A stretch of DNA of 63,790 nt, counting the filler, from Collodictyon triciliatum (lineage: Eukaryota), in assembly GCA_043381765.1 (NCBI GenBank). It is 9 parts of 9 records of this genome, joined end to end, with 100 filler letters (N's around TTAATTAATTAA, not from the genome) between each part and the next. Parts side by side here need not be neighbours in the genome. Positions count along the whole stretch, not along the records: positions 38,861 to 45,203 come from JBHJMP010003469.1; 8 more parts are not named here. One strand, 5' to 3'. Shown in pieces: positions 1-63,790 of the stretch; the first letter of the stretch is position 1; every line of letters starts with the position of its first letter. The notes under the pieces are model-generated. The model did no database searches. It was not told the DNA's origin and was given only the letters and a program-made list of their open reading frames with translations. The position numbers and the translations under genes are program-made.

Positions 1-294
1 CCACGCAAAGCAAGACTCAACAACCAGCCACCCATTCCTGATAACAGACTGGATGACATCATACAAATCTCTTTCCTCAACAGCTTTCTTCGCCACCTGC
101 ACGTTCTCTACTACTCAGACCCTGTGAGAAGAGACATGTGGAAAGAGGCTGAGAAGCATATTAAACCTCGCCTTGTCTCTCTCATGCAAGCACAAGACCC
201 AGGCTACAGGCCAAACCGCAGGATGCAATTGCTGATTACTGACTACTCCTCCGCCACCCGGCCAACAAGTAGCGTCCATGCAAACGATGGCTAG
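1..294 (+). CDS. 3' end of an unidentified intronless ORF, possibly the C-terminus of a retroelement ORF
   Basis: Frame 1 is open from base 1 to TAG at 292-294 (PRKARLNNQPPIPDNRLDDIIQISFLNSFLRHLHVLYYSDP...NDG*). It is GC-richer than the introns and has no diagnostic motif. Confidence 0.3.
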   Translation, partial: PRKARLNNQPPIPDNRLDDIIQISFLNSFLRHLHVLYYSDPVRRDMWKEAEKHIKPRLVSLMQAQDPGYRPNRRMQLLITDYSSATRPTSSVHANDG

Positions 295-399
295 CGAACC
301 AAAGCCAACATCTCCACCATCCTGTACACTGAACTGAGAGTAAAATGCAATATTGAAAAATCAAGTAACAAGATTGAAAGGAGAGAAAGTGTTCTCACA

Positions 400-1266
400 C
401 GCAAACTATTTTACCCGAGGTGAATCAGCTCCAACGCGATTTCTGGTTGTATTCGAGACTGACAGAAGAGCGGATAAAGTTGTCGGGTCGATGAAAGCAC
501 GCACGTGGCAGTTACTTCTCAAGCCGATTCTGACGAGTCCTTTCAACCATATATCTCAGACAAGATGGGCATCTTATTTCATTCAACTGGATGGGTCTTT
601 TGAGGGGACAACGGGTCACTTTCCTTGCGTTTCTTGCTGGGCGACTCAGACTAAAAGCGGTGCATCGTTGTTTGTCTGGTATTCACGGAAGTGTCGCTTG
701 ACCGTCCCCTGGTTTCGGAACCATGCGTAGCCGGCAGTGGACTTTGCTTAACCGGAGTATGGCTACGCGTTTGTGGCTTTAGAAACATACGCTCCTGCTT
801 GCTCGGACTGTCATTAATGTGTGAAGTTCCAAGCTCGGATTCGACTTGTGCTTTTTGCTCATGCTCCTTGGTTCTCGGTGCGACGGGCTGGGGCGGGGTA
901 AACAGACTATCTTTGGTGGGCGCTTATTCTTGTGTTGCCTTCGCTTTGGAGTATCCTTTCGGAGAAGTAACGAAGACTGCCTTGATGCCTCCTATGTTAA
1001 CCATATTCACGTCAGTCTGAATGGGTAGTTTAAGGGGGGATTTCTTTTGGGGTTTAGCGATGCGCTGCTCTTGGGTTTTGCGATGTGCGGGCTTGTCCGG
1101 TGTTGGCGGTGTTGGGGCTCGAGTGCGAGGATTCTAAAGAGGAACCGATATTTCCTTCCATGTCATCGTCTCTGTCGCTGTATGCGCGCATCTGCTGTGA
1201 GTCTTGCGAGCTCTGTTGTTGCCTGGCCTTTATCTTCTTTTCTGAAGAACACAAAAACAAATGCAA
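400..1266 (-). pseudogene. Disrupted S/T/P/Q-rich low-complexity ORF
   Basis: Coding-like minus-strand text (QQQSSQDSQQMRAYSDRDDD...TDVNMVNIGGIKAVFVTSPKG...) broken by in-frame TAA/TAG and a frameshift in the G6 run near 1034-1039. Confidence 0.3.
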
Positions 1267-1340
1267 CCTACAAACTTAAGTAGGCTTTTCGCTCCGCTGG
1301 TATAAATACCTATAATATTGTATAATGAAATATAGAAACA

Positions 1341-2028
1341 ATGCTTCGTGCCCTTAGAAGTGTTCTTGTTCTGATTCTACCATTTATTTTGAGCCTGGTT
1401 TCGACATGTCTGTCGACTAACCCAGTTCATACCAGGAGTAATAATATATATTAATTATAACTTCAAGCTACTGAATTTTACCCAGTTATTTAACGCAACT
1501 CCACAAGTAGCTGAATCACTGAATAAAGTATACTCAAAGATCCCAAAGAAATATCCTCCCGTGTACTCTAAATGCCTCCAAACGCCCACATGCTTACTTT
1601 TTTGCAATAAACTCCGCACCAACCCATTCAAAAGCAGCAAAGCCAAACCCGAATCCGTTGAATTTTCTGGAGTTAATATCACTCGAATCATCGCGAAATA
1701 TGAGCCACTTCCTAGACATCCCCATGATTGCTCGGTGCAGTGCTGCACTCTAGTGCATGCCACCAAATTCAGGAAAATTACCGTACCAAACCCAATAATT
1801 CAAAACTTATTATGCCCTTCGTGCTTCCTTATTACACCAGATTTATGTGTCCATTTTTTTTTTCGGCCTCTTACCAAACTGTCATACAAGGGATTCCATA
1901 CTTATGATACATTTGATTATTATGCAATAATCCGGCTTCAGCTGGACAACGATTTCACCAGCATCCAGAGAAAAGACAATGTTATTTATTTCATCCCAAA
2001 TATTCCTTTTATATGTAATAATGATTAG
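1341..2028 (+). CDS. Small putative secreted protein of unknown function
   Basis: ATG at 1341 gives the hydrophobic leader MLRALRSVLVLILPFILSLVSTCLS. A short GT-AG intron joins it in frame to LLNFTQLFNATPQ...NITRII, which has several N-x-T sequons. The 3' end is uncertain. Confidence 0.35.
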
Positions 2029-2189
2029 GTTTTGGTGGATCTAATATCAGAATGGTATTCAAAAAATTCTTTTATTTTACACTTCAAATGATTTTTAGAT
2101 CCAGACAAACGAATGAAGTAGCCGAAAAATATGACATAATGAATCTGGCTTCATAAAATCTGGAATTATGTTTCTGTCGTTCAAAAATA

Positions 2190-5100
2190 TTAATCATTTT
2201 CATACAATGGACTATACTTTCGACAAGTGTGTGTATTTATTTGTGAACCTGTCTTTTCTTTCATGTATTTGTCCTCTTGCTTAATACACCTGGGTTGCGC
2301 GAATAGATTTGTTTTTATCTTCGGTGGCGCTCTGGCTTTGTGAATCTGCGAACCATGATTTGCTTCAGCCGCTTGGGAAGGGTATACAGTTAATAGACCA
2401 AAAAAATTCAAAACTCAGAACTAAAATAAGGAGAATTATTAATATCTTGCATTAAAACTGGTTGAGCAATATTTTCATGCATCACGCTCTGGTGGCCTAA
2501 TTATTGACAAAAACAGTTACCGATGTATATAAAAAATAAACCTTCATGAATGAATACACATCAACCGGTGCGATTGGATGAGTCTCGAGCTCAGTAGTGG
2601 TGACCTAAGGAGTTTTCACCGTTGGGCCATGTGCTATGAGTTGTACAATAACATGATTCATGAAAAGATTTTTACTAAACCTGAAAACCCACTGCCACAG
2701 AATTCTTGACCACCTCCAAGGGAGCCTCCGGATCGATTGTTTGTATGACTGCAGTAGCCTACGGAGATTTTCATTTCATAAATGAACATCGTGTATGTGA
2801 GGACCAGATTTTTTTATAATTTTCTCAAAATGCGAAATATGCAATAGTTTTTTAAAAATAATAAAGGATTGCAATTACATATATTTATTAAGGAAGGACT
2901 AAGCTTTACCTGTGTGGGAGAAACACCGATTTCGGATGCACCAGACTCCAGGCATTGCTCAATATTTAAAAGGAGCTCTTCCATGTCGACGATGTATTGG
3001 TCTTGCAGAACTTCCACAAAAACAGACTGTGCACATAATTTCGAGATTAGTTCAATGCATAATATATCTCCTGGATGTCTTCAAAATGAATAAATTAGAT
3101 ATGTGTAAAGTTTTCAGGTATTCCGGCCAAGACCGATACGGAATGAAAAAGACATATTGCTATATCATGGAAATTATTTCATGCATGTCTCTGATTTTAT
3201 GTGATTTACAGGTTTTCCATGATTGTCTCCAAAGAGTGTATCGCAGTTGACGCGACCGTCCTTGTATTGGTTGGTCAGAAGTTGTCGGACCACCTATCAA
3301 GCATTAATAATTGACTAAAAGAGGATGGCATGTAAAATGAGATTTTTTTAATTACATGAATATCATCGTCGCCTTTCGATGGAAATGCTTCTTGAATCCC
3401 TTCTAATATGTCATCCATAGTGAGAACTGTACTTTGATCTCCTTTCTTCAATTTGGCTTTCTCTGCTTTGTTCTGTACGATTTTAAAAGTTTTAAGAAAG
3501 TAACTTGCGAGGATACATGAAATATGAGAGTATGCGATGTCCGAATTTGAGAACTTTGGTTTTCATGTTTATGTAAAGACCGCTAGTTAAAAAAGCAAGG
3601 ATTGTCTTTTGTCTGCGATGCGAAAAGGAGTTGAAATAAAACACAATTTGAGTATTTACAAGCGTTTCTCGCAGATAGAAGATCAAATTTTGCATCTCAA
3701 AATACGCATCCTCACAAATGGATTGTGTTGCAGTTTTGTAAAATATTAAGCAAATAGGGTCGGATTTGTGCATCTCAGATGCGCTTAGAATATTCCGAGC
3801 CCATTCTGTATTAACATGTAGCTTATTTAATATAGTGCCATCTCTTTAAAAATTATTCGCATTTATTTTTACACAAGTAAGGATATACTTCCAACGAGAC
3901 CGATACATTCTAAGCGAAAGAGATGTCGTAAACCCACCTGTGGCACCCGTGTTGTATCGCATCTTCAGAAAATTGTAAATAAAGTCTGCAAACGAAATTC
4001 TGTTTTTTAGGATTTTGCTTCCCGCAGTGTATTTTTCTTCTCGATTTAAACTAGATTATAATCAATAATTAAAATTCGCTATATTTGTCGTTCTGATTGC
4101 ATCATGAGGTGCATTAGCAGGTGTAATCATGAGTAAGATAGATGATGTGCTTAGGTACGTCAAATGTAAATGAGAGTTCTCAAAACCTCCTGAAATTTCC
4201 GTATAGCGAGCGGAGTTCTTCCAAACGCTTAGTGAATATTTCTTTGATGATGGTATCCAAAACACTTTTTGTGATATGGCGATATTCGCACCTCGCTGTT
4301 GGTATTACTTATGTCATGATTTTCGGTCATTCGTAGTATGCATGACAATTCAATAAAAAGGCGTTTTCATTTTCGGTATTGCCTCACCTGATGTGAATGA
4401 GTTCCTCAAAAAGATGGGTATTCGGTCGCTATGATGAACAGAAAAAGGAATGAAAGGTAAACTATGTGGATGAATCATACCCATGAATTTTTGTGATATG
4501 CCTTCCATACCGTCTTAATCTTTTCCACTATAAGGAAAAAAAATTCATAACAAAAGGTACCTTATTCCGAGATTGGCATGATATTTTCTTGAACATGATG
4601 CAGTTACACCCGCTTGCCTATTTCCGTGACTTTCAGATATATCCGTCTGCTTTGACATGGATGAGTCTCTGCCACCGTCAATCATATCAGTATCCTGCAT
4701 TTTAACCAGAATGAATTAAACTTAAGGGTAATTAATTGTTGCCCATGCATATCGTTCTAGAATCAAACATTAGTTCTTTCTTCTCCGTTCGCATCCTCAT
4801 TCTCAATTTCATGTCCTCTCTTCTCTCCATGGTCCTTTGGTGTTGACTTCAAAGATGATATCTGCACAGTTTAAAAACAAGGTCAGTGTAATGAATGTTT
4901 GGGTAATTTATGAAAAATGACATTCGTAGAGTTTGATTTAGCATTACCAGAAGAGGTATAACTATAATCATTATTTTTACAATTACTGTTACAATTGCTA
5001 TTGTTATAACTAATGCTATGGTTATGACTATGGTTATGGTTATGGTTATGACTATGACTATGACTATGACTATGACTATGACTATGACTATGACTATGAC

Positions 5101-6652
5101 TATGACTATGACTATGACTATGACTATGACTATGACTATGACTATGACTATGACTATGACTATGACTATGACTATGACTATGACTATGACTATGACTATG
5201 ACTATGACTATGACTATGACTATGACTATGACTATGACTATGACTATGACTATGACTATGACTATAGCTACCATCGCGTTAGTATCATGTCATCAATTTT
5301 TACCGTTTTGACAAGTGAAGCTATCACATCAAATGTAGAGATATTTTCTCCGAACTCGCCGAGAATGCCCTATTTAGATTCCATAATATGTGTCATACTT
5401 AGACATTAAAATCAAGCAAAAAAAATAAAATAAAATAAAAAAAACAGGGACCATACAACGTGCTCCAATCAGTTGGTTTGAAAGTTGGTGCGATGTCTAG
5501 TGTTAGCAGAACAAGCACGTCTAACAGAGACGAATTCCTAGATATGAAAGACACATACCATCAATGGCTTCAAGTCCGGACGAGGAGTCATGCTTTCACC
5601 CATGGTTTTAATTTTATCTTCTAGTTCATTTATTTTATCTGCATATTCACTGTTTGTTGCCTTGAGTTTCTTGTGTGCTGTATGTAGCTTTTTTTTGTAT
5701 GGTTAACATTATTTAAGAAAGGAGAGCGTTTAAGTTTACAGCTATTGATATTTAACTATTCATGCTTTATTCTAGGTATTAACATGTATTTCAAGATAAC
5801 CGTGACGCATGCGTTTTGAATAAATATATATATATATATATAAAGCGTTGAATTTCTTCCATCAAAGTTTGAAGAAATACCACAAAATATTTGGACTTGA
5901 GAATAGATAGTGCTTCTTTCTTTTGATTCAGTTCTGTTTGAGCCTCCTTCAAGACTGACTTTGGAACATGGTCTAGAATTCTATCATTTAAATCAAAAGG
6001 AAAGAATAAAGGTTATATGCAAGTTATCGCTCAGTCATAAAAAAAAAAAGTTGAAATCGGAAGATGTGAGAGTTTGCCGAGGTAATTCGTAAACATGTAT
6101 TTGAGGTGTCTTTTAAAAAAAAAATACTTCGTCTGGAGTTCGCCCAAGCGCTGCCAGTCTTCTGAAAAGTCTACCTTTATCTCATCTCGCTTCTCCCCGT
6201 TCAGGGCCCTTTTTATTTCAAGGTCTTTCACCTTTCTTGACATCTGATGAGGTGAGGGAAAATCTTGATTCTTTTTTTTTTCATGTAATAGCGAGGTTTC
6301 ACAAGTGGGCAAATATAGTAAGTGTATTATATTTGGAATAGAAAGCAGGTGAGTGTTACCCTCGTAATGATATCGATCAGCTCAACAACACGGAGGCGGT
6401 ACCCCTCACATTCACTTTCAGCAGCTTCCACGTCTGCGTACAAGGTCATTGTCCTATTAACGTCTGTGTGGATAATAATTAAAGTCTCCTCAAGTACGAT
6501 ATCTCATAAAATATAACACCGAAACATTAAACCTTCGTGATTTGTGCATTTAGATTTACTTCATCAACTAAAATGTGTTACCCTTTTCTTGTTCTTTGTC
6601 AAATATTTTACGTTGCAAACGTATCTCTTGTTCTTTGAACTCACAATTTCCT

Positions 6653-6685
<33 letters not shown>

Positions 6686-8041
6686 CAGTTTCCATTATTT
6701 AATAGGCAAGTTCGGCTATGGGGAATAATTTATTTGATAGGAATATTTTCAAAAATAATAGTAATTTGTTACGGCAATTAATTACCTCTTTTTTCCATTT
6801 AAACACAGAGAGGAGTACATACTCTTTTTTTTTTTTTCATTTATTCGATTCAAAGAGAGTACATACTTGAGTTCCGCAATTTCTTCCTGTAGCTGTGCGA
6901 TGTGCTCGTTCTTTTTTTTACTCTTTCTTTCTATCTCCTGGTATTCCTCGCGGACATAGTCTCTACATATTTGGAGAAAATAAAATAAAAAAAGGGTATC
7001 ACCAATCGGAGACAAATGTGGAGCGATACTACAACATGAAAAGTGATTTTAAATGACTTCCATGCACTTTTCTTCAAAATTAACAATAGGACATCTCGAA
7101 ATGAGAATATAGCCCACGATTGTTATTTTTTTTCTTTGTAGAAAAAAACCTCTCATTCTCCATATGACGCACGTGCTCGAAATATGGGGCATTTGGATCG
7201 GTACAACATCGCGAAGCGCATCGCCTTTGACTAAAAACACACCGTTTGACATAGCCTTGCAGCTGTGTCAATAGGCTCTCAAGCGGCCCAGCGAAACGGT
7301 AGAACTCATCTGACGAATGTATAAATGCAGACAAAATGTGTTCAATATTTGGCGTATGTGTGAATCATTCCGTTCCCAAATATATATAAATTTATCTCTC
7401 TGCAATCCCTCTCTGCAGCCTCTGAATGGATGCAATAGAAGGCTTATTTGGATGTGCCTTGTAATCTTCATGAGTATATATGTGATTAGGAAGTTCAACA
7501 GAAATCCTTACTGAGAAGATCGAGTGCATTTTGCAAGAGTTCCATGTCGGGTGCGATGTTCGCTGGCCTTTTTGCTATTTTGTTGACGATTTCTGCCACG
7601 CGAACTTCATATTCAACGCCTATTATTAAAAAAACAATCTCAATCGCAAATTTATCAGATAACTAAATTAAAGTAGGATTTTATTTGATATCCAAATATT
7701 CATACTTTGATAAATAAAGCACGCAATAAAAAGATCGAATAGATAAATCTAAAAAAAATTACAGTCGGAGTTGTATTTGACCATATGATTTAAGCGAGCC
7801 TGTCGATTCAAATATCCAATTCAATTAGTATAATGGGCGCTATCGAGACTTAATATAGTTCTTTAAAGAAATGCTCGAAGGATGTAAAGCGTGCGTAGGA
7901 AGAAACCCAATGCGTCGTTCCTTTTTAACTTATGACAATACAAAGACAAACTTTGTAAGCGTTGGATTCAAAGTCAGACAGTTCCAAAATCCCTCCCGAA
8001 ACTTCCATTCCTATTCCCCTCGATTTCAAGGACGATCGACC
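2190..8041 (-). CDS. TSNAXIP1: TSNAXIP1-like coiled-coil/EF-hand-like ciliary protein; multi-exon, 5' end may run off the contig
   Basis: Exons translate to LLQNALDLL/SDEFYRFAGPLESLLTQLQGY (TSNAXIP1_N-like), coiled coils, CEYRHITKSVLDTIIKEIF, SFADFIYNFLKMRY and EWARNILSASEMHKSDPICLIFYKTATQSICEDAY, in the order typical of the family. Confidence 0.7.
5048..5265. repeat. (ACTATG)n hexanucleotide microsatellite, intronic
   Basis: Direct tandem repeat. Confidence 0.97.
6813..6867 (-). mobile_element. Ultra-truncated retroposon 3' end with poly(A) and 11-bp TSD
   Basis: GAGTACATACT at 6813-6823 and 6857-6867 flanks poly-T plus TTTATTCGATTCAAAG. Confidence 0.75.
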
Positions 8042-8212
8042 TGCAAATCAAAATATTTTATTTAATTGCTAACTACAATCTTATTAAAGGAGGGCAAGCG
8101 TTTTGGCGGTTTTTTTTAGTATATAAAAAAATCTCAACAAAGGTTTGTGCAGTGTGTGGCATTTCCTCAAATATCACCACGAAGCTCTCTCCAAGGTGAA
8201 ATAACAGGTATG

Positions 8213-8357
8213 ATAGACATAGACATAGACATAGACATAGACATCGACATAGACATAGACATCGACATAGACATAGACATAGACATAGACATAGACATAG
8301 ACATAGACATAGACATAGACATAGACATAGACATAGACATAGACATAGACATAGACA
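8213..8357. repeat. (ATAGAC)n microsatellite at contig end
   Basis: Direct tandem repeat. Confidence 0.95.
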
Positions 8358-8457
8358 NNNNNNNNNNNNNNNNNNNNNNNNNNNNNNNNNNNNNNNNNNN
8401 NTTAATTAATTAANNNNNNNNNNNNNNNNNNNNNNNNNNNNNNNNNNNNNNNNNNNN
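8358..8457. other. Artificial contig-joining spacer N44-TTAATTAATTAA-N44; identical spacers at 16816, 25271, 30314, 38761, 45204, 53647 and 62103
   Basis: The same 100-nt spacer, with stops in all six frames, occurs eight times. Confidence 0.97.
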
Positions 8458-8864
8458 AAGAAGAGAGAAAAAAAAAAGAAGAGAAAAAAAAGAAGAGAAA
8501 AAAAAAGAAGAGAAAAAAAGAAGAGAAAAAAAGAAGAGAAAAAAAGAAGAGAAAAAAAGAAGAGAAAAAAAGAAGAGAAAAAAAGAGAGAAAAAAAGAAA
8601 AGAAAAAAGAAAAGGAAAAAGGAAAAAGGGAGAGAGAAGAGAAAAGAGAAAAAAGAAGAGAAAAAAGAAGAGAAAAAAGAAGAGAAAAAAAAGAAGAGAA
8701 AAAAAAAGAAGAGAAAAAAAGAGAGAAAAAGAGGGAGAGAAATAAGAAGAGGCACACCACTGCAAAACTTCTCTGCATATATCTTTAGCCTTTGAGAGGA
8801 CTCAACCAGGTTTCGATACCCGACGACATCGAAGCAAACTCGAAGGAAGCTGCTCCACAAAGCA

Positions 8865-16691
<7,827 letters not shown>

Positions 16692-16755
16692 GGTTAGTTT
16701 AATAATGGTAATGATAATAATAGTAATAATAGTAATAATAGTAATAATAGTAATA

Positions 16756-16815
<60 letters not shown>

Positions 16816-17643
16816 NNNNNNNNNNNNNNNNNNNNNNNNNNNNNNNNNNNNNNNNNNNNTTAATTAATTAANNNNNNNNNNNNNNNNNNNNNNNNNNNNN
16901 NNNNNNNNNNNNNNNAAAAACAAAATAAAAACAAAATAAAAACAAAATAAAAACAAAATAAAAACAAAATAAAAACAAAATAAAAACAAAATAAAAACAA
17001 AATAAAAACAAAACGAAATAAAACCCATGAAAACTCCCATAAAAACCAAAAACAAAATGTTATGAATAAAAGGCAACATACATAATTGAGGCGTTGCCCA
17101 TCTATTTGAGTGCTAAGTACAATAAGACACTTGGGATGTAACAGCAAGGCTCACGCCAAATTGATATTTAGGATCAAGCTGTTTGGAAAATAAAAGGAGT
17201 TGTAATATTTTCTATGCCTTTCCAATAATCCCTCCCCCTTTTTTTTTTCATGACAGACTGCTAAACAACCTTCTTTTCTTCTTTACATAACCATAACTTG
17301 CTCTTTTTTCACATAGCCCTCTTCTCTCCTTATTTCACTGAAATAACCGAAGGCTTGTCAATATTTTGGTTTCGTAAAAGACACATGCCATAGGATAATA
17401 TGGGTTCTGTGTACGAGAGGCTTAAAAATGATTATAATAATGAAAAAAATGCAACACATCAATTTCAACCACTTTTGGAGATATAATAACAAAGAAAGCA
17501 ATATTCACAATCTGATTTGACATATCCATTGCACCCACCGCCACTTGACAGAAAAGCAAAGAACAGTCCAAAACATTCTCAAGCATTAGCACAAAAATAA
17601 AACATTCATTCAATTTAACAATATTGAGGCAGGATCTTTTCTG

Positions 17644-22987
<5,344 letters not shown>

Positions 22988-23380
22988 TTGCTAAGATGAA
23001 AGTCCTACTGTTAAGATATGCATTCACATTTTATTGCGGCATTTTACTTCTGCCTGAAGATGTTGGATTATGGCCCTGTATCAATTGATATACATTTCCT
23101 TCTTTTTTTTTTTGATGTCTTTTATATACTGCGGTAATATTTTTGTCATGATTATTTAATCAATCCCTTATAAAAACGTATTTTATTTGGATTTTATTCA
23201 TTTTATTCACTTATGTTGAACGAGTAATTTGTTTATTTTTCTCGTATTATCCAATAAAAGTGCCAATCCCCAGTCTCTTTCTAAGCATGGCCGATTGATT
23301 GTAACAACTATGATTCAAGTCATGTTTCTTTTAGGAAAATGATGCAAATACTATAAACATAGAAAGACTCAGAATATAAA

Positions 23381-24804
23381 CTATTGTGAATTAAATTGTA
23401 ACCAATGGTGATACATACTTTAATGTTTGAACTACAGTCATTCATTAAAGAAATTAACTTGAGGGTCTTTTCAACATCTATTCATTACAAAGGTAGCCAA
23501 GCAACTTCATTTACCAAATACAATTATAATCAGAGCACTCATTTCGGTATACATTTATGGATGTCTAACAAAGTGGTCATAATCCTTGATTCAGAAATGG
23601 TTGTTACCGTGACAGTTTTCAAGTTGGATGCGTATTTGGTCCAATTTTGCATACAAAACTGATACAAGAGAAGTGCCTATTTCATCCTGGCCTTGTGAGC
23701 CAAGTCCATGCATAAGCGGAGGAGGCTAAAACATACGAATACAAGTGAAGAATTAAGCACATTGACAAGCAAATGCTGGTCGATGGAGAAAATCTTCCAT
23801 TTGAAGGGAATATATTACAGCTTTATTTTCATTTTTTTTTTCAGGTGACGGGAAATACAATAATGGGCTAATTAAAGGTGACAGAGAATGAAAATAAAAC
23901 GATGAAATGATGAAATTAAACAAAGCCGCAGAAAAGGTTTATTTATGAAATCTCTATATACTTGTGTTGAAGGGACTGGCAGAGGTACATTCGTGCGAGT
24001 TGCCTTTGAATCAACCTGACATGAATTTTACAGCATGAATTATTACAAGGAGTTTGAAATTAGAGGGAGAAAAAAAGGAAAGAAAAGAAACATTGCTATG
24101 TAATCACAGGTTCTTAAATAAAAAAATCAATATGAATAAAGGATTTTTTTTAGACGATTCAATATGTTCTTGGTTTGAATTTGTGACCGTAAAAGATACT
24201 ACACGCACTTTTCATATTATATATATACACACCTTCGGCTGCTTATCCTCTGCTTGGTGGAAATATATATATATATATATGACCATTTAGCTCAGTATGT
24301 GAACGGATGTACTACCAACACATAGCATACCTCAATTCCAAACATAGATTATATGGTTACCTTTCTGTACCGTTTTTGGGGATTTACTTTCGACGACTTT
24401 GGTTTGGTTGCAAGAGACGCAAACGACTTGATTCAGTCGATTGCGCATGAGTGGAACCTTTTGGGGGAAAAAACAAAACAAAACAAAAGTAGAATAGGAT
24501 AAAAACAAACAAACAATTAGTTGCTCGTGTATCAATAGATATAAAACTCTATACATATGTGGAGCAGTGCTTCATTTTTCTTATCTTCTCCACTATATTT
24601 TTTTCTTTAAAACGAAATAAACAGAGAATAAAAAGAAAAGAAGATGGAAAGACATACGGCACATTCAGGGTTGCTGCAATAATCATTCAAGAGTGCCCAT
24701 CCCTCCAGTAGCTTGCTCGCTATCGCGGTGCTATTTGCGTCATTTTTCTTTCGGCGTGCTTGTATACTCAACTTTTCGGCCTCAGAAGGAGGCTGTGGCT
24801 CCAT
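23381..24804 (-). CDS. ZNRD2: ZNRD2/SSSCA1 (Auto_anti-p27 zinc ribbon) protein
   Basis: IQARRKKNDANSTAIASKLLEGWALLNDYCSNPECA/VPLMRNRLNQVVCVSC, plus a C-terminal helical segment LYAKLDQIRIQL..LISLMNDC. The stop position is approximate. Confidence 0.8.
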
Positions 24805-25055
24805 CTCTAATATAAATATGTTTATACAATGGACTCTAAGAGAGGCAAAACAGGTCTTCAATAGATACTTGAAGGGGGTTCCTTCAGAGTAAAACAATCA
24901 AGAGAATGGATATGCGAATATGTATTCAGCAGCCGCGCAATACCTTCACTTTCGTAGAAGCCTGGGGTGGGATCAAGGGGTTATAAATATGGTTATTATA
25001 CTTAGCTTAGAGTAAAATGATTAGAGTATGACACATTATGTCAGTAAGTAAATAG

Positions 25056-25270
25056 ACCAATAAACCAATAAACCAATAGACCAATAAACCAATAAACCAA
25101 TAAACCAATAAACCAATAAACCAATAAACCAATAAACCAATAAACCAATAAAAATCCAAATAAATAAGCCAAACAAAAACCAATAAAAAAACCAATAAAA
25201 AAACCAATAAAAAAACCAATAAAAAAACCAATAAAAAAACCAATAAAAAAACCAATAAAAAACCAATAAA
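25056..25270. repeat. (AAACCAAT)n / (AAAAAAACCAAT)n repeat at contig end
   Basis: Direct tandem repeat. Confidence 0.9.
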
Positions 25271-25370
25271 NNNNNNNNNNNNNNNNNNNNNNNNNNNNNN
25301 NNNNNNNNNNNNNNTTAATTAATTAANNNNNNNNNNNNNNNNNNNNNNNNNNNNNNNNNNNNNNNNNNNN

Positions 25371-25407
<37 letters not shown>

Positions 25408-25551
25408 GATTGCTCTGATTAAATTTGATGTAAGTCGGAACAACTATTATAAGTCATAGGCATAATTCTTATAAAAAGAAGTGAAAAGAAAAAATTGGTG
25501 AATTTTGAGAGCTAGAGAATAAAGAATAAATGTTCGATCATAAGGCTAATG

Positions 25552-26942
25552 TACCAAATTAAAGAACGACTGCTGTAGGCCGTGGTAGTCTGACTTTAAT
25601 TTCTTGTTCTCAGCGACAGCATCAATGTATTGGGACGAGTAGACCTGCAACATAATTATTGAACTCATTTTCAATTAACTTCTCCTTTAAACACAATCAA
25701 AGTGATATATTTGATAGAGAGCGTGTCATTTCATCAGGTCGGAAAAATATTATAGAAATCTATGCTTGGTACCATATTGGACATAGTATCACGAAATTTT
25801 GCGTTCTCCATCAAAGCTTGGTGCAGGTCATTTTGAACTAAATATCGCGAGTATACATGACATCTGTCCATTTTATTTTCTTTTTTCTTCTTAATATAGG
25901 TAACTTATGTACAATTTATGTGCATCTATCGAAAAAAATTTCTTTTGTTCATGGTGTTGTCTCTATTGACCATGAGCCATGGTCTCTTCTCATCTTTTTT
26001 TTAAAAATTTTTTGATTTTTTTTGTTGCAGTTTTTACATGCTTTTTTTTTTATTAATTAAATATCAATATTATATTTTATTGATGCCAAATTGTTGTTTA
26101 TTTACGTGTTTCAAGCTGTATACGGTATTTTTTCTCTGACCGTTTATAATCATCCAATTCGATATCCTTCTGGAATATGGCCTCCTCCTGCTTTCTCACT
26201 TTTTCCACAAAACTAAATTTCGAATTTTATTTCTCTTTGATTACTTTTATATTTTTATATAATTTCCTTCAATTTGAGCGTGATGGGGGTTAGAAAGCTA
26301 CAATACACGAAATAATCAAAATTGGAGAACAGGCCGTATGAATTTCTATCAATTTACATCATCAAAGTATTTAAATTAACATCGATAGAAAGATAGATCA
26401 GATTTAAGTAGAAATAGTTAATTTTCCATATTGAATATTACTCTTGTCTCCAATCAAAGGAACCTCGAATATTTTCCCGAGCAAATTCCAATTGAAGAGA
26501 TATTTTTGATGTCTAGAAAGAAAATGATTTCTTTTTAAAAAAAAAATAATCGTCCCTTCATTATATTAAGTACACTAAAGGATAAGTATATTCAATACAA
26601 ATATCATGGACTTTATTTCTGAGTCGGAAGTTTAACGATAGAGTTAAAAATAAAAAAGTGCAAAGAAAGTGCAAATAAAAATTGAACTTCGTCTAGAGCT
26701 ATTCGCAATTGAGATTTACAATCGTTCAACTCTTGCACTTTTGCATCGTACTTCGTCCTAAATCATGAAATATTTGAGAGACCTTTATCATTTACAAAAT
26801 ATCAAAGTTATGAAGGAAAACCTCCACCCATCCATTTCTTCCTCTACAGTTTCTGTCCATTTTTCCCACTCTTGTTTGTATTGTTGAGTGATTGTTTGAA
26901 GTCTTGTTTCAATAGGCTTCCTAAAAAAAAAAAAAAAAAAAA

Positions 26943-26980
<38 letters not shown>

Positions 26981-29900
26981 GAAAGTAATCATATACGGAA
27001 ATATATTTTTTATGTATTAAAATAAAAGGGCACTGTAATACTTTCAACATATTTCGTTTTATCTGTTAATGGAATGTTGCAAAGGAAAATCAATTCATGA
27101 GAATGATATTTACATCTTGGCTATTTCTTCTTCATAAAATTCTGTCACTTGGTCATACTCAAGTTTAATTCTTGAGAGAATCGGCTTGTACATCGCAAAT
27201 TGATCGATAATAAAGCCTGCATGAGACCAAATATTTGAGATAAATAAAATATTAGTTAATTTTTGTAAAAAAAAAAATTAATAATTATATCATATTTACA
27301 CATTTAAGTAAAATGGTTTATTTCTGGCTATATCAAGTAAATTTTAGAAGATTCTTGGGTCAAGTAAAGGGAAAAAGAAAAAAAGAAAGGAAATTCTGGG
27401 GATGAGATGAAATAATAAATAGAACAAACTAAATGCATCTTTGAATACGAGAAATCTTGATTTTCTTGAATCTAATCCATCTCTAGGGAAATTTTTGAGA
27501 AGCGAGTCATATGAGAAATAAACCATGAATATATTAGGAAATCTTGCATCATATAAAGAAAAAATAAAATCGCATGCTTTTCGATCCCATCCAGTTCCTT
27601 GTTAATAAAAGCTTCAATTTCGAGTAAAATGCGAGGTTTGGAGCGATGCTCAGATAGCCCATCCTTGATATGTTAAGAATAGAAAATAGATTATATTCAT
27701 GCATTAGCCATTAATTATCTAAGCAGTCTGATTTTATTTTCTCCGGATTTTGATATTTTGAATTTAACATCGAATTCATATAATTGTGATCATATAAAAA
27801 GGGTAAAATATTTATGTTTGAGGATAGAAAATTTACTTCGGTGGGTATCGCCATGGAACCTTGAAATTTAATAGCATCACAGTCTCTGGTCATAATGAGC
27901 GGGATAGAATGAGTGTATTGATGACATATTTCTATTCTCTAGTATAGCACTAAGCATGCAATTGACTATATTTATACGTAGTTCTTGTGGAGCCCGGTGT
28001 ATTCGTGGGATTGATATGCTCGGTGGGTGAATGCTGATGATAATTCAATCGCCTGTGCCTTCCATACCGAGTTACAAATGAAAAAATTGAATAATTTAAA
28101 ATTGTCTTAAGAGACAAGAAACGATATGCAATATTAGGCCTTACTGCTCGACAGAGTATGGAACATTCTCCGCACTAATATATGTTAGTGTACGAGAGGA
28201 TGTCGCTGTTTGCTGTCTAAGTGTGTACAATAATTTCGAATACATGGTTACTACTCTTCTTTGCTTTCACTATGTACAAGACGAAATCTTTTGGTATTGG
28301 CTTACCTGATTGTATGAAAGTATATGTTTCATTCGAGGTTGACAGGATATTTTTTTTCCAACCTGGGTATGTATGACGGTTTGTCATCCTTTTGGTGTTC
28401 TTGATGTAACGTGAGTGTATGCATTGGGGAGGCGGGATGGTAGTTTTTCATAAGCTTATTTGTTCGAGGAGAGGGCTGGGTTTCAAATTGTGTGCATATT
28501 ATTCGTTAGTAAAAAAAAAATTATTAATTATCGATTAAACCTAGCAGCCGAATGTAAGAGATTCTAATTTATTAGATCATATGACAAATAAAATTGGAAA
28601 TATCATATTATTATATACATAGTATAATATTTGGAATTGTATTCAAAATAGAACGTGTGGGAGCATTTTGGCTGTGTTCGTCAATAATTATGTACATATA
28701 AATATAAATGGATATATACCTTATGGCTCCGAGTAGAGTGTAACCCAGAGTCATCTTTGTATTCTCTTGAAGATTTGAGATTTTTAGAATGCTCAATCGA
28801 TGTTTGATGAGTGTGTATTGAAGTTGAGCCCAACATATCCTTGGATAGCTAGTATCCACAATAAATCAGCCATTTGTGTGATAATTAGTTTGACTGTTTC
28901 TTTTCTTTTTTTTTCCCTTTAAAAAATTACAAAAGAATAAATTACTTTGGATAGGTTTAGGATAGGTACATGGCTCTCATCTTTTGCATCCATAAAATCC
29001 TAAAGTATATCGCAACAAACATAAGAACCATGGCTCATGAATTCGGCCATATTAGAAATGAAAATCATCAGTACACACATTAAGTATATGTATATGTGTA
29101 TGTGTATTTAAGAGTAGTAACTGACAAATTGCTTATGATGCTGTAAATCGAGAACATAATATCCCTATTTTTGATTGATTGATTGAATATGTTGTTTCCA
29201 AGATTCATTGATAGGATAAATATGTATATTTAACGGGGAAAGTATTGAAAAGGACCGTGCTTATATCCTCTGTCCGACTTGGATATTGTTTCCCATTGAA
29301 TAAAGGGTGGTTTGTTTCATTGTGTGAGCTATCAGTTTTTTTCCTTGGTGTATTTATGTTGGCTGACACCGGTGTGGCTCCGGTCTTTGCTGATATTGGT
29401 GGAAATGCTCCACCTCGATCTGATGGGACAGTGGTTGGGATAACAAGACGCAAAGTTTTTGGTGCCTTCACTTGACTGCGAGAAGGCTTGCTTTTTTGAT
29501 TCAGAATTTCTTGTATCTAAACAGAAACAAGAACCCATATATGAGTATGAATATGACAACGAAAGTGAATAAGTAAATTGGTATTATAATTTTAGATAAA
29601 TTAAGAAAATTATGTCTTGCTTTGTTTTATATATATATATATATTGGTTGATATTATATGAAATACTTTGTGGGGAAGATGCCCAAAATCTTGCATTTCT
29701 ATGTTATAATGTAAGAAAATGTTAAAAATTGAGGGATTCGAAATAACAAAAATATTTTAAATCCTTCCATTTAGAAAAATATGTATGGCTTATTACTACA
29801 ATAAAAATAAACCAGGCTATGTAATATACACTTATAATATCACTTAATCCAAAAAAAATTATAAAAAAAAAGGCATTGAATTTCGTTCCTCCAGTATTGC

Positions 29901-30190
29901 ACAATTATACCGATATTCTCCTCCGATTCATAAAAACCTGTTGGAGCAATTATATCTCCATCTCTGTGGTACACGTATTCGATCATTAAGTAATTTATAC
30001 CAGGAGTTTGTATATATTGGCACAGAGATGGTAGTTAAAAAAAAATCAAATAAATTTTCAGAATAATACCCCAGCATATTCCCGTCCATTTTTTTCCCAA
30101 AAGATCTTTATTTAGAAATATTAGTTTACTATGTTCCTTTTCCTCCTTACAAAAAGTACTGAATCAGCTTTTGATGGTCCTGAATCCCTG
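25552..30190 (-). CDS. TSNAXIP1: Second TSNAXIP1-like gene; N-terminal part, truncated at the contig end
   Basis: KPRILLEIEAFINKELDGIEKDGLDSRKSRFLVFKDAFSFIIDQFAMYKPILSRIKLEYD..KPIETRLQTI resembles TSNAXIP1_N (KPxFL..LE..L.KEL..F..F..YKPLLS.IK.EY). Upstream low-complexity exons and both ends are uncertain. Confidence 0.75.
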
Positions 30191-30219
30191 TGGATGGTGG
30201 GGTGTCATTACAATTAGAA

Positions 30220-30310
<91 letters not shown>

Positions 30311-30476
30311 ATANNNNNNNNNNNNNNNNNNNNNNNNNNNNNNNNNNNNNNNNNNNNTTAATTAATTAANNNNNNNNNNNNNNNNNNNNNNNNNNNNNNN
30401 NNNNNNNNNNNNNAAAAAAACAAACAAAAAAACAAAAAAACAAAAAAAAACAAGAAAAAAAAAAAACACAAAAAAA

Positions 30477-30532
<56 letters not shown>

Positions 30533-30973
30533 GAGTTCAAGCTCAGCGCGAAGTAAATGGCAGATGCTAAGCAAAAGCCACGGATAATAACACGAAAATG
30601 CGCGAATGTAACCGCGTAACAAACCAGTCGGACAAAAGCAAACTATTTCTCTGAGAGTGTGGCAAGTAATAGTTTGCCGGCCGGCGCAGTTTTGGAGGTC
30701 GCTTTGATGGGGTTTGGGTGCGAACGATAGGAGTAAAATAAAAGGGTAAAAGAGAAAGAAAAAAAAAACCCTGCGTGTCGGTATCACGAAAGAAATGACA
30801 GCCGGTGCGAAACAGCCACGACCGAAAAAGAACTGAATAAGACTTGCTAGTAGCAACACCCGAGAAGTAGCTGAAGTGCAACTGGGATTTACATGGAATA
30901 AGACCCGAAATAGAACACCCTTTATCATAATATAATATTTTTTATTTTCTTGTTTCCCTTACTTTACAAGGAA

Positions 30974-31046
30974 GCCCGTCTAGCTCAGTCGGTAGAGCGT
31001 GAGGCTCTTAACCTCACGGTCGTGGGTTCGAGCCCCACGGTGGGCG
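30974..31046 (+). tRNA. trnK-CTT: tRNA-Lys, anticodon CTT, intronless
   Basis: GCCCGTC/GGTGGGC acceptor stem, D-arm AGCTCAGTCGGTAGAGC, anticodon arm TGAGG-CTCTTAA-CCTCA, T-arm GTGGG-TTCGAGC-CCCAC, and a downstream T-run terminator. Confidence 0.97.
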
Positions 31047-31068
31047 ATTTGTTTTTACATCAACCTCC

Positions 31069-31213
31069 GAAGCTGTGGGACTCATTTTTTTTTTCCCTTT
31101 ATTCGATTCAAAGTGTAGCGAGGTTATGCCATACAAAGGGGCGGGATGGGAGCGCATGGGAGAGAGCAAACGCGAGTAGGGGGAGACACTACCGTGAAGC
31201 TGTGGGACTCATT
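31069..31213 (-). mobile_element. 5'-truncated retroposon (about 110 bp) with poly(A) and 18-bp TSD
   Basis: GAAGCTGTGGGACTCATT is duplicated at 31069-31086 and 31196-31213 around poly-T plus CCCTTTATTCGATTCAAAG...GAGAGCAAACGCGA. Confidence 0.85.
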
Positions 31214-31699
31214 AAAATTTTGCAGCCTTTTGCTTTGTTTATTGTTTTTTCCCCTTATAATCTGGAGGGCTGGTACACTCATCCCAGTTGGCTTTATTCC
31301 ACAGCTTTCTTTTTGGTGTGCGCAAATATTTCTATTGTGCCTGTGATTTCTCGGGTGGTAATTGTCGCTCTGCTTCTCGTCATTACAACGAGTTCTGCCA
31401 CGAGCCATACGACAAGAAATTTGATTTGGTATGCCGGATGAGATATCCGAAATACCAAAGGATTACCGAGGGGATAACCCTAATTGAATCAGGTGGGTGG
31501 TAGCGATTCGGCCAGACAGGTGATTCCATTTCAAAACTTTGGCTTTGTGAGCAAAAGGTGTTGAATATGTTGTGGGATATATCTTACTACACAGTATCAA
31601 ATCTCTCTTCGCTTGCGGTCAGATTGGCTATAAAAAAAATTGAAAGAAAATGTGTGAATGTCTACTAAATTAAACTGGATTCTGCAATTTTTCTTTATT

Positions 31700-34600
31700 C
31701 TACGCAGCCAGAATTTGTGTGGATGCCACTAAAAAATTCCATATGGCCGGTCGAAATCCTTTACACGGGCCATGTGTGACTTGTACGAAGGGTATCCTCC
31801 GAAAAATCTCATACTGCTCTCTACAAAATCGATAAAAGCACGTCAAATCTTTAAAAAGTAGCCATTTAGTCAAAAGTATAAACAACTAGGAAAATATATT
31901 TATGTGTATGTGATTGGAACGAAATGTACTTTGATAAACTGAAGATAACTGTATTTGTCTCTCCATTTGGATGAATACCGCCATATATGGCGGTCCCATT
32001 GATACAAAGTGATATGAGTTCATCACGTATGGTAAACCTCTCTGTGGATGACAGTGCAACCCTAGCTTTTGTCTGTTGCAAGACAACAGATATCTATGAA
32101 ACATTTTCTTTTGATTAAACACTCATATTCTAGTGTGCAAGCAAAGCCATAAATATCCTCTGGATGCAGATCTTTTAGAAAAAAGCAAAATAAGGAGAAA
32201 GACTGAGAGAAAATCTGCTCTGAATATGTACCGTATTTGATTGACCAACAATGTTCCGATTAGAGTACATTCCTGATTGATTTTGGCTGTCATTTTTATA
32301 TGAAGTATATTCGTATGAATATTGGTTGTATTTTCTTCCTGCTGAGGCAATAGTAGCAGTATTTTTCACAAATGAAATCCTACTGAGGTATATTTTTCCA
32401 ATAGGAGACCTATTTGATTTTATTGAAAATATCGTAAAAATTGTCTATTTAATAATTTTATTAAAAGATAGCCGATATATTTGGTACTTTTCATTATCAA
32501 TGAATTTTCTTAAAGTGCTTATAAATAAATATAATTTTCTCCAATATTAACCTATTGAAATTGAATCTGACTCCATAAAGGTTTTTAGTGTTGGTAGAAA
32601 ATGAGCTCAAGGGTATCATAACTGTTGTCAAGAATTCATGGATATTGTAAGGGCCGCCAACTGGACCATCCAGGTTCTTGTAAAAGGATTGCAAAAAGAT
32701 GCTCTTGCTCAACTTGTTGTTCGGTCCTAGAGTCACATATTCAAATCACAGTGTTTTTCGTAAATAATAATTTAAGGAAATCATTAAATACATCTGCACT
32801 TTGATGGTTAAAGTTTAATTGAAACAGTACATCAATCGTTATCCATATTCAAAGGTGGAAAATTTACACCAACCAAAATCCGTAGACTTACCAACGAGAC
32901 TTATTGAAAAATCTGTTGCTTGAGAGATGTTTGGGGATGGCTGACGCCCAATTCGCAGATTTAGAAAATTGTAAGATGATAAGTCTAGTCCAATATTTGC
33001 TGAAGGACTTTTGAAATTAATCTGAATAAACGGAACTCTGTTAGGACTAGATTGGCTCCAGCTGATAGCTGCTGCCTTTGTAACCAAGTCTGCCTCTGGC
33101 ACTTGGACGTGGTTGTATGAGTCAAGGAAATTGAACAAAAATGGGATATTATCTTGGCTGAATCCTCTGGCCCCAGTGAAATCCTTCGAAGCGAATTTCA
33201 ACAACAGATTAGCCAATTCAGGTATTATCAAAATTAATGTGCTCTTATCAAAAGGTAGATAAAAATTCCTTGAATTAGATTATGGAGATCATTAATTTTA
33301 GCTATTCATATCAAATGGACATTCTAACCTCTACAGATTGGTATATTGAGGGCGATACTGCAGGTACATAAGCTCGGTCAATTCTGGTTAGAGATGTCAG
33401 AGATTTTGGTAATGACCTTGTTACATCAAAAATGTTCATCGATGGTGCTGCAAGTCTTCTATTTTTACAAGGAATTATTAATTTCAAATCTTAAAATGAT
33501 GAATCAATACATCTCAAAAAATTTAAAAAAAATTGAGGCCTTTAACTCAAAATTATGTCATCGCTAAGCTATGAACTCACGTTCCAACATTTAGCAAAAA
33601 GAAATGCTTCATTAGGGTGGATCCTATCTTTGTTTGCTCAGGTGAAGGAGACGCTCTTTTAAACAGAGGCCGATTATTCTTGCATCCAGGTGAATCGGAT
33701 ATCTTAAACGCACAATCATGAAGGAAATGTGATTGTTGTACGTTTTATTCAAATTATTAGATTTTTGCACACATTTTCTTCATCTAATAGAATTAATTTT
33801 TTCAAATATTTATACCTGCCATTGAGTGTTGTAAAAATTATGGTTTGTGCCATATACCAAGAGGAGTGATTTTAAAGAAGGGACTTTTTCACCTAATACT
33901 AGCATTCTATCGAATGGCTTCATCTTTTTATTTTGAGGGAGAAATGCAAAACCTTTTTAAATATGATAGGTGGTATAAAATAGGATATATATTAATTGAT
34001 TGATTAATTATGCCTTTAAGTCAAATTATTTATTTATTTTTTATTTAAATATTTAATTTTTTTCTCACGCCCTCTAAATCATATACATCTCCATCGCACA
34101 TGGGAAGAATTTGAGCCCACGCAACATCTTGGGCATTCAAAGATATGCTTGTCTGTCCATCTACGGCTCCAATCTCAAAAAGCCCCTGTAATCGGTATTT
34201 TCTTTCATATTTGGCATTTCAGCGAGTTTTTAACTCTCATTTATGGTACTTGTTAAGAAAAAATTAAAAATTAAATCACATATTATGAAAATTGTCCCTT
34301 TTTAGTTTTTTATTTAACCTGAAAGTTAATGGTATCTAATATTGGTATCTGAGCCGATGGAATCAAATTTTTATAAAGATGCAAAGCTGCTCTTATTCCT
34401 TCTCCACCTCTGGAATGGCCCATCATCCCGACCTTTAAAATGAAAAGATTAGGGGAATTAATTATCTATCTTATATCTAAGGTTAAATTAAAACGGAATC
34501 ATACTAATAAAACAAATTAAATAATAAAAGTATACTGACCTGTTGAAAATTAACTCTATTACGAATGCTTCGGAGCACTGACTGAGATGGTGTGCCTATA

Positions 34601-35649
34601 GGATTACTGTGATTAATTTATTATTGTTTCCAGACTAATTATTTTTAAAAGAATTATACATAACCCACCAGCAAACATTCATCTGATATACAGCGAATAG
34701 ACCAAAGATAGGTTTAACTATTAATATTGTATCCTGTATCACGGACCATCTACCTTGTCGAATGATTCCTCTATTAGCGTCAGACCACAATTGTATATGG
34801 CGCAGAACTAGTCTTCCTCGAGCCAGGTTCAACCCGTAGTCATTGGAGCCCCCTGAATTGCATGTTATTCCTCTGTTGGCGTTTATGGAAACAACGATGT
34901 AACTAAAAAAAACGTCAATATGAGATAAGTTTTGAGAATTATACCCCAATGAGGGATTCACACATGAATGTTTAGTTTTAATCACTATTCTGATCGTGTT
35001 TATTATATTTATTATTAAAATGAGGGCAATAGGTCTGTTAATAATAAGAATTTTTTAAGCTTCAAAGGCTCTGCCTTTCTTGAAAGAATGGATGAATTCT
35101 CAAAGTGTGGTATTTTTCTTGATATACCCGAACGAAGTTAATTCTTGAGCAAAATAGTTATATCCCATATGATTCGGCACTACAATGTAGCCAGAGGGAC
35201 AGGAGCCCGTGTAAGTGTAATTGCACAAGTCATCAGTTCTTGGATTGGACCCTAAAATATGAGTAATAGGGTTGTTTGACTCTAAAATCAGTAATCGTCA
35301 CGGATTGTACCTATTACTCTATGTTTTTATTTGCTTTTCGTGTGCTTTATAGACCTCTGCCACACGTCGCGTGGTTCCCATGTAATAAGAAAATAATCGG
35401 ATAAGATTGTTGCGATACAGGACTTGTTATCGTATCTGGATACCAGAATTGGGCCCATAATTCTGTGCTAATTCCCGGTAAAACAAAGGCATCAACAGAA
35501 GCTGGGTATTTGTACGAAGATGTCATCGATTTAAAAATCCCTTTCTTTGAGTAGGTAGAGTTCAAGGGGCGAGCCAAGGCAACAAATTCATTTGGAAGGA
35601 GGACGAAAACCAATATGACCAACGAGATAACAACCGGCCTACGATTCAT
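31700..35649 (-). CDS. Secreted alpha/beta-hydrolase of bacterial type, multi-exon
   Basis: Signal peptide MNRRPVVISLVILVFVLLP; YPIIFLLHGNHATCGRG; GYIVVSINANRG; nucleophile elbow GMMGHSRGGEG; ILPMCDGDV; YGTNHNFYNTQW. Last exon ends ..TQILAA*. Confidence 0.85.
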
Positions 35650-38390
35650 CTCCTATACAAATTAGATTTGTCGAATGAGTGCAAAGTGCATCTTTAAGGA
35701 TAGGAGGGAAAGATGATAGTGTATGCAGAAATCAAATAAGTTATCCATTCGAAGCCAAATGGCTGATTGTTTCTCTCATCCAAATATCGAATAATATTCA
35801 CTAGCACCTAGTATCCAATGGAAGTGATGATGGTCAATTACTCTCATTTTGATTACATATTAGCACCGCGTTCCTAAAGCAACAACTTAGATCCGAAGAA
35901 AATTAGTAATATGGCGATGAAGAAGCACCACTCTGTATATAAGCATATTGTCCATGGACACTTTCGTTCATCTCATAGCTGAATGGCACAACGCATCAAG
36001 CAAGCGAGTTTTGGAAAGGACATCTAAACTCAGACAAAAACCAATTTTTTCCATCCACTTTCAAGACAGCAGCTTTCTATTGGTAAATGACAACAATTGG
36101 CAATAGCAGATACACTGAGCAAGGCCGAAACCATCTACCAAGTTCAAATTAGAAGAAATTATAATTAAAAAGATATCATAATGAAATAATCCTTGGAAGT
36201 TAAGGGGAAATATTGAAGCGGGTGACTCTTGCCATCTCGCTCTGGCTCCCTCAACAGGTGCTTTTTCTGCCCTCTCTCCTTTTATGGGGAAAGCATAGTC
36301 CAATAAAGGATATGTGATAAATGACAAATCCAGTATGAGTGAAAAATTACGCCCCATTGGGAGTGTATTAATGTCAAATAGACATTCGAAGCGAATTTTG
36401 AAAGAATGTCGACGTGGTGTGACGTGTGTTGCAATTTTGTTTCCAAGGAAAAGGAAACATGAAGGTTCAGACGGCAACCTGGTCGCTTGTCCATTCGCAG
36501 AAATTTCCTGGAAGACTAGGTTGTAGGAGCATTTGTGGAAAGGGTTCTAAGATTCTCTATTACAAGCGTACAAATATTTAATCCAATTTATATATTATCA
36601 TCATAATTTAATACAATAACATATTATTGTCTTATTTTAACAAATTATAGCCCATATATCATACTAAAAAATTGTTTATATATTTTCCATATTTATTCGG
36701 GAACTTTGCCATACCCGAAAACCCTTTTCTGGAGAATCTTGACTTTTCTTTGTTCGGAAATAGACCACACGAACCGTCTCAAATCGGAATGAAATTTGTC
36801 GATCTCGGTCCCTTTTAGGAATCGAGATTGTCTGTCCGCTATTCACTTCGTTCTCATTCCGAACAAATTTTCGGCCTCTGTCATTGCAAAAGAGGAAAAA
36901 TCGATGCGAGGGAAAAGATCGCCTGAAGAAATCGCAAATCCGTGGTTTTGTGCCTAAGGCCAGGGCTGAATTCCATTGATTTCTAGGATTCGAGCGTGTT
37001 GCGCTTGGTTGAGGTGGAAAAATAATGCAGAAGCGAAACAAATCCAAATAAGGAAAGAATCGGCGAATGGTAGGACGAAACTCAAAATACGTTTGAACCG
37101 AAGGCTTTTAGCAGTCGATTTCACCCAAGAGGAAGTCGCAAGTGACTTTGTTTCAGCGGTTCGATTTTTCGACTGGATTTTTTTTTTAATATGGGGATGG
37201 TTTGAAATAAAGGAGAAAATAAGGCGGATGCAGGATTTGGTTTTTGCTGAGATGGAAAGTGCGAAGGCTTGGGTCTTGAGACGGCAACCAGGAATCAGGA
37301 GCTGATCATTCGATGATTCGATGAGTTAATGATTTAATGATTTAATGATTTAATGATTTAATGATTTAATGATTTAATGATTTAACGATTTGATGGTTTG
37401 ATGACTTGATGGTTTGATGATTTCCCACAAAGAGAAAATTAGACACTTTCACATCTTCCTAATGCAGAACTTTACAAAGCGCTATTCATTTTTCGAGGAC
37501 TGTATCGATCCTTAGCGGCGATTCTGCGGTCTGGGTTGGATGTTACACCTGGTGTTTTCTTACGGGCGTTACAAAAAGCGCCGAACAACAAGCAAGAAAA
37601 CAGGTATATAGAAAAACCGATGCACCTAAGAAACGCATTCATTCTCCAACTCAACAGACAACACCGTTCTTCTACCACTTCACCACGCTTTGCCACCGTC
37701 CTTCCTGCCTTTTTTTTCCCTTATTTTTTTAACTAGCCCTTTACTTACGAAATCACGCTACCGTGTGTTTCTTCCTCTTGCCACGTCGTCAAAGAAAAAG
37801 AGCAGGAGGAGGAAAGAAGACAAGAAAGTTGCAGGCTTAACAATTAGAGCCAACCCATAATGCGCCTCCTTTGTTTTTCGTTTCATTTCGTTTCGTTTCT
37901 TTATCCCCTGCTTTCTTGCGTTTTCTTGTGCTTTCTTGCGCTTTCTTGTGCTTTCTTGCGCTTTCTTGTGCTTTCTTGTGTCCCATGTTGGCCCCACCCC
38001 ATCTGCGACCCATTCCCAACCACAAACAACATCGCAGAGGCAGAAATCGATGCATACCGTACCTCACTATTCCGCCACAAAAACCTGCCGTGAATGGGCG
38101 ATTATTCCCCAGGGTTGTACACCGACGCTCGGTTGTAAACTCTGGTTTTCTGATGAATGAGATATTTGACAGATGCGGTGTCAAATCATCCTCACTGCTG
38201 AGCCGCTCTTTCAACTCACAATAACTTTCATGCACTTATGAAGTTTTATCTTGGGCAGAAGTAGTGANNNNNNNNNNNNNNNNNNNNNNNNNNNNNNNNN
38301 NNNNNNNNNNNNNNNNNNNNNNNNNNNNNNNNNNNNNNNNNNNNNNNNNNNNNNNNNNNNNNNNNNNNAAAAAAAAAAAAAAAAAAAAAA

Positions 38391-38760
38391 ATGGCAGACG
38401 CATATGTTAATGTAAGCGGAAGTGAAGAAGACAGTCCCCCAAAGTCGAAACCAGTTGAAAGTCTAAAAGAAAAAATACAAAGAGTCACACCAGAAAAAAT
38501 TCAAGAGTTGCAAAAAGAAAGAGAAAAGTTGTCACCACAAGTCAAAGTAGTCAGCCCAACAAAAGTAAAAGATAAAAATGAATTATTCAACAGTTGGTTT
38601 AATAAGAATCTGAGAGGGCAATATTTTGAAGCACATCCGTCAATGGGTGTAGATTCTGGAACAACACTTATAGAAAATATTAAAACAATGAAAGCTTTAA
38701 ATTTTGGAAAGGGAGGTGAGTTTAATACTGCGGTGAGAGAATCCTTAATCGCATTTGCTA
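38391..38760 (+). CDS. Intronless orphan ORF, 3'-truncated
   Basis: 123 open codons after a poly-A leader (MADAYVNVSGSEEDSPPKSKP...). No recognisable domain. Confidence 0.5.
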
Positions 38761-39071
38761 NNNNNNNNNNNNNNNNNNNNNNNNNNNNNNNNNNNNNNNN
38801 NNNNTTAATTAATTAANNNNNNNNNNNNNNNNNNNNNNNNNNNNNNNNNNNNNNNNNNNNTTTGTTTTTTTTTTTGTTTTTTTTTTTTTTTTTTTTGTGG
38901 GGGGGGAGTTGTTGTCTTTGAGAATTTTTTTTTTTTTTTGTTTTCCCCCCCCCCCCCTGATTTTTGTGTGGATGCCTTTTTTTATGCCCCAGTTTTTTGT
39001 ATGTTTATTTATAAGCTGGTCACCAATTAGATGTCTTTCATCACATTAACCCTGCTTATACTTCAAATCAG

Positions 39072-40463
39072 GATTGATTGGCGAATATATCAAAACACTC
39101 CACCTTGACAAGTGCGTTGTTGTTGGCACTTTATTCATGTCAAATTATAGTAGCATTGCGACCGGTGGGACTGTTGTTCAGGTTTATTTTACAATATGAA
39201 AACAATTCGCCCATTTATGAAACGGATAAATAATTCCTTTGTCATCCACATGTGATCTATCTCTTGGATTAATATCTCCTTTTATTGTAGCGAGCACATG
39301 CCTTGAGCCAGATTCTTAATTGTCCAAATGCTGTTTTAGAAAAAGGTGTTGATGGGAACCAGCATATGATCGGTAAATCAGATAATAAAATAAAGACAAC
39401 ATAAAAGGATGATGCCCATAGCTTGCTAGATTTGACATACATTTCCACGATAGATTACAGATTTATTGTAGTATCGTTAGCTATATATTATAAGGCTAAC
39501 GATACTAGGTTTATTTTGGTTTTTTTTTCCTCAAAACTTCTTGTCTCTCCCACCATAACAATCAAATATTATTTTCTTTTAACCCCAGGCGATGTGACTG
39601 ATTCGGATGTCGTGATTATGTCTGATATTCTTGATACTTGCAAGACACTCCTTAGTTCCTTGGATGTTCTTAAGAAGTCAAAGGCAACTTTACTTTATAT
39701 CTTGCGGTTATAGTTTAGATTGATTCATCATAAAGTGATTCCTTATATCAACAAGGAACCCAGACGACAATATTTTTTTTTATTTTTTGCTGAATTTTTT
39801 ATAACTCATCAATACATTATCAATAATATTATTTTTCTGGTCATAGGCAAAACGCTTGATTGCTGTCGGTATTCACCCAATATTCAGCCCAGGGGCTGAC
39901 ATCATACAAACACTGCAAGATTCGTCCCTCGAGAAGATTATAGTTACAAACTCTATTGCGATTCCTGTTGGAAAGTGGTCAAAAGTGATTGTTTATTTTG
40001 CCGTGGCCTACAAATTATTTTGTTAACGACTTCATCGCTGCTTTGATTTGAATTGATTTTTTTTTTTTACCAGCAATCATGCTTCTCTAAACCACATTAG
40101 ATTCATGTCATCGATGTCGCCCCCATCCTTGCTGAGGCTGTGCGTCGTATTCACAACGAGGAGGTTGTGTTTTCTTTCTTTCTTTCTTTCTTTCTTTCCT
40201 TCTTTCCTTCTTTCCTTCTTTCTTTCCTTCTTTCTTTCCTTCTTTCTTTCCTTCTTTCTTTCCTTCTTTCTTTCCTTCTTTCTTTCCTTCTTTCTTTCCT
40301 TCTTTCTTTCCTTCTTTCTTAATATTTATTTCATCCTTTAATCTGTGACTACATATTTGTGTGGCACTCATGAAGAAAGAAAATTAGAGGGGTACAATCG
40401 GGTCACTAAAATCTCTGTCCAACAGAACTTCTAGGGTACCACTTGACGAAGAGCTACGGCTAA
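39072..40463 (+). CDS. Divergent ribose-phosphate pyrophosphokinase (PRPS/PRPSAP-like), C-terminal half
   Basis: RAHALSQILNCPNAVLEK..MIGDVTDSDVVIMSDILDTCKTL..AKRLIAVGIHPIFS..LEKIIVTNSI..IHVIDVAPILAEAVRRIHNEE. Confidence 0.85.
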
Positions 40464-40489
40464 TAAAAACTAAAAATAAAGAAATAAAG

Positions 40490-40546
40490 AAGCGGAACCA
40501 AAAAATTTTTTTCCTTTATTCGATTCAAAGTAAGCGGAGCCTAAAA
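40490..40546 (-). mobile_element. Ultra-truncated retroposon 3' end with diverged TSD
   Basis: AAGCGGAACCAAAAA and AAGCGGAGCCTAAAA flank poly-T plus CCTTTATTCGATTCAAAG. Confidence 0.65.
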
Positions 40547-40599
40547 TAAAATAAAAACCAATTTTTGTTTCTTTTTCCCCCTTAAATTTCTGGTATTCA

Positions 40600-42021
40600 T
40601 TAGAATAAATGACGTGCAATCCTTACAAAATGAATCATGCTTGAATAGTTTGGCACGAAGATGTGGTCTAAGTACACTAGAATATATATATATTCTTTAT
40701 TATTCACTTTGTTCAACAAAGTCATCTCCATTTGGATGAATATCGGCACCAAAAGCTGCGTCCCCTTCGTCTCCGATATCTTGATTTTGAGGCTCGTTAT
40801 CGTCCTCATCCTGGTGTGGGTCTGCATTCTCGAGGTATGGATTTACAAAGTCATCTGCCAACCGAGCAAAGCTAGTGGCAGGTTCTTCGTCTGGCTCTAC
40901 TTCTATGTCATCCTTGGATGCGTTTTCCTTCAAATAACGCGAAACCGTGCATAGGAGTGGAAGAAAAGAAATGGAAGGTGTGGTTGATGAGAGAAATACT
41001 GAGAGGTTCGCCTTCGTGTGGCTAGCTATCATCTGAGTGTGCTTGCTTGATAAAAATAAATGTATGTAATAATGGGTCTGTGTAACAAACGTATAGGTGA
41101 TTGTGTTCCTCGAATAATAAGAAATACTAGTACTAGAACTGACCTTGGAGCGTTTTCTGGGTTTCTTTACTTTTTCCACTGCCCCTTCTTCTTCGAGGAA
41201 ATCTTTGACAACTGAAATCTGCGAATCATACGAGTTTACCTTCACTTGCGTGTTTGTTATATGATGAAATAATCTTGCTTTCGTGTACAGTATTCTGAAT
41301 TTTACTCCATACATACATACATACATACATACATACATACATACATACATACATACATACATACATACATACATACATACATACATACATACATACATAC
41401 ATACATGTCCCCATGAGTATACAAACCATATCAGGTGTTTTGCGCAGAAAAAGATACAGGTCATCTGGTTGCACTCGGTTGCGCCGGGCATGCTTAGCAA
41501 AAAGTCCTAAATCTCGAGCTACCTGGCCTGTGCCGCAACATCTTTAAAAAAAACATTGTATTCTCACAAAGAAGGCACAGGAATGGTGATGGTTCGTGGT
41601 ATGCTGCATACAGCGTGTAACAATGGAGGCGCATATGAAGAGTATGATACGCTATTGATAAAAAGAAAAAAAGAAAAAGGGACGGGAAGGAGCGATGGTA
41701 ATAAACCTGAATGGAAGGTAAGGGTGGTCGCATCGGGTGGGTGGAGGGAGAAAAGAACCTGAGTATTGCAGCACAACTTCAGTAAGAGCGGACACGAACT
41801 GCTTGGTGACCGCCGCGCCCACTTTCGGGCCTGAGTCATGGTGTGAAGTCTGTAAGCATGGGGTTTGAGAACCTCGAGCTTGTCCTTTTCATAGCGAGCC
41901 TAGTCTCACCTTCTTGTTCGCATATTTTAGCGACCGTGTGGTAGACCGAAGCCATTAGCCTCTCATCAAAGGCGGTGCCTTCCGTATCGTTTTGTGCGTT
42001 TCCTTGATCCTCTCCTTCCAT
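40600..42021 (-). CDS. CENPS: Centromere protein S / MHF1 (histone fold) with an acidic C-terminal tail
   Basis: DERLMASVYHTVAKICEQE/GPKVGAAVTKQFVSALTEVVLQYS/GQVARDLGLFAKHARRNRVQPDDLYLFLRK matches the CENP-S histone fold. Stop at 40700 or 40600 depending on the last intron. Confidence 0.88.
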
Positions 42022-42196
42022 CTGGTGCTCTCTCTTTGAGTGGGGAAGCAAGTTATATTGACCGAAAAGGTGATTTTATTATTGCTATGGTCTTGTTTTG
42101 CATGTCACCCGTGCCGCGTGGCGGCGTTGCTGATCGGCTCGACCCGGCTCCACTCGATTGATCATAATTTTTTATTCAGCTTTAATGTAGTTTTTG

Positions 42197-42320
42197 CTAG
42201 AAGAGTTCATATATCTTCCGATTGGCAAACTTGGTGCGCTCGTATCCAAGGTCTCACCACTTTTTTCACAAAGATCGTGTAGTGGTGAAGACTGCCAGGA
42301 AAGACCCGACAGCCTGTTTT
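42197..42320 (-). ncRNA. Putative Fanzor omegaRNA scaffold
   Basis: Nested helices at the 3' end of the Fanzor ORF, minus strand: TCTTTCC/GGAAGA, TGGCA/TGCCA, GTCT(T)CACCACT/AGTGGTGAGAC, CAC/GTG, CTTGG/CCAAG. Confidence 0.6.
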
Positions 42321-44190
42321 TTTAAAGGAAGGTGTATGCATTTTTTGAAGGATTGGAAGAACTTTGTTGAGTATATCATTAGCGCTGTTAAAGTCCATCA
42401 TCAAGAATACAGTTTGTTTGCTTTCTGAGCGATTGCATTCTTAACATATGAGACATATATACAACTTTTTTGTATATCCTTTCGGTATCATATATTCCAG
42501 TTCTTTTTCGCAGTTACAGCACATCTTGAAGGTTCTAAATTCATCTACACTGATTGTTTCAAAACGTTTGGATAGTATTTTTTCGTAATCCTCTTCCGTT
42601 TATTGCCATCAAATGGTTCATCTGAGATTTTCTGCTTCAGTCTCCATACACCAGTACAACACCATCGCCGATTGTCTTTTCCATTCGGTCCATAAACAAT
42701 TTTTCACTTCTTTTTGTATTAACATACTGTCCCCATCTCAACTTTCGAAAAGTTACTTGTTTATAAAATCTGGAAAGTACTATCCGGAATCATAATTCCA
42801 CAGATACATATTATCGAAATTATTCATAATCGACTGTACTTTAATTATGTTTACTCAATTCTGTCTCTAAATCGATTAAAGATACTCTTGATGTCTCAAA
42901 CTGCTGATTCTTTTCAAAAGTCATGTGACCAAAAGAAACAACACTGTGTAAATCTGTTGTCATGCATATAGCTGAAGCCTTGTACTTTTTTTTTCTTGCA
43001 CAAGAGTATTTTTTGATTTTTAAGAGATTTGCTTTCATGTCTTGTTTGATGTGCCGTGTAACGTGATTTCTTACCTGCCTCATCCACCATGCAAACAAAA
43101 TTAAACTTGCCTGCATCCAATCTAACTATTTATTTATTCGCTATTAAAAATAACTGCTCTTCGGAAAGTTCATCTATATAAACAATCCCGGAGTTTTTTT
43201 GATAAAATTGGAATTTTGAATTTGAAATACCTTTTCAAACAATAATAACACCGCCAAACCGTCTGTTTGTATCATGCATTTGAAATTTTAGTCTCATTGA
43301 TGTAAAGGCCCTCTTTTTCATTTCAAAGAACTTATCCCATAGTGTATCTTAGCATCCTGATATATTCTTCATTGATAATGTTTTCCAGTTGATACTAATA
43401 GACTTATCAAACATGCAGTATCTAGAGTTATATGACACGGTATATTGTTAGTTCTTATAGAGATTGGTTGATACAGTTTGGTTCCAATGTCTTAAAAATG
43501 TGATTCATGTATATCAGACATGTAATGTACTTATTTGGATTGACTTTGGTGCCATATTCGATACCATTTACAATATCGCTGAGAATGATATGATGCAAAT
43601 GCATTATAGCCCATCCTTTATATTGTTCAGTATTTCGAGTTTCTTGAAGATAGCTTTTTTTAACTTTCGTAACTCTGCCCTTTTAATGGCTTCCGTCATA
43701 TTCTCATCTTTAGGAACTTTTGATTTATAAAGCGCAGTAACCTCTTTACAAAATGCTCCTTGATTTTATTATGATGAGCTGTGAACATTTGTTTCGCCAA
43801 GTACGGTAATGCATGAGACAGTCTAACCAACAGAAAATGTTCTTATCGGGACAAAAGGAATCGAAAATCATAGATAAAAAGTCATCATATCTTTTCTCAT
43901 ATCTGATCTTTTAAACTTGCGGGTATATCTTGCGGAACTATTCCGAATGTCTTTAAAGCGAACAAAAAACACATTTCATCGATTGTTGGGAGTAGTTGTG
44001 ATTTCTATATGTAACATATTACATACAGATAAGTGTCGGTAACCAAGTTATGACACAATAAAACCGTATCGTTGATTTTGTCGTAGTCATCCGCATTCTT
44101 TACAATCGACTTTAGAGATGTTTTCACATTTCGATAGTATGGTTTTACAGACTTTATATTCTCAGACTCAAGATGTTTTCTTTTCTTCAT
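42310..44190 (-). pseudogene. Fanzor1 (eukaryotic TnpB-like RNA-guided endonuclease), frameshifted and stop-disrupted, about 620 codons
   Basis: Reconstructed across frames: MKKRK..YRNVKTSLKSIVK..KINDTVLLCHNLVTDTY..LPTIDE; LPYLAKQMFTAHHNKIKEHFVKRLLRFIN; RuvC-I IVRLDAGKFNFVCMVDEAGKKSRYTAHQTRHES; LETELSKHN..FYKQVTFRKLRWGQYVNTKRSE; RuvC-II ISVDEFRTFKMCCNC; zinc finger CLIC*EC; RuvC-III MMDFNSANDIL. No introns. Confidence 0.88.
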
Positions 44191-45170
44191 CTGAAAGTTT
44201 TTGTTTTGCTTTTTTCCTTTAGGAAAATACCGAGTTTTCAATTTTAATAAAACTTAAGTCTATTATCAATTTCACAAAAACAACTGCATAAAATCAATTC
44301 AGTTAAAATTAAGCATCTACCAAGACTCTCAAAATGTGCGCATTGTGGAAAACAAACACACAAAGTTTTTTTTTTGTAAATGATTTGAGACAAAACGCTG
44401 AAAGCCGATTCGGCGAGTTCGAAAGGACGGCCGTACAGCCGTTGCGACTGAAAGTCATCATATCGACCCCAAACAACGTGATTACCGCCGCAAGTGTGGA
44501 TAGTATGCTTTTTTGAAATGCATATTTGGTGGTAGAGGGTTTATAGGGTGGGTTCTGTCTGGGCCAAGCCAAGGGCTTGTTTGTAATTTTTGAATATTTG
44601 AACTAATATTTAATAAATGAAAAATAAAATATAAGCTGATTACAGGAATAGAATTGAGATAATGAAGTATTTTTAAGCTTATTATATATACTAATCATAC
44701 TATTATATTATTCAGGTTGCTTCTTGGATTGATCAAAGCTCCTGCTTTCGTCAATCCAGATTTAATTCGATGGTTGTCTGTGCAATAAATCGCCATATGT
44801 GTGGGTACACTTTCGTTGTATGAAAAGTGTTGTGCCTTGAAAGGGATAAAACCGAGTTCGTCACAACCTTTGCGATGAAGTTTATCTATTTACAGGCTGG
44901 ATGAGACCGAAGAGAAAAAGAAAAGAAAAAAGAAAAAAGAAAAAAGAAGAAAAAGAAAAAGAAAAAGAAAAAGAAAAAGAAAAAGAAAAAGAAAAAGAAA
45001 AAGAAAAAGAAAAAGAAAAAAGAAAAAGAAAAAGAAAAAAGAAAAAGAAACAGATGAATGAATCAGAGCAACTAATACTGAGCACTATAATCATAATTAT
45101 CTCGCTACCCGTGGGTGGATGGCCTTAAATTTGATAGGTCTTTCTTATTCCTCTTTATTATTATTATTAC

Positions 45171-45203
<33 letters not shown>

Positions 45204-45303
45204 NNNNNNNNNNNNNNNNNNNNNNNNNNNNNNNNNNNNNNNNNNNNTTAATTAATTAANNNNNNNNNNNNNNNNNNNNNNNNNNNNNNNNNNNNNNNNN
45301 NNN

Positions 45304-45348
<45 letters not shown>

Positions 45349-45466
45349 ATCCATTCGTTCTGCGGTCCAATCAAGAAAGAGAGAAAGAGAAAAAAATATG
45401 GTGGAGATTGTCATTCTGTCCGGGTGGATTTCCTGTGCACCGAGGCTGTTGTGTGCATCGTTGCCT

Positions 45467-48400
45467 TCAAGAATACGGGTTTGGCCTGTAAGCGGCCTGG
45501 TTCATGTCTGGATATGGGTATGGATAGGGACACGGATTGGCATAAGGGGCCATCCCTGGTTGCATGATGGCCTGCATGTTCATGCCGTATGGAACCAGGG
45601 CACCGGGTTGCGGAAGTCCCATCCCCATCGACTGGCTGCCGGCACTCAACGAGTAGTTTGGGCGCACAGGAGGTTGCATGGACGTGTGGGGCTGGACTTG
45701 GGGAGTGAGAACAGCGGACGACATCTGCGCCCCTGGCGGTGGCGGTGTGCTCTTCTGTTGCGTAGGGCCCAGAAGAGAATCTACATCATTCTAGTTGCAC
45801 AGATATTAAAAGCTTTTGAGCCAAGGATGTAACCAGCTTCAATTCGGACACTTTTACAAAGCACAGATACATTCATCAGATTCAAAGGAGGATTCAAAAT
45901 AAATAAGTAAATAAATAAATAAAAATGTATGAATTGTTATCAGAGTTAATATATCATATGCTGCTTTGTGTTCGAAAGAATATATCTGAAACCGGGAGTG
46001 TCGTGCGGCGTTGGGAGCTGTTCACCGTTGAGACAGGAGCTTTGCTTGGCTCATTCACTTCTCCAAATAGTTCGTCGAAAGTGTCATCTGAAGGCGTAGA
46101 TTTTTTTGCCTTTCCTTTACGGCTGAAAGATGGCTCTGGTTCTGTGGCGAGGTCCTTAGATTTTGCTTTCTCTTGCTTCTCGATGGCCTTGGAGGAGACT
46201 TTCCCTTGTTTCTTCTTTCGCTCGCCTGAATCCATGTTCTCCTTGACTGACTTTTTGGCATCAACATTTGTGGAAGACTTTGACTTTGACTTTTGCTTCA
46301 CAACTTCTTCCTCACTTTCATTCTCTGAACTAGAATCTTTCTTCGATTTAGATTTAGACGATGCATTCTCTTTGCTCCTTCCTTTACTTTTAACTTTGGT
46401 TGCAGGGGGTGTCACCTCGTCTCCTTCAGAGTTATATTCTTTTTTGGCCCTGGAGGAGGCCTTTGGCTTGCTCTTGGTTTTTTGGGGGGCTCCGATATCT
46501 TCCTTTTGATACTCCTCATCAGTGCTTTCATCAGAGTTTGCTGCTTTTTTTGAAGTAAGATTGCCTTTGGTGCCTTTCTTTGAGGATGGTCTTACTTTTT
46601 TATCTTCATCACTGTCATCTGATGCATCAGCAGCTTTACCTTTTCTTGTTTCTTTAGACTTCACCCTCGCTTTGACTTTCGCTTTGCTCTTAGCTTCGTA
46701 GTGCTCATCAGATTCATCACTATCACTCGAAGATGCAGCTTTTAAAGACACCTTTCGATTCGCACGTTTCTTTGATTTTGGGGGAACCTTATCCTCTGAA
46801 CTTTCCAAATCACTAGAATCTGAATTTGTTGCGTCGCTGTTCTTGTAAAAATCAGACAAATCAGACTCGTCAAAGACGGGAGAATCATCTGATATAGGGG
46901 AATCCGAGGTTGTTTTTTTGTGTGGAGGTGCCGAAGATTTCTTCGCTTGTGATTTCTTCTTAATCGATGCGCGAGCGGTTTCTTTATCGGAATCCTCAGA
47001 TACGTCAGACTCGTCATTTAATCGCTTCAGGACCTTTTAGATTAGGAAATTATTTTCAGAGGAAAAAAAAATTAAATTAACTTTAAAATTGACTAATAGT
47101 CATACTTCAGTGCAAAATAATCAAGAGTCCTTATATGATATGGTCAGTAATTTGAAATGAAAGAATGACAAAGCAAAAACATACAGCTGACATACACAAA
47201 AAATAAAAATAAAAATCATGGCAATGTGGGTCCCGTTTTCTAATGAGGAGGGAGGTAAACCTTCTTGGCCTTATCGCGAACAGAAGCTTGAGGAGTTTGG
47301 AGTGTATCCTCAATGAAGTCAGATGAACGAGAGAAGAGTGGTTTGTAAGTGTTTTCTTCATACTTTAGTAGGCCATCGATAAAATAGAGGCATTTCTGTG
47401 AGTTCAGATGGTTAGAATAATGAACATAATTTAGTAAATCTAAGAAAAAAATATTGATATAGTTATTCGTGCGCTCCCGATGACGATTTTCTTGTTAGCT
47501 ATATGTGCGTTATTATTTTATATAAACACAAACAAACAAACAAACAAACAAACAAACAAACAAACAAACAAACAAACAAACAAACAAACAAACAAACAAA
47601 CAAACAAACAAACAAACAAACAAATAAATAAATAAATAAACAGACAAATTTTATTGAACAACTCACAAGGCGAACTTGCCACTCAGGGTTTTCCAAAGTT
47701 CGTAAAAGTAAGCGGGCAAGTTTCTTTTTGTTCAACGACTCCGAATAAGTGTGAAATAATTTTATCGATTCAGGGGGAGGACTCACGCGTGTATTTGGAT
47801 TTAAAATGGCAGCATCAATTAATCTCTCTTCAGGAGTTCTATTTAAAAATATTAGTTTGTGTTGAGAAATAATAATACACAATTATATATTTTAGAAAAA
47901 TAAATAAAGCCTGTCACTAAGCATTTCGTTGTTATCTTTCCAAATGGGACCTTGCACTGGTGTTTGTTAAAGAGGTGTCAGGATTCGGGCTAGTAGCCTC
48001 GTCTGTATTAGAAAAGGATATAAACGGACAAGTTAAAAGGGGGATAGACTGAGAAACAGGGTATCAAAAAGAAAAATGAAACAAAGAAAATTTCTATTTA
48101 ATCAACTTGACTTCTATTGCGCCAAGTGTAGGAACAGTATACAAAAATAAAAACAGAAAATGACACAAACCTGCTTTGCTACGGCGAATATTAGATATAA
48201 AATCTGGATTTTAACGAGCCAATTTAGTTTGTAGTATGAATCAGTTTAAGAGTAGGGAGATATATATGATTCTATGAAAATCTTATTTGATTACCCAGAT
48301 GATGTAAAGATAAGATAATACGAAATAGCTCTTACCAACAGCTCCAGAAAAAGACCATCGAGATGAAGAATTGTCATGATGTATATCCCCAGAGCTAGAT

Positions 48401-49323
48401 TTTTTTCCACTTAAATCAATATGACATGGGTTTTTTTATCTTAATTGGAAAGTTGATAATTGGATAAGTATTCATGGTCAACATGGTGCTAGCGGCACAT
48501 TGTATAAAGAATTGATTACTCGGTATAAGTCTTCCCGCCGATTGAGGGGACAATACTTTTCACTTTCTCCCATGCAACAGTACTAAAAGATGAGTCACCG
48601 TCTGAAGGACCCGACGAAATGGACTGAGTGGCGATGGTGGAAGATGATAAAGGACGCTTGAAAGTTTTTTCTGATGTGAGTATCTCTTCAACAGCCTGTA
48701 GGTGAGTAAAGACAGCCTTTATTAGGATTATTGGACATACAATTAAATTAACATATGTGATAATGTCAAAGGTTTTGAAACCTGGGCAGCAGCACGGACC
48801 ATGTTGTTGTAAGCATCTCCCTTTACAGGATCAGGCTCGGCTCTGTAATCTATACATTTCTCGATAAGTTTTTGGCTCGATTTAAAAAATATCAGATATA
48901 CCACAAGCGTACTTTTGTATGAACGAATGATGTCAATCTTTTGATTGAGAACTTCTGCAAAATCGGCGGGGCCTTTCTGCGCTAGATGTTTCATACAGTT
49001 AAGGGCCTTGTATTTTGGATGGGTTGAAACACCCGTATTGAGTCTCTTCACAAGTAAGTCAACAAGCAGAGCAGATGAGGCCGACGACTTTTGGCAAAGA
49101 ACTAAGTAATGACGAGCAATCATAGTCTAGTTAGAGGACGGAGACAAGATGATATTTGACAATTTTTAATGTAACATATTTAATGATTGCTTCTTTATTT
49201 TCTGAAACCTATGAGCTCGTTGTATAGGTATCCGGGAGTTGGCGCAGCTTCATCAACAGTGGCCTTTCTCACAGTGGACGCTTCGTCCGACATGAAATTA
49301 GTAATCTGAGACAACTGCTCCAT
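45467..49323 (-). CDS. TEPSIN: Tepsin (AP-4 accessory ENTH + VHS-like protein)
   Basis: VRKATVDEAAPTPGYLYNEL..LLVKRL..KYKALNCMKHL..PDPVKGDAYNNMVRAAAQ; second domain TPEERLIDAAILNPNTRVSPPPE..LENPEWQVR..KCLYFIDGLL; S/K/D-rich and Pro-rich tail. Confidence 0.85.
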
Positions 49324-50041
49324 TTTCTTGCCCTAGTGGATGAAAGACATCAAATTAAGATCTCTATGCACTTCAATCCGGTAGCATCATTTCTAATGAG
49401 CGCAAATAGTATGCAAATATATATGATTACACTAAAATAATAGAGTATATCAGTTAAAAAAATGTAAGAATAAAAGTTTCTTAAAAAAATGTATAGGAAA
49501 ACGTAAGGATTTTATAGGAAAATACAAATATAAGAGACAGAAGTATAAAGTAAAAAGCGATAGAATAAAATGCCAGTAGATAAATAAAAAGACGACACAA
49601 AAGTCTGAAAAGGGGCCGCATAAATGGGGTTGAAGGAAGGGATCAACAATAACGAGATCCTCTTCTCGCGTGGTATTTTCCATCCAGCTTGTTTCCCCAT
49701 ATGCTTGGATCAATTTCTTTCGCTCGTCGTCTCAGCGAGGTCCTCCGTCCTGCAGCGCCCGAGGTGGTCGCGAATCTGATTCGTGAGGCCGCCCAGAGAG
49801 GGCGCCTGCGAGTGAATCAGTTGGCCCCAGAAAGATCTGCGCAGTGATCCCATAAGCGACAAATAGCATAACCAGCAAAACACTCATTCAACACCCGTTT
49901 CTGTATATCCATATGTGGATTAGACCCTAAATTTTAGTCAAATCTGGAAAGAGGGCGAAAGTGGCGGGAGTTGGGCTCGGGTGTCCCCATATGGCCAGAG
50001 CTGGGTGGGCTTGCTGAGTTCGCCCTGGGCAAAAACAACGA

Positions 50042-50209
50042 GGGTCTCTCTCTTCCCCCCCTTTATTCGATTTAAAAAGCAACAGGGTTATGCTTTATAA
50101 GGGCCGAGATAGGCGCGTTTGCTAGAGAGCAAACGCGAATAGGAGACTCAAGCGTGGAGGTGCTAGCACTGGAGAGAAATCAGTGATATCTAGAACCACC
50201 GGGGTCTCT
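50042..50209 (-). mobile_element. Longer (about 150 bp) diverged copy of the retroposon 3' end
   Basis: CTTTATTCGATTTAAA..GGTTATGC..GAGAGCAAACGCGA is shared with the 31.1 kb copy. Flanked by GGGTCTCT at 50042-50049 and 50202-50209. Confidence 0.65.
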
Positions 50210-50723
50210 TTAAAGTCTCATGATTTATTCCTTCTGAAAGGTGTGTGTGTGTGTGNNNNNNNNNNNNNNNNNNNNNNNNNNNNNNNNNNNNNNNNNNNNN
50301 NNNNNNNNNNNNNNNNNNNNNNNNNNNNNNNNNNNNNNNNNNNNNNNNNNNNNNNNNNNNNNNNNNNNNNNNNNNNNNNNNNNNNNNNNNNNNNNNNNNN
50401 NNNNNNNNNNNNNNNNNNNNNNNNNNNNNNNNNNNNNNNNNNNNNNNNNNNNNNNNNNNNNNNNNNNNNNNNNNNNNNNNNNNNNNNNNNNNNNNNNNNN
50501 NNNNNNNNNNNNNNNNNNNNNNNNNNNNNNNNNNNNNNNNNNNNNNNNNNNNNNNNNNNNNNNNNNNNNNNNNNNNNNNNNNNNNNNNNNNNNNNNNNNN
50601 NNNNNNNNNNNNNNNNNNNNNNNNNNNNNNNNNNNNNNNNNNNNNNNNNNNNNNNNNNNNNNNNNNNNNNNNNNNNNNNNNNNNNNNNNNNNNNNNNNNN
50701 NNNNNNNNNNNNNNNNNNNNNNN

Positions 50724-51380
50724 TGTTGTAAACTGTGATTTTCCCTTTGGGGTTGAAATGTGGAGTGAAATGTTATGCGCGACGCCTCAGTCTTGTTGAA
50801 CTTTCGAATCTCTGAAGGGTCCCAATAAACAGTATCCACAATTGGTCCCAAGGATATAATCATGTGAACATTGCGGGTTGATAATTCTCGGTAAAGGTCA
50901 GGCAGGTTATCAGGAAGGGGCCACTGAATAGCCCCGATATTTGAGGAAATCCAGTTTCCCATCATGCTGATGTGGTTGTATTTGTACGGAATTATATTAG
51001 AGAATCTTATTTTCTCTTGATGACTTTGCTCATGTAATTTATGTGTATTCCTTTCTAGCGATTGCAAGTCTCCTGTAATGTAGCATTGGCACAAATGAAT
51101 CAGCCTTGCAAATTCAGGGTTGAGTGAATCAAATAGATGATCGATATTTGGATATTGTGCTATGGGTGATTCTCGTGAAGGTGCAAATATATTTTTGACA
51201 TCGCTGGCATCACGAATAATCTCTTGGAGATGACATTTTAAGTAGAATGATGCAATGGCCCTGGAAATCTCTTGTTTTTTAGAGGAATCGCCATCTGGTG
51301 CGGCAAGGTTTTCAAGCCACTCACTTATTGAATTCGTATAGAACTTTTCGATTTCTTCGGGTATTTCTCTTTTAAAACCC
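50724..51380 (-). CDS. Exon encoding the N-terminal part of a divergent classical protein-tyrosine phosphatase domain; the rest lies in an N gap
   Basis: KIRFSNIIPYKYNHI (KNRY.NILPYD-like), AIQWPLPDNLPDLYREL..NVHMIISL..YWDP (ATQGPLP.T..DFW.M....V..IVML..YWP-like). Confidence 0.6.
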
Positions 51381-53746
51381 TGCATCAAATATAATAAATA
51401 CAATGAGATATCATGGCGATTTTTTTTTGTTTTTAGCTACTGGTCGAGTGATTATGGTGGTATCTGTAATAGGGATAAAAAGAACGTCTAAGCAAAGCGC
51501 AATAGGCAGTATTATTGGTATCATAGAGAAATAAATAAAGGGTTAGAAAACAAGCAAAGAAGCCAGAAAATGAACAGGAATGAAAATGAATGAGCAGATA
51601 ATTATGCATATGAAGTGTTCTTTGATTTTAAGTACAAACGGAATCGACACTGCCACTTTCAGTGGGAACCTCGCTGCTAGTTGGGTGAGTGCGATCGCTC
51701 GGTGTCCCCTTCCCTCTTGACTCCTCCTGCCAAGGAGTATCACTTGAGCCGGCTTTACTTGAAAGACTTGAATTGGATCCCATAGAAGAGCTAAGAGGAT
51801 TTTCAATGCAACCATAATAACTTGCAAGATTAGAAGATTGATCGGAGGGGGAAGGGCGATGGACTGAAATGAGTCGTATAGTTTACTACGGCGTTGAAAG
51901 GGATGTTTTTGCCTGGGTTCAGGAACAAAGTCTCGTTGTACCGCTCATAAACTTATGGTGGTTAGAGTACTGCCTCTGCGGGTTCTTTGAAAGCTCCTAC
52001 CCCACGCGATCAACATCGCCACGCCCTTCACCACCTCTGATCTCGTGTGGATTCGCGAAGCAAGACTTATCTCGTGCCTCACAACAAACGACTGTAATGT
52101 CAACATAACCCACAATTCCATTTTACGTACACTAGCATAAGTTTATAAACCTATAGACACGTTGATGGAGGAGGGGTCTAACTTCTTGGGACAAAGGTGC
52201 TATGCTGATGTGTTACTTCGCACAACACTCGATATACAAGTACAATGCGATGTTAACACGTCCGCCAACGTGTCGGTCCGTTAGGATACTTAGCGGGGAG
52301 CAATCCCACTCTTCGTCTGTGTGGGCGTCGCAGAGGGCGATGTACGGTACTTGTCAAATTGACGGTTCCTACATTCGCTTGTTTGCCATGAGATTCCTCA
52401 TAATGCGTGTCTCCAACTTGGATTCGTTGCATGCTAATCGTCTTAGCTCTGGTGAATCCTTCTCTGCGACATTGTTCTGCACAGACTGTCCATTAGAATG
52501 TCTCTCATCGGATATCCTAATGGCCGGGCCCCAAAGGAGCCTGCAAAAACACCTGGCGCCATCACCTCCCCAACGAAGCCAACCCCCCAAGTTTTTTTTT
52601 AAAAAAATTTTTCTTTTATTTCACCAACTATTTATCATTTTCAGAGTCACGAGAGAAGGCATGGCAATATTTTCTTGCAGTCGATCGTAATATACATCTC
52701 GGTTATGCTTCAGCAATGTCCATCGTGAAAACAGAAACATTGGGATAAAATAAACCATTCGCCCAATCTAAGCTACTTTGGTTGCGGCACTTCCACGTTG
52801 TTGGGCTCATGGTCCGGATAGTTATCGGGGTATGTAATCTATCTTTTGCCAGAAGGCAGAATTATTTCCTCGTTTAAAATAAATACGAGGAGGTGGCAAT
52901 CTCATGATTTTTTATTATGAAAAAGAAGTTGTAGTATTATTAACTATATACTATAGAGGTAATAATACTACAGATGCACCCTTTCTCTTGTGGACAGTTG
53001 CGCCCATGTTACAGATAAATATATTTAGTAAGAAGTAAAATTATGCTACGTTTCGATGCTGCTTTATTTCCCCCAATTTTTCTTTTTCTTTTTGTTATTA
53101 TTATTATTACTATTTTTTTCTTATTCTCCCTTTCAATTTGCGCAAGATGAGTAATGTTTTTTGCGTTCACGTGTTAGCTTTAAGACAGCACAACCCATGC
53201 GGGTTTTTTCTTTTATGGCCAGTATTTTCTTTTCGTACACCCTACATAAAGTGAGGGAAATTATGGCTTTGATTCTTTAAGCTCTAAATGTCAGATCATG
53301 TTTTATGAAAAGAATTGGCGACGTGGCACTCGATCCCAAAGGCTGCCAGCCGGAGCGAGAGAACACATATGACAAAAACCACCGCATCTAGTGCGACCAA
53401 CAACCCTTTTCTATTCCCCCGTCCTCGTTCCTTTCTTTATCTGTTTTCTTTGCTGTTCTTTGTTGTTCTTTGTTCTTTGCTGTTCTTCTTTCCTCTTCTT
53501 CTTTCTTCTTCTTCTTCTTTCTTCTTCTTTCTTCTTCTTTCTTCTTCTTCTTCTTCTTTCTTCTTCTTTCTTCTTCTTTCTTCTTCTTTCTTCTTCTTTC
53601 TTCTTCTTTCTTCTTCTTTCTTCTTCTTTCTTCTTCTTTCTTCTTCNNNNNNNNNNNNNNNNNNNNNNNNNNNNNNNNNNNNNNNNNNNNTTAATTAATT
53701 AANNNNNNNNNNNNNNNNNNNNNNNNNNNNNNNNNNNNNNNNNNNN

Positions 53747-56700
53747 CCATATTTTGGTGGTGGAGTTTTTAGCGGCAAAGTCGGAATTGAGAGTGCATAG
53801 TTAATGCGATGCAGCACTTCGCCAGAGTCTGGAAGAGATTAAAAGGGCGACTTAGAATATTGGAATTCAAAAAATTAACAAATCATTTCATCCATCAATT
53901 ATAAAAATCAGACATGTAAGCCTTATGAACACTGATGAATACCCAAATCTATCACAATCACATCATTCAAGACTTCCTGTCGATAGCCACCAAAGATATG
54001 AAGCTCATTGTTTTTTTGGCCATACGCAAATGATTGTCTTCCAAATCGGCATATTGCTCCCTCGTCCGAGCACTCAAGACACTTGTTTAGCTTTATTTCA
54101 TGAATTTCCGAGTTTTTCATAACTAATTAACCGTTCATATTGATTAAAATCACTACCTCTATTATACAACATCTTTAATTTACATACAATTGAGAAAACT
54201 CGATTAATTAAGTTGATACCTTCATCCATCTTGACTAAAGATTCAGAATCGAAGAGCCCGTCACTTCCGCCGAATAGAATGTATTTACCACTTCTCTTGA
54301 GTAGGGAGCCATATACTCTCGGATATTCCATGTCATTTTTTGCAATTGTTTTCCAAGTGTCAGACCCTGAAATATTCATTCGATTTTTTTTTAAAAAGTA
54401 GCAATTCCGAAAAAAGAACGACTTGAATATTTTCTTACTTGGATGATATTTGTAGATACTCTCAATCAAGGTCCCATTTTCCTGTATCCAAATAATTTTG
54501 TTGGATTTAGAGACAATTATTAATCATCAACCGAGCAATCAAAGTAACTTACATGCTTCCCACCATAAACGTATATATAATCTTCATCACTTAGACATTG
54601 ACTTCCGATAAATGATGATGGTGATTTCGACATTCTCTTCCATTCAAATTGTGCAGCATTAAATTGATAGACGTAATTATCTGGTTCGAAGGTTTTCCCT
54701 CCAATCAAAACACCCGAAACATTCAACGACACAAAACAAAACTGAATTCTGGGTCGAGGTAGATTTCCGACAATATTCACATGATTCCATCTTGAATTGG
54801 CTGGAGGAAAAGAATTATCAAATACAGGAATTTCTTGACATATTCGCATACTATAGATAGAATTTTAGTGGAATACCTGTAGTGTTTGTAAAGTAGACCA
54901 CGCTCATGGGATGGTACATGCCATAATCATTTACATCCGAAGAAGCGCTTCCTCCGATAACAAAGATATTGGAATCAATCAAGGCTGCACTCCCAAATAT
55001 CACTGGAGGTAGTTCCGTGCTCAACTCTAAAGATTCACTTTGCCTCATCTTGTGTATATCTGTGCAGTTATTTTACTATTAAATTCTCGTGAAACGAAAT
55101 ATATTACTTGAATGAGAATTTGATTATGTTGATGTTTACCGTTCATTCCTTTTGGCATATCTTCATAAATGCATGTGTTCTTCAGATGGGAAATTGATTT
55201 TAATTACACGTTTGAATTATTGGCACTATTTTATATTACGAAATTCAAAAAAAATTGAGAAATAATATTAATGGCCTTACTTGATTCTCCCTTGGTTGGT
55301 GCATTCCTTTCGGACATGGGACACATTCACCTCGAAAATTAATAAAGTTTCCAGATGGACAAATACACCCAGACAGGTTTGAGATGAAGCCAATCTGACA
55401 ACCTATCAATCCAAATAAATTATTGGTTGATAATTTCTTTAAATTGATGTTTAATATAGTTTTTAATATCCCAATTACCAAATAATTTAACTGAGAATCC
55501 CTCATCTGGAATTCCATCTCCATCCACACGGAAAGAAAGCCTAGAGTTCCCAGATGCGATGTAGATGGATGTCCCTTTTTCCAGACTTGATATATCGAGC
55601 TACATCCCACCACAAGTGTTTTAGATTACAAATTGATTTTTATGAGTTGATTCGTTTTCATTTCTTTTTTTACATTTTTTACATGTTTTTGAAATGCTAT
55701 GATAAATACTGTCTAGTAACAAGAGTATGGCCTCCATTTAACTTACCCTTCTAGATTTGGTTTTATTGAAGGATATGACTCCATCGCATTGTGTAATTGT
55801 TTCCAAAATGAGCTGCGCGCCTTTACTCAATTTCATATGCTCAATCTAAATTAAAAATTCACGGAATTGGTTTAGAAACATCTATTAACATAATTTATCA
55901 AAAATCAACACCTAATAATTTAGAAATCAATTAAATATCTTACCACGATATAGTTTGTGCTCGATACAATCCATGTGCATTCAGAATTTGGATAGTACTT
56001 ATAATCTCCACTTCCATCAGATATAGTGAGGTCATTGGCTGTAATGTATGAGGTTCCTCGGCACCAAAGTTTGCCTGAATTATTTTCATGGTTAGTAAGT
56101 TGTAAATTTAGACTCCGTCTTAGACAATCTTCGCTTTATGTCTCAATAATATAATAAGTTTCAAGTGTTTTCATATTTAAACTCAAAACCTACTCAAATC
56201 AAGTGAGTACATTCCATTTGTGGTGGCACTCTCCGCATCGCCTCCAAACATGTATATTTTACCAGATAATAAAATGGAAGAAGAGTATACCCTTCCTGGT
56301 GCTGTGGTTGTTTGTCCTGCAATGGTACTCCACTTTCCAGAATGCACTGAAATTTGATGAAAAATGATTATGTGCGTTGTCATGCAGCAAAAAAATTTCC
56401 GTTATTTCTATCGTCATAAAATAATTTATCGGAATAGAAAAAAAAATTAATAAAAAAGTATCATTCATTCGAAATTCATGACATTTTACCATCACTTATC
56501 CAAAAATCTCGGGTTATGTAATCTAGATTGTTAAATCCTCCAAAAATAAAATAATGAACGTCGTATCCAAGAATCACTGGGTAATCAGAGACACTTGCTG
56601 GCACTTTTCCCACCAAATTCCAAACATTTTCTCCTTTAAAATAAAAGCAATAATTTTAATATTTATTTCATCCAAAAATAATTTCAATATATTTGATGTT

Positions 56701-59477
56701 ATCTCACCTAGGCAAAAAATAATTCAAATACCTTCCTCCCAACACCACATTTCTCTAGTAGGTGTCATTGTGACTTTAAGTATATAATCGGAGAAACAGA
56801 ATTGATTCTGACCATAGAACCCTTGGGGATAAGCTCTCAGTAGAGGAGAATTTCTCGCGTCAACCCATTTAAGACCCAGAGATTCAGCCATATCAAAAGC
56901 GAGTATATTTTCACTCACTACTGCTGAAGAGTTAACATTCAATCCCCCCCATATCAGTAGTTTGTTGTTTTTGATTATGGAGCTCGCCCTATATCTTGTT
57001 CCCATCTCATAGTAAAGGTCTGAAGCAGGCATCATCAACAGTGACCATTTTTTTGATTCTGTAAAATTTTATATGAAGTTTGTAATGAGATTTGTAATGA
57101 GATTTGTGATTAGGCATATGATGAGATATTCAAAAGATAATACTGAATGAAAATTGTTTCATCGTGGGGCCGTAGTAATCTTTTATATATCCACCAACAA
57201 GATAAGCACTGGCGTTCCAATATCCAAAAGCCTTAAGAAAAATTCATTAATTTTGAGTAAAATTTTAATTGATTACAAAGTGGTTTATTGAATGCTTATA
57301 AGTTACAGCATATAGAACCGCTGGCGAGCAATCAGACTGGCTTGGAGAACAAAGCGATTCTCGGTGAATCAAGTTCCATTTCTTTGAATCTATTCGTGAT
57401 GAAAATAATCAGGCTGAGGCGACTGTAATAAGTTGATTTAAAGATGGTGAATTAAATAATGAAAAATTCATATTTAGTGACTTTTAGAAACATATTTGCA
57501 CTACCTGTTCGATAAATCCACATGTCATTTATCGGCTGGTAGGATGAATAGCACACCTGTCCACCAAACAGAAGAATCTCAGAACTTGAGATTTTTGATA
57601 GATGACCATATCTCCTAGAAAGGGGGTAACTCGACAGACTGCTGTTGGTCCAACTCTTTGTGTCTATTTTATTTTTATATTAAATCTTTTACGTTAAAAT
57701 ATTTTGATTTCAGAAGTAATTAAAAAATCTATGAAGTTCTCGAATTATGGAATGATACCTATGTCAAAAATCCAGAAGTCATTTTGATAACAGTAGCTTG
57801 CAGCTCCAGAAACGACTATTTTTTTACCAACCAATGTGGATGATGCAAAGTATCGAGGAGACGGAGTTACAATAGGGTAATTTGAGAGATATGAAGGCGT
57901 CACCCCGTTGATAACTGTAACTTCATAAGTCTCTGTACATATACAGAAAGTTGTATAAAAAATATTTTAATGCAAAAAAGGCTGTTAATGTAACCAAAGT
58001 ATGCCATAAATGGAGTATTTTAACTCATAATAATTAAACTCCTTTTCACATGGATTGAACAGAAGACATGTTATATGGACTCAGTAAATTACTTAGATCA
58101 ACGATGATGATATCACTGGACGGTTTACTTGTGCCAGCATCATAAGCCCCTCCAAATATGTAAATGGAGTCGCCATAGACGCTGGAAGAACCAAAAACGA
58201 CTGGTTTGAAATTTAGAAGCCACACTGGTGCTTTCCATCGATTCTCGGCTTATAAAACATAGGAAAGTAATAATTTTAGTCACGTTCACAGTAATTACAT
58301 ACACGTATACTGGTTATGGTGCTAATGAGATTGGTTACTTATGTTATATGTCCATATCACTGGTTGGAGAATGCTATTTCTGTTGTACCCAGCGATTATC
58401 ACCATTGAGTCTTTGTAGGCAGACATATGTGTGTAATGCACTGTAGGTGCGTTCTTTGCGTTATCATCTACTGGTACTATGCTTGTCCATACTTTTGATA
58501 CTGCCAATTAAAATAGAAAATCAATAGGAAGAACAATAGACGGTAAAAGTGCGTGCAATTAATAATAATAAAAATTTTAATACAAATGAGAACCTATGTC
58601 ATACGACCACAATTCGGTGCTAGATGAACCCGTAAATCCACCATAAATGTATATCTTGTTTCCATACGCTGCCGACTGAATAAGCTCACGTTTAGACGGA
58701 ACCACACCAGGCGCGTACATCTCCTTTCTCCATTTGAATGTGCCCAAGTCAAGAACATACATGTCATTGATATCTCCTGCTCCACTGGGAAGACGTCCTC
58801 CAAATAGGAACAGCTGTTCGGTATGATAATTCAATATTTCCGCGATTCAAAACGTTCTTTCAAAATGGTTTCGAGTGTGACAAACGGAATGATATTACCG
58901 CATTATTGTGGGAGCAAAGAGAGTAGAAGACCATTCTTGGTGGATAATCACCCATTGTTACTATCGAGCTCCACTCAAGTGTTGCTTTTACACAGATAAT
59001 TAGATGATGAGTAATATCAGTGGAAACAATTACTTATGGTATGTTGTTGAATTCAAGTTACTTGTATTCAAAGCCCATATACGGCGATAAACCAGGATAT
59101 CATTTCCACTCTCGGACGTGCGACTAGTTTTTATGGTTATAAGCATAGTTTAGATGATTTAAAAGATTTCGCTATGTTACGTAAGTCTCATACAAGGTTC
59201 CAAGAACATAGGCAGTGTCCTTGCCAGCTGCTATTTGGACAGGTCCGAATTCGATTGGATAATTTGACTCATAGTCCCAGCCTGCAACGTCAAGCATGAA
59301 CACCAGGAAGAAAACTTCAAAGAGCAGTTAAAATGAATTATTTTTTTTTAATCAGTGTGATGCATCCAGCACAATACCTCCCAAAATTCCCTGTTGGCAA
59401 AAAGCGAACGGGGCCAGCAAGAGCGTTACAAGAATAATAACAGCAGACGAGAACGCAGGTTTTTCGTTGTGCTCCAT
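53747..59477 (-). CDS. Secreted or cell-surface Kelch-repeat + CUB + Cys-rich protein (attractin/MEGF8-like), 3'-truncated
   Basis: Signal peptide MEHNEKPAFSSAVIILVTLLLAPFAFC; many GG-containing Kelch blades (LFLFGGR, IYIYGGF, LLIWGGL, IYMFGGD); CUB-like ISDGSGDYKYYPNSECTWIV; CICPSG..CVPCPKGMHQP; further Kelch blades. Confidence 0.8.
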
Positions 59478-60600
59478 GGCGGCTTCTAGATATGCACAAC
59501 AGCTTAATTAACTTGTGTTCGAAAAAAAAAATAGTGCAGCCTTTGGTAAAACCAGCCCCTTCAAAATGAAAAAATAATATTTGTGTAATACAAATCCAGT
59601 GCGCTATTATGTGCATTTCTCTCCCCTGGGCATATTTGCCTCGTCCCTCGGCATTGGTTCTCGGAGCCTCTTGCCTGTGAGGAGTTGGGCTGGAACCACA
59701 CGCCACGGCACGAAAGTCTTGCACACACCAGACCGAAAGGCAGCGCCCATTATTCGCAGGCGAGTGGTCAACACAACAGGTTTGATTGGTCAGTGAGTTT
59801 TGTTGGCGTGAATAGGTATAGTTTCCAATGCCGAAGCTGTCTTTTCCAACGCAACGGAGAATTTGTCCCCGGAGAAACATCGAACTGATTCTTTATTAAA
59901 AAAAAAAATGAGAAGAGCACTACGCCCACTTTCGGAGAGAATATAATGGAAAAAATCCATTAAAGTATAAAGTTTTGATAAATAAAACGAATATATCCAT
60001 AAAAGGGAAATCTCGAGATTGTTTTTGACATTTGACATTTGTTCATTGAAAAATACATCTGTAACCATTTTAGAACCGAACTTGAGATCACTATTTCCAT
60101 AAAATGAATAACATATGTGGATATTGCCGAACGTTCTAGACGTCGAACTAACCTAATGTGGATTAATTGCATTCAGTTTCTGGAAATTACTAATCAACTC
60201 CACACAAAGCACAAATCCATCCGTTCCTTCAGAATAAACAACGCAGTCCACATGACTCTCAGCCGCCCGCGCTTTGTTACCCAACAGACAACACCAAGCG
60301 AGAAGACGCAGACAAGAAAGCAAGAAAGACACAAACTGAGAAAAAAAAAAATACGAGTCTCATGATCAAAGAAAAGAAACGACTGAAGACAGCCTGAAAC
60401 GACTCTCGATCGTGACGAGATCCGCACCCACAGAGATCAGTCGCAGAGGACTTTGATCCAACAAAAACAGACTTTATCCTTCCTTTTTTTTTATTTTCTT
60501 TATTATACTTTCTTTTTTTCTATTTTTTTCTTTCTTGATCCTTTATTTTTTTTTCCCTATAGACATACGATCCGTCCGATCAGCGCACTGCTCTCCAAGA

Positions 60601-61960
60601 ATGTGCCCTTCACAGAAAACTGCCACGCTCGCCTTTGTCCTTGCGCTTCACTTATTGCAAGTCTGGGCCGAATCTGTGGTTCCAGTGCCATACGATGTTG
60701 CACTTCGCCAAGGCCGACGCAAAACGATGTATGACTTCCAACGAGTTGTTCAGGATATCCCCGTTCTTGCTCGGGAGCTGCATCACTACAACACTAGCCT
60801 CGAGTGGACTGAGAGTGAAGAAACCAAGCCTTCGTTCGGGTACTTTCTGCTATATGAAAACTGCAGTGTTGTGCAAGATTTTTAATTATTCTTTGTTCAT
60901 TCTTCCAATTGGCATGGATGGCTTTACTTTTACATAAAGACGGACACCTTTGTGTTATTAACTTGTTTTTTCTTTTCTTTTTCTTTTGAAAAATATAATA
61001 TATATATTGAAGGTTATTGTCAGGGTGTTGGGACTGTGAATTATTTCTATGATTTTTTATGAAATGACTGAAGCATACGATAAGCTTAAAGAAACCATTT
61101 ATATGTTGGATCCGTAGCTATTTTGCTCTCTTTGATGGCCATGAAGAGGAGGATGCGGCAAGATTTTCTGCTGGGAGACTCCATCGCCACGTATCTGTTC
61201 ATCCCAGAATGTGGAAGGCTATTCGACAAGTTCTGAACCTGGCAGATGATGATGGTTTACACAGAGACCAGAAAACACATGAAATGATGCAAGAGTTGGA
61301 AGGTGTTGCCTATGAAGAGTACTCTACAAAACTTGGAGAAAAGAAACCTAAAACAGCTGCTGTAAGAATTAGCTCACCTGCTGGCTAATTGACCGGTTCT
61401 TTCTGCTCGGCCTAACATTCACTTATCTCGAAATATAGCAAGAAGACGATGAATATGACAATCTTGCTGCGGATGTTGCTGCTGCACTATCAGACTCGTT
61501 CGTGGAGACAGATAAAGAATTCATTCGCCGAGGAACGCGTGGAGGAACCACAGCGACTGTAGCAGTTGTCGCTGGGTCTGAACTCGTTGTTGCTTGGGTT
61601 GGTGACACTCGCGCTGTTCTTTGTTGTGATGGTAATATCCAACACATGTGAAGAATCACACGCTCTCTTTGTGATTTATAGGATTATTATTTTAATCAGA
61701 GTTCATGTTAAGTGATGCGATTAGAATGGAATGCATATGTGCATCATGTTTGTTTCTGCCTGTGTATTTTCAAAATTCTGTTCTATCTCTCTGATTGGTG
61801 AAAAAAAAAGTATATACTGTGGTATGAATTCTACTCATTTTTTAACGAAGTAATCAACCATCTCAATAGTTACACTGTTTATCAAATATATTCAAGCAAC
61901 CTCATTCAAATTTTAGGAAAGACAACTGCCGTACAACTCACTTCCGACCACCGCCCTACT
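60601..61960 (+). CDS. PP2C/PPM phosphatase with a predicted signal peptide, 3'-truncated
   Basis: MCPSQKTATLAFVLALHLLQVWA leader; QGRRKTMYD; YFALFDGHEE; SFVETDKEF; GGTTATVAVV..VAWVGDTRAVLC..QLTSDHRP. Confidence 0.85.
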
Positions 61961-62329
61961 GTGAGTTAATATACTCCTTTTATTTTATCTACTTTTTTTA
62001 TCTTCTTTTTTTATCTTCTTTTTTTATCTTCTTTTTTTATCTTCTTTTTTTATCTTCTTTTTTTATCTTCTTTTTTTATCTTCTTTTTTTATCTTCTTTT
62101 TTNNNNNNNNNNNNNNNNNNNNNNNNNNNNNNNNNNNNNNNNNNNNTTAATTAATTAANNNNNNNNNNNNNNNNNNNNNNNNNNNNNNNNNNNNNNNNNN
62201 NNAAAAAGGATGAAGTAATAATGTTTTTTTGTTTTTTTATGAATAAAAAAAGTGTTTTTTTGGTGTGTTTTTTTTTTTTTTTTTTGGTTTGTGGGGGGGG
62301 GGGGGGGGGGGGGGGCCTCAATAATACTA

Positions 62330-63604
62330 ACCATGCCGCTAGTAGGTTCATCCTATTGAGCCGGAAAAAAAAGGGACATTTTTAAGCACGAGTGTTGTAA
62401 TGCATTAAAAGTCGCATATCTAAGTTAGAATATCCATATTTGGGTTACCAAGAATATGAGCTTCGTTCCCCCGGTAAATGCGATTGCTACGCAAAGTTTT
62501 CTCTTCTGTCCGCCTGAGAGTGTCCGGCTGTAAGAGCCTGTTTTCTCATCCAAGCCGACTTCACGAATCCTTTGGGCAACATGTTCATTCCTTTCGGTAG
62601 CAGGGACGCCCTACATCAATTTCATCAACTGAATATGAAAAATAACACATGTAGACAATGCATAAGGACTGATGTTTCTGTCACACTAATGACTCAATTA
62701 ACGATGCATGTGGGGTTTAAGCATCCCAATGTGATAAAAGGGCTACTGGCCATGTATTCTTACCTTCAACGATGCAAACAGATGAATATGTTCCTCAACA
62801 GTCAAGTCATCCCAAAGGACGTTATGTTGTGGGCAATATCCGATGTTCTCACGAATTTTCTCTATGTCTTTCTGTTCGTGTTGATGGTTACATGACAAGA
62901 ATGAAATGCATAATAATATTGAAGCAAGATAAAGAAAGTGGGAATTGTCAGTGATTATTATTTTCTCCATAAGACCCAGACAAACTAGAATGCTGGATCC
63001 GTATATAACGGCATCTCCGGAGGTCGGAGCGACAAACCCTAATGTATTTATAGAATTTTAAATAATTAAAAATGAAAAAAGGAAGAAAAAAAAGGGGAAA
63101 AGGGAAGAAAAAGAACTATATTTACTCAGATAGTTGTATGTGAGTAACCTGTAAGCATGGACATCGTGGTGGTCTTCCCAGCTGTTATGGAAGAGAAGGG
63201 CAATGAATAAAATCATCTTTATACCATCATATCTTCGACATGACATAGACAAGGTATGAGTGGGAGTAGATCCTACCGCCGTTGTGCCCAAGGAGAGCAG
63301 TAATCTGATCTTCGTACATGACCAGGTTTAAATTCTTCACAGCAGTTTTGATGACAGGCGTGCCATGTGTGTTTATAGAAAAGTCCTTTCGGAGCTTCTT
63401 TATCTGGACAGTTGCCTTCGAGGCAATACTGGATGAAACACCTTCAGTGTTATCGTCCACTTCTTCCTCATCAACGAAGGTGGAGTAGGATTTGTTCCCT
63501 GCAAACTTATCATAGGGCGTCGAGGGCATCCAGTATGATGGCTGGAAGACAAAGTACCATTTGCGGCGTATGCCATGTTCGCGTGGGAGAACTTGCTCCA
63601 GGTA
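62330..63604 (-). CDS. ABCA: ABCA-family transporter, internal fragment with NBD1
   Basis: [92 protein letters not shown]. Confidence 0.92.
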
Positions 63605-63790
63605 CCTGGATTAGGTGTCAGTTGTCCATGAGCTTAACAGTATGCTGGAGAGGCACCCACAAAGGATGCATGAGCTATTCAGGGGGGGGGGGGGTTTAAA
63701 AAAGAAAAAAAAAAGAACAAAACAAAAGGGCGAAAAAAAAAAAAAAAGAAGAAAAAAAGAGTTACAAAATCCTCGTCCAGACAGACCCAC

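Follow-up and report, generated by a model that had tools for sequence, protein, structure and literature searches.

A probable Fanzor1 pseudogene in a multi-copy repeat beside a host gene of Collodictyon triciliatum

Fanzor1 proteins are eukaryotic RNA-guided nucleases that cut DNA and are borne by mobile elements; their fold is made of WED, an enlarged REC, RuvC and TNB. According to the available text of PMC10432273, Fanzor1 is known from fungi, protists, arthropods, plants and giant viruses, and its guide-RNA scaffold ends at the transposon end. The available text of PMC10530073 catalogues 3,655 Fanzors, places Fanzor1 with transposons, Mariner among them, and Fanzor2 with IS607-like elements. 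It also reports a rearranged RuvC-II glutamate for Fanzors, the canonical RuvC-II position being taken by Gly or Pro and a compensating Glu lying about 45 residues downstream. PMC13359090 describes an integrating giant virus whose Fanzor elements are mobile in the alga that hosts it. On the clade considered below specifically, we found nothing in the literature, supplementary tables aside.

The stretch of DNA analysed here (the window, 63,790 nucleotides) is made of nine joined parts of the genome of Collodictyon triciliatum (assembly GCA_043381765.1), and the locus of interest lies in the part taken from JBHJMP010003469.1 (positions 38,861 to 45,203). We read positions 42266-44190, on the minus strand, as the pseudogene of a Fanzor1 RNA-guided RuvC endonuclease, situated in one decayed copy of a repeat of about 2.7 kb (~42204-44895). 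The repeat inserted directly upstream of a CENP-S-like host gene that is spliced, and the ancestral protein would have worked as characterised Fanzor1 does. The probability of this reading is, in our estimate, about 0.9.

Stop-to-stop open reading frames in 42200-44253 were all short, the longest being of 94 aa. A previous sequence-only reading of this DNA had likewise seen only short fragments there, had stitched minus-strand frames into a full-length intronless protein of about 620 aa spanning 42310-44190, and had called for a frameshift-aware search. Such a search was performed by dynamic-programming alignment against P0001, an intact metagenome protein of 648 aa. The match was collinear from 44190 (the ATG of MKKRK) to about 42260 and took in residues 1-648 of P0001, with 356 identical columns out of 650, five residues missing and two inserted. 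No intron-sized gap was found in this full-length alignment. The intronless full-length protein and its start at 44190 were thereby upheld, while its size and its end had to be corrected: the read-through is of about 646 aa and its terminal TGA lies at 42266-42268 (minus strand), not at 42310. The basic start that had been likened to an NLS is present. When stops and breaks were masked as X, the read-through showed 55% identity over 648 columns with P0001 and likewise with P0007, a member of the same cluster. The frame-1 read-through of 42100-44190, searched against 5.8 billion proteins, returned five proteins at E <= 0.01 among 4,967 candidates, all five carrying the precomputed Pfam accession PF26935. 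Chance likeness is excluded, since this single frame alone reached E 1e-109 with its best match, P0001. The three raw minus-strand frames, with stops as X, matched no Pfam family at E <= 1. The C-terminal piece 42207-42599 gave no score with any of 98 candidates among the longer proteins of the 5.8-billion set, and only noise among solved structures (E 0.84). A second copy was looked for in the window: the P0001 search gave other HSPs only at E >= 2, and blastn of the element gave none.

The alignment placed ten stops inside the relic, at 44005, 43843, 43349, 43130, 42841, 42820, 42811, 42790, 42637 and 42441 (one TAG, seven TAA and two TGA), together with 11 frameshifts, seven by a lost base and four by an extra base. 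Three conserved residues are changed, P365 to A and S559 to F (both invariant) and R603 to M (nearly invariant, >=90%). One could suppose that the gene is alive and that its breaks are assembly errors, programmed frameshifts or the sign of a variant genetic code. Long-read assemblies err at homopolymer runs, and six of the 11 frameshifts do fall at runs of at least four identical bases; the remaining five, however, lie away from such runs. Moreover, no single recoding fits, since stops of all three kinds stand opposite P0001 residues counted as eight different ones (L, Q, R, K, S, K, E, R, W and K), and the replaced residues also speak against a functional gene. We regard a living gene as very improbable. 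Its ten internal stops, its 11 frameshifts and the changes at conserved positions leave the pseudogene no reading frame for an active enzyme; the window copy cannot yield one and belongs to Fanzor1 by descent, not by function, in agreement with its earlier description as a relic.

Table 1. Features of the relic and of its repeat, in window coordinates
Feature	Position	Strand	Remarks
Probable Fanzor1 pseudogene	42266..44190	-	Intronless read-through of ~646 codons, 10 stops and 11 frameshifts; frameshift-aware alignment
Basic N-terminus MKKRK, NLS-like by sequence	44176..44190	-	P0001 starts MKKRKR; other relatives also lysine-rich at start
RuvC-I aspartate codon GAT in LDAGK	43115..43117	-	Aligns to D364, invariant in 63 relatives; adjacent invariant P365 is Ala here
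G-D-stop, as against GDW of relatives	42637..42645	-	Gly (42643-42645) at invariant G521 of the GDWS block; TGA in place of Trp
Alternative RuvC-II glutamate codon GAA in VDEFRT	42540..42542	-	Aligns to E555, invariant in 63 relatives
Zinc-finger (TNB-like) segment	42435..42521	-	Cys codons 42519-42521, 42510-42512, 42444-42446, 42435-42437; the last two separated by a TAA stop
RuvC-III aspartate codon GAC in MDFNSAND	42393..42395	-	Aligns to D604, >=90% conserved in 63 relatives; preceding R603 (>=90%) is Met here
Short 3' tail to repeat end	42204..42265	-	X1 cover from 42204 on, X5 cover from the 42227 bin on; expected place of the guide-RNA scaffold end, none shown
~700 nt upstream of the ORF, in the same repeat in other copies	44191..44895	-	X5 bridging contigs

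Since the relic is tied to P0001 by the E value of 1e-109, the full-length alignment and 55% identity, its similarity to Fanzor1 could be assessed through this intact relative and through a family profile. Among 177,635 distinct sequences of solved structures, P0001 matched GtFz1 (2.1e-28), PpFz1 (2.7e-24) and SpuFz1 (3.7e-23), the next match being myoglobin at 0.38. The profile A2, built from 63 relatives and 614 positions long, matched SpuFz1 at 6.6e-109 (positions 9-600 of 614), PpFz1 at 5.3e-107 and GtFz1 at 5.9e-83, followed by LaTranC (1.5e-4) and ISDra2 TnpB (0.7). Among solved structures, the raw N-terminal piece from the window was most similar to GtFz1 (E 0.11), the alignment pairing SHALPYLAKQMFTAHHNKIKEHFVKRLLRFI with the matching helix of GtFz1. 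A model of P0001, calculated with AlphaFold2 on A2, had a mean pLDDT of 88 and a pTM of 0.86. In a Foldseek search with this model the top seven matches were all Fanzor1 (TMq 0.61-0.77), the best being SpuFz1 (E 4e-28, TM 0.77/0.82), and a Cas12 came next at 5e-7 with TM 0.34. P0001 is thus predicted, on the strength of this model, to have the Fanzor1 fold.

We also considered, in place of Fanzor1, an assignment of the relic to Fanzor2 or to prokaryotic TnpB, or its origin from a bacterial contaminant. Some relatives do weakly match the TNB zinc-ribbon domain (PF07282, Cas12f1-like TNB): P0005 scored 26.9 bits against a cut-off of 26.3, P0003 and P0004 remained below the cut-off, and P0001 and P0002 had no match. 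This domain is common to the whole TnpB/Cas12 superfamily. No Fanzor2 chain, on the other hand, appeared among the solved-structure matches of A2 at E <= 1, and the P0001 model aligned poorly to Fanzor2 (9b0l, TM 0.20/0.26) and to TnpB (TM 0.20/0.32) when compared with SpuFz1. As the flanks are in addition eukaryotic and hold spliced introns, such an origin seems to us scarcely credible. Sequence comparison supports membership of the relic in Fanzor1, Fanzor2 and TnpB being far weaker matches.

All four cysteine codons of the zinc finger are kept in the relic, between RuvC-II and RuvC-III. The position of the glycine, G521, as the canonical RuvC-II residue rests on our reading of the alignment, E555 following it after 34 residues. 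Taken together, G521 and the downstream E555 fit the rearranged RuvC-II site published for Fanzors. The sequence-only reading had placed the three RuvC acidic residues at the very codons listed in Table 1, and these align to the conserved acidic positions of P0001. The CxxC pairs that it had located between RuvC-II and RuvC-III were found at 42510-42521 and 42435-42446. VKTSLKSIV and HHNKIKEHFVKRLLRFIN, which it had called Fanzor1-type blocks, are present on the minus strand and match conserved blocks of the family. Its assignment to Fanzor1 also withstood examination, P0001 and A2 matching only Fanzor1 structures strongly: far from lacking similarity to Fanzor/TnpB profiles, the family reached E 7e-109 to 6e-83 with Fanzor1.

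Eight sequencing runs were listed for the stretch, each with only 0.05-0.10 of its sampled words; none reached half and none is its source, and hints of habitat come from four of them only. Contigs assembled from two of them fell on 40500-45200 at 85-99% likeness, 441 from X5 (one organism, RNA by guess) and 122 from X1 (a freshwater metagenome). The pile-up was confined to 42204-44895. The summed depth of X5, which is not to be taken as a copy number, was 82-524 in 16 of the 17 bins over 42227-44895 and 67 in the remaining bin, as compared with 0-23 in the bins from 40500 to 42226. X5 contigs spanned the start of the ORF (44101-44514 and 44488-44777) and depth remained high up to 44895; as contigs bridge the ORF start into about 700 nt upstream, the repeat is about 2.7 kb long. 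The segment 42204-44895 is therefore a multi-copy repeat, and the earlier proposal that this lineage hosts a Fanzor family finds support in these contigs, over this segment only. Among the variants listed, other copies are without at least three of the ten stops of the relic (42637, 43349-43351 and 42841-42843), a C at 42637 restoring TGG on the minus strand, and differ at no fewer than four of the 11 frameshift sites (~42578-42581, 43627-43629, 43718 and 43870-43871). At least seven of the 21 lesions are thus absent from other copies, and part of the damage is private to the window copy.

Around 44191..44895, no coding signal was detected: Pfam gave nothing on two minus-strand ORFs, and no remnant of a viral neighbour gene was seen. 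We looked for terminal inverted repeats or direct repeats around the element and found nothing convincing; when its two ends were aligned locally, 55 of 300 shuffles reached as high a score. The element was probably mobile.

On the other side of the relic, X5 contigs skip 40926-41143, 41218-41427 and 41526-41758. The skipped segments have CT..AC ends and correspond to GT..AG introns of a minus-strand gene; such spliceosomal introns mark the host as a eukaryote. One exon of this gene matched Pfam CENP-S (E 3.6e-10, 40.5 bits). With this spliced CENP-S-like gene next door, the relic stands directly upstream of a host gene in a eukaryotic genome. Across the whole window, Rfam detected only one tRNA.

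An exhaustive HMMER search placed 3,147 cluster representatives in the family at E <= 1e-3, 537 of them at E <= 1e-30. By pattern scan, relatives were present in at least 527 of the 597 matched metagenome stretches listed and in 538 of 595 matched IMG/VR stretches, many of them on contigs named giant-virus MAGs of up to 289 kb. Both of the viral records that could be searched, of five handles, contained one Fanzor1 homologue each together with NCLDV capsid genes (E about 5e-54). All 160 ORFs of the fetched loci were open and at least 550 aa long, duplicates included; 139 were unique. Of the metagenome scan, 80 loci were retained, and the contig of P0001 was not one of them. When these 139 were searched, the relic read-through was 32-36% identical to the 58 listed. 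A tree of 87 rows, in which the relic was joined by 47 database proteins and by 39 locus ORFs out of the 139 unique ones (nine top matches and 30 taken at random), was calculated by a quick IQ-TREE search under LG+G4; its root is undetermined, its sampling is biased towards viral collections and it does not resolve the direction of transfer. The relic joined P0001 and P0007 (100*), then P0022 (92), then a clade of eight rows from IMG/VR viral or metagenome contigs (97*).

The viral relatives have a recognizable element anatomy. An ORF of 93 aa, predicted to form a coiled coil, was present within 4 kb upstream in 87 of the 139 loci, on the same strand in nearly all and at a median of 61 nt from the Fanzor gene. 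A second cluster of neighbour ORFs, with typical members of about 338 aa, occurred within 4 kb in 35 loci, upstream and on the opposite strand in nearly all; two of its members both matched DDE_3 in Pfam (1.1e-15 and 1.3e-13). This cluster also took in a few Fanzor paralogues. The motif GGTGT[AG]A was found within 210 nt past the stop in 126 of the 139 loci, mostly 70-90 nt past it, and similarity between loci ends abruptly there. Its inverse occurred within 4 kb upstream in 85 of these 126 loci; the distance is about 400-499 nt in 41 loci and about 1,370 nt in L003, L081 and L083, an interval that in L081 encloses the transposase. In many of the loci inspected, the inverse motif opens a stretch of about 30 nt which by eye resembles the inverse of the right end.

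A 3' element with covarying stems was identified in the viral loci. In its stems 97.9% of 581 cells were paired, versus 31-56% with slid partners, and 58 cells had double changes, versus 2-7 in the slid controls; none of 500 shuffles reached the covariation score. RNAalifold alone recovered only stem 1. A third stem was proposed, failed in the alignment and was dropped. Lying at the transposon end, this covarying element fits a Fanzor1 guide-RNA scaffold. The corresponding covariance model, R1, was run across the window: the best match (E 0.08) lay elsewhere, and none of the 28 matches at E <= 10 was at the 3' end of the relic. A targeted search of 401 nt at the relic gave 42256-42286 as its best match, with 4.7 bits and E 0.36. 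The last 201 nt of the relic had a fold z of -2.58, four of 200 shuffles being as good, which is suggestive only. By eye, GUCUUCAC...GAAAAAAGU...GAGAC near the relic resembles the viral stem-1 module; this candidate obtained no support from the statistics. The viral right end was likewise compared with the 3' end in the window, with a score that 223 of 300 shuffles matched. A search of six-frame pieces of the window for a remnant of a transposase or of the small ORF, with HMMs of the three viral neighbour genes found most often, revealed none: the best E was 0.31, and near the relic nothing fell below 3. Like characterised Fanzor1, the ancestral protein would have cleaved matching DNA beside a short motif with a D / alternative-E / D RuvC site, directed by a guide RNA that the 3' end of the element encodes.

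These viral relatives raise the question of whether the relic could be a fragment of an integrated giant-virus genome, that is an endogenous viral element, instead of a host-resident transposon copy. The sister position of the eight viral or metagenome rows to the group of the relic, P0001, P0007 and P0022 would fit this explanation, as would the capsid genes in both searchable records and the report (PMC13359090) of Fanzor elements that move between an alga and a giant virus which integrates in it. However, the repeat is no longer than about 2.7 kb and has a host gene with introns at its flank, and many diverged copies are better accounted for by transposition. When the whole window was compared by blastx with the 3,765 ORFs of the fetched loci (2.05 Mb, covering only 10 kb on either side of the Fanzor genes), 789 HSPs fell in the relic and none outside. 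An inserted viral genome is in our view improbable, and we retain a host-resident copy of a Fanzor1 element. Any link of this element to giant viruses is inferred. The clade of the relic has as its sister the Fanzor1 genes that viral contigs with capsid genes carry inside DDE_3 transposons bounded by TIRs; the element may have been exchanged between freshwater giant viruses and the lineage of this eukaryote, with less decayed copies still transcribed in the organism of run X5. We put this forward tentatively, as a scenario that we rather doubt. If true, the window would represent one end of a virus-host route for transposons carrying RNA-guided nucleases.

The relic is a new, dead member of Fanzor1, a group already described. 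Because Fanzor1 is widely known and its catalogued members run to thousands, one more dead copy changes little. Its interest lies in drawing attention to a lineage in which a Fanzor1 element is present in many copies, to P0001 as an intact natural relative, and to the viral sister group, which is large and intact, has clear transposon ends and carries a covarying 3' RNA. For work on the enzyme, P0001 and the viral sister group are better starting points than the relic itself. It also adds a data point on the traffic of such elements between giant viruses and hosts, a theme already in print to judge from the available part of PMC13359090.

The relic can be compared with known systems such as Fanzor2 (ApmFz2, 9b0l, from Acanthamoeba polyphaga mimivirus) and the IS200/605 TnpB ISDra2 (8h1j). 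These have in common with it a RuvC and zinc-ribbon core, the rearranged RuvC-II glutamate that PMC10530073 reports for Fanzors, and the RNA-guided mechanism, which for the lineage of the relic is proposed by analogy, but they are much smaller proteins, with only marginal similarity to A2 or P0001 in sequence or fold. The giant-virus Fanzor1 genes (IMG/VR, GVMAG) have the same length and conserved residues as the lineage of the relic and form its sister clade in the tree. Their copies are intact whereas the relic is dead, and TIRs of about 30 nt, the DDE_3 cluster, the 93-aa ORF and the covarying 3' RNA characterise them, none of which is detectable in the window. The solved Fanzor1 proteins, SpuFz1 of Spizellomyces punctatus (8gkh), PpFz1 of Parasitella parasitica (9cf0) and GtFz1 of Guillardia theta (9cer), differ from the window copy in that the latter is dead, and are about 20% identical to the P0001 model in structural alignment. 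The profile nonetheless gives a full-length match, over its positions 9-600 of 614 to SpuFz1, and P0001 is predicted to adopt the same fold. In GtFz1, the NNIKxHFxxRL block of the relic finds its aligned counterpart. The D / alternative-E / D site, the Gly at G521, the zinc finger between RuvC-II and RuvC-III and the basic N-terminus are common to the relic and to all three.

The relic, a decayed Fanzor1 pseudogene, is directly followed downstream by a spliced host gene on the minus strand (window 40500-42212). Three GT..AG introns of this gene are skipped by contigs of X5, a sequencing run tentatively taken to be RNA. Its exon at 41226-41543 matched CENP-S (Pfam, E 3.6e-10), the stretch around 40700-40900 codes for an acidic tail, and 41883-42212 was matched by aquaculture-metagenome and lake-metatranscriptome contigs with 0-1 differences.

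At the other side of the relic, summed X5 contig depth peaked at the upstream end of the repeat (window 44425-44895, 268-524). Since this depth exceeded that over most of the relic ORF, the segment could represent a distinct repeat or one present in greater abundance; it yielded no coding signal. Further upstream, a 360-aa open frame with many Ser, Lys, Asp and Glu residues had no Pfam match and is possibly a host-gene exon. Long microsatellites lie on either side of the element, and N runs break the window in several places, for example at 45204-45303 and over most of ~50250-50720. Searches of the window with Rfam and ARAGORN returned nothing besides a tRNA-Lys gene.

Features of the window and of viral Fanzor1 loci (L, fetched viral or metagenome loci)
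Feature	Position	Strand	Remark
Intron	40926-41143	-	GT..AG, skipped by X5 contigs
Intron	41218-41427	-	GT..AG, skipped by X5 contigs
Intron	41526-41758	-	GT..AG, skipped by X5 contigs
(CATA)25	41308-41406		microsatellite
(AGAAAA)23	44913-45054		microsatellite
(GT)21	45304-45345		microsatellite
(ACAA)30	47528-47648		microsatellite
360-aa open frame	45954-47036	-	
tRNA-Lys (CTT)	30974-31046	+	Rfam / ARAGORN
Right end / 3' module	L006:11801-11950		one of 42 loci in alignment A5
Left end (example)	L006		406 nt upstream of ORF
93-aa ORF	L099:2603-2884	+	companion
DDE_3 transposase	L146:7363-8379	-	companion
DDE_3 transposase	L081:8638-9678	-	companion; enclosed by inverted repeats
Second Fanzor1 paralogue	L124:4903-6777	-	
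Second Fanzor1 paralogue	L111:15129-16535	+	

On giant-virus contigs, the elements holding Fanzor1 genes end in inverted repeats of ~30 nt, whose similarity was judged by eye. The right end reads ...GGCGTTTTAAATG..AAAGGTGTAA, and similarity between viral loci is sharply lost there. A conserved RNA-like 3' module overlaps the stop codon of the viral Fanzor1 ORF and carries compensatory changes in three helices (alignment A5 of 3' regions, 42 loci). Some viral contigs bear a diverged second Fanzor1 paralogue ~3.3 kb from the first.

Two kinds of companion gene recurred among the 139 viral loci. A lysine/glutamate-rich 93-aa ORF, without Pfam match, was present in 87 of them, a median of 61 nt upstream of the Fanzor1 gene and nearly always on the same strand. 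The DDE_3 transposase cluster, which includes a few Fanzor paralogues, was represented in 35 loci, on the strand opposite to Fanzor1 in nearly all; this transposase is of the IS630/Tc1-mariner-like type and has an HTH domain.

Follow-up and report, generated by a model that had tools for sequence, protein, structure and literature searches.

The guide RNAs of Fanzor nucleases have been described as lying at the 3' end of the nuclease gene, where they abut the right end of the element and may overlap the open reading frame (in the accessible text of PMC10530073 and PMC10432273). The available part of the account by Xu et al. (2024; PMC11423790) gives the Fz1 omegaRNAs a length of 75-150 nt with the first stem-loop alone conserved, and states that the region between this stem-loop and the guide varies by species and 'may not be constrained'. 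Fanzor1 as a Helitron passenger is described by Jiang et al. (2023; PMC10530073), there as a Helitron2 association, as far as the consulted sections report. Helitron1 elements, for their part, are described in the accessible text of Bao and Jurka (2013; PMC3627910) as having one 3' subterminal hairpin and 5'-TC and CTRR-3' ends. The locus considered here occupies the minus strand from 42335 to 42197 of a window of 63,790 nucleotides, the window being the whole stretch of DNA that was analysed. Our analysis favors, at somewhat better than even odds (a rough probability of 0.55), its being the remnant omegaRNA scaffold of a dead copy of a Fanzor1-type transposon.

The window is eukaryote-like, with a GC content of 0.28-0.45 and microsatellites, and it is not continuous: separate pieces are chained by linkers made of 44 N, the all-frame stop linker TTAATTAATTAA and a further 44 N. 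Such paired 44-N runs mark the joints at 8358-8457, 16816-16915, 25271-25370, 30314-30413, 38761-38860, 45204-45303, 53647-53746 and 62103-62202, with a spacing that is mostly ~8.45 kb; the linker was read directly at 38761-38860 and 45204-45303, and the six other joints were inferred from the same paired-N pattern. Because the window consists of joined pieces, adjacency across the joints is not real, and the stretch that a first-pass annotation had flagged as a candidate scaffold, 42197-42320, belongs to the piece 38861-45203. Self-comparison by blastn revealed no second copy of the Fanzor region in the window. Exon-like reading frames of ordinary host genes are present on other pieces, one with an ENTH domain at 48746-49126 (minus strand; 26.9 bits, which exceeds the cut-off) and one at 54523-54864 (minus strand) whose Kelch-repeat matches are sub-threshold, the best at 30.4 bits against a cut-off of 50. 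Both were considered as neighbors of the element and dropped because they sit across linkers. Microsatellites of the AAAAG-like purine/pyrimidine, TTA and ACAT types lie on both sides of the element, at 44900-45203 and 41283-41500; the upstream tract lies past 44880, the limit to which the repeat family was followed, and still inside the same piece, and it may belong to the element.

The gene whose 3' end runs into the flagged stretch is on the minus strand at 42266..44190, with an ATG at 44190 and a probable ancestral stop, TGA, at 42268-42266. Translated alignments (tblastn) of two relatives, P0003 (634 aa, residues 3-617) and P0047 (648 aa, residues 1-632), extend from 44190 to 42291 and pass through three frames, and those of P0003 are interrupted by 25 or more in-frame stops and by three or more frame changes. 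Still discernible in the pseudogene are the RuvC D/E/D codons and those of the CxxC..CxxC zinc finger, within aligned motifs that read LDAGK, VDEFRT, CCNC..CLIC.EC and MDFNSAN. Searched with HMMER against 1.84 billion representative proteins, one read-through frame with X at the stops returned 37 matches at E <= 1e-3, of which 11 were at E <= 1e-10 and one at E <= 1e-30. The TnpB/Cas12f zinc-ribbon family PF07282 was recognized at E <= 0.01 in 8 of the 12 relatives scanned, above the curated cut-off in P0016 and with 37.3 bits in P0048, while the window's own protein fragment scored 14.5 bits (E 0.041); a Pfam scan of its three read-through frames yielded no family, and the C-terminal piece matched nothing in a word-based protein search. 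Judged from these alignments, the gene is a dead Fanzor-type (TnpB-like) nuclease gene. We take it to be a Fanzor1 rather than a Fanzor2 on account of its size of ~630 aa and its giant-virus and eukaryote relatives, an assignment made without a tree.

Among the relatives, P0047 is by far the closest full-length one to the window gene, the next-best sharing 53-59% identity with its C-terminal half. It is an intact protein, encoded on a public contig of 2,610 nt, and its existence implies that the family is alive, now or recently, somewhere. The C-terminal tail of P0047 matches the other frame of the window, the open reading frame 42397-42266, and because the tail tracks this frame the ancestral stop was probably the TGA at 42268-42266; the frame change itself is probably situated in the A-run at 42318-42324. 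The residues '...QAVG...ALTV...' in the same tail hint that P0047 preserves both arms of hairpin 1, the first of the hairpins described below. With the stop at this position, ~70 nt of the flagged stretch, and likewise the first ~70 nt of 42335-42197, would formerly have been coding tail and the other ~70 nt 3' untranslated region.

The gene is one of many copies. Nine public runs were identified by search, all with small shares and none of them recorded as RNA. Contigs of four public metagenome runs were aligned to 41600-44880 at a likeness of at least 80%, and matches, mostly of 80-95% identity, numbered 139 in run X1, 163 in run X2 and 449 in run X3, the last being a run that we guess to be RNA and whose contigs serve as DNA-like evidence of copy number only. 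The family contigs span roughly 42204 to 44880, the last base compared, and their depth in X1 and X2 is zero at 42040-42149. This coverage places the gene in a multi-copy, diverged repeat family that continues beyond the start codon, on its upstream side, for 690 nt or more (44191..44880, minus strand); the left end of the element was not found in the piece, which ends at 45203. With the window's own piece as the query no related loci were retrieved from viral or metagenome contigs, and P0047 as the query found nothing among the viral contigs. At position 42578 one base is missing relative to the window in seven X1, one X2 and five X3 family contigs, and the frame junction of the window is also read through in P0002, a protein fragment that another copy encodes, so that some of the frame changes seem to be subfamily-wide, which hints at the amplification of copies that were already dead.

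In the first-pass annotation the flagged stretch was drawn as a multibranch fold built from five pairs of complementary segments. The segments themselves are all present where it placed them and amount to 6+5+5+11+3 = 30 base pairs, among them the 11-bp stem at 42251-42261/42281-42292 with its single bulge, and the GAAGA..TCTTC hairpin that it noted beside CTAG (42197-42200) is there as well. Their assembly into a multibranch structure is not favored. As minus-strand RNA this fold reaches -27.4 kcal/mol (-31.0 with the rest left free to fold) against a minimum free energy of -39.6, it is no better than the mean minimum of shuffled sequences (-28.3), and its two closing helices have ensemble probabilities of ~0, whereas the core hairpin, 42255-42261/42281-42287 with 42267-69/42277-79, has p >= 0.9. 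What is predicted instead at the energy minimum of the minus strand is a row of four tandem hairpins, from 42315 to 42199. Hairpin 1 (42289..42315) pairs 42315-42305 with 42299-42289 in 11 bp around a 5-nt loop; three of the 11 pairs are G-U, and the hairpin would for this reason form on minus-strand RNA only. Hairpin 2 (42254..42288) has eight Watson-Crick pairs, 42288-42281 with 42261-42254, enclosing a 5-bp stem (42279-42275/42271-42267) and open to a 3-bp extension as far as 42292/42251, with pair probabilities of 0.9-1.0. Hairpin 3 (42222..42250) comes in two competing versions, the first (CUUGG/CCAAG, 42250-42246/42234-42230) with a probability of ~0.09 and the second joining 42249-42246 plus 42242-42238 with 42230-42222. 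Hairpin 4 (part of 42197..42219) pairs 42219-42214 with 42204-42199 and is followed by AG at 42198-42197, the last two bases of the terminal CTAG at 42200-42197.

Against shuffled controls the minus strand of 42330-42170, the interval that the first-pass annotation had proposed for this comparison, stands out (z = -3.37; 1 of 200 shuffles as stable), as do 42320-42197 (z = -2.92; equaled by 2 of 200) and the full candidate scaffold of 139 nt, 42335-42197, which runs from the codon equivalent to the 'RP' of the relatives to the element end (z = -3.54; equaled by 0 of 300). The plus strand is weaker, with z = -1.49 (18 of 200 shuffles) and -2.02 (13 of 300). When both strands of the whole window were scanned in stretches of 124 nt, 31 of 3942 such segments (0.8%) folded as well, or 3 of 470 when matched for GC content, and Rfam gave no match to the flagged region at E <= 1. 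As modeled, the fold is real, strand-biased and unusual, yet not unique, and its weight derives from its location, precisely the place at which a structured RNA would be looked for. The possibility that a decayed coding tail and 3' untranslated region merely fold well by chance, and never were a scaffold, draws on that frequency in the scan, on single stems that by our own estimate are short enough to be common, and on competing alternative folds that leave the pairing not unique. The location, however, was fixed beforehand by the gene and not picked by the scan, and the two strands differ in fold strength; together with the comparison to relatives taken up below, these points lead us to regard a chance fold as unlikely. 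The coding past of part of the stretch, which could have constrained its sequence for other reasons, counts against the scaffold reading.

The right end of the element had been placed near the CTAG at 42197, and the metagenome contigs, few as they are here, agree in that those of the family appear to stop at ~42204-42213. One X1 contig stops at 42204. Two from X2 lose their match to the window before 42213, still read CTAG in register, and then enter unrelated flank that starts with T. The base after CTAG is thus T in this second copy and C in the window. A search of the window for an inverted copy of the end gave 4 matches at up to 3 mismatches against 8.05 expected, of which only the end itself lies in the piece, and no terminal inverted repeat was found in the window. 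These features invite a second reading, in which the hairpins and CTAG are a DNA-level transposon end, for example the 3' end of a Helitron, and the Fanzor gene is a mere passenger, with no need for a guide RNA to be made from this stretch. A CTAG directly after hairpin 4 has the form of a CTRR 3' terminus with a subterminal hairpin, the T that follows it in the second copy and the lack of inverted termini in the window are in keeping with such an end (Helitrons insert between A and T without duplicating the target), the family reaches further upstream of its reading frame than the compact viral elements described below, and the capture of Fanzor1 genes by Helitrons is on record in the accessible text of Bao and Jurka (2013; PMC3627910). 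Several details fit less well: the window copy has C and not T after CTAG, no long reading frame like RepHel, which autonomous Helitrons encode, is present in the window, hairpin 1 depends on three G-U pairs and so points to RNA rather than DNA, and four hairpins over 120 nt exceed what a Helitron end needs. The hairpin of a Helitron usually lies some bases upstream of the terminus, whereas hairpin 4 abuts CTAG. We consider a purely DNA-level role distinctly unlikely, and note that the two readings may both hold, the scaffold possibly having been built on a transposon end.

The closest relatives of the protein whose DNA could be compared lie in giant-virus contigs. Relatives, identified with a profile of eight full-length proteins, are encoded in 438 of 467 candidate giant-virus contig stretches from IMG/VR, and 78 viral loci (within L012-L103) were kept, with 61 distinct scaffold segments; the proteins are 29-45% identical to that of the window. 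The distance from the 'RPxxF' codons to the end motif (...GGTGTA) is 134-187 nt in 76 of the 78 loci, the two outliers being a contig end and a divergent locus, and the corresponding distance in the window, 42335-42197, comes to 139 nt. Conservation is strong among the 61 viral segments, which overlap the part of the reading frame that encodes the C-terminal tail, and RNAalifold assigns them 18 pairs, 11 of which show double-sided changes. Their 5' module has the form GUCU - UUCAC - 7-bp variable hairpin - GAAAAAGUU - AGAC, with 96.2% of cells paired and double changes in 9 of 11 pairs, values that none of 500 shuffles reaches and that compare with 38-53% paired in slid controls. In the last viral stem an internal UUUUACA... 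pairs with the terminal ...GGUGUAA, so that the transposon end itself is one arm. Identity across insertion sites ends 4 nt past the motif where L018 is compared with L020 and L021 and 0 nt past it for L040 and L043; the other 10 groups of identical viral segments represent the same locus in related genomes and are uninformative on the element end. By the covariation in these alignments, the position equivalent to the flagged stretch carries in the viral relatives a genuine, conserved RNA structure, and this structure stops at the element's right end. The conserved tails of the viral proteins (...EKVRPS, ...EKVGQSVDF) probably reflect RNA rather than protein constraint. The viral elements measure ~1.9-2.0 kb and are probably the PGv-1-type mariner elements of Bao and Jurka (2013; PMC3627910), going by the accessible description. 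Their scaffolds have a median z-score of -2.99 (range -5.8 to -0.46; 49% at or below -3; n = 61), a distribution that brackets the window's value.

The window stretch matches these scaffolds in place and strength of folding more than in sequence. A blastn comparison of the window with the viral loci found similarity in coding sequence only (window 42653-42405), and of two covariance models built from the viral set, R1 (159 positions, 18 pairs, 61 scaffolds) and R2 (the 5' module; 58 positions, 48 scaffolds), the first gave 30 matches at E <= 10 and the second 31 in searches of the whole window, none at the flagged stretch. The best R1 match in the window, at 20799-20951 (minus strand; 19.1 bits, rough E 0.016), was considered as a second scaffold and set aside, as tblastn finds no Fanzor-like coding sequence adjoining it or at any other place in the window outside the pseudogene, and it is probably due to chance. 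In a search restricted to 251 nt (42150-42400) both models match best at 42257-42290 (minus strand), with 4.0 bits (E 0.24) for R1 and 3.4 bits (E 0.51) for R2, and here CUUCAC-CAC...GUG-AAAAAAGU of the window is aligned with viral UUUCAC-hairpin-GAAAAAGU. Hairpin 2 is in this way weakly like the viral module 'UUCAC - hairpin - AAAAAGU - AGAC', both have GUCU...AGACC around the module, and the protein tails are ...KKVVRPW in the window and ...EEKVRPS in the viruses. The invariant viral motifs (UUGAUUUUAC and the GGUGUAA end) are absent from the window stretch, the 3' half of which consists of two local hairpins followed by CTAG. Two short hairpin-2 motifs used as queries retrieved 11 metagenome loci, none of them window-like by blastn, and no viral locus; six bacterial matches among the results were dismissed as chance. 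Taken at the level of sequence, the likeness is weak, a resemblance and not a demonstrated homology, and undetectable RNA homology is unsurprising given that protein identity to the viral clade is 29-45%. The pattern as it stands, a 5' module that is alike and a 3' half that is different, agrees with the published variability of the guide-proximal region (PMC11423790, accessible text). The lack of a significant match to either covariance model adds to the case for a chance fold; on the other side, a structured RNA is found at the same position in every intact relative examined, and the z-score of the window equals those of the relatives' proven-conserved scaffolds.

Simulated decay sharpens this last point. 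When random substitutions were introduced into the 61 viral scaffolds, the share with z <= -3.5 fell from 34% (none) to 7% at 10% and 0% at 20% substitution, and the median z went from -2.95 to -1.1 and -0.17. Decay of 10-20% would thus usually erase z-scores of the kind seen here, which argues against a fold left over by chance, and the window value of -3.54 is typical of an intact scaffold despite the stop-riddled gene beside it. It is possible, as had been proposed, that the stretch is better preserved than the reading frame. The sole listed X1 contig across the scaffold (42204-42394) has 8 differences from the window over 192 positions, and the seven other listed X1 pieces show 16-25 differences per 150-218 nt. 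An extension of this idea is that the scaffold has never gone out of use, with dead copies acting as 'ghost' guide genes from which an intact nuclease of the family would draw its guides in trans. In its favor are a fold strength typical of intact and unusual for decayed scaffolds in the simulation (n = 61), the intact close relative P0047 (648 aa) in public data, the single X1 contig that is closer to the window over the scaffold than the other X1 pieces are elsewhere, and stand-alone guide copies reported from Chlamydomonas in the accessible text of PMC10530073. However, the relatives that reach 50% identity to the window are, P0047 excepted, fragments of no more than 391 aa on short contigs, and we hold continued use in trans to be quite improbable.

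The reading that we prefer remains a remnant omegaRNA scaffold. The original proposal is supported by the position, at the 3' end of a Fanzor pseudogene on the same strand and with the probable ancestral stop inside the stretch, by the apparent end of the repeat family there, by the strength of the fold (z from -2.9 to -3.5 on the minus strand versus -1.5 to -2.0 on the plus strand), and by the existence of a scaffold at this place in the relatives; the multibranch fold is not supported, and R1 and R2 gave no support for homology to the viral scaffolds. A live element would be transcribed in the minus-strand sense, as the nuclease mRNA or as an RNA of its own, through its last ~120-140 nt and past its end at 42197; hairpins 1-4 would presumably be held by the nuclease, and the ~16-21 nt of flank that follow, read downwards from 42196, would guide cleavage of the empty target site. 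The putative guide flank of the window copy, 42176..42196 on the minus strand, begins CAAAAACUACAUUAAAGC, its placement following the TnpB/Fanzor design as given in the accessible text of PMC10530073 and PMC10432273. Homology to the relatives' scaffold, past or present transcription, binding by the nuclease and the start of the guide are inferred. With its nuclease gene destroyed, the copy could work only with nuclease made elsewhere. A bolder proposal combines several of these strands: many dead Fanzor1 copies in a eukaryotic genome would keep an intact, RNA-specific scaffold that could serve a rare intact family member of the P0047 type in trans, with the 3' half rebuilt on a Helitron-like hairpin-CTAG end that replaced the viral mariner-type end. 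We consider it very improbable. Were the rebuilding of the 3' half true, the guide-proximal domain would be re-made whenever the nuclease gene enters a new transposon superfamily, and the combination of a similar 5' module with a different guide-proximal domain and element end may be of some interest for how omegaRNAs adapt when the transposon host changes. If the scaffold is confirmed, the locus would be one more, probably inactive, Fanzor1 guide-RNA locus of small practical value, and a eukaryote-resident Fanzor1 family tied to the giant-virus clade, which fits the published idea of a viral spread of Fanzor genes.

Set beside the systems already described, the locus resembles the omegaRNAs of SpuFz1, GtFz1 and PpFz1, which in the accessible text of PMC10432273 and PMC11423790 are structured RNAs that run from the 3' end of the gene to the right end of the element, the guide lying past this end. 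It shares with the GtFz1 omegaRNA in particular, as presented in the same sources, an overlap with the last codons (17 aa in GtFz1) and the presence of several stem-loops (four in GtFz1). It differs from all three in that the RNA of the window is putative and its gene dead, and the likeness is one of description and not of sequence. Like the giant-virus Fanzor1 scaffolds, it occupies the same position relative to 'RPxxF' and is comparable in length and in strength of folding; unlike them, it ends in a local hairpin and CTAG, whereas the viral ...GGUGUAA end takes part in a long-range stem, and the upstream part of its family exceeds that of the viral elements of ~1.9-2.0 kb by 690 nt or more. 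The animal, algal and mimivirus Fanzor fRNAs of Jiang et al. (2023; PMC10530073, accessible text) resemble it as multi-copy elements in which a conserved non-coding RNA on the 3' side adjoins the right end, and the window family may already be catalogued among the published fRNA families. The resemblance to Helitron 3' termini, a hairpin and then CTRR (CTAG in the window), follows the partial account available from PMC3627910, and is set off by the C that flanks the window copy and by several hairpins, one of them RNA-specific. The omegaRNA/reRNA of the ISDra2 (IS200/IS605) TnpB likewise has, according to the accessible text of PMC10432273, a scaffold that overlaps the 3' end of the gene and a flank that serves as guide, but these RNAs are prokaryotic and have a different fold. 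Taken together, the stretch is probably a further example, and probably an inactive one, of the design published by Saito et al. (2023), Jiang et al. (2023) and Xu et al. (2024).
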